Shown: positions 1 through 60,102 of the stretch, in pieces
Layout: every line of letters begins with the position of its first letter
Numbering within the stretch: position 1 is the stretch's first letter
NCBI GenBank assembly: GCA_016292035.1
Contig: JAEEZR010000019.1
Span: forward strand, 1-60,102
Direction of reading: 5' to 3'
DNA from: Bacillales bacterium
Lineage (GTDB): Bacteria > Bacillota_I > Bacilli_A > RF39 > UBA660
Length of the DNA stretch: 60,102 nucleotides
Made by a program: the position numbers and the translations under genes
The notes under the pieces: generated by a model
Told to the model about the DNA's origin: nothing
Seen by the model: the letters and a program-made list of their open reading frames with translations, nothing else
Database searches by the model: none

Positions 1-2
1 CT

Positions 3-470
3 CCAGGAAACTCTGGAGGGCCTCTATGTAATGCCAACGGAGAAATAATAGGTATTATATCTTTAAAGATAGTAGAAAGCACAGTAGAAGGACTAGGATT
101 TGCTATACCTATTGAAGATGCTATCAACTTTGCTACAGGTCTTGAAGAAGAAGGAACTATAAGAAGACCTTATATAGGTGTAAGCATGATAAATGCATCT
201 AATAGATATGACCTTAAATATGAAGGTATACAGCTAGATAGTAAGATAACAGAAGGTGTAGTACTAGCAGAAATACAAAAGAATTCTTCTGCAGATAAAG
301 CAGGACTTAAAGTAGGAGACGTAGTAATAGCAGTAGAAAAAAACAAAGTAAGAGATATAGCTGAATTTAGATATAGACTATATAGTCATAAAATAAATGA
401 TGTTATAACACTTAAAATAATAAGAGACTCTAAAGAAAAAGAAATAAAAATAACATTAGGAAGTAATTAA
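3..470 (+). CDS. htrA: HtrA/DegP-family serine protease, 3' part (5'-truncated by window edge), with C-terminal PDZ domain
   Basis: The frame from nt 3 reads PGNSGGPL (catalytic Ser motif)...EGLGFAIP...RPYIGV and runs in frame into the 186..470 ORF (PDZ: SSADKAGLKVGDVVIAV). Confidence 0.92.
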   Translation, partial: PGNSGGPLCNANGEIIGIISLKIVESTVEGLGFAIPIEDAINFATGLEEEGTIRRPYIGVSMINASNRYDLKYEGIQLDSKITEGVVLAEIQKNSSADKAGLKVGDVVIAVEKNKVRDIAEFRYRLYSHKINDVITLKIIRDSKEKEIKITLGSN

Positions 471-501
471 TACTTCCTTTTTGTATTTAAAAAAGATAAT
501 A
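441..501 (+). repeat. 61-bp direct repeat, copy 1 (last 9 codons and stop of htrA plus terminator)
   Basis: GAAATAAAAATAACATTAGGAAGTAATTAATACTTCCTTTTTGTATTTAAAAAAGATAATA is identical to 1241..1301. Confidence 0.97.
458..482 (+). terminator. Intrinsic terminator overlapping the htrA stop codon
   Basis: AGGAAGTA-ATTAA-TACTTCCT hairpin followed by a T run. Confidence 0.8.
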
Positions 502-580
502 GTTAATTAAATTGTAAATAAAGACAGCTTTTATAATGCGATACTATAATTTATGATATAATACAAATAGGAGGAATATT

Positions 581-1270
581 ATGAATAATGATATTAATCA
601 AATGAATAAATCTGATGCTTTAAAAAAAATATTTTCATATAATGAAATAATTGATAAAGTTTCTATTAGTGAAGAACAACTAAATTTAGCTAAAGAGTAT
701 ATAAAAAAAGCAAATATAATCGGGGCTTGTGAAATAGGTGAACAATTACTTCAAGGAAAATATTCTATAGAGTTATTACAAAATGAAGAATTAAAATTAA
801 ATGAAGGCAAACCTGTTAAATATGAAAGTGCCGTTGTTTTTGTAAATTCTTTAATATCTAAATTAAATGAGCAAATAACTAATGCTAATCTAACAAAGGC
901 TCAAGTGATATTTATTTTAGGCACAGAATTATTTCCAGAAGTAAATGTAGGAGATTACCCTTTTATCGATATGGGTTTTGCTCATGATAGTTATCATGCA
1001 GTCGAAATAACTCATAAGCCTTCAAAAATGATAAAAGAATGTTTAAACGAAATAGGATTAAATAATGTTCTTATTGGAGATGAATACTGTAACTCATTTT
1101 TGACAGTCAAAAATGGAAATGTTGTAACTATGGTCCACGGGCGAGAAATGTTACCTTTATATATTGACGTTAATAATACAGATGAACTTGAGGGATTCAT
1201 AAATGCTACCGGATTTAATTCAAAAGATATTAAACAAGAGGAAATAAAAATAACATTAGGAAGTAATTAA
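581..1270 (+). CDS. Hypothetical protein whose C-terminus (EIKITLGSN) is encoded by the duplicated htrA 3' end
   Basis: 229-aa ORF with strong RBS AGGAGG; no recognisable domain. Confidence 0.8.
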   Translation: MNNDINQMNKSDALKKIFSYNEIIDKVSISEEQLNLAKEYIKKANIIGACEIGEQLLQGKYSIELLQNEELKLNEGKPVKYESAVVFVNSLISKLNEQITNANLTKAQVIFILGTELFPEVNVGDYPFIDMGFAHDSYHAVEITHKPSKMIKECLNEIGLNNVLIGDEYCNSFLTVKNGNVVTMVHGREMLPLYIDVNNTDELEGFINATGFNSKDIKQEEIKITLGSN

Positions 1271-1301
1271 TACTTCCTTTTTGTATTTAAAAAAGATAAT
1301 A
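1241..1301 (+). repeat. 61-bp direct repeat, copy 2
   Basis: Identical to 441..501, exactly 800 bp downstream. Confidence 0.97.
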
Positions 1302-1333
1302 AATGTGTTAATATTTAGTTGAAGGAGACTACT

Positions 1334-2257
1334 ATGAGAAAATGTGCTGTTGTATATAATCCAGAAAGTGGAAGAGAAGTAGATAAAAGAAACAAGGCTT
1401 CACTGCCAAAATATTTAGCAGAATATGATATGGATGTTACTATGTGCCCTACAAAAGGCCCTAAAGACGCTATAAAAATAGTAAAGAAACTACCCGATGA
1501 CATAGACTTAGTAATAGCTTGTGGAGGAGACGGAACACTTAACGAAGGAATAAATGGTAACCTACTAAGAGAAAAGAAACTATTAATATCACAGCTACCA
1601 ATTGGAACAGTAAATGATGTAGCGTCTATGTATGGTTATTCTAAAAACATAAAAGAAAATATAAATAAACTAATGCATGGAACAGTAAAAAATGTTGATA
1701 CATGCCTTATTAATAACTATGGATTTGTATACGTAGCTTGTATAGGATCTTATGTAGATGTATCATATAACACTCCAAGAAATCTAAAAAAGAAGTATGG
1801 AAGACTAGGATATCTTTTCAATGCAATACTAGAGTTTAATAATGAAGAAATAAAACAATTTGATATAGAATTTGAAGTAGACGGAAAAAGAAAAGAAGGA
1901 ACATACTCATTCATATTTATTACTAATACATCAAGAATGGGTGGATTTAATAATTTATACACTGATGTAAAACTAGATGATAATATGTTTGAAGTAGTTT
2001 TATGTGATGTTAAAAGTAAAGCTGACTTATTGTTAATAGGTAGTAAGATATTAACAAGTGAAATAAAAAAAGTAAAAGAAATAGAATACTATAGGACAGA
2101 TAACTTTAAAATAAAATTTAAAAAAACACCACCTAGTTGGGTAATAGATGGTGAAGAATTTAAGCATAGAACAAAAGAGTTTACTTTTACAATAAACAAA
2201 GATATAAACATGCTAGTACCAGGAAGAAACCTAAAAAAATTATTTAAAGTAGAATAA
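1334..2257 (+). CDS. Diacylglycerol kinase family (YegS/DagK/BmrU) lipid kinase
   Basis: YNPESG, CGGDGTLNE, LPIGTVND and IDGE motifs; RBS AAGGAG favours ATG at 1334. Confidence 0.9.
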   Translation: MRKCAVVYNPESGREVDKRNKASLPKYLAEYDMDVTMCPTKGPKDAIKIVKKLPDDIDLVIACGGDGTLNEGINGNLLREKKLLISQLPIGTVNDVASMYGYSKNIKENINKLMHGTVKNVDTCLINNYGFVYVACIGSYVDVSYNTPRNLKKKYGRLGYLFNAILEFNNEEIKQFDIEFEVDGKRKEGTYSFIFITNTSRMGGFNNLYTDVKLDDNMFEVVLCDVKSKADLLLIGSKILTSEIKKVKEIEYYRTDNFKIKFKKTPPSWVIDGEEFKHRTKEFTFTINKDINMLVPGRNLKKLFKVE

Positions 2258-2269
2258 AGGCTATCTATA

Positions 2270-4354
2270 TTAGATAGCCCTTTTTAATTTAGCTTCATCA
2301 TTAGAAACTTCTTCTTTATTTTTATTACTTTCAGCTTCATCTAGTGTTAGATTAGTTATTTCTGAAAAATACACAACACCATCACTTAAAGAAACATCTT
2401 TAATTTTTACTTCTAGCTTATGACCTACTTTATAAATTCTACCATTTTCTTTATTCTTAATTCTTCCGCTAGGAAGCATTTTAAAATTATTATTAGATAA
2501 ATCTTCAAAATTAATAATGCCACTTACATACTTACATCTAACAACTATATATCCTTCATGAATTTCTTCTATGTATCCTTCCATTACAGCTCCGACTTGA
2601 TCACTAATCATTTTCAAAAAGTTTAAGTTTTCTAGTTCGCATTGGCATCTTTCTGCCATTCTTTCCATCCTAGAAGCTCTAACTGAAACTTCTCTAATAA
2701 ACTTAGTTAATCCCTCTAAGTCCTTATCGTTAAGCTCTCCTTCATCATACATATCTAAAATATTAGAAATAACTAAGTCTGATATTCTCCTAATAGGAGA
2801 AGTAAAATGAACATATCCATCATCAAATCCTAAACTAAAATGACCTTCATTAGACTCACTATAATAAGCTAATCTTAAAGTGCTAAAAAGCATATTTGAA
2901 ATAAAAATCATTTGATCTTTAGAACTAGCATTTCTAATTAAACTTTCATATAAATGAGAACTATTAATATTAGAAAGATTGTTAGCACTATTAGCATATT
3001 TATCTAAATTTAATAATGTATCTTTTATTTTAGAATTAGAAGGGTAAGGCTGATTTCTATAAATACAAGGTTTATCAGTCATTGAAATAGCAACTAAATG
3101 ATTAGCCATTATCATGAAATCTCTAATCAAATTATGTGAAGAACACTTGTATTCACTACTCATATCTTGAGCACTAAATAGTTTGAAAGAATTCTTATTA
3201 ATTATCTTTTTATCTATCTCTCTTAATAGTTTTAATTCATTTAAATATTCAGGATAAACAACATCAGTTGAGTTTAAAGATTTATTAACATCATCATAAT
3301 TCATTTTCTTATCTGATCTTATAACTGACTTAACTATTTTATAATTAATAAGATTACCATCTAAATCAAATCTCATGACAACACTTCTAGCTAGTTTATC
3401 TTCATTTTCATTTAATGAGCATAAATCCTTAGAAAGCTTATCTGGAAGCATAGGCATTACCTGATTATCATAATAAAGAGATGTGCATCTACTTAGAGCT
3501 TCTTCAAATAATTTAGAACCTAGCTTAACGTAGTGAGAAACATGCGCAATATGTACATAAAGAGTATATCCTCTTCTATTCTTTTTAATACTGATAGCGT
3601 CATCCATATCAAGACACTCTTGTTCATCAATAGTAAAAGTAACTAGTTTTCTATAATCTTCTCTTTTACTAATTTCTTCTTCACTGATATGTCCATCAAT
3701 ATTTTCAAGCTCTTCATATGATTTATCTTCAAATACAGGATCAAATCCATTAGAGCATGCAACAGCTCTATTCATTATGTTATCATCAGTAATTTTACCA
3801 ATTTTCTTCACTAAGCTAAGCTCATATCTTCCATCAAACTTATTACTTGAAGCACTAAATAAAGCAACATCACCAGGATTTAACTTTTTCATAGTCATGC
3901 TTCCTGTAACAACTTTCATCTTTTTATTTGAATTAAGTGGTTTCAAAATCTTAACACCATCAATCAAAGCAACTTCACAAACAACGTTTGAAAAAGCTCT
4001 TTCAATAACTTTGACAACACTTGTCTTGTTTTTATCAATACTTACTAAAACTTTATCAAAAACTAAAGCGCCATTTAGATTTGCTTCATCTATATAAAAT
4101 CTATTATCATCTATTTCTATAAATCTTAAACCTTTTCTAGTAGACTTAAGTTCAGTAACAAAAAAATTAGAAGGCACACTTTTAAAGACACCATTATCGT
4201 CTTCAAAAAGAATACCTTCTAATTCAAGGTCTTTTAAAACAGCTCTAACTTCTGCATCTAAATGCTTTTTATTTATAGAGAGACTTCTCTTAATGTTTTT
4301 AAATGTAATAGCAGTTTGAGTATCTTTAAATAAGTTTATTAGTTTGTCTCTCAT
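2270..4354 (-). CDS. RNase R/RNase II (RNB domain) family exoribonuclease, divergent
   Basis: N-terminal HTH and cold-shock regions, TIDEQECLDMDDAISI catalytic Asp cluster, LCSLNENEDKLA, HFTSPIRR, C-terminal S1 domain. Confidence 0.88.
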   Translation of the reverse strand: MRDKLINLFKDTQTAITFKNIKRSLSINKKHLDAEVRAVLKDLELEGILFEDDNGVFKSVPSNFFVTELKSTRKGLRFIEIDDNRFYIDEANLNGALVFDKVLVSIDKNKTSVVKVIERAFSNVVCEVALIDGVKILKPLNSNKKMKVVTGSMTMKKLNPGDVALFSASSNKFDGRYELSLVKKIGKITDDNIMNRAVACSNGFDPVFEDKSYEELENIDGHISEEEISKREDYRKLVTFTIDEQECLDMDDAISIKKNRRGYTLYVHIAHVSHYVKLGSKLFEEALSRCTSLYYDNQVMPMLPDKLSKDLCSLNENEDKLARSVVMRFDLDGNLINYKIVKSVIRSDKKMNYDDVNKSLNSTDVVYPEYLNELKLLREIDKKIINKNSFKLFSAQDMSSEYKCSSHNLIRDFMIMANHLVAISMTDKPCIYRNQPYPSNSKIKDTLLNLDKYANSANNLSNINSSHLYESLIRNASSKDQMIFISNMLFSTLRLAYYSESNEGHFSLGFDDGYVHFTSPIRRISDLVISNILDMYDEGELNDKDLEGLTKFIREVSVRASRMERMAERCQCELENLNFLKMISDQVGAVMEGYIEEIHEGYIVVRCKYVSGIINFEDLSNNNFKMLPSGRIKNKENGRIYKVGHKLEVKIKDVSLSDGVVYFSEITNLTLDEAESNKNKEEVSNDEAKLKRAI

Positions 4355-4481
4355 ATTTATCTTCCCCTATTATCAATTTATCATAAAAAAATAGATTTGT
4401 CTATGACTTTTTTAACCCCTTTTTAATTTTACTTTTACTGCTTAGTATGTTATCATATTTATAGAATAGAAAGGTCTAAAA

Positions 4482-6113
4482 ATGAAAAAAGAAAAAAGAA
4501 AAACTGTAGTAAAAAACACTAATAAAAATGTAAAAGATAATAATGTTATACTAACGATAGTATCGCTAACTATATTTTTGCTAGCAGCATTTTTTACAGT
4601 AGCCCTAGCAGTTAAATATTATAATTTGAAAAATAATAATCTAAACTTAGACATAGATAATGATGGTTGGCCTGATATCAATATAGACACTAATGGTGAT
4701 AAAATATGTGATGTTAACTGCGATAAAGACCACGATAGAATTCCAGACTACAATATAAGTTATAAAAATATAACAATGCCTTTTTTCAACATAGATACCA
4801 ACAATGATAAATATGCAGACACTAATCTAATAAACATGGATTTAAACATGGATGGTAAATGTGACATAAATTGTGACAAAGATCATGATGGTTGGCCAGA
4901 AACAAATATATCTTTTCAGGGAAGTGTAGCAGTACTTAATATAGACACTAATAATGATGGAATATGTGATATTAACTGTGATCCTCAAGGACTTAAAACT
5001 GCTACTATTAATATTGATATAGATAAAGATAAAAAACCAGACATTAATATAGATAAAAACAATGATGGAATTGCAGACATAAACATATCATATTATAAAA
5101 AATATGATAAGGCTGTATTTAACATAGATACAGACAATGACGGAAAAGCAGATTTTAATCTAATTAATCAAATTGAAGATAATAAATGTATATTAAATTG
5201 TGACTATAACGGCGATAATGTACCAGACACTAATATAGATCTAACTGGTCAAAAAGTAGCCACACTTAATATTGATGTTAATGATGATAAAGGACCAGAT
5301 ATTAACATAGATTCAAATAAAGACACTATAGCAGATTTAAATATAGATATAGATAATGATAATATACCGGATATAAATATTGACATAAATGGGGATAACT
5401 TAGCAGATATTAACATTGACATTGATAAAGACAAAACAGCAGATTTAAATATAGATACAAATAATGACAATATAGCGGACACAAACTTATTAAATATAGA
5501 TTTAGATAATGATGATATATGTGACTTAAACTGTACTACAAACTATACTACATATAAAAATATAGACTTAAATCAAGATAAAATTCCTGATATGAATATA
5601 GACATAAACGAAGATAAAATACTAGACGCTAACTTTGATACCAACTTTGATGGAATAATAGATACAAACATAATGGATACTAATTTATTTTATTCTAATA
5701 AAAAAGATGTAGTGATAAATGATGAAATAAATACTTATAAAGTGAAAATGTTTTCATCAAGTGATATCAACTATTCAAAAATAATTCCAGGATGGGAAAG
5801 TACTAGAGAATTCTCTATTACCAATGGATCAAAAGATGATGCTATACTTGCATTTAAATTTAATGATATTATTAATGAATTTACATGGGATAACAGACCT
5901 TACTACAGTATATACATTGATGATAAAGAAGTAATAAAAGATGCTAGAAGCGGATATACAGTTAATAATGGAGATATTATATTAAATAATATTAAAGTAG
6001 AAAAAGGAACTTCTAAAAAAGTAACATTTAAGTTTAAATTTATAGAAACAACAAATCATAAAATGGATAATAACAAATTATTCTATTTGAGATTAGATGT
6101 AGTAAAACAATAA
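4482..6113 (+). CDS. Membrane-anchored surface protein with many DxDxDG/D-I-N-I-D Ca2+-binding-like repeats and a C-terminal TasA/CalY-like beta domain
   Basis: N-terminal TM helix; about 11-aa repeats such as DIDNDGWPDINIDTNGDKICDVNCD; C-terminal IIPGWESTREFSITNGS. Confidence 0.75.
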   Translation: MKKEKRKTVVKNTNKNVKDNNVILTIVSLTIFLLAAFFTVALAVKYYNLKNNNLNLDIDNDGWPDINIDTNGDKICDVNCDKDHDRIPDYNISYKNITMPFFNIDTNNDKYADTNLINMDLNMDGKCDINCDKDHDGWPETNISFQGSVAVLNIDTNNDGICDINCDPQGLKTATINIDIDKDKKPDINIDKNNDGIADINISYYKKYDKAVFNIDTDNDGKADFNLINQIEDNKCILNCDYNGDNVPDTNIDLTGQKVATLNIDVNDDKGPDINIDSNKDTIADLNIDIDNDNIPDINIDINGDNLADINIDIDKDKTADLNIDTNNDNIADTNLLNIDLDNDDICDLNCTTNYTTYKNIDLNQDKIPDMNIDINEDKILDANFDTNFDGIIDTNIMDTNLFYSNKKDVVINDEINTYKVKMFSSSDINYSKIIPGWESTREFSITNGSKDDAILAFKFNDIINEFTWDNRPYYSIYIDDKEVIKDARSGYTVNNGDIILNNIKVEKGTSKKVTFKFKFIETTNHKMDNNKLFYLRLDVVKQ

Positions 6114-6166
6114 GAAACTAGTAAAAACAATATAAATATAGTATAATATGAATGCTGAGGTGGAAA

Positions 6167-6622
6167 ATGAAAAGATTTTGGAAAGAGAATAAAGTACTAG
6201 TAGTATTAGCAATTATAATATTCATTTCTCTAGTGCTAATGGCAGTTGGATTATTCACTTATTTCTATAGGCAAGATGTAACAGTCTATGGTAATAGATT
6301 AAATGAAATAGAAAAACATAAAGTAGATGACAAATTAGATGAACAAATAAAAGCTAAATTTGAAAAAGGAATAGAAAAAGTAAAAATAGATATAAAAGGA
6401 AAAATAATATATATAATCATGGATGTAAGTGCAGACACAACTAAAGCAAAAGCTAAAGAATATGCTCAGACAGCTTTAAGCATAGTTCCTGAAGACACAC
6501 AAAACTACTATGATATTCAATTCATGATGACTAAAGAAAATGAGGATAAAGAAGAAAAAGAATTCCCAATAATAGGAGGAAAGAGTTCTTCTTCATCATC
6601 AATAGTATGGACAAACAATTAA
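6167..6622 (+). CDS. Hypothetical membrane-anchored protein
   Basis: RBS GAGGTG; single N-terminal TM helix; appears co-transcribed with the GGDEF gene. Confidence 0.75.
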   Translation: MKRFWKENKVLVVLAIIIFISLVLMAVGLFTYFYRQDVTVYGNRLNEIEKHKVDDKLDEQIKAKFEKGIEKVKIDIKGKIIYIIMDVSADTTKAKAKEYAQTALSIVPEDTQNYYDIQFMMTKENEDKEEKEFPIIGGKSSSSSSIVWTNN

Positions 6623-6631
6623 GGAGAATAA

Positions 6632-8629
6632 ATGAAAAATAATAATAAGTTTATTATTACTCTAGGATTATCTTTCGCCCTATTAATCGCGTTAGTAACA
6701 GGAGTATTAATTATAATATCTAATAATGGAAAGGGATATAGTTTCTCTGAAAAGAGTTACATGAATGCTAATGAAAGCAAAGTAATAGACATAAGTGTAG
6801 ACTCAAACATGTCTGCCTTTTCAGAAAATGGAGAAGGTGTATTCTATGATTTTATATCAGCTTTAGAAGACGACACTAAACTATCATTTAATATCTCTGT
6901 TAATACATCATCTAATTATAAATTAACAAATAAAAATATACTAGGTACTAATGATGAAATACTATATGAAGATCATTATGCATTAATATCATCAAATAAT
7001 AACATAGTAAGAAGTTTAAAATCACTTCAAGGACAAGCAATAGCAGTAATATCTTCAGACAAAGAATACTTACAAAATTATTTATCAGATTATAATTTAT
7101 CACTAGTTGAATATAAAAACTTTGATGAAATAAAAAGAGCAATGAATGACACAACATTATATGCACTAGTACCACTACAAAAAAATATATCAAACATAGT
7201 TAATTCTAGATATAACGTAGTAAAACATGTTGAAGGAGTTAAAAACTACTTTGTAATAGAGCTAGATCAAAATGAATCAACTCTAAGCAATATAATAAGG
7301 AAATTCAATAAGGCTTATCAAAAAGAATTAAAAGAAAGTTTAAATGAACACTTATTAAACTTATTCTATAAAGTTAATAATATAACTGAACTAGAAAAAG
7401 AAACTCTAATGGCAGATGACTTAATAGTTGGATACATAGAAAATATGCCATATGAAGGAAAAGTAAAAAATAACTTTAGTGGAATAACTAATGAATACTT
7501 AAATTCATTTGCTTCACTAACAGGAGCTTCATATAAATATATTAAATATAAAAATATAGAAGAACTAAAAAAAGCACTATCAAAACAAAAAGTAGATTTA
7601 ATAGCAAACTATAGTGAAATATCTGATAAAAATTATAATGAGATAAAAATTGGTTATAATACAGAATATGAAGTTTTATCAAACATAGCTAATAAAACAA
7701 CTATAGAAACACTAAGCATGTTAAAAGATAAAACAATAAAAACAGCATCAAGATCAATATCTAAACAACTAGAAAAAAGTTCAATTAAGATAAAAGAATA
7801 TCCTACATATGAATCACTTATGGATTCATTAACAGATGATGACATAATAGCTATTGAAAGAAATGCATATGACTACTATAAGAATAAAGAACTATCAAAC
7901 TTTGTAACTAAGATAAGTTCAACAGTAGGAATAAACAATTCATTCTTAATAAAGAATGATAAAACTACATTTGCTAATTTATTCTCATACTTTATGTCTA
8001 TATATGGAAATAAAGATATAGTAAATGAAGCAATAAATAATTCAATAAAAGCATCAAAAAGAAATCTAGTGGTAGAATTCTTAATAAACAATATATTTTA
8101 TCTAGCACTTTTAATAGGAGCTACATTAATATTCTTATTAAGAGTAAAGAGAAAAGTAAAAGTAACTAAAAAAATTAAAAAAGAAGATAAACTAATGTAT
8201 CTAGACGTAATGACTAACTTAAAAAATAGAAATTACTTAAATGATAACTTAGTATATTGGGAAGCTAATAAGATTTATCCACAGACAGTAATAGTAGTAG
8301 ACTTAAATAATATATCAGAAATAAATGATACAAAAGGACATGAAGAAGGAGACAATCAAATAATAGCTGCTGCTAAAGTACTAATAAATACTCAAAGAGA
8401 AAACAGTGAAATAATAAGAACTGATGGTAATGAATTCTTAATCTACTTAGTAGGGTATGAAGAAAAAGCAGTACTAATCTACGTAAACAAACTAATGAAA
8501 GAATTCAAAAATTTACCTTATAACTATGGAGCAAGCATTGGATATCAAATGATAACAAGTGAAAGTATGACAATAGATGATGCCATAAATGAAGCTCTTA
8601 AAAAAATGAGAGAGAATAAGGAAGAATAA
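6632..8629 (+). CDS. Membrane protein with extracellular solute-binding-like domains and a degenerate GGDEF domain
   Basis: Two TM helices; YLDVMTNLKNRNYL, VDLNNISEINDTKGHEEGD, and RTDGNEF in place of RxGGDEF. Confidence 0.85.
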   Translation: MKNNNKFIITLGLSFALLIALVTGVLIIISNNGKGYSFSEKSYMNANESKVIDISVDSNMSAFSENGEGVFYDFISALEDDTKLSFNISVNTSSNYKLTNKNILGTNDEILYEDHYALISSNNNIVRSLKSLQGQAIAVISSDKEYLQNYLSDYNLSLVEYKNFDEIKRAMNDTTLYALVPLQKNISNIVNSRYNVVKHVEGVKNYFVIELDQNESTLSNIIRKFNKAYQKELKESLNEHLLNLFYKVNNITELEKETLMADDLIVGYIENMPYEGKVKNNFSGITNEYLNSFASLTGASYKYIKYKNIEELKKALSKQKVDLIANYSEISDKNYNEIKIGYNTEYEVLSNIANKTTIETLSMLKDKTIKTASRSISKQLEKSSIKIKEYPTYESLMDSLTDDDIIAIERNAYDYYKNKELSNFVTKISSTVGINNSFLIKNDKTTFANLFSYFMSIYGNKDIVNEAINNSIKASKRNLVVEFLINNIFYLALLIGATLIFLLRVKRKVKVTKKIKKEDKLMYLDVMTNLKNRNYLNDNLVYWEANKIYPQTVIVVDLNNISEINDTKGHEEGDNQIIAAAKVLINTQRENSEIIRTDGNEFLIYLVGYEEKAVLIYVNKLMKEFKNLPYNYGASIGYQMITSESMTIDDAINEALKKMRENKEE

Positions 8630-8630
8630 C

Positions 8631-9515
8631 ATGATCAAAGTTAAAGAATACATAAAAAACGTATATAATTTAATGAGAAAAAGAGAAATGTTAACACTTC
8701 CAAGTTCTCTTTCTTATTATTTTGTATTATCAATAGTGCCAATAATATCTTTAATACTATTAATAGCAACTAACTTTAATATATCAACTAACTACATAAC
8801 TAATTTCTTTCAAAAGAATTTTTCAAGTGAACTAGTAAGCTTTTTAACTCCACTAATGACAAAACAAAACATTACAGTAGGATTCCTAGTTCATACATTA
8901 GTTGCTTTTTACATAGTATCTAATGGTGCTGATGCTATAATAGTTGCAAGCAATATGGTATTCAATACTGAAAATAAAAACTTCTTTAAAAGAAGAATAA
9001 AAGCTTTCCTACTTACAATAGCGTTAGTAACACTATTAACATTTATGCTAGTAGTACCTGTTTTTGGTAAACAACTAATAAACATAATGATTAAGCTGGG
9101 AACAAAAGGTAACTTCATAAAAGTACTAGGGACAATATATCCTATAGTAAGATTACCACTATCTTTAATAGTAATATATATAGGTGTTAAATTTATTTAC
9201 TGCTTAGCGCCAGATATGAAAATAAAGAGCAACTATGCAATAAAAGGAAGTATATTCACCACTGTTGGATGGGTAATAGTAACTTTTGCATTCTCTTATT
9301 ATGCTCGCAACATCGCAACATATAATATCTATTATGCAGGCTTAAGTAGTATAGTATTGCTAATGATATGGTTCTATTTCTTAGCATTTATATTTGTACT
9401 TGGATTATCTATGAATTATCAAAATGCATCACAAGAAAATGAAAAAAGTAACACTGCAATATTAAAAGAATTAGAAGAAAAAGTAAAAATAAATAAAATA
9501 AGTAATCAAAATTAA
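8631..9515 (+). CDS. YihY/virulence factor BrkB family membrane protein
   Basis: LSYYFVLSIVP, YCLAPD, YNIYYAGLSSIVLLMIWFY pattern; about 6 TM helices. Confidence 0.88.
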   Translation: MIKVKEYIKNVYNLMRKREMLTLPSSLSYYFVLSIVPIISLILLIATNFNISTNYITNFFQKNFSSELVSFLTPLMTKQNITVGFLVHTLVAFYIVSNGADAIIVASNMVFNTENKNFFKRRIKAFLLTIALVTLLTFMLVVPVFGKQLINIMIKLGTKGNFIKVLGTIYPIVRLPLSLIVIYIGVKFIYCLAPDMKIKSNYAIKGSIFTTVGWVIVTFAFSYYARNIATYNIYYAGLSSIVLLMIWFYFLAFIFVLGLSMNYQNASQENEKSNTAILKELEEKVKINKISNQN

Positions 9516-9552
9516 AAATACATGATATAATGATAATAGATGGGGGATAAAG

Positions 9553-9990
9553 ATGAGCAACTATAACAGAAAAGAAAACAAAAAAGAAACGACACCAGAA
9601 GAAAAATTATCAAAACTAGAAAAATGTAAGAATAAAACAGAGAAAACTTACGATGAAATAACTGCGCAAATCAAAAGCGCCGAAAAGAAAAACGATAATA
9701 AAAAGCTATCTCTTAAATCAGCTGCAAAAATAGAAAAAAAGCGTGATAATCAGAAAAAGATTAAGATTACATTAGAAGAAATAAAAAGAGATATAGCTAA
9801 GGTGAAAAGAGAAATATGTCTAAACAGAGGGCATAGATATTATATTGAATCTTGTGAAAAAACATCTGCAGGATTATTAGAAAAAAGTAGATGTGAAAGA
9901 TGTGGAAAAATAGATATGCGTTTAATAACATATGAAAGCGAAGATATCAATAGATTAAAATTAAGACCAGAACTTAAACGAGCAGAATAA
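9553..9990 (+). CDS. Hypothetical Lys-rich coiled-coil protein with a C-terminal Cys/His (Zn-finger-like) motif
   Basis: ICLNRGH...RCERCG; own TGATATAAT -10 box, RBS GGGGGA and hairpin terminator. Confidence 0.7.
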   Translation: MSNYNRKENKKETTPEEKLSKLEKCKNKTEKTYDEITAQIKSAEKKNDNKKLSLKSAAKIEKKRDNQKKIKITLEEIKRDIAKVKREICLNRGHRYYIESCEKTSAGLLEKSRCERCGKIDMRLITYESEDINRLKLRPELKRAE

Positions 9991-10036
9991 TATTCTGCTT
10001 GTTTTATTTATAAATAATATATGATAAAATAAGAAT

Positions 10037-10315
10037 ATGAAAATAAATGGAAAAGAAATAAAAATAGATGACTTAGTAGAAAACATTGATATTAATAATA
10101 ATATACCTAAAAAAAGAAAAAACGGTATAGTACTTAGAGATAGTGATATTGAAATATTAAAAAGATATGATATAGACTATGAAAAACATTCATCACTATC
10201 TAGTTTAATATTTGAAATAGAGGAAATATTAATGTATGAAACTGATGTAGAAGACTTAGAAAAGTTAAGTGAAGAACTAAGTGAAATAAATTACTATAAT
10301 TACACAAATAAATAA
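10037..10315 (+). CDS. Hypothetical protein
   Basis: 92-aa ORF with host-like codon usage. Confidence 0.7.
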   Translation: MKINGKEIKIDDLVENIDINNNIPKKRKNGIVLRDSDIEILKRYDIDYEKHSSLSSLIFEIEEILMYETDVEDLEKLSEELSEINYYNYTNK

Positions 10316-10329
10316 AAGGGAGGCTACTA

Positions 10330-11289
10330 GTGATAGAAATAATTACATATGTTGCTTTATTAATAGTGGGGCTTATATTATTAATAATAGCATCTAACTT
10401 ATTTGTAGATGCATCTTCCAGCTTAGCAACAAGACTTAAAGTACCAAAAATGATAATTGCTCTTACAATTGCTGCATTTGGAACATGTGCTCCTGAACTA
10501 GCTATATCATTTACTTCTATGGCTTCAGGAAACACAGACATTACGCTTGCTAATGTAATAGGATCATGTATTATAAACATACTATTAATAATATCAATAG
10601 CAGCCCTAATAAAGCCTATCAAATTTAAAGAAAAAACTATAAAGATAGAATTACCTTTAATACTAATAGTAACATCACTAATAACATTTTTATTAAATGA
10701 TGCACTATTCTTTAATAAGGAAGTAAACACATTATCAAGATTAGATAGTATATTCTTAGTAATGTTATTCGTAGTATTTATGTTCTACATTTTTAAAAGT
10801 ATAAAAGATGCTAAAAAAGAAAAGAATGACAAAGCTAAATATTCACTAGTTAAATCAATAATATACTTATCATTAGCGCTTATAGTAGTAATAGCTTCAA
10901 GTAATCTAGTAGTTGATAACTCAGTATTACTAGCAGAAAAATTAGGAGTAAGTGAAAAAATAATATCAATGACTATACTGGTAATAGGGTCTTCACTTCC
11001 AGAACTATCTTTAACAGTAGCATGCGCTATTAAAGGTGAACATGAGATGGTACTAGGAAACATTATTGGAACAAATATATTTAATATATGCGTAGTACTT
11101 GCTCTTCCAGTATTAATATATGGAAATATAAATACAACATCATTTGACTTAGTAGACTCAATAATGCTAGTAATTTCCTCATTTATGTTATACATATTTG
11201 GTAAAACAAATAAAGAATTAAGTAAAACTGAAGGAATAATAATGTTAATAGTATTACTAATATACTATGTATACTTATTCTTAGTATAA
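10330..11289 (+). CDS. Calcium/sodium antiporter (YrbG, CaCA family)
   Basis: Two alpha repeats AFGTCAPEL and VIGSSLPEL; GNIIGTNIFN. Confidence 0.92.
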   Translation: MIEIITYVALLIVGLILLIIASNLFVDASSSLATRLKVPKMIIALTIAAFGTCAPELAISFTSMASGNTDITLANVIGSCIINILLIISIAALIKPIKFKEKTIKIELPLILIVTSLITFLLNDALFFNKEVNTLSRLDSIFLVMLFVVFMFYIFKSIKDAKKEKNDKAKYSLVKSIIYLSLALIVVIASSNLVVDNSVLLAEKLGVSEKIISMTILVIGSSLPELSLTVACAIKGEHEMVLGNIIGTNIFNICVVLALPVLIYGNINTTSFDLVDSIMLVISSFMLYIFGKTNKELSKTEGIIMLIVLLIYYVYLFLV

Positions 11290-11355
11290 AAAACTTTACA
11301 AATAAACTAATCTAGTGATATAATACACTAGGTTTTTTTATTGAGGTGAAAAAGA

Positions 11356-13173
11356 ATGAAAATAAGAAACGTAGCAATAATCGCCCATGTTGACCATGGT
11401 AAAACAACTCTAGTAGATGAACTACTAAAACAAAGTGGAACATTTAGAGATAACGAAACTCATGATGACAGGGTAATGGATTCAAATGATATTGAAAAAG
11501 AAAGAGGAATAACTATTCTTGCTAAAACAACTGGAGTTCACTATAAAGACTATAAAATAAATATAGTAGATACACCAGGACATGCAGACTTTGGTGGAGA
11601 AGTAGAAAGAATAATGCACATGGTAGACGGTGTAATTCTTTTAGTAGACGCAAGAGAAGGAACAATGCCTCAAACTAGATTCGTTTTAAAGAAAGCACTA
11701 GAAGCTAACTTAAAACCAATAGTAGTAATTAATAAGGTAGATAGAGAAAATATAAGACTTAACGAAGTAATAGATGAAGTTCTTGAATTATTTATTGAAC
11801 TAGGTGCTAATGATGATCAAATAGACTTCCCAGTAATATATGCTAGTGCTCTAGCTGGAACTACATCTTTAAGTGAAGACTTATCAACTCAAGAACATAC
11901 TATGGATCCAATATTTGAAGCAATAGTAAACACTATTCCAGAACCTAAGGGTAACCCATCAGAACCACTACAATTTCAACCAGCACTATTAGATTATAAT
12001 GATTATGTTGGAAGAATTGGAGTAGGAACAATAGCTAGGGGAACTGTAAAAGCAGGACAAATGGTATCTTGTGTAAGACTAGATGGTTCTATTAAACAAT
12101 TTAGAGTACAAAAACTATTTGGATTTACTGGAATAAAAAGAGAAGAAATAGAATCAGCTTCTGCAGGTGAAATAGTAGGTATTTCAGGACTTCCTGATAT
12201 ATCAGTAGGTGAAACTGTATGTGAAGTAGGAAAAGAAGAAGCCCTTCCTATTCTAAGAATAGAAGAGCCTACTCTACAAATGACATTTGGAGTAAACACA
12301 AGTCCATTCGCAGGAAAAGAAGGAGATCTTTTAACTGCTAGAAAAATAGAAGAAAGATTAATGAAAGAACTTGAAAAAGACGTTTCTTTAAGAGTAGTCC
12401 AAGCAGACCAAGAAAGTTGGTTAGTATCAGGACGTGGTGAACTTCACTTATCAATATTAATAGAAAACATGAGAAGAGAAGGATTTGAACTACAAGTATC
12501 AAAACCTGAAGTAATAGTAAAAGAAATAAATGGCGTTAAAATGGAACCTTATGAAGAAGTATTAATAGAAGCACCATCAGACACAGTAGGTGACGTAATT
12601 CAAAGTTTAGCAGCTAGAAATGGACAAATGTTATCAATGAAACCACTTGAAAACAACACTAAGCTAGAATACTTAGTACCATCACGTGGATTAATTGGAT
12701 TTGTAAATGAATTCTTAATTTTAACAAAAGGATATGGAATTATTAACCATACATTTAAAGAATATGGACCACTTACAAACGCTGAAATAGGAAGCAGAAA
12801 ACTAGGTGTACTAGTATCAATGGAAAATGGTAAAGCTACTGCCTATGCTCTTGGAGCGCTAGAAGACAGAGGAGTTATGTTCATTGAACCAGGTGAAGAA
12901 GTATACGAAGGAATGATTATAGGTGAAGCTAATAAAGATTTAGACCTTGCAGTAAATGCAGTAAAAGCTAAAAACCTAACTAACACAAGAAGTGCTTCAA
13001 AAGACCATACAGTAGTATTAAAAAGACCAAGACAATTAACTCTAGAGAAAGCATTAGACTATATTAACAGTGATGAACTAGTAGAAGTAACGCCTAAAGG
13101 ATTTAGATTAAGAAAGAAAATTCTTAATACAGAACTTAGAAAAAAAGAAGATGCTAAAAGATTAAATAAGTAA
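11356..13173 (+). CDS. typA: Translational GTPase TypA/BipA
   Basis: [57 protein letters not shown]. Confidence 0.98.
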
Positions 13174-13207
13174 TAGATATCTATTACTTTTTTGCTATGG
13201 AGGATTT

Positions 13208-13813
13208 ATGAATATAAACTATGATATAGAACTTGAAAAAATAATAAAAGAGGAAGAAGGAAAAAGACCAAAAGTACTTCTTCATTCTTGCTGTGGGCCA
13301 TGCTCTTCAGCAGTAATAGAAAGATTAAATCCTTATTTTGAATTAACAGTATTCTACTATAATCCTAACATTGAACCACTAGAAGAATATCTAAAAAGAA
13401 AAGAAGAACAAAAAAGACTATTAAAAGAACTAGGTGGTATTAATTTCCTAGATTGTGACTGGGAAAATGATAAATTTAAAGAAATGGCAAAAGGATTAGA
13501 AGAAGTAAAAGAAGGTGGCATTAGATGCCATAAATGCTATAACTTAAGACTAGAAAAAACAGCCGTTGAAGCAAAAAAACTAGGATTCGACTATTTTGCA
13601 ACTACACTTACAGTAAGTCCATATAAGAATAGTCAAGTATTAAATCAAATAGGAAAAGAATTAGAAAGTGTTATTGGCATTAAATATTTATACTCAGACT
13701 TTAAAAAGAAAGACGGTTATAAAAGAAGTATTGAGTTATCTAAAAAGTATGAACTATATAGACAGAATTACTGTGGATGCATCTATAGCCAAAAACACTT
13801 ATATGAAGACTAA
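13208..13813 (+). CDS. queH: Epoxyqueuosine reductase QueH (DUF208)
   Basis: LLHSCCGPCS, YYNPNI, RCHKCY, TTLTVSPYK, YRQNYCGCIYS. Confidence 0.93.
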   Translation: MNINYDIELEKIIKEEEGKRPKVLLHSCCGPCSSAVIERLNPYFELTVFYYNPNIEPLEEYLKRKEEQKRLLKELGGINFLDCDWENDKFKEMAKGLEEVKEGGIRCHKCYNLRLEKTAVEAKKLGFDYFATTLTVSPYKNSQVLNQIGKELESVIGIKYLYSDFKKKDGYKRSIELSKKYELYRQNYCGCIYSQKHLYED

Positions 13814-13881
13814 CAAAGTCTTTTTTTCTTGTATAAAACTATAAAATCTATTATAATAATCTATAGTAGGAGATGTTTAAA

Positions 13882-14706
13882 ATGGCCGGAAAAAAGAATG
13901 ATAAAAAAGAAGTTAAAAAAACAGTTAAGACCAAAACAGTTAAATCAAAAAAAACTACAAAAAAAGTAATAGATTTGGATAATAAAGAACAATTAGCTCG
14001 TTTAAGAACTCAATTAAAAAAAGAAATAGATGAAAGCAATATAAAAGCTATAAAAGATAAAAAAAGTACTAAAAAAGAAACTAAAAAAGAAGAAAGAAAA
14101 TTTGATAATAGAAAGCCATTAATAAAAAATGAAATAGTAAAAAAATGCATAAAAGCTCTATCAATGTTAGTAATGTCTGTACTTTTAGCAATATGTGCTT
14201 TCTTAGTGACTTATATAGCAGTTAACAAATTATCACAAGTAAAAGGTAAAACACCAGCGCTTGGTCTATATACAATAATAAGTCCAAGTATGACTCCTAA
14301 AATTAAAGTATATGATGTAGTATTTGTTGTTAAAACTAAACCAGAAAACATAAAAATAGGAGATGTAATATCTTATTACAGTACAAATAACTATTTCAAA
14401 GGAGTTCCAATTACGCACCGTGTAGTAGAAAAATTAAATACTAATGAAGGAATAGTATTTATTACACAAGGAGATGCTAATCCAGAAGCAGACTCTGAAT
14501 TAATACTATCTAATAACGTAGTAGGTGTAGTAAGAGCAAAAATACCTCAATTAGGAAGAATCCAGTTCTTCTTATCAAGTAAAATGGGATGGATAATAGC
14601 AATATTAATACCAGCTCTTGGAGTATTATCATATGATATATTAAAACTATTCAATCTACTTAAATTAAAAAATGAGTTATTAAAAACAAAAAAAGCAATT
14701 AAATAA
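13882..14706 (+). CDS. sipW: Signal peptidase I, SipW/ER type, with a long basic N-terminal extension
   Basis: ISPSMTPKI (catalytic Ser), PITHRVV (His instead of Lys), TQGDAN, IPQLG, two TM helices. Confidence 0.88.
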   Translation: MAGKKNDKKEVKKTVKTKTVKSKKTTKKVIDLDNKEQLARLRTQLKKEIDESNIKAIKDKKSTKKETKKEERKFDNRKPLIKNEIVKKCIKALSMLVMSVLLAICAFLVTYIAVNKLSQVKGKTPALGLYTIISPSMTPKIKVYDVVFVVKTKPENIKIGDVISYYSTNNYFKGVPITHRVVEKLNTNEGIVFITQGDANPEADSELILSNNVVGVVRAKIPQLGRIQFFLSSKMGWIIAILIPALGVLSYDILKLFNLLKLKNELLKTKKAIK

Positions 14707-14781
14707 TTGCTTTTTATTTGCTCAGCTTGACTATTTGTACCTTTTATGGTATAATTTAATCACTAATGGGGGTTAGTGGTT

Positions 14782-15312
14782 ATGATAGAACTAGAAAAAA
14801 GAATAAGGGGATTATTCCTTGAAATAGGGGGAATAATAGCCTTTATAATAATTTCATTATTAGTATGGAATAATTTTGACTATGAAAATGAAGCACAAAT
14901 AGCGTACGCGTATTCAAACTATAACAATATGATTAATGCAGTGATTACAAAGAATATAAATGCTCTATTCCCAACAGATGATGAAAGTGCTCAATATATA
15001 GAAGGAATAAAGTTTAATATAAGCAATCCTAATAATGCATCAAAAACTTATAATCTGTTCTTTAAATATGACATGCAATCTAGTTCATTACCAGCTATGT
15101 ATTTAAAATTAAACTATGAAGGGAATGTTTATAAATTAACAGATTTACCAAGTATTGTTAAAGAAGATACAGTGTTATATTTAATTGATACTAGTAAAAT
15201 ATCTAAAAAAGATACTATTAAAAAAGAATTAAAACTATATCTAGATGAAAATACACCAACAAAAGAACAAGATAAATTATTATCATTTAGTATATATTCT
15301 GAAGAAAAATAA
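14782..15312 (+). CDS. Hypothetical membrane-anchored/secreted protein with a TasA-like beta-sandwich pattern
   Basis: N-terminal TM; IKFNISNPNN...YNLFF...LKLYLDENT...LSFSI pattern parallels the neighbouring protein. Confidence 0.65.
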   Translation: MIELEKRIRGLFLEIGGIIAFIIISLLVWNNFDYENEAQIAYAYSNYNNMINAVITKNINALFPTDDESAQYIEGIKFNISNPNNASKTYNLFFKYDMQSSSLPAMYLKLNYEGNVYKLTDLPSIVKEDTVLYLIDTSKISKKDTIKKELKLYLDENTPTKEQDKLLSFSIYSEEK

Positions 15313-15409
15313 GCGCATCAGCGCTTGTTTTTATTTGCTGAGAAAGATTGATAATTTTTGCTTAATATATTAAAATAATATTATAATAAAGAAAGAATAT
15401 GGTGATAAC

Positions 15410-16159
15410 ATGAATATAAAGCAGATCCATATAAAATTGTTATTAGTAGTATTAAGTATAATTGTAACACTTGGTTTAATAATAAACTTAAGTTATGCAG
15501 CATTTACCATATCAAAAGAAAGTGAACATAAAGTATTAACTTTTGGAGACATAAGCATATCACTATGCTACAGTGCGGCATGTACTAGTTCTAATGAACT
15601 AATGGGTAATATACTAGGAACTGTTACAAATAATGGAGAAACATCCTTTTTACCTCAATACCCAATATCAGATAGTGAATACTTAGAAAAGGTAATACCT
15701 TATAAATTTGAAGTGGAAAATGATGGTAAACTTGATTTGTATTTATCTCTTTATCTTATGCCAGACACAACTAGCGAAGGAACACCTATAGAAGAAAATA
15801 GAATACTTCCAAATACAGCTGATATAACAGGTAGAAATGTATCTGGAAATAATCAAAGTTATACACAAAACTTCACAAGCTTTGTAAGTAGTTCTCATTA
15901 TAAGTATTTCAAAGTAGCAATAAAAGAGGCTAATACAGACACTCCACTAATAAAAACATATGATTCAGTAACAAGTATGAATAATTTATTAGTAGATAAT
16001 ATATATCTTCCAAAAAATGCTAAAAAAACATATTTACTATATATATGGTTATCTAAAGAAGAACTATTAAATAATCAAAATGAAGAAAATATAAATGAAA
16101 TACTAGGAAAATATATAGTAATAGATTTATCAGCAAAAGGTGAATATAAACCAAATTAA
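15410..16159 (+). CDS. Putative SipW-processed TasA/CalY-like protein
   Basis: Hydrophobic leader ending in LSYA-AFT, as in SipW-cognate signal peptides; YKFEVENDGKL and YLLYIWL motifs. Confidence 0.7.
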   Translation: MNIKQIHIKLLLVVLSIIVTLGLIINLSYAAFTISKESEHKVLTFGDISISLCYSAACTSSNELMGNILGTVTNNGETSFLPQYPISDSEYLEKVIPYKFEVENDGKLDLYLSLYLMPDTTSEGTPIEENRILPNTADITGRNVSGNNQSYTQNFTSFVSSSHYKYFKVAIKEANTDTPLIKTYDSVTSMNNLLVDNIYLPKNAKKTYLLYIWLSKEELLNNQNEENINEILGKYIVIDLSAKGEYKPN

Positions 16160-16167
16160 ACACTTAA

Positions 16168-16950
16168 TTAAATTAAGTGTTTTTCTATATATTTAATAAT
16201 CAAATATAAACATAAAGACATTATTAGTAAAACAATTATAGAAGCCATAACTAAGCTCATATTAAATACTTGAGTTCCATATAGTATTAAATAACCAACA
16301 CCACTTTTACTAGATAAAAATTCACCCATAATAGTTCCTATTAAACAAAGACTAATACTTATCTTAAAAGAAGATATAATATTTTTATAGTTGCATGGAA
16401 TAATAGCATACCAAATAATTTGAATAGTACTGGCATTAAAAGATTTAAGCATCTTAATAATAGATGTACTTGTATTCTTAAAACAATTAGAAATAGTTTC
16501 TATTGAAGTAAAAACACTTATCAAAACAGCCATAGCAATAATACTAGAAGAACTAGATCCAAAGCTAATAATAATTAGAGGACCTAAAGCAACTTTTGGA
16601 AGACTATTAATCATAGTTAGATAAGGCTCCACTATCTTATCAAAAGTATTAAATAAGAATAGTATTAAAGAAACAATAATGCTAATAATATTAGTAATAA
16701 TAAATGATAAAATAACTTCTTTTAAAGTGATAAATATATGAAACAATAAATTATTATTAATAAATAAGCTTATAAGACTACTAAATATTTTAGAAGGATA
16801 TGAAGTTATAAAAGAATTAATAATATTATTTCTTCCAAATAATTCATAAAAAAGAATAAATAAGAAAAATATTAATATTTGAAAAGATCTAATAATTATT
16901 TTATTTCTTTTACTTTTTCTTAAGAATAATAAATGCTCTTTACTACTCAT
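16168..16950 (-). CDS. NitT/TauT-family ABC transporter permease (YtlD-like)
   Basis: NSLPKVALGP, GEFLSSKSGVGYLILYG. Confidence 0.9.
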   Translation of the reverse strand: MSSKEHLLFLRKSKRNKIIIRSFQILIFFLFILFYELFGRNNIINSFITSYPSKIFSSLISLFINNNLLFHIFITLKEVILSFIITNIISIIVSLILFLFNTFDKIVEPYLTMINSLPKVALGPLIIISFGSSSSSIIAMAVLISVFTSIETISNCFKNTSTSIIKMLKSFNASTIQIIWYAIIPCNYKNIISSFKISISLCLIGTIMGEFLSSKSGVGYLILYGTQVFNMSLVMASIIVLLIMSLCLYLIIKYIEKHLI

Positions 16951-17677
16951 TTATATCCTCCCATATTTTAGAAAAGTAGTAATTAAAGTCTTTATTATTT
17001 CTATTCTCAATAGGACTATCCCCTAAGCTAATAAGATACTCTTTTTTAATGCAAGCTGGTCTATTACTTAAAACTATTATTCTATCAGACATAGAAATAG
17101 CTTCAGCAATATCATGACTAACCATCAGTGCACTTATATTTTCTTCTTTAACAATGTGATAAACATCTTCACTTATCTTTAGCCTATTAACATAATCTAG
17201 TGATGAAAAAGCTTCATCTAATAGTATTAAGTTAGGTTTAATACTAAGCGTTCTAACAAGAGAAACTCTTTGTTTTTGACCCCCAGATAATTCACTTACT
17301 TTTTTATATCTAATATCAAAAAGACCATACTTCCTAAGTAAACCATTAACATAATTAATTGAATTGTTATTTAATTTGCCCTTTACTTTAAGCGCTATCA
17401 AAGCGTTATCTAAAATACTTAAATGAGGAAATAAGCTCTCCTCCTGAGTCATATAACTAATGCTAATATCCTCGCCAAATGTAACGACGCCATCATAATC
17501 CTTATCAAGTCCAGATATAATATTTAAAATAGTACTCTTACCACATCCACTTGGACCCACTATAGTAACAAATTCCCCATTATTAATCTTAAAAGAAATA
17601 TTATTAATAACCTTAACTTCATAGTCTAAACTATGATATGACTTATTAATGTTGTCTAAACAAACAATACTATTCAC
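16943..17677 (-). CDS. NitT/TauT-family ABC transporter ATP-binding protein (YtlC-like)
   Basis: GPSGCGKST, LSGGQKQR, LLDEAFSSLD, SHDIAEA. Confidence 0.93.
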   Translation of the reverse strand: MNSIVCLDNINKSYHSLDYEVKVINNISFKINNGEFVTIVGPSGCGKSTILNIISGLDKDYDGVVTFGEDISISYMTQEESLFPHLSILDNALIALKVKGKLNNNSINYVNGLLRKYGLFDIRYKKVSELSGGQKQRVSLVRTLSIKPNLILLDEAFSSLDYVNRLKISEDVYHIVKEENISALMVSHDIAEAISMSDRIIVLSNRPACIKKEYLISLGDSPIENRNNKDFNYYFSKIWEDINE

Positions 17678-18641
17678 TATATTTATTAGTTACCAAATCA
17701 TAATAGTTATATCTTTTTTTAATAAGATTAAAGTGAATTAATAAATCAAGAAGGTTATTATAGCTTTCTTCACTAATAAAATTATCAAAGTACCAAGAAT
17801 CTGCTTCTTTATATCTTTTGATAAATGAGCTTATTTCTTCAACACTATTACCTGGAAATTCATCTTTAATAATTAAAGCTATATCTTCTTCAGTATTATC
17901 TTTAACAAATTGCATTCCCTTTTTAATAGCCCTATTGAATCTTCTTATAACATCACTATTACTATCAATAAAACTTTTTTTAGAATGAAAAACAGTATAA
18001 GGAACTTCTCCTGCAAGTAATCCAACAGAAGCTAATACACATCCATATCCTTCCTTTTCTAATGAAGAAGCATTAGGCTCAAAAAGATTAACAAAGTCAC
18101 CCTCTTTAGCTATATAAGCAGACGATAAATTAGCAAAGTCCACAGAGTTATCAATAATTACGCCACTAACATTATTCTTAAACAAAGCATATTCAAATAC
18201 ACTAGAAGGCATACCGCCTTTTCTACCAGCTAAAACTCTTTTTCCTTTTAGACCATCTAAAGAAAAATTATTTTTATATTCACAGCTACCAAATAGAAAT
18301 TGTCCATCTCTCTTAGTTAGAGAAGAAAAAGAAACTAAATAATCATCAAGTCCATTTTCATATGCATACAAAGTAGCTTCAAGCCCACTAAGCCCTATCT
18401 GTGCGTCTCCTGATATAACTGCGCTTGCAACCTTATCAGCACCACTAGTAAGAACAAGTTCAATATCTAATCCCTCATCTTTAAAATACCCATTATGTAT
18501 GCTAACATAAAAAGGAGTATAAAAAACACTATGAGTAACTTCAGCAACAGTTATCTTATTACTTCTTTTATTATAAAAAATAAAAGACAAACTAAGAAAT
18601 AAAATGCACAATAAACCAATAATAAATAATCTTTTTTTCAA
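17670..18641 (-). CDS. NMT1/THI5-like ABC substrate-binding protein (YtlA-like)
   Basis: VAEVTHSVFYTP, LTKRDGQFL, GRKGGMP, LFEPNAS, GEVPYT. Confidence 0.87.
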   Translation of the reverse strand: MKKRLFIIGLLCILFLSLSFIFYNKRSNKITVAEVTHSVFYTPFYVSIHNGYFKDEGLDIELVLTSGADKVASAVISGDAQIGLSGLEATLYAYENGLDDYLVSFSSLTKRDGQFLFGSCEYKNNFSLDGLKGKRVLAGRKGGMPSSVFEYALFKNNVSGVIIDNSVDFANLSSAYIAKEGDFVNLFEPNASSLEKEGYGCVLASVGLLAGEVPYTVFHSKKSFIDSNSDVIRRFNRAIKKGMQFVKDNTEEDIALIIKDEFPGNSVEEISSFIKRYKEADSWYFDNFISEESYNNLLDLLIHFNLIKKRYNYYDLVTNKYSE

Positions 18642-18663
18642 GTATATCACCTCTTTCTAAAGT

Positions 18664-18690
18664 ATTATATGAATAGATAAAAAAGGTGTT
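18664..18690 (-). promoter_or_regulatory. Possible sigma-K-type promoter of the YtlA-like operon
   Basis: Minus strand AACA-N15-CATATAAT; ambiguous because it also contains TATAAT. Confidence 0.35.
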
Positions 18691-18749
18691 AACACTCACT
18701 TTAAAAAACTTATAAAGTATGATAATATTAAATTATGAAGGATGATAAA

Positions 18750-19871
18750 ATGAAAAAGATATCAATTCTATCTCTTCACTTAAATTATGGAGGAGTAGAA
18801 AAAGCAATAATAAATGAAGCAAATTCTTTAATTGATAACTATGAAGTAGAAATAGCAGTAACATACAAAATAACAAAGAATCCTGCATTTAATCTTGATC
18901 CAAGAGTAAAAGTAGTTTATTTAACAGACGTAGTACCTAATAGAAATGAGTTTATAAATGCCATAAAGCATTTCAAAATAATAGATGTTTTTAAAGAAGC
19001 ATATAAAAGCATAAAAGTGCTTTATTTAAAAAAATATACAATGAAAAAATATATTAAAAATACTGATAGTGATCTAATACTATCAAGTAGAATTGAATTC
19101 ACTAAACTACTTAGATACTCTAATAAAGTCACAGTAGCGCAGGAACATAGACATCATAACAACGACAAAAAGTATATAAATAGTTTAAGAAAAGCACTTA
19201 AAGGAGTAGACTACTTAATGAATGTATCTAAAGATTTAAATGATTACTATACTAAAGAATTTAACTTTATAAAGTGTGTATTAATTCCAAATAGCTTAGA
19301 TAATGAAATAAACCCTATATCAAATCTTTCTAGAAAGAATATAGTTTCTGTAGGCAGACTATCTCATGAAAAAGGCTTTTTAGACTTAATAGAAGTATTT
19401 AAAGAAATAAACAAGATGGACAAAGAAATAACTTTAGACATAATTGGTGAAGGAAACGAAAGACCACTAATTGAAAATAAAATTAAAGAATATAAATTAG
19501 AAAAATACGTAACAATGCACGGATTTAAAGATAGAAACTATATAAAAAATATAATGAAAGATTCTTCTTTATATCTAATGTGTTCATATGAAGAAAGCTT
19601 TGGACTAGTATTAATTGAAGCGGGTTCATGTGCGCTTCCACAAATAGCTTTTTCTTCAGCTCAAGGAGCTAATGAATTAATAGAAAACAATAAAAATGGT
19701 TTTTTAATTGATAATAGAAACATAGAAGAAATGGCTAAAAAAGCAGTAGAAGTAATAAATGATAAAGAACTTCTAAAGAGACTAAGTAAAAATAGCATTG
19801 AATTATCAAATGGATATTCATTTGATAATATAAAAGAAAAATGGTTAGAATTTATAAAAGGAGTAATATAA
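18750..19871 (+). CDS. Glycosyltransferase family 4 (GT-B)
   Basis: GGVEK, VSVGRLSHEKG, EESFGLVLIEA. Confidence 0.92.
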   Translation: MKKISILSLHLNYGGVEKAIINEANSLIDNYEVEIAVTYKITKNPAFNLDPRVKVVYLTDVVPNRNEFINAIKHFKIIDVFKEAYKSIKVLYLKKYTMKKYIKNTDSDLILSSRIEFTKLLRYSNKVTVAQEHRHHNNDKKYINSLRKALKGVDYLMNVSKDLNDYYTKEFNFIKCVLIPNSLDNEINPISNLSRKNIVSVGRLSHEKGFLDLIEVFKEINKMDKEITLDIIGEGNERPLIENKIKEYKLEKYVTMHGFKDRNYIKNIMKDSSLYLMCSYEESFGLVLIEAGSCALPQIAFSSAQGANELIENNKNGFLIDNRNIEEMAKKAVEVINDKELLKRLSKNSIELSNGYSFDNIKEKWLEFIKGVI

Positions 19872-20590
19872 TGAGAAAATATTTTGACAAATTAGTAGGA
19901 ACACCAAAAGAAGAGTTCTACAGTGTAATGGAAGAAAACCTAAATAAAAATAAAAGAATGTTTATAATAACAGCTAATCCAGAAACTTTTGAAATAGCAA
20001 GTAAAGATGAAGAATTTAATAAAATAGTAATGGATGAAGCAACAACAATAGTACCTGACGGTATTGGTATAGTAAAAGCTTCTCATATGTTAGGATATCA
20101 AGTAAAAGAAAGAATAACAGGAGTAGATTTAGCTGTAAAACTATTAGAACTAGCAAACGAAAAGAAACTAAATGTAGCACTTCTAGGTGCTCATGAAGAA
20201 GTAATTGATGCATTTGTTAAAAAGATAGGAAAAGAATATAAAGGAATAAAAATAGTAGCATCAGCTAATGGATATGATTATGACAAAGATCAATTCTTTG
20301 AAACAATAAAAGATTTAGACGTAGATGTATGCTTAATAGCACTTGGCATACCTGCCCAAGAAAAATTAATATATAAGCATCTAAACAAGTTCAAAAAAGG
20401 AGTATTTGTAGGAGTAGGTGGATCATTTGATGTATTATCAGGAATGAAAAAAAGAGCTCCTAAAATATTCCAAAAACTAAACTTAGAATGGCTATATAGA
20501 ATAACAACAGAACCTAAAAGAATAAAAAGATTCTATAACTCAAATATAAAGTTTATGTTTAAAATTAAAAAAATGAAAAAACAAAAATAA
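19871..20590 (+). CDS. tagA: WecB/TagA/CpsF glycosyltransferase
   Basis: ITANPE, PDGIG, ERITGVDL, LGIPAQE, GVGGSFDV, LEWLYR. Confidence 0.92.
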   Translation: MRKYFDKLVGTPKEEFYSVMEENLNKNKRMFIITANPETFEIASKDEEFNKIVMDEATTIVPDGIGIVKASHMLGYQVKERITGVDLAVKLLELANEKKLNVALLGAHEEVIDAFVKKIGKEYKGIKIVASANGYDYDKDQFFETIKDLDVDVCLIALGIPAQEKLIYKHLNKFKKGVFVGVGGSFDVLSGMKKRAPKIFQKLNLEWLYRITTEPKRIKRFYNSNIKFMFKIKKMKKQK

Positions 20591-20615
20591 AACACTGAAA
20601 TTATCAGTGTTTTTT
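20589..20615. terminator. Bidirectional terminator between convergent genes
   Basis: AAAACACTGA-AATTA-TCAGTGTTTT. Confidence 0.75.
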
Positions 20616-20617
20616 AT

Positions 20618-21283
20618 TTATCTTCTTCTAGTAGTATTTATTAATCTTATTAATTGTAGTAGTTCAGCTAAAGCTCCAGATACATACGTAAGAGCAGCTG
20701 CTCTAAGAACGCTTTTTGCATTAGTATGCTCTCTATCTACTAATATATTTAAATCTTCTAATTGTTTAAGAGCTCTTTTAGAAGCATTAATTTCAACTGG
20801 AAGTGTAATAAACTGAAATAGTACACCAGCTCCTACACATATAATTCCAAGCCATATAAGATCTAATACTTCAAGTAAGAAACCTAAGAATATAACTATA
20901 TATGATATTCTAGACATAATGCTAACAACAGGAACTAAAGCACTTCTTATTTTTAAAAATAAGTATCCATCTTTGTCTTGAAGAGCGTGTCCACATTCAT
21001 GAGCAGCTACAGCTACTGATGAAATAGAATCCTTATGATAAATATCACTTGAAAGTCTAATTACTTTTCTTTTAGGATCATAGTGATCAGTTAAGTTTCC
21101 TTGTGTTTCTACAATTAATAAATCACTAAGACCATTAGCATCTAGTATCTTTCTAGCAGTATCATATCCATTCATATTAGAAGAACTCTTCTTTCTAAGA
21201 TTAGCACTATAAGTAGAACTTATATATAACTGTGCAATCAAAGGAAGAGTTATTATTAGTAATAATATAATTATTTCATCCAT
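20618..21283 (-). CDS. Neutral zinc metallopeptidase (YugP/Zn_peptidase_2 family)
   Basis: LTDHYDP, AVAAHECGHALQ, ITLPVEINASKRA, LRAAALTYV. Confidence 0.92.
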   Translation of the reverse strand: MDEIIILLLIITLPLIAQLYISSTYSANLRKKSSSNMNGYDTARKILDANGLSDLLIVETQGNLTDHYDPKRKVIRLSSDIYHKDSISSVAVAAHECGHALQDKDGYLFLKIRSALVPVVSIMSRISYIVIFLGFLLEVLDLIWLGIICVGAGVLFQFITLPVEINASKRALKQLEDLNILVDREHTNAKSVLRAAALTYVSGALAELLQLIRLINTTRRR

Positions 21284-21418
21284 TCCTATCACCTAATAAT
21301 ATTATATCAAATATATAAATAAAATAATATATATGCACCTAAAAAGAACTAAACTGATACTGATAGGTGCTAGATATTAATATCAAATTATTATATAATT
21401 ATAATGTCGGAGGATGAA

Positions 21419-23644
21419 ATGAAAAAAGCATTAATAAAACTATCTAACGTATCTAAGTTTTATTACAGCAAGGGAGTAATTGCTAGTGGATTTACAAAGA
21501 TATCAACTGAGTTTAACATTGGTGAATTTGTAGCAATAACTGGTGAAAGTGGATCAGGTAAAAGTACTCTTTTAAATGTAATTAGTGGACTAGATACATA
21601 TGAAGAAGGAGAAATGTATATAAATGGTGAGGAAACAAGCCATTATACAGATTTAGACTTTGAAAACTATAGAAGAAAGTATATAAGTAACATATTTCAA
21701 AGTTTTAACTTGGTAAACTCTTATACAGTTTATCAAAATGTAGAATTAGTATTATTATTAAATGGTAATTCTAAAAGAAAAATAAAACAAAAAGCATTAG
21801 ACTTAATAGATACTGTAGGACTTAAAAAGTTTAAAAATACTAAAGTATCTAAACTATCAGGTGGTCAAAAGCAAAGAGTTGCTATTGCAAGAGCTCTTGC
21901 AAAAGAAACACCAATAATCATTGCCGATGAACCAACGGGTAATCTAGATTCAAAAGCTGCTACAGGAATTATTAAGTTATTAAGTGAAATAGCTAAAGAT
22001 AAACTAGTAATAGTAGTAACACATAACTATGAACAAGTAGAAGAATATGTTACTAGAAAAATTAAAATGCATGATGGAAGAATACTAGAAGATAAAGAAA
22101 TAAAGAAAGCTGATCAAGTAGAAGAAGTAGAACTTAATGATTTTAAAAATATAACTTTCTTTAATAGATTAAGATTAGGAATAAGAAATACATTCAACAT
22201 TATACCTAAATTCTTATTAGTATTAATAATATATTTATTTATGAGTATATCTCTTTTAACTGAATATTCTTCACTAAAAAGAGAAGAATACTTAGAAGGA
22301 ACCTATGGTTCTAACTATTACTTTACTAATATTTCTAAAGATAGAATAATTATTAAAAAGAATGATAAAACTGCGTTTACTGATGAAGATTACGAAAAAA
22401 TAAGTAAACTAGATAATGTAGACTATATAGTCAAAAATGATTTGTTATTAGACAATAGTGTAACTCTATATGATGATCAAATCTGGCTATATGGAAGTAC
22501 TAATAATATCAAAAACTTTAAAGGCGAAGTCGATTATGGAAGACTTCCAGAAAATGAAAATGAAGTAGTTGTTGAAGCTAACAGCGGAGACTACTATTAC
22601 GATGAATTAAGAGATCAAGTGTTATCTTCAGATTTAAAGCTATCTGACACTACAGGAAGAGACATTAAAAAAGGAATGAAAGTAGTTGGAATAAAATACA
22701 AAGATAACGCTACTGATTATGGAGAAGGAATATTCTACGTAAGTGATAATATTGAGGCAGCACTTGGAAAGAGTGTTAACAAATACTTTAGTTTTGCAAA
22801 AGTATTATTTGAAAATTCTTATCATGATTCAAACGATTATATTAATGAATTTATGATAGTACCACTAGACAGAGTACCTAAGGGACAAGTATACATATCA
22901 GATGATTATAGTTTTTACTGCCCAAGAGAAAACTGTAAGAATCGTCCTTTAACAATAGAAGTAAGTAATAAATACTATGATGCGAAACTAAACTTAACAG
23001 TAACAAAAACTTATTATAAAAATAACTTTGCTACTGTAACTGGCTTTTCTGATTATGAATCAAGAAATGGTCAAATATACATTAATACAAATGACTATAA
23101 TTCTTTATATAATAAAGGTAATTACCAAAGTAGTGTATTTGTAAAAGATGATAAAATTATTGATCAAACAGTAAAAGATCTTAAAGGATTAGACTTATAT
23201 ACTTTAAAAATAAAAGATGCACTTTTAAGACCATCATCAGTAGCTATTTTAAGAATAATAAGAACAGTAGTAACAATTATATTAGTTGTTGTATTATTCT
23301 TTATATCATACTTTGTTCTTAAGATAATACTAAAATCAAGAAACGTTTATTTTGCCACTTTAAGAATGATAGGTGCTAATAAACATGTATGTAAGAAGCT
23401 ATTAATAATAGAACTTCTTAATGCAGCTTTCATAGCGTACTCTTTAATGATGGCATTATTAATAACATGCAAACTAAATATAATAAAAATTAGCTTTGTA
23501 AATGAATTGATGACGTTCTTAACCTTAAGAGATTATATTCTTCTAGGATTAATATTATTATTCATATCATTCTTAGTAGCAATGAAATTTGCTAAGAAGC
23601 TATTCAAAGAAAGTGCTATTAAGACAATACATGAGGAGGTGTAA
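21419..23644 (+). CDS. MacB/FtsX-type fused ABC ATPase-permease
   Basis: [27 protein letters not shown]-terminal FtsX TMs with LRMIGA. Confidence 0.92.
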   Translation: MKKALIKLSNVSKFYYSKGVIASGFTKISTEFNIGEFVAITGESGSGKSTLLNVISGLDTYEEGEMYINGEETSHYTDLDFENYRRKYISNIFQSFNLVNSYTVYQNVELVLLLNGNSKRKIKQKALDLIDTVGLKKFKNTKVSKLSGGQKQRVAIARALAKETPIIIADEPTGNLDSKAATGIIKLLSEIAKDKLVIVVTHNYEQVEEYVTRKIKMHDGRILEDKEIKKADQVEEVELNDFKNITFFNRLRLGIRNTFNIIPKFLLVLIIYLFMSISLLTEYSSLKREEYLEGTYGSNYYFTNISKDRIIIKKNDKTAFTDEDYEKISKLDNVDYIVKNDLLLDNSVTLYDDQIWLYGSTNNIKNFKGEVDYGRLPENENEVVVEANSGDYYYDELRDQVLSSDLKLSDTTGRDIKKGMKVVGIKYKDNATDYGEGIFYVSDNIEAALGKSVNKYFSFAKVLFENSYHDSNDYINEFMIVPLDRVPKGQVYISDDYSFYCPRENCKNRPLTIEVSNKYYDAKLNLTVTKTYYKNNFATVTGFSDYESRNGQIYINTNDYNSLYNKGNYQSSVFVKDDKIIDQTVKDLKGLDLYTLKIKDALLRPSSVAILRIIRTVVTIILVVVLFFISYFVLKIILKSRNVYFATLRMIGANKHVCKKLLIIELLNAAFIAYSLMMALLITCKLNIIKISFVNELMTFLTLRDYILLGLILLFISFLVAMKFAKKLFKESAIKTIHEEV

Positions 23645-23647
23645 CAT

Positions 23648-26080
23648 ATGCTAGAAATAATAAATGCTAAAAAATACTTTAATAAAGGCAAAAACAATCA
23701 AATAAAAGCAATAGATGATACAACTCTTTCATTTAAAGACAATGGTTTAGTAGCTCTTTTAGGACCTAGTGGATGTGGTAAAACTACACTTTTAAATGCT
23801 ATTGGTGGTCTAGATAAACTAAAAAGCGGTAAAATATTCATCAATGGTGAAAGAGTAAACAGTAAATTAGTATATAAAAGAGATAAAATAAGAAACCTAA
23901 ATGTAGGATATATCTTCCAAGACTATAAACTAGTTGAAAACATGAGCGTATATGATAATGTAGCTATTGTACTTAGAATGATAGGCCTAAAAGATAAGAA
24001 TGAAATAAAAGAAAGAGTAGAATATGCTCTTGATAAAGTAGGAATGTTAAGATATAAGAAAAGACCTGCAAGCATGTTATCAGGTGGTGAAAGACAAAGA
24101 GTTGGTATAGCGCGTGCTATTGTAAAAGATCCAAATATAATCTTAGCTGATGAACCTACTGGTAACCTTGATTCTAAAAACTCATTAGAAGTAATGAAAA
24201 TAATAAAAGGTATATCTAAAGACAGATTAGTTATACTAGTTACTCATGAAGTAGAACTTGCAAACTTTTATGCAAGCAGAGTAATTGAAATAAAAGATGG
24301 AAAAGTAATTAAAGACTATGATAATAAAGACAATGAAGATCTAGATTATAAAACAGATAATACTTTTTATCTAAAAGATTTCGAAAATAAATATGATTTA
24401 AAAGATAAAGATATTAATATTAATGTCTATAGCAATAAAAAGGAAAAAATAGACATTAATATAGTAGTTGATAATGGCAATATATATATTAAAACAGAAA
24501 ATGATTTAAAACCATTATTAGTAGATGAGTCTTCAGCAATAGATTTTGTTGATGACCATTATAAGAAAATAACAAGAGATGAAATAGATAAATATACTTT
24601 CAACTTTGGTGAAGTATTTAAAGATAACTTTAAAAAGAAATATAGTTCAATCTTAAATCCAATATCTTTGATAATAAATGGATTTAGAAAAGTATTTAAT
24701 TATTCATTTGTTAAGAAAATACTATTAGCAGGATTTTTCTTATCAGGAATGTTCTCTTTGTATGCAGTTAGCTCTATGTTCGGAGCTATAAGAGTTAATG
24801 ATGAAGACTTTATAGCATACAACAAAAATTATCTAATTACATCTCAAAAGAGGAGTTATGTAGGAGATTTTCTTAAATACGAAAAAATGGATGATGTTTT
24901 ATATGTTCTTCCAAGTAATTCAATAGTAACATTAAATATAAATATTGATGAATTTTATCAAACACAAGGAGCAAAACTTGGGGTGTCAGCATCTTTAAGT
25001 GATATAAGTACTATAACAGAAGAAGATATAGTAGAAGGAAGAATGCCAGAAAATGAAAATGAAGTAGTGTTTGATCTACTAGCAATGGAAGCAGCTATTA
25101 AATATAGTGATTCATCTAAAATGGCAGGATTCACAAAACCATCACAATATATAGGAAGAACTATAAATATTGAAAATATGCCAGATATGAAAGTAGTAGG
25201 ATTCACTAATAAAAGAGAACCTAATGTATATGTTAATAAGTCTAAATTTATTAACTTAATTGCTAATTTAAATAATAATAATTATGGATATGATCCAGAT
25301 GCTGTAAGTATAACTGATTACAAATTATATAAAGATAAAATAAAACTAGTTAAAGGCTCATGGCCAGTCAATGACTATGAAATAATAGCAAGATATCAAG
25401 ATGATTATTCATCTAAATTAAATGTAGAAACAGACAAAGTTGTATATGGTCATAAACTTAAAATAGTAGGTTACTATACATCTAAAGAAGGTTATGATAA
25501 AGACTTTTCTAACGAAAACACTATTAAATATCAATTAATTAATAAAGCAGAAAACTATGTAATAATGTCAAAGAATAAAGAAAAGACACTAAAAGAATTA
25601 AAAGAAACTGCTATAAACATTCAAGATACGTACGAGAAAGCTAAAAGTGATTATAAAAAAGCAATGAAAGAATCTGTAGCAAGTAAACTTTTAATAGCTG
25701 AAATAATATTAGCAATATCACTAATTGAAGTATTCTTAATGGTAAGAAGCTCATTCTTATCAAGAGTAAAAGAAGTAGGTATCTTTAGAGCAATTGGAGT
25801 AAGAAAAGCGGATATATATAAAATGTTCTTTGGAGAGATAATAGCAATAACAACAATAGCTTCTATTCCAGGCGTTATATTTATGACATACATACTAAAA
25901 ACTCTAAGTGAATCTGAAACACTAGGGTTTATAGCAAAAGAATTTGTTATTAATCCATTTGTATTCATTATTACAGTAATATTACTATTTGTATTCAATT
26001 TAGTAATAGGATTACTACCAGTATTTAACACACTAAGAAAAACACCAGCTGCAATATTATCTAGACATGACTTAGATTAA
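23648..26080 (+). CDS. Second MacB/FtsX-type fused ABC ATPase-permease
   Basis: [35 protein letters not shown]. Confidence 0.92.
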
Positions 26081-26142
26081 GAAAGGTTTATCCTTTCTTT
26101 TTTTAAGCATAAAAAAACCTGCTATAAAAGCAGGTTTTAGTT

Positions 26143-27753
26143 TTATAATACAACAATTGCCATAATAGTAATTATTACAAATATAGCTGCTAAAAGAGCT
26201 ACAAGTAACTTCCAAGATGATTTCATCCATTCCTTATATGAAATTCCAAGATAAGAAAGTCCTAGAATTAACATAGAAGAAGTAGGAACGAATATCATTG
26301 CAAGTCCATGGAACGCACTAGTTATAATAGCAAGTAGTGTATTTAAATCACTGAAATAGCTATTTAATTGAGCTGTAGCAAGTTGAACTGTATAATATGT
26401 ATCAATATGTAAGAATGTACTTAATGCAGTAAATATACTAGATGTTATAACAAATAAAGTATTTCTAATAAATCCAGTAGTATTCTTAAATAGATTCATA
26501 ATGAAATCTATAACAGTAGCAAGCATTGCATGGTTACCATCAATAAATAATAGCATGTACGCTATCATAACTAAAATAGCACCCTTAAATACTTTCTTAG
26601 CACCTTTAGCAAAAGAACTAATTGCTTCATCAGCTTTAATACTATAAATTAAGCTTACTAGTATAGAAGCTACTATTAATAATATAATTGCATTTTGATA
26701 ATTTAGAACACCAGTATATTGATAAGACCAAGTTCCAAAAGCATCAGCACTACCTAGTAAATATCCAAATATAGGATGTCCAGCAATTTCAAATGTAGTA
26801 ACACTTTCAAATGCTTTAGTGAAGGCATCTGTGTTAAATACACCAGTCCAATCTGTATATCCTAAAATAAAGATAACACAAAGTACTGATAAAATAACAA
26901 CTATAGGCCATGCAGGTTTTTTGCTGCTTCCTTTTTCTTCACCTAAAGTAAGTGCTAGTTGTTCTTTAACTTCATTCATCTTATTCTTAGATCTTTTAGC
27001 TTGTCTAATTAAGAAGAATAAATAAATACCATAGCATACTAATAATAGTATAACTTTAAATAATATACCATCTTTAATTACAGTAGATGTTCCTTCGTTT
27101 ATTATAAGTGCAATATTTCCACTATATGTACTACCAATTACACCAATAAGTGGTGAAATAAATGTAGCAAGAAGTGCTGTTAATTTATCAAAACCAAGTA
27201 AAAGTAGTAATGATACAACGAATGGAATAAATACAAATAATAAAATATGTAATCCAAATACGCTAGTTAAAACAGCAAATAAGAATGATATTACGCCTAA
27301 GAATAAAAGTTCATTTCCTTTCAAAGATTTTGCAATTTTTTCGAGTAATCCTTTGATCTTACCAGTTTTTTCTAGTACTCCATAGAATCCTCCTACTACT
27401 AATATAAGTAGGAATGCTTGGAATGAATTAGGTAAGAATAAAGTATTATATGGATATAGTATTAATTCATACAAACTCATTCTTGTTAATCCAACACTAG
27501 TAACTGTATCACTGTAGTATGAACCTGGTATGATATAGCTAAGTAAGAATAGGTACACAGTTGTTAAAAGTATAATTCTGATAATTTTATTATCTTTTTT
27601 ACAAATAAACAACATAATTCCAATAACAAATAATGAAGTAGCTCCAATAAGTGCTAAAGGAAGTGAAGCACTATTTCCTAGTATAGCTGCTAAAATCATA
27701 AGTAAAACTGAAACAGCTGCAATGATAGTGAACACTAAGTTCCTTTTTTTCAT
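26143..27753 (-). CDS. YfcC/DcuC-like (C4-dicarboxylate anaerobic carrier family) membrane transporter
   Basis: More than 12 TM helices; LSYIIPGSY, ILVVGGFYGVLEKTG, FVPTS...LSYLGISYKEW. Confidence 0.72.
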   Translation of the reverse strand: MKKRNLVFTIIAAVSVLLMILAAILGNSASLPLALIGATSLFVIGIMLFICKKDNKIIRIILLTTVYLFLLSYIIPGSYYSDTVTSVGLTRMSLYELILYPYNTLFLPNSFQAFLLILVVGGFYGVLEKTGKIKGLLEKIAKSLKGNELLFLGVISFLFAVLTSVFGLHILLFVFIPFVVSLLLLLGFDKLTALLATFISPLIGVIGSTYSGNIALIINEGTSTVIKDGILFKVILLLVCYGIYLFFLIRQAKRSKNKMNEVKEQLALTLGEEKGSSKKPAWPIVVILSVLCVIFILGYTDWTGVFNTDAFTKAFESVTTFEIAGHPIFGYLLGSADAFGTWSYQYTGVLNYQNAIILLIVASILVSLIYSIKADEAISSFAKGAKKVFKGAILVMIAYMLLFIDGNHAMLATVIDFIMNLFKNTTGFIRNTLFVITSSIFTALSTFLHIDTYYTVQLATAQLNSYFSDLNTLLAIITSAFHGLAMIFVPTSSMLILGLSYLGISYKEWMKSSWKLLVALLAAIFVIITIMAIVVL

Positions 27754-27826
27754 TTCTATTACCTCCTAATAATAATTATACAATAAATAGTTAATTAAAC
27801 CAAGTTTTAGATACAAAAAAAGTAGC

Positions 27827-28360
27827 TTAGCTACTTTTTTTATTTAATCCAAATATATTAATGTCTCTATTTGCATAAGACTGTAAGTTCTTGTATAGTT
27901 CCATGAAATATATATTAAAAGTATAATATCTACATCCACTATTTGTTATAACAACAGGAACACCAAAATCTAAATCATTATATTTATTATGGTAGAATGT
28001 AAGAACTATATCTTCATTTTCTCTTCTTATAGAAAGCATATTTGCTGCTTCTAAATAAGAGTCATTAGAATACCAATTAATAACATTATTATCATCTATT
28101 AAACCATGTCTGTCTTCTTTTCTATTTCTAAGAATATGATCAACTAAAGTATTAAAACAATCATACTCTTCATCATCCTTAGTAACAATGTATGTCATTT
28201 CACCATCAAAATTATCTTTCATAATTCTAGGTCCATTACCATCTGACTGAATAACTAAATCACAGTTACCACCATAGAAAATACTTACCTTCACATCATC
28301 TTTAACTAAAGTGATATCGAAAAAATTACTGTCTTTATAATTATGTCTACATTTAATCAT
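27827..28360 (-). CDS. Hypothetical protein
   Basis: 177-aa ORF with RBS GAGGT directly after lysS; terminator hairpin overlaps its stop. Confidence 0.75.
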   Translation of the reverse strand: MIKCRHNYKDSNFFDITLVKDDVKVSIFYGGNCDLVIQSDGNGPRIMKDNFDGEMTYIVTKDDEEYDCFNTLVDHILRNRKEDRHGLIDDNNVINWYSNDSYLEAANMLSIRRENEDIVLTFYHNKYNDLDFGVPVVITNSGCRYYTFNIYFMELYKNLQSYANRDINIFGLNKKSS

Positions 28361-28374
28361 GATAACCTCAGTAA

Positions 28375-29844
28375 TTAATTAAGTGGTTTCATAATAGGGA
28401 ATAATACTACATCCCTAACACTAGGAGCATTATAAAGAAGCATCATTAATCTATCTATACCAACACCAAGTCCACTAATAGGTGGCATACCTTGCTCCAT
28501 ACTTCTTAAATAGTCTTCATCTAAATCCATAGTCTCGTCGTCTCCTTGCGCCTTAGCCTTTAATTGATCTTCAAAATTAGATCTTTGAATTTCAGGATTA
28601 ACAAGCTCAGAATATGCATTACAAATTTCAGCTCCAGCTATAATAACTTGGAATACATCTACTACTTTATTATTATCATCATTTCTTCTAGCAAGTGGTT
28701 TTAAAACAGCAGGGTAATTATACATAATAGTAGGCTCAAATATATTAGCTCTTACTAGTCTCTTATAGCAAAAATCGATTAATTGACTAACTGATGAACA
28801 TTCTTCTAAATCAGTAGCAGTGAACTTACCACTGTTAATAATCTTACTTCTTAATTCTTCGGCATCGTCTATATTTAAGAAATCAAATCCAAGTTCTTTA
28901 GTTAATGCTTCAACATAATTAACTCTGTCCCATTCTTTACCTAAATCGATAGTTTTTTCTCCAATAGTAAGAACAGTAGTACCTTTTAAATACATAGCAG
29001 TTTCTCTCATAAACTTTTCAAAGAATTTAATATTATCTTCAAAGTTCCAGAAAGAAGCATACCATTCAATTTGAGTGAATTCTTGTAAATGTTGTGGATC
29101 CATTCCTTCGTTTCTAAAACATTTAGCTACTTCATAAACTCTTTCAAATCCAGCAGCATTACATTCTTTTAAATAACACTCTGGTGCTATTCTAAGATTA
29201 CAATCTATATCAAGTGCATTATGATGAGAGAAGAAAGGCTTAGCGCTAGCTCCAGATACTGCAGTTTGAATAATAGGTGTTTCAACTTCTAAGAATCCAT
29301 TATCATTCATAAAGTTTCTTAAGAAGAAATAGAACTTACTTCTACCTAAGAATAATTCTCTAGAATCTTGATTCATAATTAAATCAACATATCTTTCTCT
29401 ATACTTAGTTTCAGTATCTACTAATCCATGGAATTTTTCAGGTAGTGGTCTTAAAGCTTTACCTAGGAAAGTAAGTTTTTCTACTCTTAAAGTTTTTTCA
29501 CCAGTTTGAGTAGTAAAGATTTCACCTTTAGCACCTACAAAATCTCCTGTATCAATTTGTTTCTTAAAGAATTCATAAGCTTCTTCGCCAATCATATCAA
29601 CTTTAATCTCAAGTTGCATATCTCCTTCAATATCTCTTAATTTAGCAAAAGATAATTTTCCCATTTTTCTCATAAAGACTATTCTACCAGCGATAGAAAC
29701 TTCTTTAGTACCATCTTCTAAAGCCTTAGCATCTTTTAAAGTATGAGTTGTTTCATACTTATCAGGATATGGGTTACATACTTTAGCTATTTCATCTAGT
29801 TTAGATCTTCTGACTTGTTCTTGTTCAGTGTATTCGTTATTCAT
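28375..29844 (-). CDS. lysS: Lysine--tRNA ligase (class II)
   Basis: LRPLPEKFHGL, RERYVDLI, FRNEG, EICNAYSEL, GMPPISGLGVGIDRL; RBS AAAGGAGG gives ATG at 29844. Confidence 0.98.
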   Translation of the reverse strand: MNNEYTEQEQVRRSKLDEIAKVCNPYPDKYETTHTLKDAKALEDGTKEVSIAGRIVFMRKMGKLSFAKLRDIEGDMQLEIKVDMIGEEAYEFFKKQIDTGDFVGAKGEIFTTQTGEKTLRVEKLTFLGKALRPLPEKFHGLVDTETKYRERYVDLIMNQDSRELFLGRSKFYFFLRNFMNDNGFLEVETPIIQTAVSGASAKPFFSHHNALDIDCNLRIAPECYLKECNAAGFERVYEVAKCFRNEGMDPQHLQEFTQIEWYASFWNFEDNIKFFEKFMRETAMYLKGTTVLTIGEKTIDLGKEWDRVNYVEALTKELGFDFLNIDDAEELRSKIINSGKFTATDLEECSSVSQLIDFCYKRLVRANIFEPTIMYNYPAVLKPLARRNDDNNKVVDVFQVIIAGAEICNAYSELVNPEIQRSNFEDQLKAKAQGDDETMDLDEDYLRSMEQGMPPISGLGVGIDRLMMLLYNAPSVRDVVLFPIMKPLN

Positions 29845-29863
29845 ATTTTTTCCTCCTTTAAAT

Positions 29864-30075
29864 AAAAAAGTTAATGATAACAAAGGGGCGCATTATATGC
29901 ACGGTACCACCCTTATTAATCATTAACTGATTATCTCTTTTTGTTAACGAAAGTATTTTCTTCCGGACATAAGTCACTCAAAGGTTTTATTCAGATTATC
30001 TTATTATTAATTTTCACCAACCATTAACTCTCTTAAAATAAGAAATAATCTTACTCGTCCTTCTCTTTGATTTAC
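29864..30075 (-). promoter_or_regulatory. T-box riboswitch leader of lysS, Lys (AAA) specifier
   Basis: Minus strand: stem I with AGAGA and GGTGAA motifs, specifier loop GAAT-AAA-A, T-box AAGGGTGGTACCGTG at 29914..29900. Confidence 0.88.
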
Positions 30076-30081
30076 GAACAA

Positions 30082-30110
30082 ATTATAACTAAATTACTTG
30101 ATTTTGTCAA
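30082..30110 (-). promoter_or_regulatory. Sigma-A promoter of the lysS leader (-35 box inside the dusB 3' end)
   Basis: Perfect TTGACA-N17-TATAAT on the minus strand. Confidence 0.85.
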
Positions 30111-31071
30111 TAATCTCATCTAATACACTAAAGAATTCTTCTTCAGTTTTAGTTTGCACTAATTTGTTTTTATATTCTTTAACTCCTTCTATACCTTTTA
30201 AATACCAAAGAGCATGTGTTCTAATTTCTAAAAGAGCACTTTTAGGATTAGTGTATTTCTTTAAAAGACTATAATGTCTTTTAATCATATTTATTTTATC
30301 AATAGATGTAGGTTTATCGAGAATAGCACCATTTTCTAAGTATTCAACACACTCTTTAATAATCCAAGGATTACCTAGAGTGGCTCTTCCTATCATAACA
30401 GCATCACATCCAGTATAATCAAGCATTCTTTTAGCTTCAATAGGAGAAGTAACATCTCCATTTCCTATAACTGGAATACTAACTGCTTCTTTAACGTCTT
30501 TTATAATATCCCAGTTAGCTTTTCCAGAGTATCCTTGACTTCTAGTTCTAGCATGAATAGCAATAGCGTCTACTCCTGCTTCCTGTGCTTTTCTAGCAAC
30601 TTCCACTGCATTTATACTTTTATCATCCCATCCACTTCTTATTTTGATAGTAAGTGGAGTGTTAGTTTCAGCCTTAATAGCCCTTATAATATCTGCTATT
30701 TTATCGGGATTCTTTAAAAGAGCACTTCCAGCTTGAGATTTAACAGCTACTTTAGGAACAGGACATCCCATATTGATATCAATGATATCAGGATGAAATT
30801 CATTTTCTATATATTTAGCAGCCTCCACGAAAGAAGGAATATCACTACCAAATATCTGAATGCTTATAGGCCTTTCACTTTCTTCAAAGTTAATTAAATC
30901 AATAGTTTTCTTACCATTATATTTTATACCTAAAGTGCTAATCATTTCAGAGTATATTAAACCGGCTCCCATTTCCTTAATAATTTGTCTATAAGAAATG
31001 TTAGATACTCCGGCCATAGGCGCAAAAACAATTTGATTATTTATTTCTACATTTTTAATTTTCCATTTCAT
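30094..31071 (-). CDS. dusB: tRNA-dihydrouridine synthase DusB
   Basis: FAPMAGVS, DINMGCPVPKV, KIRSGWD, IHARTRSQ, GNGDV, AVMIGRA; dus-lysS synteny. Confidence 0.95.
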   Translation of the reverse strand: MKWKIKNVEINNQIVFAPMAGVSNISYRQIIKEMGAGLIYSEMISTLGIKYNGKKTIDLINFEESERPISIQIFGSDIPSFVEAAKYIENEFHPDIIDINMGCPVPKVAVKSQAGSALLKNPDKIADIIRAIKAETNTPLTIKIRSGWDDKSINAVEVARKAQEAGVDAIAIHARTRSQGYSGKANWDIIKDVKEAVSIPVIGNGDVTSPIEAKRMLDYTGCDAVMIGRATLGNPWIIKECVEYLENGAILDKPTSIDKINMIKRHYSLLKKYTNPKSALLEIRTHALWYLKGIEGVKEYKNKLVQTKTEEEFFSVLDEIIDKIK

Positions 31072-31112
31072 GAGTAAATTATAGCATAAAAAAAGTAGAT
31101 TTAAAATCTACT

Positions 31113-32321
31113 TTAGTTTCCACCTTCACCATTTTCGTTTCCAGTGTTAGTGTTTCCACCTTCACCTTCGCCTTCACCATTATCTGGATTAGTAGTAGTG
31201 CTTTCATCCTTTTTAAGTTTAACTGTACATACAGTATCTTTAGTAACACCGCTAATTGTAATAGTACCACTAGCATGAATGATTCTAACATTTTCATCAT
31301 TACATGTTAATTCAGGATTAGTTAAAAGATATCCATCATTCTTACTTATACCAAATGTAACTACACCATTATTAGTGGTTTCTTTAACATTAGGTGTTTC
31401 AGAATTATCAACATTTATTACAGTACCATTTTCAACATTTAATGTAACTTTGTTCTTACTAATAGTAAAGCTTATAGTACAAACAGTATCATTTGTTAAT
31501 GATCTAATTGTAAATGAACCATTATTATAAGTACCAGTTTGACCATTAGTACAATCAATAGTAGGTCTGCCATAATTCTCAGAAGGTACAACTGCAAATG
31601 TAAGAGATTCTCCATAGTTAGCCTTCTTATTTTCATCTTTACTATCAATATTACCATTTTGAACTTTAACTTGAGCAGTAAATGCACTCACTGCAAATGA
31701 AACAGTACATTCTGAATCTTTTGGAGCACTTTTAATTGTTAAAATATTCTTTTCTGCATCATAACTAGCCTCAGTTCTATTAGAACAATCATGACTAGCA
31801 TACTTATAACCAGCTGTTGGTTTTAAATTTACTTTTGTTTCTAAATCTTTTTCAACTTTAACAATCTCATTATCGGCATTATCTTTAAGTGTAGCATTAA
31901 CACCAATTACTTTAACCTCATGAGTATTTTTAATAAAGTATAATCTACAAGTGGCATCAGCAGTTAATACAGGAGTAAACTTCCATTCTTCATCATTCCA
32001 TGTACCTTTTACTTCATTAGAACAAGAATATTTATCAAAACTATAAAGTCTCTTACTCTCGCTAGCGCCTTCAAAGTTTTCACTATCTGTTTTTTCTTTT
32101 TCATCTTTTACTTCTTCTTCAACTTCAATACCGTCTAAATAATATTTATAATTAACGTTGTATTCTTTAGTTTTACCACCATTATTGTCGTTATTATTAC
32201 CAGAACCTGGATCATTAGATTTAGTAGTTAAACTCCTTGAATACCCTAAGCCACCGGCTGCTAAACATCCAACAATAAGTATAACCAATAAATACATTAT
32301 CACCTTTGAATTATTTTTCAT
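31113..32321 (-). CDS. Surface protein with Cys-paired InlB B-repeat-like beta domains
   Basis: N-terminal TM; 3-4 repeats ending C-[TR]-[VIL]-x-[FL]; Gly/Asn/Glu-rich tail. Confidence 0.65.
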   Translation of the reverse strand: MKNNSKVIMYLLVILIVGCLAAGGLGYSRSLTTKSNDPGSGNNNDNNGGKTKEYNVNYKYYLDGIEVEEEVKDEKEKTDSENFEGASESKRLYSFDKYSCSNEVKGTWNDEEWKFTPVLTADATCRLYFIKNTHEVKVIGVNATLKDNADNEIVKVEKDLETKVNLKPTAGYKYASHDCSNRTEASYDAEKNILTIKSAPKDSECTVSFAVSAFTAQVKVQNGNIDSKDENKKANYGESLTFAVVPSENYGRPTIDCTNGQTGTYNNGSFTIRSLTNDTVCTISFTISKNKVTLNVENGTVINVDNSETPNVKETTNNGVVTFGISKNDGYLLTNPELTCNDENVRIIHASGTITISGVTKDTVCTVKLKKDESTTTNPDNGEGEGEGGNTNTGNENGEGGN

Positions 32322-32451
32322 TATATACTTAATTCCTCCAATTTATTCTTATCTATGTTACGTAATAATTTTATAAAATTACTGCTTATTTGTCAATATT
32401 AAGCATATTAACAAAATATAAGTAAAATTATGAAAAAATATTAATAAATGC

Positions 32452-32480
32452 TTGATTTTATAGGTACTATTTAGTATAAT
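32452..32480 (+). promoter_or_regulatory. Sigma-A promoter of rplM-rpsI
   Basis: TTGATT-N17-TATAAT. Confidence 0.7.
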
Positions 32481-32561
32481 CTTACTCGGTACATTTAAAT
32501 TGTCCCTGTATATCTAATGTGGGAAGTTATATATATAAGGATAAAGAAGGAGAAAAAAATA

Positions 32562-32990
32562 ATGAAAACATTTATGTTAAGAAAAGAAGATGTAAATGCA
32601 AAATGGTATCTAATTGATGCCGAAGGACAAACTTTAGGTAAGGTTGCTACAAAAGCAGCACATATCTTACGTGGTAAACACAAAGTAACTTATACTCCAT
32701 ATGTAGACTGTGGAGATGCAGTAGTTATTATCAACGCTGGTAAAGTAGTTTTAACAGGTGATAAACTAAACAAAAAAGTATACTATAATCATAGTGGATT
32801 CCCAGGAGGACTTAGAGAAAGAACTGCTAAGACAATGCTAAATGAGTATCCAGTAGAAATGGTTGAAAGAGCTATCAAAGGAATGCTTCCAAAAAATAGA
32901 CTAGGAAGACAAATGTATAGAAAGCTATTCGTATATGAAAATACTGATCATAAACATGAAGCTCAAAAACCTGAAAAGATTGAGTTATAG
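32562..32990 (+). CDS. rplM: 50S ribosomal protein L13
   Basis: [38 protein letters not shown]; RBS AAGGAG. Confidence 0.98.
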
Positions 32991-33001
32991 GAGGTTAAGT
33001 A

Positions 33002-33403
33002 ATGGCAAAAGACGCAAAGACTTTTCAAGCAACAGGTAGAAGAAAAAGAAGTGTTGCTAAAGTAACTTTAACTAGTGGTAAAGGAAACATTACAGTAAAC
33101 GGAATGGATGTTAATGATTACATGCCATTTGATACACTAGTAATGGATTTAAAACAACCATTAACACTTACAGGAACTGAAAAAGATTTCGATATCGACG
33201 TAGTAGTTGAAGGTGGAGGTTTCTCAGGACAAACTGGAGCTATTAGACTTGGTATTGCAAGAGCTCTTCTAGAAGTAAACTCTGAAGGTTATAGAGCTAC
33301 ACTTAAAGGTGCAGGAATGATCACAAGAGATTCTAGAATTAAAGAACGTAAGAAATATGGTCTTAAGAAAGCAAGACGTGCACCACAATTCAGTAAGAGA
33401 TAA
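33002..33403 (+). CDS. rpsI: 30S ribosomal protein S9
   Basis: [35 protein letters not shown]. Confidence 0.98.
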
Positions 33404-33406
33404 TAT

Positions 33407-33434
33407 AAAAGAACTGATTTACTCAGTTCTTTTT
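33407..33434 (+). repeat. 28-bp direct repeat, copy 1 (rpsI terminator hairpin)
   Basis: AAAAGAACTGATTTACTCAGTTCTTTTT is identical to 34557..34584. Confidence 0.95.
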
Positions 33435-33515
33435 TACGTAAATAATTATTAAAAACATAAGAACTATTTACCATAGGAACGTTTTATTATATACTGTGAT
33501 TGGAAAGGAGTAGTA

Positions 33516-34547
33516 ATGAAAAAACATTTATACATAGCACTAATTATAATGTCTTTGATACTACTTACAGGATGTAATCCGGGATTAAAGAGTATATTTA
33601 TACAAGGTAGTGGTCAAATAGCAGTAGGTGACACGGCAACACTTACCATAGATAATAAGCCTATAAAATCAATCGTTAGAGAATTGATTTGGGAATCAAG
33701 CAATGAAGAAGTTGCTAAAGTAGAAAATGGGGTAGTAACTGGAATAAGTGAAGGAAATGTAACTATTACAGCTACGGCTAATGGTAAAATAAAAGCAACA
33801 AAAAGCATTAATATATACATGCCTATTGAAAGTATTAGTATGGAAGCGCAAGAATTAAAACTAAGTTTTAATGAAGAAAAAGCAATAAAAGTTATAGTTG
33901 AACCTAGTAATGGATCATACAAATTAATAAATAGTTCACCTGATATAGTATCACTATCTACTGAAGGGAAAGTATCGGCAAATAAATATGGAAGAACTAG
34001 AATAGTAGCACAAGGTATGGATGGCAAGAATGCCTCATGTGACGTAGTAGTCACAACCACTGTTCCAAACTTTAATACCATGACAGAAACAAATGCAAAA
34101 AAATGGGGAGAAAATAACAAAGTCAAAATTGACACTAGTTCTGAGTACTCTGATGCAGTAGGCAAAGGGAAAATTATTAGTCAAAGCATTGCTCCAAACA
34201 CCGAGATAACTGATGAAGGTGCTTCAATTAAAATAATATATTCATTGGGACATAAAGCTACTTTAGGAGAAAGTAATGCATTAAAAAGTGCCAATCAATA
34301 TTTAAGAGCAATGGCTTTCTCTGCGAAAGGATTAAAAAAACAACTTGAATATGAAGGATATACAAGTGCTGAAGCTCAATATGGAGTTGACAACTGTGGC
34401 GCAGATTGGAATGCACAAGCAGCAAAATCAGCGAGTCAATACCTAAGGGTAATGTCGTTTTCAAGAAAGAGTTTATTAGATCAATTATTATATGAAGGAT
34501 TTACATATGCACAAGCAGAGTACGGAGTTTCTTCTGTTGGATACTAA
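33516..34547 (+). CDS. Lipoprotein with two Ig-like (Big_2) domains, a PASTA domain and two Ltp (host-cell-surface-exposed lipoprotein) repeats
   Basis: Lipobox LLTGC; WESSNEEVAKVENGVVTG; VPNF...EYSDAVGKGKIISQSIAP; NALKSANQYL...FSAKGLKKQLEYEGYTSAEAQYGVD repeated twice. Confidence 0.88.
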   Translation: MKKHLYIALIIMSLILLTGCNPGLKSIFIQGSGQIAVGDTATLTIDNKPIKSIVRELIWESSNEEVAKVENGVVTGISEGNVTITATANGKIKATKSINIYMPIESISMEAQELKLSFNEEKAIKVIVEPSNGSYKLINSSPDIVSLSTEGKVSANKYGRTRIVAQGMDGKNASCDVVVTTTVPNFNTMTETNAKKWGENNKVKIDTSSEYSDAVGKGKIISQSIAPNTEITDEGASIKIIYSLGHKATLGESNALKSANQYLRAMAFSAKGLKKQLEYEGYTSAEAQYGVDNCGADWNAQAAKSASQYLRVMSFSRKSLLDQLLYEGFTYAQAEYGVSSVGY

Positions 34548-34556
34548 TTATCTATA

Positions 34557-34584
34557 AAAAGAACTGATTTACTCAGTTCTTTTT
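34557..34584 (+). repeat. 28-bp direct repeat, copy 2 (terminator after the Ltp gene)
   Basis: Identical to 33407..33434, 1150 bp downstream. Confidence 0.95.
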
Positions 34585-34633
34585 CATGTTATAATGTTTT
34601 TAGTAAGAAAAAGAAAAATATAAGGAGAAAATT

Positions 34634-34932
34634 ATGGAAAAGATGAACTTACTGCTGAACTAACAGTAAATCATTATCAAAAAAACTATGCAGATAGAAA
34701 TGATAATTTAGTTAATAGAAAAGTAACTACCGTTTATTATGTTGGTGAATTTAAAGGAATAGATTATAATAAAATAAAAAGAACTGCAAATGAAATAAAA
34801 TCCAATTTCTATGTAGAATTAGTTACATTAAAAGAATTATTTGAACTATTAAACCAAAAATCAGAAAACCCAAGAAAAGAATTCTTTGATAATGAACTAG
34901 GAGAAGTAATTAGAACATTAAAAATAAGATAA
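34634..34932 (+). pseudogene. Frameshifted hypothetical gene (pseudogene, sequencing indel or -1 recoded gene)
   Basis: RBS AAGGAG and ATG GAA AAG stop after 9 codons; the -1 frame is open from 34636 to TAA at 34930..34932 (98 codons) with no start codon; own -10 box and terminator. Confidence 0.65.
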
Positions 34933-35140
34933 ACCACTTTTGTGGTTTTTTTAATATTCATTTAATATTTATGTTTTATATTATATACAGGAGATGGAAA
35001 AAATGGAAAATGAAAAAAAGAAAAAGAAATAAGTATAATCCTAAACTAAAATGAGGTGATAAATAAAAAAAGCAAAAGGAGATATAAATCTGCTTTTTTA
35101 TTTTAAAAAAACATCATTTATGATAAAATTAATGCATAAT

Positions 35141-35191
35141 GTTAACCATGGTTGACAAATTTCAAATGTTAATTGGTAGTGCGCAACCAAT
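35141..35191. promoter_or_regulatory. Palindromic operator candidates upstream of the XRE regulator
   Basis: GTTAACCATGGTTGAC (35141..35156) and ATTGGT-N8-ACCAAT (35172..35191). Confidence 0.45.
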
Positions 35192-35226
35192 ATTTTTGCT
35201 AATATTTTAGGCGAGGTGAAGGAAAA

Positions 35227-35850
35227 ATGAAAATTAATGAAAAAATATATTCATTAAGAAAAGAGAAAGGTTTGTCACAAGAAGAATTAGCTAATGAGCT
35301 AAATGTATCAAGACAGACTGTATCTAAATGGGAGACAGGAGAAAGTAATCCTGACTTCGATAAAATAGTTCCTCTATGTGAACTATTTGGAATTACAACA
35401 GAAGAGTTACTAAGAGACAGAAAGATAGAAGGCTTAGAAGAAGAAAAGCCAAACAAAAAGAAAGCATTATTAATAACTATAAGTGTAATAATGTACTTCC
35501 TAGCAATATCTTTCATAGTATTTGGTGAAGAAACACTAAATTTAAATGATGGAATATTAGTATCAGGATTTCTAATGCTAATAGCTATAGCTACAGGATT
35601 ATTAATATATACATGCATGACTATGCCTAGTCCAAAGAAAGAAGAAAGAGAAGAAGAAAAGAATCCACTATCAAATGCAATAATAGGATGCTTAGCTCTA
35701 GTAGCTTTAGCAGCATATCTATTAATAAGCTTTGCTACAGGAGCATGGCATATATCATGGATTATATGGTTAATATATGCACTAGTAGCTAGAATAATAA
35801 AATTAGCATTCACATTAAAAGGAAGTGATAATAATGAAAAGCAAAACTAA
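35227..35850 (+). CDS. XRE-family HTH regulator with C-terminal membrane domain
   Basis: LRKEKGLSQEELANELNVSRQTVSKWETG plus 4 TM helices. Confidence 0.92.
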   Translation: MKINEKIYSLRKEKGLSQEELANELNVSRQTVSKWETGESNPDFDKIVPLCELFGITTEELLRDRKIEGLEEEKPNKKKALLITISVIMYFLAISFIVFGEETLNLNDGILVSGFLMLIAIATGLLIYTCMTMPSPKKEEREEEKNPLSNAIIGCLALVALAAYLLISFATGAWHISWIIWLIYALVARIIKLAFTLKGSDNNEKQN

Positions 35851-36661
35851 TGCAGTAGTAGCCATAGTAATCTTATCACTAGTGGCAATAAGTTTAACAA
35901 TATGTTTTTCAAAAATGCTAAAAGGAGATATGAATTTTGATATGTTTAACTTTAATAGTCAAATGGAAAAAATAGATAGTATTGAAAAAGAATTAGATGA
36001 AGTAAATGAAATTAACTTAGATATACTAAGTACAGATGTAATAATTAAAGAAGGAGATAAAATATCTTTAGAATACTTTAGTAATCAAGAAAACAATGGA
36101 AAAATAGAATACGATAATAAAGTAATATCACTAAATGAAACAAGCGCAGACACTAGATGCATTGGAATATGTAATGTAAGAAGAAAAATAATAGTTTATT
36201 TACCAAAAGAATATAAAGGTGAACTAATTATCGAAGCAAAAAGTGGTGATATAGAATCACTTATTGACCTAGAAAAAGCTAAAATAAGTACCATGAGTGG
36301 TGATCTAGAACTAAATAATGTAAAAAATGCGCAAATAAAAACAATGAGTGGAGATGTAGAACTAGGTAGTAGTGAAACAACAATAATAAATACAATGAGT
36401 GGAGACGTAGATGTAGAAGAAGTGACTAAAAGCCTAGAAATAAAAACATCAAGCGGTGATATAACAGTAAATAAAATAAGTATAAATGAATCATCAAGTA
36501 TTAATACATCGAGCGGAGACGTAGTAGTGCATAATAATAATTCAAATTGCTATGTAGATACTAAAACATCAAGTGGAGATGTAAAAATAAAAAAGAGTGA
36601 TAGAAAAAGTGATATAGTATTAACTATAGAAACATCTTCAGGAGATATTAGAGTTAACTAA
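35834..36661 (+). CDS. DUF4097 beta-strand repeat protein (adhesin-like)
   Basis: N-terminal TM; repeated T[MS]SGD[VIL] motifs. Confidence 0.88.
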   Translation: MKSKTNAVVAIVILSLVAISLTICFSKMLKGDMNFDMFNFNSQMEKIDSIEKELDEVNEINLDILSTDVIIKEGDKISLEYFSNQENNGKIEYDNKVISLNETSADTRCIGICNVRRKIIVYLPKEYKGELIIEAKSGDIESLIDLEKAKISTMSGDLELNNVKNAQIKTMSGDVELGSSETTIINTMSGDVDVEEVTKSLEIKTSSGDITVNKISINESSSINTSSGDVVVHNNNSNCYVDTKTSSGDVKIKKSDRKSDIVLTIETSSGDIRVN

Positions 36662-36698
36662 TATCTCTTTTTTTGTTATAATGTTTCTAGGTGATAAC

Positions 36699-37094
36699 AT
36701 GAAAATATCTACAAAAGGAAGATATGCTCTAAGAGTAATGATAGATATAGCTCAAAATGAAAAAAATGGATATGTTTCTATAAGTGAGATATCTAAAAGA
36801 CAAGATATATCAAACAAGTACTTAGAACAAATTGTATCAAAATTATTAAAATCTAAAATGTTAATAGCCATAAGAGGACACCAAGGTGGATATAAATTAT
36901 CTAGGAAAGCAAGTGAATATAAAGTAGGAGAAATATTAAGAGTATTAGAAGGAGAATTGAACACAATGAACTGTACTCATGGATTTAACTGCCCTAGAAA
37001 AAATGAATGCTCTTCATATTGCTTTTGGGAAGGACTAGATAGTGCCATCAATAACTATGCAGATTCATATACATTAGAAGATCTACTCAAGTAG
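36699..37094 (+). CDS. iscR: Rrf2-family regulator, IscR-like
   Basis: MKISTKGRYALR, YLEQI, RGHQGGY, three Fe-S-ligand-like Cys (C-x5-C-x5-C); upstream of iscS-iscU. Confidence 0.85.
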   Translation: MKISTKGRYALRVMIDIAQNEKNGYVSISEISKRQDISNKYLEQIVSKLLKSKMLIAIRGHQGGYKLSRKASEYKVGEILRVLEGELNTMNCTHGFNCPRKNECSSYCFWEGLDSAINNYADSYTLEDLLK

Positions 37095-37113
37095 ATCTTT
37101 TTTTATTATTTTC

Positions 37114-37150
37114 AAATCCTATTGAAATAGTAGGAAATAAATGCTAATAT
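37114..37150 (+). promoter_or_regulatory. iscS promoter with overlapping IscR-type operator
   Basis: AAATCCTATTGAAATAGTAGGAAAT imperfect palindrome over the TTGAAA -35 box; TG-n-TAATAT -10 box 17 nt later. Confidence 0.6.
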
Positions 37151-37171
37151 ATTGATGAAATGGAGGAAATA

Positions 37172-38350
37172 ATGAATTATATATATTTTGACAACGCAGC
37201 AACAACAAAATTAGATGATAAAGTATTAGAAGAAATGCTTCCATATTTAAAAGAAAACTATGGAAACGCTTCTGCTATATATAAACTAGGAAAGGCTTCT
37301 CATATAAAAGTAGAAGAAGCAAGAGAAAGAATAGCTAACATCTTTAATGCAAAAAAAGATGAAATCTACTTCACTGCAGGCGCTAGTGAAAGTGATAACC
37401 TAGCTATAAAAGGAATAGCTTATGCAAATAAAAGTAAAGGTAAGCATATTATCACTTCTAAAATTGAACATCCCGCAGTACTAGAAACTTGCAAAGAGCT
37501 AGAAAAAGAAGGATATGAAGTAACATATTTAAATGTTGATAGTAATGGACTTGTAAGCACAGATGAACTTAAAAAAGAAATAAGAGAAGATACTATTCTA
37601 ATAACAATCATGTATGCTAATAATGAAATAGGCACTATTGAACCTATTAAAGAAATAGGTGCTATTGCTAAAGAAAATAATATTATTTTCCATACTGATG
37701 CTACTCAAGCAGTAGGAACTATTAAAATAGATGTAGAAGATTTAAACATTGATAGTATGTCCTTATCAGCTCATAAATTCTATGGCCCTAAAGGAATAGG
37801 CGCTCTATATATGAGAAAAGGAGTAAGATTTAACCCTATAATTAATGGAGGGCATCAAGAAAAAGGTAAAAGAGCAGGTACTCTTAACACTCCTGGAATA
37901 ATTGGAATGGCAAAAGCTCTAGAATTATCTTACGAAGATTTAGAAGAAAAGAATAAAAAAATAAAAGAACTAAGAGACTATTACTTTGAAAAAGTAAAAG
38001 AAAAAATACCATATATAAAAATAAATGGGGACTTAGAAAAAAGACTAGTAGGAAACGCTAATATATCATTTAGATTTATAGAAGGAGAAGGACTTTTATT
38101 AAATCTTGATAATAAAGGAATATGTGCATCTAGTGGAAGTGCATGTACTTCAGGATCTTTAGATCCATCACATGTACTACTTGCAATTGGACTTCCTCAT
38201 GAAATAGCTCATGGTTCCCTTAGAATATCAATAGGAAAATATAATACAAAAGAAGAAGTAGACTACCTTATAGAAAACTTAGTAGAGATAGTAGAAAGAC
38301 TAAGAAACATGTCACCACTATATGAAGACTTTATAAAGGAGGAAAAATAA
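37172..38350 (+). CDS. iscS: Cysteine desulfurase IscS/NifS
   Basis: YFDNAATT, HTDATQ, SAHKFYGPKG, SSGSACTSGSLDPSHVL. Confidence 0.96.
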   Translation: MNYIYFDNAATTKLDDKVLEEMLPYLKENYGNASAIYKLGKASHIKVEEARERIANIFNAKKDEIYFTAGASESDNLAIKGIAYANKSKGKHIITSKIEHPAVLETCKELEKEGYEVTYLNVDSNGLVSTDELKKEIREDTILITIMYANNEIGTIEPIKEIGAIAKENNIIFHTDATQAVGTIKIDVEDLNIDSMSLSAHKFYGPKGIGALYMRKGVRFNPIINGGHQEKGKRAGTLNTPGIIGMAKALELSYEDLEEKNKKIKELRDYYFEKVKEKIPYIKINGDLEKRLVGNANISFRFIEGEGLLLNLDNKGICASSGSACTSGSLDPSHVLLAIGLPHEIAHGSLRISIGKYNTKEEVDYLIENLVEIVERLRNMSPLYEDFIKEEK

Positions 38351-38802
38351 TGGATTATTCAGATAAAGTAATAGATCACTACACTAATCCTAGAAATGTA
38401 GGTGAAATAGAAAATGCTTCTGGAATAGGTACAGTAGGAAACCCAGTATGCGGAGATATAATGAAAATATATCTAAAAATAGAAAATGGTGTAATAACAG
38501 ATGTTAAATTCAAAACATTTGGCTGTGGAGCCGCAATAGCGTCAAGTAGTATATCTACTGAACTTATAAAAGGACAAACAGTTGAAAAGGCATTGGAACT
38601 TAAAAATGGAGATGTAGTAGAACAGTTAGATGGTCTTCCCCCTGTAAAAATGCATTGCTCACTTTTAGCAGAACAAGCTATCCATGAAGCAATAGCGGAC
38701 TACTATAGAAAAGAAGGAAAACTAACTGAAGAAGAAATAATAGAAAAATGTAAACTAAAAAATAACCATAATGCTTGCCCTCATCAAATAGATTCATTAT
38801 AA
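38350..38802 (+). CDS. iscU: Fe-S cluster scaffold IscU/NifU
   Basis: NPRNVG, GNPVCGD, FKTFGCGAAIA, LPPVKMHCS. Confidence 0.96.
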   Translation: MDYSDKVIDHYTNPRNVGEIENASGIGTVGNPVCGDIMKIYLKIENGVITDVKFKTFGCGAAIASSSISTELIKGQTVEKALELKNGDVVEQLDGLPPVKMHCSLLAEQAIHEAIADYYRKEGKLTEEEIIEKCKLKNNHNACPHQIDSL

Positions 38803-38819
38803 TAAATCTAGGTGATAAT

Positions 38820-39212
38820 ATGAAAGAAGTATATGATTATTTAAAAGAAGTGGGAGTATTTTATCTAGCAACAATAGATAATGATAAACCTAGAGTTAGA
38901 CCTTTCGGAGCAGTTAATATTTATAATGATAAACTATATTTAATAACAGGTAAATCTAAAAATGTATCTAAACAAATAGAAAAAAATAATAATGTAGAAA
39001 TAAGCGCTATGAAAGAAGGAACATGGATTAGAATAGAAACTAAACTAATAAGAGATGAAAGCATAGAAGCTAAAGAAAGTATGCTAGAAGCTAATCCAAA
39101 TCTAAGAAGTATGTATAACTCAAAAGACGATAACATGGAAGTGTTATACATGGAAAATACTAAAGCTACTATTTCTTCATTTACTAGTGAACCAAAAGTA
39201 ATCGAGTTTTAA
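38820..39212 (+). CDS. Pyridoxamine 5'-phosphate oxidase-like FMN-binding protein
   Basis: FYLATIDNDKPRVRPFG, KNVSKQIEKNNNVEI. Confidence 0.85.
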   Translation: MKEVYDYLKEVGVFYLATIDNDKPRVRPFGAVNIYNDKLYLITGKSKNVSKQIEKNNNVEISAMKEGTWIRIETKLIRDESIEAKESMLEANPNLRSMYNSKDDNMEVLYMENTKATISSFTSEPKVIEF

Positions 39213-39233
39213 AAAAGCAAAATAGTTATTAAA

Positions 39234-39827
39234 CTATTTTGCTTTTTCTTCGCTTCTACTAAGTAAGCTAGTAACTTCTTCTTCTAGTTCAGGATGCTCT
39301 GCAATAAAATATTGCATCTTTTCTTCAAGTGACTTTCTTTCTTTATCTATTTTCAATTTTTCTTTGATACTTGAAGTAATTCTGCTAACAATACCCATTC
39401 CCATGCCGGCAGTTACGAGCAGTCCTGGAGTAATCTTCTCAGCATATTCTTTTAAGAAAGATAAATCTAAGTTTTTATAAAGTGGTATAGATGTAATAAA
39501 ATTATTTAAACTATCTATCATTGTTCCTAAATCCATAGATTTAACAGCTTCTGGGTTATTAAAAATCATAACGCCCATTCCTATAGCAAGTGCACTTGAA
39601 ATAATAATATTACTAACAAATTTAACATTATGTTTCTTATATTCTTTATCAATATTCTTAATTTCAAGTCTAGTATATTTATATGTATCTACTTCTATAG
39701 GAGCAGACTTATCTCTATTTTCATAATCTCTCTTATCTTTAAGTTCATTAGTAACTCCTTCAAGAAGATTAATTACTTTATCAATATTTTTATTTTCTTC
39801 TTTAGATGCAATCATTTCATTATTCAT
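39234..39827 (-). CDS. Hypothetical membrane-associated protein
   Basis: Two hydrophobic segments flanked by coiled-coil-like regions; RBS GAGGGGTG. Confidence 0.7.
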   Translation of the reverse strand: MNNEMIASKEENKNIDKVINLLEGVTNELKDKRDYENRDKSAPIEVDTYKYTRLEIKNIDKEYKKHNVKFVSNIIISSALAIGMGVMIFNNPEAVKSMDLGTMIDSLNNFITSIPLYKNLDLSFLKEYAEKITPGLLVTAGMGMGIVSRITSSIKEKLKIDKERKSLEEKMQYFIAEHPELEEEVTSLLSRSEEKAK

Positions 39828-40038
39828 TGACTTCACCCCTCATCATTAATAAATTTTTAACAAGACTTTCATCTTCTATCTTTAATAATTCATTATTAGT
39901 ATATACACAAAAGATAATATCCTCCATGTTATCTATATTAGTAAGAGATAAATAATCTTTACCATCATAGTTTATAACTGAGCAAACTAAATACCTCTTA
40001 TCATCACTAAGTGTTATTAAATCTCCTAATTCAACCAT
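39820..40038 (-). CDS. Small hypothetical protein
   Basis: RBS GGAGGT before ATG 40038; overlaps the start of the next gene. Confidence 0.7.
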   Translation of the reverse strand: MVELGDLITLSDDKRYLVCSVINYDGKDYLSLTNIDNMEDIIFCVYTNNELLKIEDESLVKNLLMMRGEVNE

Positions 40039-40104
40039 ACTATATACCTCCATATAATAATTATAGCATAACATTTATAAGGAATAACAAAAAAGAAATA
40101 GTAG

Positions 40105-40153
40105 TTGACAAAGTAATAACATAGATGTATCATTGTATTATGCAAGTGATACA
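40105..40153 (+). promoter_or_regulatory. Promoter and inverted-repeat operator of the GntR/YtrA operon
   Basis: TTGACA-N17-TATCAT; TGTATCA(40126)...TGATACA(40153) inverted repeat covers the -10 box. Confidence 0.7.
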
Positions 40154-40174
40154 ATGCATAGAAAGGATAAAGCT

Positions 40175-40540
40175 ATGAATTTTAGTTTTGATAATGAAAG
40201 ACCAATATATGTACAATTAGCTAATATGATAAAAGTATCTATTTGCAATGGTACATATGAAAGTGGAAGTAAATTACCATCAGTTAGAGATCTCGCTTTA
40301 TCAGCAAAAGTAAATCCTAATACTCTTCAAAAAGCGCTTTTTGAACTAGAGGAAGAAGGACTTATCTTTACTGAAAGAACTAATGGTAAATTTGTAACTA
40401 CTGATAAAAAAATAATAGAAAAAACTAAAAATGAATTAGCTAAATCTATATCAGAAAACTTTAAAAAAGAAATGAACAATATAGGTTTATCCTTAGAAGA
40501 AGCAATATTATACTTGCAAAACTTAGGAGGTAAAAAATGA
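40175..40540 (+). CDS. GntR-family regulator, YtrA subfamily
   Basis: RPIYVQL, KLPSVRDLA, VNPNTLQKA, ERTNGKFVT; precedes ABC genes. Confidence 0.92.
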   Translation: MNFSFDNERPIYVQLANMIKVSICNGTYESGSKLPSVRDLALSAKVNPNTLQKALFELEEEGLIFTERTNGKFVTTDKKIIEKTKNELAKSISENFKKEMNNIGLSLEEAILYLQNLGGKK

Positions 40541-41232
40541 GTTTACTTGAAATAAAAAACTTAAATAAAAGTTATGATGATTTTAAAGTACTTAAAGATG
40601 TTAACCTTAAAATAGAAAAAGGTAAAATATATGGTCTCCTTGGTAAAAACGGAGCAGGTAAAAGTACTTTAATAAAAATAATAAATGATTTATTAACAAA
40701 AGACTCTGGAGAAGTATTATTTCTTGGAAAAGAAATAGGATCATTCTCTAAAGCACATATATCTTATTTGCCAGAAAGAACATACTTAGATAAAAGTATG
40801 AAAGTAAAAGAAATAGTAAAATACTTTAGTGAATTCTATAGTGATTTCGACTGTGAAAAAGCTAAAAAATTAATAAAAGACTTAGACTTAAATATAGATA
40901 AACAAATATCTAAAATGAGTAAAGGTATGCAAGAGAAATTACAATTAGTATTAGTAATGAGTAGAGAAGCTGATCTATATATACTAGATGAACCTCTAGG
41001 AGGAGTAGATCCCGCTACTAGAGATTATATACTAGATACTATATTATCTAACTTTAAAGAAGGTTCTTCTCTCATAATATCCACTCACTTAATAAGTGAT
41101 ATTGAAAGAATATTAGATGAAGTAATATTTATAGATAAAGGTGAAATAAAACTTACTTCTGGTGCAGATCAGTTAAGAGAAAAAGAAAATTCTTCAATAG
41201 ATGAAATCTTTAGGAGGAGTTTTAAATGTTAA
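40537..41232 (+). CDS. ABC-2 transporter ATP-binding protein
   Basis: GKNGAGKST, MSKGMQEK, LDEPLGGVD. Confidence 0.93.
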   Translation: MSLLEIKNLNKSYDDFKVLKDVNLKIEKGKIYGLLGKNGAGKSTLIKIINDLLTKDSGEVLFLGKEIGSFSKAHISYLPERTYLDKSMKVKEIVKYFSEFYSDFDCEKAKKLIKDLDLNIDKQISKMSKGMQEKLQLVLVMSREADLYILDEPLGGVDPATRDYILDTILSNFKEGSSLIISTHLISDIERILDEVIFIDKGEIKLTSGADQLREKENSSIDEIFRRSFKC

Positions 41233-41999
41233 GAAAATTAGTTAAATATGATTTAAAATGGATAGAAAAATTTATGTTAATATTCTATACAATAACAATA
41301 ATTATAAGCATTCTTGCTAGAATATCATCTAACTTTACTGATACAGTAGCTGGTAATATTCTATATCAAATATTAAAAGCAACAGCTATATCAGCATTTG
41401 TTTCTACATTTATAAATGCACTAATAAGAGTACTAGCAAGATTCTCTCTTCATTCATATAAAGATGAGTCTTACTTAATACATACTCTTCCTGTGGAAAG
41501 AAAAACAGTTTATAACTCTAAAATAGTATCAAGCATAGTATCTATGTTTATATCACTTGTTGTAATATTAATAGGATTCTTAATTGTATTTTTAGATACT
41601 AATATGATTAATGCTATAAAAGATATAGTTAATGTAAGTGGAGTATGGATTATACTTGGACTAGCATTAACAGTAATATTAGAAAGTACATTTATGATTT
41701 TAGCAGGCATTATTGGAATGATACTTGGTCATAAATCTAATAACAATAGAATGGCTAAATCAGTAATAATAGCAATAGCCATGTATTTTATCCTTCAAGG
41801 AGTACTATTGCTATTAGTTTATCTATTTGGACTTATGGATACTGATATGAATGTACTATTTACTGTAACTGAAAACTTAAATGTAATAGACCCTATGAAA
41901 AAACTATTAGTAGTAGTTGATATATTATATTTATTATTAGTAACAATAATGTACTTTGTAGGTAAAAGACAGTACTCTAAAGGAGTAAATGTAGAATAA
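41226..41999 (+). CDS. ABC-2 transporter permease
   Basis: 6 TM helices; YLIHTLPV motif. Confidence 0.85.
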   Translation: MLRKLVKYDLKWIEKFMLIFYTITIIISILARISSNFTDTVAGNILYQILKATAISAFVSTFINALIRVLARFSLHSYKDESYLIHTLPVERKTVYNSKIVSSIVSMFISLVVILIGFLIVFLDTNMINAIKDIVNVSGVWIILGLALTVILESTFMILAGIIGMILGHKSNNNRMAKSVIIAIAMYFILQGVLLLLVYLFGLMDTDMNVLFTVTENLNVIDPMKKLLVVVDILYLLLVTIMYFVGKRQYSKGVNVE

Positions 42000-42003
42000 T
42001 AAT

Positions 42004-42030
42004 AAAACTCAACGTAAAGTTGAGTTTTTT
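42004..42030 (+). terminator. Intrinsic terminator of the GntR-ABC operon
   Basis: AAAACTCAAC-GTAAA-GTTGAGTTTTTT. Confidence 0.8.
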
Positions 42031-42092
42031 CAACTTAAAGTTTATTGAATATAGACTTTTTTCTAGTAAAATGGTAAGTGAGGTGAAAAGAA

Positions 42093-42359
42093 ATGACAGA
42101 AGTTATAGTAATAAGTGCTCTTTGGTGTCCATCTTGCTTAATACTAAAGAAACACTTAAAAAGACTAAAAGAAGAAAATAACCTTGAAATAAAATATTTA
42201 GATTATGACTTTGATGAAGAAGAAGTAAAAAAATATAATGTAGGGGATGTACTCCCAGTTATGATAGTAACTAAAGATGATAAAGAAGTAGCTAGACTAA
42301 TTGGCGAAAAAGAATATGAAGAAATACTAGAATTTTTGAAAGGAAATAATGCACTATGA
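42093..42359 (+). CDS. Thioredoxin-family protein
   Basis: ALWCPSC, YNVGDVLPV, RLIGE. Confidence 0.87.
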   Translation: MTEVIVISALWCPSCLILKKHLKRLKEENNLEIKYLDYDFDEEEVKKYNVGDVLPVMIVTKDDKEVARLIGEKEYEEILEFLKGNNAL

Positions 42360-43531
42360 AAAAAAGATTATTAATAATTTTATTTACTATTTTACTAATA
42401 CTTCCAATAAACTTAAATGCACTATCTGTTACATATAAAGATGAAGTAAGTGCAATAACAGGGGATATTGTAGAAGAGAATAAAGCTAATTTATATTTAT
42501 TCCATGGCCAAGATTGTCCACACTGCAAAGCAGAAAGAAAATGGCTTGAAACTATAAAAGAAAAATATAAAGACAAATTAAACATAATAGAATATGAAAC
42601 ATGGTATAACGAAGAAAACGCCGCTTTACTTGAGCAAATAAAAGTAAAATTTGGCGAAACAAGAGGTGGAGTACCATACACTATAATAGGTGAAAAAGCA
42701 TTTTTAGGATACTCTGACGCTATGCAAGGACTTATTAATGAAGCCCTAAAAGAATACATTCCTGAAATAGATGCTGATGGAAATATTAAACTTCCTTTAT
42801 TTGGAACATTCAATGTTAAAAACTCTTCAATATCATTAGCAGCTATTGTTCTTGGATTCTTAGATGGATTTAATCCATGTGCTATGTGGGTACTTTTATT
42901 CTTAATAAGTATGTTATTTAAAATGAATAACAAAAAAAGAGCATGGTTTTTAGGAATAGCATTCTTATTTATGTCAGCATTTATTTATTTCTTATCAATG
43001 CTAGGAATAAACTTTGTACTTACAGTCGCAACTATTAACTGGATTAAAAAAGCAATAGCAATATTTATATTAACTGCCGGAATATTTAACTTCTATAAAT
43101 ACTTTAAAATGAGAAAACAAGAAAATGGGTGCTCTGTAGTAAATGAACCTAGAAGAAAAAAATTAATGAATAGAATAAGAAATGTAATGGACTCTAAATC
43201 ATTTGTAATGGCATTAATTGGTATATGTATTCTAGGAGTAAGTGTTAACTTAGTAGAAATGGCTTGCTCACTAGGTTTCCCAGTAGTATTTAATGAAATA
43301 TTAACAATTAATAATGTAACTGGAATAGCTAGAATACTATATTTACTATTATATATTCTATTCTATATGATAGATGACTTAGCAATATTTATAATATCAA
43401 TGATGACACTTGAAGCAACAGGAATAACTAATAAATATAATAAACTATGTACATTAGTAAGCGCTATTATAATGATTATAATGGGTGCATTATTAATATT
43501 TAAACCACAGTGGTTAATGTTAAATTTCTAA
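42356..43531 (+). CDS. Exported glutaredoxin-like domain fused to a CcdA/DsbD-like membrane domain
   Basis: Signal peptide; CPHC and GVPYT; DGFNPCAMW and VEMACS membrane Cys pair; about 6 TM helices. Confidence 0.82.
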   Translation: MKKRLLIILFTILLILPINLNALSVTYKDEVSAITGDIVEENKANLYLFHGQDCPHCKAERKWLETIKEKYKDKLNIIEYETWYNEENAALLEQIKVKFGETRGGVPYTIIGEKAFLGYSDAMQGLINEALKEYIPEIDADGNIKLPLFGTFNVKNSSISLAAIVLGFLDGFNPCAMWVLLFLISMLFKMNNKKRAWFLGIAFLFMSAFIYFLSMLGINFVLTVATINWIKKAIAIFILTAGIFNFYKYFKMRKQENGCSVVNEPRRKKLMNRIRNVMDSKSFVMALIGICILGVSVNLVEMACSLGFPVVFNEILTINNVTGIARILYLLLYILFYMIDDLAIFIISMMTLEATGITNKYNKLCTLVSAIIMIIMGALLIFKPQWLMLNF

Positions 43532-43541
43532 GGAGGTAAAA

Positions 43542-44648
43542 ATGTATTTAGACTATGCAGCAAATACTCCAGTAGATGAAGAAGTATTAGAAGAATTTGT
43601 AAGCGCTACTAGAAAATATATTGCTAATCCTAATAGTTCTCATCCACTAGGAGAAGAAGCTAAAAATAAAATAGATGAAGTAAGTGAAAAACTAGCCAGT
43701 TATTTTGAATGCACTAAAGAAGGAATTATCTATACAAGTGGATCTAGTGAATCAAATAACTTAGTACTAAAGGGATTAGCCGAGTCTTATCCTGAAAAGA
43801 AAAAAATAATAATTTCTTCAGTTGAGCACTCATCAATAGTGTCTCCTTGTAATTATCTTTCTTCTAAAGGATATGATATATCCCTAATAGATTTAAATGA
43901 TAAAGGTCAAATAGATCTAGAAGAATTAGAAAAAGAAATAGATGATAATACTCTTTTAGTAAGTGTGTGTTCAGTAGACTCAGAACTTGGAAGTATCATG
44001 CCTATAGAAGAAATATCTAAAATATGTAAAAAACATAATGTATTATTTCATACAGACGCTACTCAAGCAATTGGTAAAACAAATATAGACTATAGTAATG
44101 TAGACTTTATAACATTTGCGCCCCATAAATTCTTTGGATTAAATGGACAAGGAGCATTAATAAATAGAAATAATATTAAATTAACTCCACTTATTCACGG
44201 AGGTAAATCAACAACTATCTATAGAAGCGGAACACCAGTAACTGCTAATATCTTATCCCTATATAAATCTTTTAAAAAAGCAGTTAAACTTCTTCCTGAA
44301 AGAGAAGCATATATAACAGAGTTAAATAATTATTTAAGAGAAGAATTATCTAAAATAGAATGTGTTCACATAAATAGCCCTATAGATTCTATTCCAAATA
44401 CATTAAACTTTAGTTTAAAAAATGTTGATAGAGATGCAGTTATAAACAAACTATATGAAAAAAGTATATGCCTATCAACAACCAGTGCGTGCTCTATGAA
44501 AGGAGTACCTTCTAAATCAGTATATGCTATAACTAAAGATAAAGATTTATCTACATCTTCAATAAGAATTAGTTTATCTTATATGACAACAAAAGAAGAA
44601 TTAGAAGAATTTATAAACATATTTAAATTAATAATAAATGGACTTTAA
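43542..44648 (+). CDS. Second cysteine desulfurase family protein (class V PLP enzyme)
   Basis: YLDYAANTP, HTDATQ, APHKFFG, STTSACS. Confidence 0.9.
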   Translation: MYLDYAANTPVDEEVLEEFVSATRKYIANPNSSHPLGEEAKNKIDEVSEKLASYFECTKEGIIYTSGSSESNNLVLKGLAESYPEKKKIIISSVEHSSIVSPCNYLSSKGYDISLIDLNDKGQIDLEELEKEIDDNTLLVSVCSVDSELGSIMPIEEISKICKKHNVLFHTDATQAIGKTNIDYSNVDFITFAPHKFFGLNGQGALINRNNIKLTPLIHGGKSTTIYRSGTPVTANILSLYKSFKKAVKLLPEREAYITELNNYLREELSKIECVHINSPIDSIPNTLNFSLKNVDRDAVINKLYEKSICLSTTSACSMKGVPSKSVYAITKDKDLSTSSIRISLSYMTTKEELEEFINIFKLIINGL

Positions 44649-44687
44649 CAAAAAAATAATATACAATTATCTTAGGAAGTGATGAAC

Positions 44688-45335
44688 ATGTCAGATGATG
44701 AATTAAGAATTATTAATCAAAAATTATCAGATATTATAGAAAAAAGAAAATGGCTAATATTTTTAAATGATAATTTATATAATATACCAGAAGAAAACTA
44801 CAAAAAATGTACAGAATTACTTACAGACATGGATAAAACACTAGGAAAAATCAATGAATTAAAAACTCTTATAAGTGTATCAGAAGACGGACTAAATAAT
44901 TTAAGCAGTAATGTAAAGAATTATAGAGAGTATTATAATGAACTATATAATACTCCAAAGATTTTAGAAATGAATGTCACACCGCAACTAATAGAAACAA
45001 TAACGCATAATGAAATACACGCATTTATTGAAAAAAATTATGAAGGAAGATTTAGTATAAATGTGGATAATGCTAGAAGAGCATCTAAAGAGATAAAAAA
45101 ACTACTTAATTTGGATAATAGCTCATTTGCTAATTTAATAAATGATGATACAAAAATAGGAGAAAAATCTGGAATAGTGAGAAATCAAATAGTTCAGTGG
45201 CGAAAAGAAATAGAAGTTACTCGTCAAAGACTTAAAGGATTAATAGATATAGTAGAAAAAGAATTAGATAGTACCTTAGGAGATAAAGTTAATAACTATC
45301 TAGAAATGAGAGATAAAAAGTATGCTAGAAATTAG
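44688..45335 (+). CDS. Hypothetical coiled-coil protein
   Basis: About 215-aa helical ORF with its own hairpin terminator over the stop codon. Confidence 0.7.
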   Translation: MSDDELRIINQKLSDIIEKRKWLIFLNDNLYNIPEENYKKCTELLTDMDKTLGKINELKTLISVSEDGLNNLSSNVKNYREYYNELYNTPKILEMNVTPQLIETITHNEIHAFIEKNYEGRFSINVDNARRASKEIKKLLNLDNSSFANLINDDTKIGEKSGIVRNQIVQWRKEIEVTRQRLKGLIDIVEKELDSTLGDKVNNYLEMRDKKYARN

Positions 45336-45403
45336 TATACTTTTTCTTTTATTTATATTTAAAAATTGATATAATTAAAGATAGAATAGGAAGAGGAGAT
45401 AAA

Positions 45404-46159
45404 ATGAAAAGAACCATTATTTATATATTATTAATAATAATTTTAGCAGCGTTAGGAGTACTTGGAGTATTAAATAGACCAGCGCAGTATCCATCAATTG
45501 AAATACTAGGCAAAACATATTATCAATATAATGTAGAAGACAATACATATGAACAATTAACAATAAATGAACATGATGTTAATTACGTAGGAAAGAAAAT
45601 AGACCTAACTAATTGTAATAATTATAAATATGATAATATCAGTCAAAAGCTAACATTTACTTGTAAAAAAGAGATGTATATATTAGCATACACAGATAAT
45701 ATATTAGCTATCAGATATGATGAAAGAACTTTGTACTTTTATCTTAATAAAGAATCTGCAGAAAATAATGATTTAGAAAAAGGTTATGATATAGACTCTA
45801 TAGACTATATTAATGAAACTAATAGAATTATTAATGATATAAAAATAGACTCTTCAAAAATAAAAGAATATATAAACTCTAATAAAAAATATTACGTTTA
45901 TAAAAAACCAGAAGAATGCACAGGAAAATGTAATGTAATAACTAGAAATTTAAAAAATCTAACTACTAAAGATATTTATTATATAGAAGAACTCGATGAA
46001 GAAACAAAAAATCTAATAGTAGCAAAAGATGCAGATGCACTAACATATTCAAATCCAATAGTAATAGTAATTAATGAGGGTAAAATAGAAAATATATATG
46101 AAGTAACTGAAAATGTAGCTGGATTTATAGATAGAAAAGAGGAAACAGTAAATGAGTAG
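45404..46159 (+). CDS. Hypothetical membrane-anchored protein, possible degenerate thioredoxin-like C-terminal domain
   Basis: N-terminal TM; YYVYKKPEECTGKC...NPIVIVINEGKI. Confidence 0.65.
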   Translation: MKRTIIYILLIIILAALGVLGVLNRPAQYPSIEILGKTYYQYNVEDNTYEQLTINEHDVNYVGKKIDLTNCNNYKYDNISQKLTFTCKKEMYILAYTDNILAIRYDERTLYFYLNKESAENNDLEKGYDIDSIDYINETNRIINDIKIDSSKIKEYINSNKKYYVYKKPEECTGKCNVITRNLKNLTTKDIYYIEELDEETKNLIVAKDADALTYSNPIVIVINEGKIENIYEVTENVAGFIDRKEETVNE

Positions 46160-48482
46160 AATTACTAATAAAGAAATAAAAGAATTAGATAAATACTTTA
46201 GATTAACAAATTATCTATCAGTAGGGCAATTATACTTACTAGATAATCCTCTTTTAGAAAGACCACTAGAACTTAAAGATATTAAGCCTCACGTAGTAGG
46301 ACACTGGGGAACAGCGCCTGGTCAAAACTTTATTTATACACATCTAAATAGAATAATAAAAAAATATGATTTAAATATGATTTATATAAGTGGTCCAGGT
46401 CATGGTGGAGAAGCTATGGTAGCAAATTCATACATAGATGGATCATATACAAAAGTTTATAAAAATATTACTCAAGATGAAAAAGGATTAAAAAAACTAT
46501 TTAAACAATTTAGTTTTCCAGGAGGAATATCTTCTCATGTAGCACCAGAAACACCAGGAAGCATTAATGAAGGTGGGGAACTAGGTTATAGCCTAGCACA
46601 CGCTTATGGAGCAGTACTAGATAATCCTGATTTAATAGTAGCTTGCACAATAGGTGATGGTGAAGCAGAAACAGGCCCACTAGCAGCTAGCTGGCAACTA
46701 AATAAATTTATTAATCCAAATAAAGATGGAATTGTTCTTCCAATACTTCATTTAAATGGATATAAAATAGCTAACCCAACGATTCTATCTAGAATAAGTG
46801 AAGATGAACTATACTCATACTTTGTCGGAATGGGATATAAACCTTATATAGTAAAAGGTGATGATCCAAAGAAAATGCATAAAAAAATGGCAAAAACATT
46901 AGATGATATTGTTTATACCATTAAAAAAATAAAAGAAGAAAGTAAAAAATATGTCTTTAGACCATATTATCCAATGATAATATTAGAAACTCCTAAAGGA
47001 TGGACAGGACCTAAAGAAATAGAAGGAAGCTTTAAAGCTCATCAAATACCAATTGTAGTAGATGAATATCACGAAGATAACATTAAACTCCTAGAAAAAT
47101 GGATGAGAAGCTACAAACCAAGTGAATTAATTAATAAAGATGGAACAATCAAAAAAGATATATTATCAATGACTCCACCACTTGAAAAAACAATGGCTCT
47201 AAATCCAAATGCTAATGGAGGACTTCTTCTAAAAGAATTGGAAACACCAAACATAAAGGATTATGAAGTAATCTTTGATAAAAAAGGACAACTCTATGCA
47301 GAAGATATGAAAGAACTTGGTAAATACATAAGAGACCTAGTAAGATTAAACAACGCTAATAACAACTATAGAATATTTGGTCCAGATGAAGCATTATCTA
47401 ATAGACTTAACTATGTATTTGATGAAACATACAAAAAATGGGGAACCAAAATCAAAAAAGGTGATGAGCTTCTAAAAAGAGATGGAAGAGTAATAGATGG
47501 AGTATTATCAGAGCACCTATGTGAAGGAATGCTAGAAGGCTATCTTCTTACGGGAAGACACGGATTTATTCATAGTTATGAAGCATTTATAAGAATAATA
47601 GATTCTATGGTTTCACAACATGCAAAATGGTTAAAAGTTACCAGCGAACTTCCTTGGAGAGAAGATATAAGCTCACTTAATATATTACTAACAAGCCATG
47701 TATGGCAACAAGACCATAATGGATTTACTCATCAAGACCCAGGATTTATAAATCACTTACTTCCTAAAAAAGCAGATACAGTAAGAATATATTTACCATT
47801 TGATGCTAATACACTTATTTCTACTTTTGACCATATAACAAAAACAAAAAATTATATAAATCTAGTAATAGCATCAAAACATCCAAGATTACAGTGGCTT
47901 TCAATGGATGAAGCAATTAAACACTGCACTAAAGGGGTAGACATATTTAAATGGGCAAGTAACTATAATGGAAAAAGTCCAGATATAGTACTAGCATGCG
48001 CTGGAGACACTCCAACACTTGAAGTATTAGCTGCAGCATCAATACTTAAAGAAAAAGCACCTACCATCAAATATAGGGTAGTAAATGTAGTTGATTTAAT
48101 GAAACTACTTCCTAGTTATAAACACCCTCATGGATTAACAGATGAAGAATATAATGAATTATTCACAACAAATAAACCTATATTATTTGCATTCCATGGA
48201 TATCCAAATGTAATTCATGAACTAACATATAATAGAGAAAATAAAGATCTTCATGTAAGAGGATACAATGAAGAAGGAACAATAACTACTCCGTTTGATA
48301 TGAGAGTTCAAAACCATATAGACAGATATCATTTAGTGCTTGATGTACTAAAATATACAAACAACGAAAAGAAATATAAAGAACTAAAAGAGTACTGCCT
48401 AAAGATGCTTGATAAACATCATGACTACATAAGAAACTATGGAAAAGATATAAAAGAAGTATCATCTTGGTACTGGAAGTAA
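46152..48482 (+). CDS. xfp: Xylulose-5-phosphate/fructose-6-phosphate phosphoketolase
   Basis: GHWGTAPG, EGGELGY, GDGEAETGPL, LHLNGYKI, WQQDHNGFTHQDPG. Confidence 0.97.
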   Translation: MSRITNKEIKELDKYFRLTNYLSVGQLYLLDNPLLERPLELKDIKPHVVGHWGTAPGQNFIYTHLNRIIKKYDLNMIYISGPGHGGEAMVANSYIDGSYTKVYKNITQDEKGLKKLFKQFSFPGGISSHVAPETPGSINEGGELGYSLAHAYGAVLDNPDLIVACTIGDGEAETGPLAASWQLNKFINPNKDGIVLPILHLNGYKIANPTILSRISEDELYSYFVGMGYKPYIVKGDDPKKMHKKMAKTLDDIVYTIKKIKEESKKYVFRPYYPMIILETPKGWTGPKEIEGSFKAHQIPIVVDEYHEDNIKLLEKWMRSYKPSELINKDGTIKKDILSMTPPLEKTMALNPNANGGLLLKELETPNIKDYEVIFDKKGQLYAEDMKELGKYIRDLVRLNNANNNYRIFGPDEALSNRLNYVFDETYKKWGTKIKKGDELLKRDGRVIDGVLSEHLCEGMLEGYLLTGRHGFIHSYEAFIRIIDSMVSQHAKWLKVTSELPWREDISSLNILLTSHVWQQDHNGFTHQDPGFINHLLPKKADTVRIYLPFDANTLISTFDHITKTKNYINLVIASKHPRLQWLSMDEAIKHCTKGVDIFKWASNYNGKSPDIVLACAGDTPTLEVLAAASILKEKAPTIKYRVVNVVDLMKLLPSYKHPHGLTDEEYNELFTTNKPILFAFHGYPNVIHELTYNRENKDLHVRGYNEEGTITTPFDMRVQNHIDRYHLVLDVLKYTNNEKKYKELKEYCLKMLDKHHDYIRNYGKDIKEVSSWYWK

Positions 48483-48504
48483 AAGCCTCTATAAGAGGCT
48501 TTTT
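48481..48504 (+). terminator. Intrinsic terminator after xfp
   Basis: AAAAGCCTCT-ATA-AGAGGCTTTTT. Confidence 0.8.
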
Positions 48505-48563
48505 AATTGCTTTAATAAGTCTAATGTGATATATTAATAATAGGAAAATAGGAGAGACGAGAT

Positions 48564-49595
48564 ATGAAAAATATAACAATAAAAGAAGATGCATATTTTG
48601 AAGAAGATATATCTCCTGAGGAAACTGAGGAAAGAAGAAAAAGACTAATAATACTATTGTTATTTTTCCTAATACTACTATTAGGTGTATTTATGCTAGG
48701 CTTTACAAGAAGTAATATTAAAGATAATGAAATAGTTAGTAGTTGCTACTACGACTGTGACATACTAAATATAAATACTCCAAACTATAGAGTAGACATC
48801 ACTTCAGATAAAAAACCAGATACTAACCTAGGCCCAATTGGAGGGAATAAACCTCTTTATAATGTAACATATGGAATTCTTTATAAAGAAAAAGGCTATT
48901 TCAATAAATTAATAGAAGAATATGATGTAGACTTAATAGACTATAATCAAAAACATAAAGTATTTAATCCTATAACAACTCCTGTTAATAATAGCTCAAA
49001 AGGATTATTTAATGTAGACACAAATAACGATGGCTGGCCAGAAATAAATATAGACTTTGAAGGAAAAAAAGTATGTGATTTAAACTGCGATTTAGATTAT
49101 GACTTAAAACCTGACAAAAGAATAGATACTAACTGGGATGGAATATGTGATTTATACTGTGAAGAAGAAGTAGTGAAAGAACCAGATGTAGATGTATCTA
49201 AACCAGAAGTAAAAGCAATCTTAGTATTTGAAGATACAAGCGAACTTGAAGAAGAAGCAATAGTGCCAGGATGGACTCACTTTAAAACATTCACAGTAAC
49301 TAATACTGGTGAAGAAGAAGTAACATATAAAATAGATTTTACTGAAGTAAAGAACACGTTTACTACAGATAATAATTTATATTATGGTTTAACATTAAAT
49401 GATGAAGTAGTAAAGGATATATCTCTAAATAGAGCGCCTTATAATAATGAATCATTAATAACAGGTGTAAGTATAATGCCTGGAGAAACACAAACATATA
49501 AAATAACTTTTGAATTTAAAGAAACAAATCAAAACCAAGATATAGATAAAAATAAAGAGTTTTATACAAAACTACAAGTACACAATATGAATTAA
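48564..49595 (+). CDS. Membrane-anchored DxDxDG-repeat protein with TasA/CalY-like C-terminal domain (paralog of 4482..6113)
   Basis: NVDTNNDGWPEINID...CDLNCD...DGICDLYC; IVPGWTHFKTFTVTNTG...ITFEFKET. Confidence 0.75.
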   Translation: MKNITIKEDAYFEEDISPEETEERRKRLIILLLFFLILLLGVFMLGFTRSNIKDNEIVSSCYYDCDILNINTPNYRVDITSDKKPDTNLGPIGGNKPLYNVTYGILYKEKGYFNKLIEEYDVDLIDYNQKHKVFNPITTPVNNSSKGLFNVDTNNDGWPEINIDFEGKKVCDLNCDLDYDLKPDKRIDTNWDGICDLYCEEEVVKEPDVDVSKPEVKAILVFEDTSELEEEAIVPGWTHFKTFTVTNTGEEEVTYKIDFTEVKNTFTTDNNLYYGLTLNDEVVKDISLNRAPYNNESLITGVSIMPGETQTYKITFEFKETNQNQDIDKNKEFYTKLQVHNMN

Positions 49596-49605
49596 AAAAG
49601 ATAGT

Positions 49606-50322
49606 CTACTGACTATCTTTTCTTTTATTTAGTTCACTAAGAGTAATCTTATATGAATCTTCTTCCTCTTTATAAACAATATCTTTATAAACAAATTCGC
49701 TATCAATGCTAGAAAGTAATTCTTTAATAAAATACTTTAAGAAAGAAGGATTCTTAACCAAGAAAGGCCCTATTAAATGAGTACCATAAACATTCTTATA
49801 TTTAATACCATCTGATTTATTAGAAATGTTTTCACCAAGTCCAAATTTAACTTTAGCTAAAGGATAAATATTACCTTCAACATTAGACATATTATTAATA
49901 AAACCTACTAAATCATCTTTAACAAATTCACTTTCATATATAACGTCACTAACATTTCTACTCTTAATAAAATTAGTAGTAAAACTAAAAGTATTAACAG
50001 CTTCTTTCCCATCTATGCTAGCGCCTAACATTTCATATGAATTACCAGTAAGAAGCATAAAACCATAGTTTTCAATATAATCATTTAACTCTTCTTTATA
50101 ATTAATCAAATGATCTAAACAAGCCATTTCACTTCTTTCAGTTCCTTCTCCAATATAAATAAGATTATATTTACTAAAATCTATTTTATCATTAATAGAA
50201 AGAGTATCCACTTTGACGCTAGCGCCCTGATCAGTTAAATGTTTTTTTAAAATACTGATATTACCATATTCTCCATAAAGATTCATAATATCATGATATA
50301 AATGTAATATATTAACTTTCAT
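49606..50322 (-). CDS. gatD: Lipid II isoglutaminyl synthase glutaminase subunit GatD (CobQ-like), catalytic Cys apparently lost
   Basis: LYHDIMNLYGEYGN, DGIKYKNVYGTHLIGPFLVKNP; adjacent to murT; TGNSYEMLG where ICGGYQLLG is expected. Confidence 0.85.
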   Translation of the reverse strand: MKVNILHLYHDIMNLYGEYGNISILKKHLTDQGASVKVDTLSINDKIDFSKYNLIYIGEGTERSEMACLDHLINYKEELNDYIENYGFMLLTGNSYEMLGASIDGKEAVNTFSFTTNFIKSRNVSDVIYESEFVKDDLVGFINNMSNVEGNIYPLAKVKFGLGENISNKSDGIKYKNVYGTHLIGPFLVKNPSFLKYFIKELLSSIDSEFVYKDIVYKEEEDSYKITLSELNKRKDSQ

Positions 50323-50324
50323 GC

Positions 50325-51638
50325 TTATCTCCTATCTAAAAACTTCATTCTATCAGAAAAACAAGTAACAACGTATACATTCTTATAATCATTATTTTTA
50401 ACATTATCCATCATATCATCTAAATCACTAGACACATAGATTTTATCTTCACTTATAGATGCATATTTAAGTCTAATTAAAATATCATTCTTATATGTAC
50501 CCGCTACTATAACCTTTTTAACATTTTTGCTATTTAAAAGTTCAAAATCAATATCCCAAAGCCAAGATGTTTCACTAGTAAAATATTTTCTACTAATAGC
50601 ATCTACTAATATAACAACTGCGCATTCCTTATTTTGATTCTTAATAAAAGTAAGTGATTGATTATAACTAATAGAATTTTCATGTTTACTAGTTAAAAGC
50701 ATAACATCGTTATTGTTGATCTTAAAAGATTGAACTCTATCATTCTTAATAATATAGTTATCTAAAGAACTTCTAACTTCTTCTTCACTAATACCCATTA
50801 AAGAACAAATAGCAAAAGTAAACAATAAATTATATGCATTATAAATACTATTTAAATTCATCTTAATAGTATATTTATCATTAATAGTAATAACTCCTGT
50901 TTTAAAATCTATATTAGATACCTTAAATTCAGGATTATGCCTCTTATGACCACAATTAGGGCATTCATAAGAACCTATATGATTAAAATGATAATAATCA
51001 TATTTCATTAAACTCTTACAATTAGGGCAGTATTTAGTATCTAGATATACACTATCGCTTTTTATCTTAGACAAATCATTCTTTTCTATTCCAACATAAG
51101 TAACATTATCTCTTTTATATCCATATAAACTAGATAAAGGATCATCAGTATTTAAAATTAAGTGAACATTTTCATCTATCGCTTCTTTAATAATATCATA
51201 TATAACTTCAGGATGACCATTTCTAGTCATTTGATCTCTATATAAATTAGTAACTATCATATACTTAGGTTTAATATATTTAGTAGTATTTCTAGTGTAT
51301 CTTTCGTCACTCTCTAGCACTAAAGCGTCAGCTTTAACCACGCCTTTTAAATTACAATATTTTAAAAGAACAGTAGTAACTCCCTCTATCTGATTAGAAC
51401 CAGCTTCATTATAAATAGCTTTTTTACCAGCACTTCTTAAAGTACTTGCTATCATCTCGGTAGTAGAAGTTTTACCATTACTACCAGTAACAATAATAAT
51501 ATCTTCTGGAAGAGTAAGCTTATTAATAATGTTTTTATCAAGCATCAAAGCTACTTTACCAGGAAGAGATGTACCTCTTTTAAATATCTTTCCTACAAAT
51601 ACAATAAATTTTCCAATTAAAATTACAATTATCTTCAT
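50325..51638 (-). CDS. murT: Lipid II isoglutaminyl synthase MurT (Mur ligase plus DUF1727)
   Basis: GTSLPG, VTGSNGKTST, NLYRDQMTR, CPNC...CPNC zinc finger, SWLWDIDFE. Confidence 0.92.
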   Translation of the reverse strand: MKIIVILIGKFIVFVGKIFKRGTSLPGKVALMLDKNIINKLTLPEDIIIVTGSNGKTSTTEMIASTLRSAGKKAIYNEAGSNQIEGVTTVLLKYCNLKGVVKADALVLESDERYTRNTTKYIKPKYMIVTNLYRDQMTRNGHPEVIYDIIKEAIDENVHLILNTDDPLSSLYGYKRDNVTYVGIEKNDLSKIKSDSVYLDTKYCPNCKSLMKYDYYHFNHIGSYECPNCGHKRHNPEFKVSNIDFKTGVITINDKYTIKMNLNSIYNAYNLLFTFAICSLMGISEEEVRSSLDNYIIKNDRVQSFKINNNDVMLLTSKHENSISYNQSLTFIKNQNKECAVVILVDAISRKYFTSETSWLWDIDFELLNSKNVKKVIVAGTYKNDILIRLKYASISEDKIYVSSDLDDMMDNVKNNDYKNVYVVTCFSDRMKFLDRR

Positions 51639-51751
51639 ATTTACCACATAATTATTATAGCATTATTTTAAGATATATATCAAAATAATATTGAAAATAT
51701 ATATTATTTTTAATATACTAATATACAACCGCTCTTAAGGGGGAAGAGAAA

Positions 51752-51841
51752 ATGGAACTTGAAATAAATATTAAAGACGAAGACTATTCTCGCAGTAAAA
51801 TAAAATATGAAGTAAATACATTAAAAAGAGAAAGCAAATAA
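51752..51841 (+). other. 29-aa micro-ORF or gene remnant (MELEINIKDEDYSRSKIKYEVNTLKRESK)
   Basis: Purine-rich RBS (AAGGGGGAAGAG); start resembles that of the next gene (MIEIKING). Confidence 0.4.
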
Positions 51842-51861
51842 CTAATAAAGGAGAGGAAAAA

Positions 51862-52737
51862 ATGATAGAAATAAAAATAAATGGATTAGATGCATATATA
51901 GATGAAAATGATTTCGAAATAGTATATGTAAAAGGATATAATGATGGTAGATATTCTTCTATCCCACTAGCATCAGAAGGAATTTTCTGTTTAAAAAATA
52001 AAAAGACAGGTGCTTATATACATCAATTTAAAGGAGTAACAAAATATATTGTAGAAGAAAAAAGTGATAATAATATATTTTTCTTCGCATTACAAATGTA
52101 CGATAATGGAGAAGGAATTAAACCTCATCTAGTAAAATACTCATATGATAAAGGAACTGACAATTTAAGAAGAGTTACAGACTTTGATATGGACTATGCT
52201 TCATATGATTCAACTTTTCTAGGTGATGGCTGCTTTATAATAGCGGACAACTTTAAAACAGTAATATATAATGATAAAATTAAATCTACTAATAATAAAT
52301 CAATTCCATTTGATGAATGCTACAGCAAAAGACTATGCGAGCAAAGTGAAAAAGAATTTGATGAAGAGACAGTCATTGTAAAAAAAGAAATACACCTAGG
52401 AAGACTAGATGAATATAAAGATGTTTTAGCATTTGGTATTAATCCAAAAACATTGAAAATAACAACAAAAATTCATAGTAGCCTTCAAGAAAGAGATATA
52501 GACTTATTAACTAAAGAAGAAGCAGAAAAAGTAAACATTAGACACTACGATAAAGATTACTATAATGTTAATGACATAATTGGAAGTGCAACTATTTATA
52601 AGGAAATAATAAAACCTCTTGAAATAATTGAAAGACAACTAAGAGAAGACGAAGATATATGTAATGATAGTTATCCATGCGGAATTGACTATGATGAAGC
52701 AGTAAGAAGATTAAAGAATAATAACAGTCAGAAATAA
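51862..52737 (+). CDS. Hypothetical protein
   Basis: 291-aa ORF, RBS AAAGGAGAGG, hairpin terminator over the stop codon. Confidence 0.8.
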   Translation: MIEIKINGLDAYIDENDFEIVYVKGYNDGRYSSIPLASEGIFCLKNKKTGAYIHQFKGVTKYIVEEKSDNNIFFFALQMYDNGEGIKPHLVKYSYDKGTDNLRRVTDFDMDYASYDSTFLGDGCFIIADNFKTVIYNDKIKSTNNKSIPFDECYSKRLCEQSEKEFDEETVIVKKEIHLGRLDEYKDVLAFGINPKTLKITTKIHSSLQERDIDLLTKEEAEKVNIRHYDKDYYNVNDIIGSATIYKEIIKPLEIIERQLREDEDICNDSYPCGIDYDEAVRRLKNNNSQK

Positions 52738-52762
52738 CTGACTGTTTTTTATATATAAATGC

Positions 52763-52858
52763 TTTACACATACATGGCATAAATATTTGTATGAAATATA
52801 ATTATTTGTTATAATCAAGTTAGAAAATAGGTGGTTTTAAATGGAAGAAAAAATGGAA
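52763..52858 (+). repeat. Duplicated promoter/5' region, copy 1
   Basis: TTTACACATACATGGCATAAATATTTGTATGAAATATAATT...GGTGGTTTTAAATGGAAGAAAAAATGGAA matches 54973..55068 with 4 substitutions. Confidence 0.9.
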
Positions 52859-54940
52859 GCCTTATATCAAGAGTATTTAAAGAAAAAACTTGATTTAGTA
52901 TTTAATATAAATTCTGATGAAATAATAAACGAGTCAAAAAGAGAAGATACACCAAATAAGAAGGATGAACTTTTTTTCAGAGTATATATAGATGGCAAAT
53001 ACAATTTTGAAGATGAAGAAGGCGAAAAAATAAGCCAGGTATGGTATGACGATGCAAATGATTTTAAAGAAGGATATGCAGTAGTAGTAAAATTTAACAA
53101 AAATACAAGGTATAATTTTATAAATACTAAAGGAGAACTTCTATGTAAAGAATGGTATGACATCGCATATGATTTTAACGAAGGGGCAGCAAAAGTAGAA
53201 AACAAAGGTAGATGTAATTTTGTAAACAGGCAAGGTCAACTAATAAGTAGTGTATGGCTTGATGAAGCATGGGACTTTAACGAAGGCTATGCAAAAGTAG
53301 AAAAAAAGGGTAATTATAATTTCATAAAACAAGATGGAAGTTTCATGAGTGAAGAATGGTTTGATGCAGCCCAGGATTTTAAAGAGGGCACAGCAAGAGT
53401 AAAAAAGGAAGGCAAATATAATTTTATAAAACAAGATGGAAGCTTCATAAGTGAAGAATGGTTTGATTATGCAGAATATTTTAGAAAAGGCTATGCAGAG
53501 GTAAGAAAAAAAACAAAGTATAATCTTATAGACACTAAAGGAAGACTAATAAGTGATGAATGGTATGATCAATTAAGTGACTTTAACGAAGGATATGTAG
53601 GCGTAACAAGGGATCATTGGCAAAATTTTATAGACACACAAGGTAAATTAGTAAGTGAAGAATGGTTTGACTATGCCTGGATTTTTCAAGAAGGCATGGC
53701 AAAGGTACGAAAAAATAAAATGTGTAATTTTATAAACACTAAAGGAAAACTAATAAGTGAAGAATGGTTTGACGATGTTTGGGCCTTTGAAAATGGCATA
53801 ACATTAGTAGCCAAAGATGGTAAACGTAATTTCATAGACAAAGAAGGCAACGAACTCTTAAAGAAATGGTACAAAGATACAAGATGGTTAAGTCAAGACC
53901 ATTTACGCTGTGAAAACAATAACAAGCCACATGATTATTTATTAACTAAAGACGAAGATAACAAGCCTGTATTTATAAAAATAGAAGAGACTTTAACAGA
54001 CAAATATAATTGCATTACGCCAAAAGAAAAGATTAAAATCAAATATGAACCACTAAAGTTTTATGGACTAAACTATATTGTATGCAGGGGTGATAACACA
54101 CTTTATTTATATAACATTAATTCAAATAGTTATGAAAACATAGGATACTATGCATATGTAAAATATGATGATAACTTTATTATATATAATGGCAAAACAT
54201 ATTTTATGTATGAAGGTAAAAAAATAGATGTTTCAAGATATTATTCAAAATTAGATGATTATTTTCAAGATAATGAAATAAAAACAACTCCAGGTATTGA
54301 TATAATGACAAGAGAAGATTTTGATCTAGAAAAAAGGGAAGAAAAAAGAAGATTTTTAGAAGAAGAAAAAGAAAATCAAGAAAGACTAGATATATTAGGC
54401 GCTAAAAATCAAAATGACTTTGACAAAGCAGAAGCAACTCATAAAATGATAGAAACTTTAAAGGTATTAAGAGAAAGTGTTAATGAATTAAATAGTCTAA
54501 AATCAAAAATAGGTAATATGAAAATACCTAAAGTATCTGTTGAAAACATATTCACTGTAGTAGAAGACCATAGAAAAATAATGGATGAACTAAAAGATAC
54601 ACTAGAGTTCATTAATCTATCACATATTAGCTTTAAAGGTGTAGATATATCTGGAATAGATTTCAAAGGATGTAATATAAATCTATATCCTCAAGAAGTA
54701 TATGAAAAGAACTTAAGAGATTGTGATTTTACTGGTGTTAACTTGTCTCCATTTATAGACTTCAAAGGGGTAGACATAAGAGGAGCTAAGTTTAGCACTG
54801 ACAGTGACCCAACAACAATAGATGTAATACCTAATTTTGAAGGCGCTATATATGATGAAAAAACAACATATAATGGAAAATCACTAGTAGATATACTAGG
54901 TCCATGTGAAATAATAAAAGATAGCCAAAAAAAGAGTTGA
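52841..54940 (+). CDS. WG/KWG-type repeat protein (about 9 repeats of about 34 aa) with C-terminal pentapeptide-repeat-like domain; paralog A
   Basis: Repeats YNFIxxxGxxISEEWFDxAxxFxEGYAxV; C-terminal FKGVDISGIDFKGCNI...LRDCDFTGVNL. Confidence 0.82.
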   Translation: MEEKMEALYQEYLKKKLDLVFNINSDEIINESKREDTPNKKDELFFRVYIDGKYNFEDEEGEKISQVWYDDANDFKEGYAVVVKFNKNTRYNFINTKGELLCKEWYDIAYDFNEGAAKVENKGRCNFVNRQGQLISSVWLDEAWDFNEGYAKVEKKGNYNFIKQDGSFMSEEWFDAAQDFKEGTARVKKEGKYNFIKQDGSFISEEWFDYAEYFRKGYAEVRKKTKYNLIDTKGRLISDEWYDQLSDFNEGYVGVTRDHWQNFIDTQGKLVSEEWFDYAWIFQEGMAKVRKNKMCNFINTKGKLISEEWFDDVWAFENGITLVAKDGKRNFIDKEGNELLKKWYKDTRWLSQDHLRCENNNKPHDYLLTKDEDNKPVFIKIEETLTDKYNCITPKEKIKIKYEPLKFYGLNYIVCRGDNTLYLYNINSNSYENIGYYAYVKYDDNFIIYNGKTYFMYEGKKIDVSRYYSKLDDYFQDNEIKTTPGIDIMTREDFDLEKREEKRRFLEEEKENQERLDILGAKNQNDFDKAEATHKMIETLKVLRESVNELNSLKSKIGNMKIPKVSVENIFTVVEDHRKIMDELKDTLEFINLSHISFKGVDISGIDFKGCNINLYPQEVYEKNLRDCDFTGVNLSPFIDFKGVDIRGAKFSTDSDPTTIDVIPNFEGAIYDEKTTYNGKSLVDILGPCEIIKDSQKKS

Positions 54941-54972
54941 TAATAATCAACTCTTTTTATATATCATCACAC

Positions 54973-55068
54973 TTTACACATACATGCCATAAATATTTGT
55001 ATGAAATATAATTATTTGCTATAATCAAGATAGAAAATAGGTGGTTTTAAGTGGAAGAAAAAATGGAA
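54973..55068 (+). repeat. Duplicated promoter/5' region, copy 2
   Basis: Near-identical to 52763..52858, 2210 bp downstream. Confidence 0.9.
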
Positions 55069-57270
55069 ACTTTATATCAAGAATATCTAAAAGAAAAACT
55101 AGATTTAGTATTTAATATAGATTCTGATAAAATAATAAGAATGAGAAACAAAAATCAAGGTGAAGCTGAACCAAATGTTACAATAATAAGATTAGACAAT
55201 AGACTATATAATATTGCGGACACACACGGAAATATATTAAGTGAAGAAAGTTTTAAAAATATTTATCCTTTTGAAGATGGCTACGCTTTAGTGTATAAAG
55301 AAGGAGAGTATAACTACATAGATACACATGGAAAATTGCTAAGCGAAAAATGGTTTTTCAGTCTTGGGAAATTCTGTGAAGGATATGCCAAAGTAACGGA
55401 TTCAAACTTGAAATACAATTTTATAGACAGGCAAGGTAAAATACTATGTAAAATATGGTTTGATGAAGCCAAAGACTTTAGTAATGGCATTGCTTTAGTA
55501 AAAAGGAATCAAAAATACTATTTATTAAATACACAAGGTAAATTAGTATATAATGAGCCAAGCGATAACATTAGACTTTATAGTGGATGTGCCATAATAG
55601 AAAATGATGGGCGATATAATTTAATAAATGCGAAAGGTCAACTACTATGTGACACTTGGTATTTTATAATGGATGGTTTTGAAGATGGCTACGCTTTAGT
55701 ATGTAAGAATGGCAAGTTCAACTATATAAATGAACATGGAAAATTGCTAAGTGAAAATTGGTATGAAATGGCACGGGACTTTTATGAAGGCTTTGCGGTA
55801 GTACGGGAGAATAATAAATACAATTTTATAAACACTAAAGGGAACTTTTTAAGTAAAGAATGGTATGAAAGGACCTGGGACTTTAACGAGGGCTATGCTT
55901 TAGTAAAAAAGAATGATAAATACAACTTTATTAATACAAAAGGTTGTATTTTAAGTGAAGAATGGTATGAAAGGGCCTGGGGTTTTGGAAACGGTTATGC
56001 ACCAATAAGCAAAAATGGCAAGTATAATTTTATAGACACTCAGGGCAATCTACTAAGTGAAGAATGGTATGATAATGCTAACGGTTTTTATGAAGGATTC
56101 GCGTTGGTACAAAAAAATGGTAAATCTAATTTCATAGACACGCAAGGCAAATTAATAAGTGATAAATGGTATAAAGATATGGATCGAACTAGTTTTTACT
56201 TCGTAGGAAAAGATCCACTAGTAAAGCCTGAGTACATATTTGCTAAAAGAAAAGAAGATAAACTATCATTATTAAAAGTAGAAGAGACCTTAACAGGCAA
56301 TTATAATTGTATTACAGAAAATGGTAAGATTAAAACAAAATATAGACCAATTAAAAGCTATGGGTCAGACTTTTTAATGTGTGTAGATGAACGCCACAAT
56401 ACTATTTATTTATATAATATTAACTCTCGAAAATACACTGAAATTGGTTCGTGTGGATTTACAAAATATGATGATAATTTTATTACATATAATGACAGAA
56501 TATATTTTACTTATGAAGGCAGAATAATAGATGTTTCAAGATATTATTATAAATTAAATGACTATTTCAAAAATAATAAAACAAAAATAACTTCAGGCAT
56601 TGATATAATGACAAAAACAGATTTCGATTTATTAAATGATAAAGAAAAAGCAAGGTTCCTAGAAGAAGAAAAGGAAAACAATAAAAAACTAAAAGAAAAG
56701 CAAATTAAAGAACAGCAAGATAAAGAATTATTGGAAGCTCAAAAACAAAAAGAAAATGAGCAAGATCAAGCAACTCATGAATTAATTGGAGCATTAAAAG
56801 AATTAAGAAATAACGTTAATAAAATAAATAGTTTGAAATCAAAAATAGGTAATATGAAAATACCTAAAGTATCTGTTGAAAATATATTCACTGAATTAGA
56901 AGGTCATAAAGAAATAATGGGTGAATTAAAAGATAAATTAGAGTTCATAGACTTATCGCATATTAGCTTTAAAAATGTAGATATAAGTGGAGTGAATTTT
57001 AAAGAATGCAATATAAATCTATATCCTCAAGAAGTATATGAAAAGAACTTAAGAGATTGTGATTTTACTGGCGTTAATTTATCCCCATTTATAGACTTTA
57101 AAGGAGTAGACATAAGAGGAGCTAAGTTTAGTACTGATAGTGACCCTACAACAATAGATGTAATACCTAATTTTACTGGTGCAATATATGATGAAAAAAC
57201 AACATATAATGGAAAATCACTAGTAGATATACTAGGTCCATGTGAAATAATAGATAGTAAAAAGAAATAA
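55051..57270 (+). CDS. WG/KWG-type repeat protein (about 10 repeats) with C-terminal pentapeptide-repeat-like domain; paralog B
   Basis: Same architecture as 52841..54940; last about 80 aa nearly identical; GTG start. Confidence 0.82.
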   Translation: MEEKMETLYQEYLKEKLDLVFNIDSDKIIRMRNKNQGEAEPNVTIIRLDNRLYNIADTHGNILSEESFKNIYPFEDGYALVYKEGEYNYIDTHGKLLSEKWFFSLGKFCEGYAKVTDSNLKYNFIDRQGKILCKIWFDEAKDFSNGIALVKRNQKYYLLNTQGKLVYNEPSDNIRLYSGCAIIENDGRYNLINAKGQLLCDTWYFIMDGFEDGYALVCKNGKFNYINEHGKLLSENWYEMARDFYEGFAVVRENNKYNFINTKGNFLSKEWYERTWDFNEGYALVKKNDKYNFINTKGCILSEEWYERAWGFGNGYAPISKNGKYNFIDTQGNLLSEEWYDNANGFYEGFALVQKNGKSNFIDTQGKLISDKWYKDMDRTSFYFVGKDPLVKPEYIFAKRKEDKLSLLKVEETLTGNYNCITENGKIKTKYRPIKSYGSDFLMCVDERHNTIYLYNINSRKYTEIGSCGFTKYDDNFITYNDRIYFTYEGRIIDVSRYYYKLNDYFKNNKTKITSGIDIMTKTDFDLLNDKEKARFLEEEKENNKKLKEKQIKEQQDKELLEAQKQKENEQDQATHELIGALKELRNNVNKINSLKSKIGNMKIPKVSVENIFTELEGHKEIMGELKDKLEFIDLSHISFKNVDISGVNFKECNINLYPQEVYEKNLRDCDFTGVNLSPFIDFKGVDIRGAKFSTDSDPTTIDVIPNFTGAIYDEKTTYNGKSLVDILGPCEIIDSKKK

Positions 57271-57324
57271 AAGAATTGATAAACCATTATCAATTCTTTT
57301 CATATACTACACTAGGTGATTAAT

Positions 57325-58527
57325 ATGGCTTTAGAAGGTATAGTAATAGATGCAGGCCACGGTGGAAGTGATGGAGGAGCCCAGGGAAACGGCATAAGTG
57401 AAAAAGAACTAACTCTGAAAATAAGTAAGTATATGTTTGATAGATTAAAAGAACTTAATATACCAGTTAAAATGACTAGAACCACTGATGAAACAATAAA
57501 TAGCTCTGAAAGAGTAAAAAGAATATTAAATAGTTTCGGAAGTTCTAAAGATGTAATTGTAATATCTAATCATATAAATGCAGGAGGAGGAGACGGAGCA
57601 GAAATAATATATGCTCTTAGAAATAATAGTACTCTTCCAAGCAAAATAGCTTCTGAAATAGAAAAAGAAGGACAAAATATAAGAAAATATTATCAACAAA
57701 GATTACCATCTAACCCTATGAAAGATTATTATTTTATTCATAGAGATACACCGAATACAGAGGCACTAATAGTAGAATATGGATTTTTAGATAGTAAGGG
57801 TGACGATGTAGAACAACTTAAAACAAAATATAAAGATTATGCAGAAGCAGTAATAAGAGCAATATGTGATTATAAAGGAATAAACTATACTGCTCCATAT
57901 AACAGTACATTCTACACAGTTAAAAAGGGAGACTCCCTTTGGAGTATTGCCAGTAAATTCGGGTTAACTGTTGATAAACTAAAAGATATCAACAATTTAA
58001 AAACAAATAATATCTATGTAGGACAAAATTTAAAAGTAAAGAAAGAAGATGAAAAAGAAGTAGAAGACTACTTAATATATACAGTTAAAAAAGGAGACAA
58101 CTTATATAAAATAGCTTCTATTTATAATACTACAGTAGAAACATTAATGAATATAAATAATTTAGAAAGCACTAACTTAACTATTAATCAGCAATTACTA
58201 ATACCTAAAACCACTAATGCTATTAATAAAGGAATAAATTATGTAGTAGTAAAAGGAGATACTTTATATAGCATTGCTAACAAATATAATGTTAAAGTAA
58301 ATGATCTAATAGATGCAAATAATCTAAAAACAACTAATCTTACAATTGGTCAAATATTATATATACCAGGTACAGAAAGTTTTACTACTTACACTGTAGA
58401 GAAAGGAGATACCCTATACAAAATAGCAAATAAATATGGAGTAACAGTAGAAGACTTGATGAAAGAAAATAACTTAGAAGGAACTATGCTATTAATAGGT
58501 GAAACTCTAATAATTCCTACAAAATAG
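57325..58527 (+). CDS. N-acetylmuramoyl-L-alanine amidase (Amidase_3) with four LysM domains
   Basis: IDAGHGGSD, EKELTL, ISNHINAGG, IVEYGFLD; four YxVxKGDxLxxIA LysM repeats. Confidence 0.93.
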   Translation: MALEGIVIDAGHGGSDGGAQGNGISEKELTLKISKYMFDRLKELNIPVKMTRTTDETINSSERVKRILNSFGSSKDVIVISNHINAGGGDGAEIIYALRNNSTLPSKIASEIEKEGQNIRKYYQQRLPSNPMKDYYFIHRDTPNTEALIVEYGFLDSKGDDVEQLKTKYKDYAEAVIRAICDYKGINYTAPYNSTFYTVKKGDSLWSIASKFGLTVDKLKDINNLKTNNIYVGQNLKVKKEDEKEVEDYLIYTVKKGDNLYKIASIYNTTVETLMNINNLESTNLTINQQLLIPKTTNAINKGINYVVVKGDTLYSIANKYNVKVNDLIDANNLKTTNLTIGQILYIPGTESFTTYTVEKGDTLYKIANKYGVTVEDLMKENNLEGTMLLIGETLIIPTK

Positions 58528-58582
58528 TTTGATTTTAAATATATTTATTGTATAATGATTATAGTAGGGTGGTAGGGTAAAC

Positions 58583-58813
58583 ATGATGCATAAATATGAT
58601 ATAGAAAAAGATAACTTAGAACTTAAATATGATAGAGATAGCAATAGTTATTCTTTATACTATAATAATGAAAAAGTACCAATTAGAAAACTAAGTAAAA
58701 AGTCTTATTATAAGTTAGTAGAAGCTAATCTAAAACTAATTAATAAATCATTGGTAAATAAAATAGCAAATAATATAGAAAATGATACAAACTATGCAAA
58801 AAGAATTGCATAG
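58583..58813 (+). CDS. Small hypothetical protein
   Basis: 76-aa ORF with TTGATT...TATAAT promoter, G-rich RBS and hairpin over the stop codon. Confidence 0.6.
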   Translation: MMHKYDIEKDNLELKYDRDSNSYSLYYNNEKVPIRKLSKKSYYKLVEANLKLINKSLVNKIANNIENDTNYAKRIA

Positions 58814-58817
58814 TTTT

Positions 58818-59237
58818 TTAATGTAGCTCTTTGCACACACCTTCTTCTGGTTCATAGAAGCAGTGATTCTTATATCTACCAGAAAACTTTTGCCCATACC
58901 AAGAACTCTTGCAAGAACTATTACCTGGATAATAAAAATATAAAGCATTAGTCGCAGGATGATAGTACTCCCCTTTTAAAACCCTTTCTGCTAATTCTCT
59001 TTCTTTATCATTAGCTGCTTTATAGAAAAGGGAGTTTTTAGTTCCAGAAAATTGATTCTTTTGGTATATAGCGTCAGTAATAGTTCTAATATTTTTAAAC
59101 TCTAAACAATTAGAAATAACTCTATTAACAATAACATTACCAACCATAAGCATACCTAGATCTCCCTCAGATAATGCTTCACTTCTCATAGTTCTTGCAC
59201 ATAAATCAAGTTCTTTATCAGTATATTTAACAAGCAT
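58818..59237 (-). CDS. cwlJ: Spore cortex-lytic enzyme CwlJ (Hydrolase_2)
   Basis: ELDLCARTMRSEA.SEG..GMLMVGNVIVNRV..NC.EFKNIRTI...C..SWYGQ.F.GRYKNHCFY.P follows the Bacillus CwlJ pattern; no PG-binding domain, unlike SleB. Confidence 0.85.
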   Translation of the reverse strand: MLVKYTDKELDLCARTMRSEALSEGDLGMLMVGNVIVNRVISNCLEFKNIRTITDAIYQKNQFSGTKNSLFYKAANDKERELAERVLKGEYYHPATNALYFYYPGNSSCKSSWYGQKFSGRYKNHCFYEPEEGVCKELH

Positions 59238-59311
59238 AATATCACCATTTAATAATTATGCAATTATTAAAAATACTTTACTTTTAAAAGATATTATAGT
59301 ATATTTAAATT

Positions 59312-59382
59312 GTTCCCAATAAGGGAATAAATATTCACAAATGTGTTCAACAGACACATAACCCGGGTAACCGGGCTTTTTT
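59312..59382 (+). ncRNA. Candidate stand-alone small RNA of about 70 nt with three hairpins
   Basis: Promoter TTTACT-N17-TATATT (59277..59305); stems TTCCC/GGGAA, ATGTGT/ACACAT and CCCGG-GTAA-CCGGG followed by T6; no plus-strand gene upstream to terminate. Confidence 0.6.
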
Positions 59383-59420
59383 ATGCATAAAAAAACATCC
59401 ATTTAGGATGTTTTATTTTT

Positions 59421-59960
59421 TTAATAATTAGTAGCAAGTCTTTCTTGATAAGCTCTTCCGTGTTTACAAACAGGGCATACATCAACTGCTTCTTTAGATT
59501 TATAAACATGTCCACAGTTTCTACAAATCCAATATACTTCTTCATCGCTTTCAAATACTAATTCGTCTTCAACACTTTTAAGAAGTTTTAAGTATCTTTC
59601 TTCATGATGTTTTTCAATTTCAGCTACGCCTTCAAATAAAGCTGCAATATCATCAAATCCTTCACTTCTTGCAACAGATGCAAACTCTTTATACATATTT
59701 GTCCACTCATAGTTTTCTCCTTCTGCTGCATTTCTTAAGTTTTCAATAGTTGAAGGAACTTTACCATCATTTAAAGCTTTGAACCATAATTTAGCATGTT
59801 CTTTTTCATTATTAGCAGTTTCTTCAAATATAGCTGCTATTTGTTCATAGCCATCTTTCTTAGCTTGAGATGCAAAGTATGTGTATTTGTTTCTTGCTTC
59901 ACTTTCTCCTGCAAATGCAGCCATTAAGTTCTTTTCAGTTTGACTTCCTTTTAATTCCAT
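59421..59960 (-). CDS. rbr: Rubrerythrin
   Basis: [40 protein letters not shown]...CPVC. Confidence 0.96.
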
Positions 59961-60024
59961 AATAATCCTCCTAACATAATTTTACCAAAATTAAATATAA
60001 TAATAAAGTAAAAAAATAAAAAAA

Positions 60025-60051
60025 TTAGCACTCTCACTTGACAAGTGCTAA
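60025..60051 (+). promoter_or_regulatory. CIRCE operator (HrcA site) overlapping the -35 box
   Basis: TTAGCACTC-N9-AAGTGCTAA (one mismatch to consensus); TTGACA at 60038 and TAGACT at 60061 with 17-nt spacing. Confidence 0.9.
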
Positions 60052-60089
60052 TGAAAGTGATAGACTTAAAAATGTAAGGAGATGATATT

Positions 60090-60102
60090 ATGAGTTTATT
60101 AC
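60090..60102 (+). CDS. Start of an HrcA-regulated heat-shock gene (MSLL..., truncated by window edge; possibly Hsp20)
   Basis: RBS AAGGAG and ATG directly after CIRCE; only 4 codons visible. Confidence 0.45.

Follow-up and report, generated by a model that had tools for sequence, protein, structure and literature searches.

Behind the htrA gene of an uncultured gut bacterium lies a single additional gene flanked by two exact copies of the htrA terminator region, and the terminators of five further loci in the same genome are duplicated in a comparable way around unrelated genes. We see about an even chance that these loci arose not through att-site integration but through a probably illegitimate insertion that takes place at terminator hairpins and duplicates its target.

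The genome assembly (G000) is a 1.1-Mb metagenome bin of 56 contigs, 76% complete and with 3.1% contamination; the window, i.e. the whole stretch of DNA that was analysed, comprises 60,102 nucleotides of one contig. A read search matched five sequencing runs, the best of which contained 0.38 of the sampled words.

Segments 441..501 and 1241..1301 of the forward strand form a direct repeat that is identical at 61/61 nucleotides, and the bases flanking its two copies differ (A and G before, G and A after). The first copy comprises the last nine htrA codons, the TAA stop codon, the terminator hairpin and 23 nt past the hairpin, and the second gives the inserted open reading frame (ORF) its tail, stop codon and terminator. 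Both the exact duplication and this content had been claimed in the initial annotation, and both hold. It had also described an 800-bp gene unit; 800 nt is indeed the distance between the starts of the copies, but the unit is more accurately 739 nt of unique DNA (502..1240) plus the 61-nt duplication. The htrA hairpin (458..478, forward strand) was identified in a terminator scan as an 8-bp stem with a 5-nt loop followed by a T-run. The whole 61-nt repeat folds at -11.1 kcal/mol (z -3.1), with 0 of 200 shuffles being as stable, and has no third copy elsewhere in the 1,096,014-base assembly. Each copy has the hexamer GTTAAT behind it, at a distance of 0 and 5 nt, respectively. The 19 nt preceding each copy are identical at 12/19 positions, a level reached by 0.4% of the 8,286 19-mer pairs lying 800 nt apart in the window (P about 0.004), and this patch of similarity would fit a joint guided by short homology. 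An integron gene cassette was considered and rejected: as judged without an attC model, the repeat is a plain 8-bp-stem terminator hairpin and not attC-like, no integron integrase was found, and the PF00589 matches are only Xer-like genes or fragments on other contigs.

The inserted ORF (581..1270, forward strand) encodes 229 amino acids, of which residues 1-220 come from the insert and residues 221-229 (EIKITLGSN), together with the stop codon, from the second copy; as had been stated, it runs in frame into the repeat. It is preceded by a ribosome-binding site, AGGAGG, read off the sequence at 569..574 (forward strand), 6 nt upstream of the ATG at 581, and by a promoter-like site at 521..550 on the same strand (AAGACA, 18 nt, TATAAT; 10/12 consensus matches). 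The latter is weak evidence, because in a consensus scan such sites were no more frequent than in shuffles (8 found, 8.0 expected). The ORF matches no Pfam family at E<=1, and therefore no recombinase is encoded between the repeats, in line with the earlier claim that neither integrase nor transposase is present there; no mobility gene (recombinase or transposase) was found in or beside the unit. A reading as structured RNA or group II intron was rejected in view of 0 Rfam matches at E<=1 in positions 1-2400 of the window, and of the fact that the insert encodes a protein with homologues. Foreign composition was not seen (insert GC 0.270 against 0.280 +/- 0.031 for the genome; codon fit at the 14th percentile). 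Because the composition is thus ordinary for this genome, it is solely the absence of the insert from relatives that suggests a foreign origin.

The protein had been called an orphan, which needs correction: the libraries searched contained five distant homologues (P0002-P0006) and no others, with 26-33% identity over residues of about 20-218, and the protein is best described as a near-orphan. It aligns to positions 77-294 of the 296-position family profile. All four full-length homologues (292-329 aa) have about 80-100 additional N-terminal residues absent from the inserted ORF, and their 10-12-residue tails, which follow a conserved G[IF]xxxDI, are different from that of the ORF. Stretch 502..580 contains no coding relic of the missing N-terminal region, having stops in all three frames. 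The C-termini of the homologues, whose comparison had been proposed initially, speak for the suspected borrowing of the HtrA C-terminus: EIKITLGSN is native to HtrA, and all five homologues end otherwise. Altered at both ends relative to its family, the ORF looks like a captured piece and not like a dedicated cassette.

Further searches with the inserted ORF were negative. PHROGs yielded nothing below E 0.06, PADLOC and NCBIfam 0 matches, a profile search of the PDB a best E of 0.74, and an Atlas search a best score of 0.79 to an SMI1/KNR4-named cluster, which is below the meaningful level. The ORF was found in 0 of 60 relatives. A weak match in 1 of 400 genomes of the bacterial family (E 7.6e-4) is regarded as false, as it lies in a 240-aa ORF that by eye resembles a YebC-type regulator. 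The protein family was found in 0 of 50,697 phage records, in 0 of 72,556 plasmid records, and in none of the viral or genome contigs.

The last results bear on the possibility of a Campbell-type single homologous crossover, by which a small circle that already carried the 61-nt segment, after excision from a sister chromosome or pickup by a plasmid or phage, integrated at htrA, the repeat representing the shared homology. Perfect identity and sharp edges are expected from a single crossover between identical segments, and pseudopilin-like genes in the assembly may hint at DNA uptake. On the other hand, the ORF family yielded neither a second copy nor a relative on a plasmid or phage, 61 nt of homology is short for a RecA-dependent crossover, and the model leaves the original joining of the ORF to the end of htrA to be explained. 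We consider it very unlikely.

The order of events at this locus follows from comparison with relatives. The window starts within htrA (3' part at 3..470, forward strand), which encodes an HtrA/DegP-type serine protease; the part in the window matches a trypsin-like protease domain followed by a PDZ domain (Pfam Trypsin and PDZ_2) and is 73% identical to the 358-aa full-length HtrA of the related metagenome contig L066. The 5' part of the gene (residues 2-208) is found on contig C20 of the same assembly, with a 17-nt overlap with the window start. A link between this contig break and the repeat was considered and dismissed, the near-palindromic 17-nt overlap with C20 being sufficient explanation. 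The gene after the repeat (1334..2257, forward strand; DAGK_cat and YegS_C in Pfam) encodes a lipid kinase and is the original downstream neighbour of htrA: in L066, htrA is followed by one copy of the segment and then directly by the kinase gene, and in genome G015 the two genes are adjacent with 52 nt between them. By blastn and alignment the 739-nt insert (forward strand) is missing from the orthologous L066 site, with window positions 1-511 and 1247-1554 both aligning to L066 around 2927-2990. The junction comparison suggested at the outset thus uncovers an empty site with a single copy, which bears out the proposed single-gene insertion at the htrA 3' end and gives its polarity. Its proposed recent date is likewise upheld, the two window copies matching each other at 61/61 positions and L066 at 40/61. 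The C-termini of HtrA orthologues are ITLGSN, VTLGSN or IKLGSK. A 185-aa ORF at the same site in G018 was tested as a homologue of the inserted ORF and found to be unrelated (best BLASTP E 0.026 over 31 residues).

The htrA case is not isolated. We scanned the assembly for same-strand non-coding repeat pairs of at least 22 nt, 200-6000 nt apart, and obtained a list of 14 pairs. Nine of these were assigned: two are tandem paralogues, and seven, representing six loci, are terminator hairpins duplicated around unrelated genes. Besides htrA/ORF, with its 61-nt duplication, the loci are rpsI/Ltp lipoprotein, rplQ/641-aa/132-aa (with three hairpin copies), der/RhuM, 261-aa/ABC transporter/tRNA methylase, and 122-aa/537-aa/argS. 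The five further loci have locus-specific terminator hairpins with 26-44 nt duplicated, giving a range of 26-61 nt with htrA included; the duplicated segments have no sequence in common between loci, and their edges relative to the hairpin vary. All seven inserts have an ORF that stops within a range from 9 nt ahead of the second copy to 30 nt into it, and in three of them the stop codon itself is supplied by the duplicated host sequence. Because the same scar recurs at five other terminators whose repeats are unrelated in sequence and not constant in length, target duplication fits better than a sequence-specific att site.

The rpsI locus lies in the same window. A terminator hairpin directly after rpsI (33404..33434) and its copy 5 nt past the stop of the flanked gene (34553..34584), both on the forward strand, share 28 nt exactly and 31-32 nt at 97%. 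The single gene between them (33516..34547, forward strand) encodes a 343-aa lipoprotein with Ltp, PASTA and Big_2 matches in Pfam, where Ltp is named 'Host cell surface-exposed lipoprotein'; Ltp-type lipoprotein genes are typically associated with phages. Empty sites were shown at two of the six loci, htrA and der/RhuM. At the latter the empty site is in the congener G002; the copies match each other at 26/28 positions and G002 at 18/28. No empty site was shown for rpsI and rplQ in congeners, where different genes or a contig end lie downstream. The diverged copies at other loci (91-96% identical) are older examples of the same architecture. The control genome of the same family (G022, 0.83 Mb) had just one clear and one possible case.

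These older loci also bear on an assembly artefact, i.e. a wrongly resolved graph loop or a merger of an empty-site chromosome with an unrelated molecule sharing the 61-mer. Such an error could be suspected in a metagenome bin of so many contigs with some contamination, and in a contig that begins inside htrA. It fails, however, for the older loci, because diverged copies cannot be graph artefacts. In three pairs, contig ends share an overlap of exactly 141 nt, which points to a final k-mer of 141. As this exceeds the length of the 61-nt repeat, misassembly is unlikely, and both junctions needed spanning k-mers. Moreover, both edges of the insert join the repeat, which requires real molecules with these joints, and the contig break in htrA is 440 nt off, at the 17-nt near-palindrome. 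We regard an artefact as extremely improbable.

A mobile element without its own enzyme could have left target duplications of such variable length. Variable direct repeats of 8-514 bp upon insertion are described for IS1549 and IS1634 in PMC2266710, and the duplications in G000 also vary, from 26 to 61 nt. The insert could accordingly be a non-autonomous transposon moved in trans by an IS1634/IS1549-like or IS1202-like transposase, with the ORF as cargo. A duplicated target is indeed observed, the sequence being single at the L066 empty site. Defined shared ends are not: terminal inverted repeats are absent from the insert (its two ends align locally with a best score of 10 over 60 nt), and the seven inserts of the six loci share no ends and have no inverted repeats (scores of 5-14 over 60 nt). 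Because the ORF continues from the insert into the duplicated segment, the insert lacks a defined structure at its right end. The insert is, furthermore, single-copy in the assembly, which at 76% completeness contains 0 DDE_Tnp_1 (PF01609), rve (PF00665) or resolvase genes. A trans-acting transposase or integrase may be missing from it, because of this completeness and because insertion sequences often fail to assemble. We judge a transposon to be unlikely.

Direct repeats that include a gene 3' end and dyad symmetry are a classical footprint of integrase-mediated insertion, and the repeats described here have this footprint. They could represent attL and attR of a tyrosine-recombinase element targeting the htrA 3' end, either natively 800 bp long and moved in trans or decayed from a larger element, which could excise as a circle with one repeat. 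Elements of this kind that lack integration and transfer genes and have kept attL and attR are defined as CIMEs in PMC5704250, and the three-copy array at rplQ resembles the tandem accretion presented there. At htrA, a flanking repeat with the gene end is present and integration and transfer genes are absent from the interior. The htrA-kinase interval is also variable among relatives (four states in six lineages), and a partial tyrosine recombinase gene lies at the start of contig C32, at the contig edge.

Several observations nevertheless argue against such an element. In the genome sample, with G000 itself 76% complete, no related integrase-bearing element uses the same site. No integrase gene was found beside htrA in L066, G001, G002, G015 or G018, nor any repeat longer than 14 nt in the htrA-kinase interval of the relatives examined. 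The att-site integration assumed in the initial annotation is therefore left without positive evidence, with no integrase-bearing element at the site in six relatives. The full-length tyrosine recombinases of the assembly are only two, both XerC/XerD-like (291 and 292 aa); these and two fragments all lie away from htrA. Because the repeats of the six loci have no sequence in common, six different site specificities would be needed, and the lengths of the repeats and their edges relative to the hairpin are not constant. Perfect 61-nt identity of a lineage-specific sequence would require that the element had lived in the same lineage, and the inserted ORF is shorter than its family at both ends. 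We hold integrase-mediated insertion to be possible but fairly unlikely.

Under the favoured explanation, insertion with duplication of the target, a 739-nt foreign fragment would have entered the chromosome at the htrA terminator, bringing its own ribosome-binding site and the gene for a truncated representative of a very rare protein family. Sixty-one nucleotides of the target, from the last nine htrA codons through the stop to the terminator hairpin with its flanks, would have been duplicated. Both copies then have the lineage's own version of the segment, because target duplication yields this automatically. Through the first copy htrA would retain its end and terminator. The incoming ORF would have lost its own last 8-9 or so codons and come to read in frame into the second copy, ending with the HtrA tail and terminated by the HtrA terminator, so that the downstream kinase gene would stay shielded. 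The duplicating process would not be sequence-specific but would act at terminator hairpins. A break staggered around the hairpin may have been filled in and then joined to the incoming DNA. Alternatively, replication may have switched templates, departing from the chromosome immediately past the hairpin and resuming on it immediately ahead of the hairpin. Five or more further terminators of the genome seem to have undergone the same process.

Some points weigh against this explanation. No enzyme or direct mechanistic trace was found, and the break or template switch is something we infer only. The insert is a tidy gene unit with promoter-like site, AGGAGG and ORF, and its in-frame fusion leaves the tail as long as is usual in the family, which would also be expected of a dedicated cassette. 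Further points are that only two of the six loci have a demonstrated empty site and that the control genome G022 has so few cases. Excision by recombination between the repeats, as proposed at the outset, would be plausible.

Single genes with comparable scars on both sides occur at several further sites in the genome, so this may be a general route of gene gain. Tentatively, we propose that gut Bacilli with reduced genomes, and probably bacteria of other groups, acquire genes singly by an undescribed hairpin-directed insertion that duplicates the whole upstream terminator without a recognisable mobility enzyme. The newcomer would immediately have a functional terminator, and in some cases the last codons and stop of a host gene as well, producing chimeric C-termini, and htrA would be the freshest example. 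We regard this generalization as possible, if rather doubtful. No description of terminator duplications as natural insertion scars was found in the literature, as judged by titles and abstracts. If target duplication does occur at terminator hairpins, it would be a route of gene gain needing neither integrase nor transposase in the incoming DNA, and, with a copy of the upstream terminator placed after the new gene, neighbouring operons would not be disturbed. It would help to explain the gain of accessory genes, here for an Ltp-type lipoprotein, a RhuM-family protein, an ABC transporter and several orphans, in genomes of about 1.1 Mb with few mobile elements. The scar is a searchable sequence signature that gives the polarity of insertion without an outgroup, and the divergence of its two copies serves as a rough clock. 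It also shows that a host protein tail and stop codon can be gained in one step, which is a caution for annotators on shared C-termini.

Among known processes, homology-facilitated or microhomology-mediated illegitimate recombination is similar in having no dedicated enzyme or end structure and in forming joints at short similarity (12/19 nt here). To our knowledge, such events have not been described with target duplications of 26-61 nt or a preference for terminator hairpins. CIMEs at gene 3' ends in streptococci, as defined in PMC5704250, are likewise short, lack integration and transfer genes, have direct repeats holding the end of a housekeeping gene, and form tandem arrays comparable with the rplQ locus. 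Unlike CIMEs, the htrA insert has no cognate ICE/IME or integrase for the site found in the genome or relatives; the six loci have unrelated repeats of variable length, and the ORF, which is shorter than its family members, extends into the repeat. IS1549 and IS1634, according to PMC2266710, resemble the present loci in their long variable target duplications without a fixed stagger. They differ in being insertion sequences of 1.5-2 kb that encode a DDE transposase and have defined ends, whereas the single-copy htrA insert lacks both a transposase and inverted-repeat ends, and the duplications are centred on terminator hairpins.

The prophages e14 and 21 in E. coli icd carry a spare copy of the 3' end of their target gene. 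As at htrA, the insertion is in the last codons of a housekeeping gene, the gene end is duplicated and the gene remains intact; however, these elements bear an integrase, and their spare end is element-borne, diverged and not read as the C-terminus of an element gene. Phage morons are additional promoter-gene-terminator units between conserved genes. In contrast to morons, the units described here are chromosomal and not in a prophage, and the terminator is copied from the upstream host gene, not brought along. They are nevertheless alike in that a single accessory gene forms its own expression unit between two undisturbed conserved genes, and the sister case at rpsI has an Ltp-type lipoprotein.

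The 61-nt segment at positions 441-501 of the window matches positions 1241-1301 exactly, the bases flanking the two copies differ, and a third copy is absent from the 1,096,014-base, 56-contig assembly. The first copy contains the last nine codons of htrA, its TAA stop, a hairpin (458-478, an 8-bp stem with a T-run after it) and 23 nt more; the predicted RNA fold of the repeat has an energy of -11.1 kcal/mol (z -3.1). The product of the upstream ORF is of the HtrA type, with the end of a trypsin-like protease and a PDZ domain (Pfam). Between the copies lies an inserted ORF of 229 aa (581-1270), which has AGGAGG six bases ahead of its ATG and is preceded by a promoter-like site at 521-550, of a kind equally common in shuffled sequence. 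This ORF enters the second copy in frame and its protein has the C-terminus EIKITLGSN, as in HtrA. Since HtrA orthologues end in ITLGSN, VTLGSN or IKLGSK, the tail common to both proteins is HtrA's own, and the inserted protein has demonstrably borrowed it. The lipid-kinase gene (DAGK_cat and YegS_C, Pfam) starts thirty-two bases 3' of the second copy.

The window, contig C28 of the assembly, starts inside htrA, and the missing 5' part of the gene is found at the start of another contig, C20. These contigs share a 17-nt near-palindromic overlap at their ends, which lies 440 nt away from the repeat; thus htrA is whole and the contig break is unrelated to the repeat. From three pairs of contig ends overlapping by exactly 141 nt we infer that the assembly ended with a k-mer of 141, and as this is longer than the repeat, each copy together with both its flanks should have occurred in the data k-mers. 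We consider misassembly very unlikely.

Among 40 metagenome loci encoding a relative of the kinase, one is close (L066, 93% identity across the first 73 residues); it has a complete 358-aa htrA, a single hairpin segment, and then the kinase gene. It aligns with window positions 1-511 at 78% and 1247-1554 at 83% identity, the two alignments overlapping at positions 2927-2990 of L066; we regard the duplication and its polarity as demonstrated. The two copies are identical at 61/61 positions, compared to 40/61 between the segment and L066. The insertion is therefore young, much younger than the split from L066, unless the copies have been homogenized by gene conversion. In other relatives, htrA and the kinase gene are 52 nt apart (G015, same family), are separated by an unrelated 185-aa ORF (G018, loci L007/L131), or enclose 2.3 kb containing two further genes (G001 and G002, both of the same genus, loci L130 and L129). 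The latter two are a convergent 475-aa membrane-protein gene and a gene that by eye resembles one for a C39-type peptidase. No direct repeats longer than 14 nt occur in the htrA-kinase intervals of these four genomes. Across six lineages the interval has four states, with the duplication in the window only, and it appears to be a hot spot of small insertions, with different cargo per lineage and none in L066 and G015.

The inserted protein belongs to no Pfam, NCBIfam or PADLOC family, and none of the 60 relatives searched has it. When 400 genomes of the family were searched with a profile, the single weak hit was rejected as false, the gene looking YebC-like by eye. In a word-indexed search of 5.8 billion clusters the protein matched itself alone, and an exhaustive search of 1.84 billion representatives retrieved three relatives (E 4e-16 to 7e-10), to which a profile search added two more. 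Each of the former (P0002-P0004) is a singleton cluster, with contigs measuring 915-6852 nt, and each of the latter (P0005, P0006) forms a cluster with one member, the contigs here reaching 1,801 nt; all derive from publicly available assemblies of metagenomes or runs (ENA, Logan). No member was found in phage, plasmid, viral-contig or species-genome collections. Alignment revealed that the inserted protein, covering profile positions 77-294 of 296, lacks the N-terminal region of all four 292-329-aa homologues, and the 79 nt preceding its ORF do not resemble the family and are interrupted by stops in every frame. At the other end, the homologues each have their own 10-12-residue tail after a conserved G[IF]xxxDI, where the inserted protein has three residues and then HtrA's nine; similarity to P0002 stops at nt 1231, ten bases short of the second copy. 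In the fifth homologue, P0004, the N-terminal 41 residues of TrmD (NCBIfam E 4e-13) precede a stretch identical to the C-terminal 156 residues of P0002. Either part of this rare gene has a second time been joined to a housekeeping gene, or the 915-nt contig is chimeric.

We scanned the assembly for repeats on the same strand, 22 nt or longer, spaced by 200-6000 nt and mostly outside long ORFs. Nine of the 14 pairs obtained were classified: two reflect paralogues duplicated in tandem (contigs C31 and C24), and seven, at six loci, are terminator-type hairpins duplicated round genes unrelated to their neighbours. In addition to htrA (61 nt, 100%), these loci are rpsI with an Ltp-PASTA-Big_2 lipoprotein gene (28 nt exact; inside the window, 33404-34584), rplQ with 641-aa and 132-aa orphans (an array of three copies of 26-28 nt), der with a RhuM-family gene (28 nt, 93%, the KGE-stop of both ORFs being within the repeat), a 261-aa gene, an ABC transporter and a tRNA methylase (44 nt, 91%, extending over the initial five codons of the gene downstream), and a 122-aa gene, a 537-aa orphan and argS (27 nt exact). 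An empty site was found at two of the six loci, htrA and der/RhuM; in the congener G002, der is directly followed by spoVIF, which in this genome lies downstream of the insert. The der/RhuM copies are identical to each other at 26/28 positions and to G002 at 18/28, and both carry the lineage's own version of the hairpin. The control genome G022 (another genus of the family; 834,243 bases, 5 contigs) yielded one clear case, in which two copies of a 37-nt hairpin flank a single 825-aa gene, and one possible case.

Hairpin nature is the sole trait common to the duplicated segments, whose left edges range from within the stem to 17 nt ahead of it and right edges from 1 to 23 nt beyond. The seven inserts share no end sequences or inverted repeats. 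Their ends adjoin ORF boundaries: the ORF stops from 9 nt ahead of the second copy to 30 nt into it in all seven, and in three the stop codon comes from duplicated host sequence.

Several other repeats and irregularities were observed. At window positions 52762-55292, a series of exact repeats (23-69 nt) together with a 167-nt repeat at 92%, spaced by 2210-2336 nt, looks like a tandem duplication of a gene region of roughly 2.2-2.3 kb. On contig C53, a 56-nt sequence encoding an acidic stretch forms a perfect direct repeat (637-692 and 3166-3221) near the N- and C-termini of one 872-aa ORF, which follows a GyrB-like end and is probably gyrA. Near the start of contig C17 (110-3351), three pairs of non-coding repeats, 28-86 nt long (87-96% identity, no strong hairpin), may represent a small repeat family, either dispersed or in tandem. 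A second rplQ-like frame with an in-frame TAA (C7, 67-402), 68% identical to that of C29, is either bin contamination (3.1% by marker estimate) or a pseudogene. In G022, a non-coding tandem repeat has a 217-nt unit with copies 97.5% identical (C4, 90569-91026).

The initial annotation had proposed att-type integration. As a remnant resembling a CIME (a decayed cis-mobilizable element with attL and attR kept) or a minimal cassette, which an integrase had moved in trans, the insert would agree with the classical footprint, with the array at rplQ and with the site being variable (PMC5704250); however, no cognate element was found, and each locus would require a specificity of its own. We consider this the main rival explanation, possible but rather doubtful. 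The assembly contains two full-length XerC/XerD-like tyrosine recombinases, one partial at a contig edge and one fragment; resolvase, DDE_Tnp_1 and rve genes were not found in this 76%-complete assembly. A non-autonomous transposon, of a family making long variable duplications (PMC2266710), fails on ends, copy number and transposase and is improbable. Campbell-type homologous insertion would merely postpone the question, and we give it slightly less credence still.

We favor, with about even confidence, duplication of the target at the terminator by a process without sequence specificity, because the repeats have the sequence of the host lineage itself, are wholly unlike between loci and variable in length, the inserts have neither ends nor enzymes, the ORF at htrA resembles a piece of a longer gene, and the joint before the second copy lies in a patch 12/19 identical to htrA (P about 0.004). 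Such a duplication could arise from a staggered break, fill-in and joining to a captured fragment, or from a replication template switch with exit after the hairpin and return before it. Speculatively, the donor piece might itself be bounded by the donor's terminators, placing the insert ends at ORF boundaries. Prepilin- or pseudopilin-like leaders (KKGFTLTE..., KRGFTLVE...; by eye) are present in ORFs at C41:11076-11687 and C52:1904-2278, and from their sequence suggest a competence-type DNA-uptake apparatus that may be relevant to the entry of foreign DNA.

Insertions flanked by duplicated gene ends are already known. Undescribed in the literature searched are the duplication of a whole terminator round single genes, such insertions without a mobility gene, the recurrence of the scar inside one small genome, and a newcomer that reads into the last codons of its host gene.
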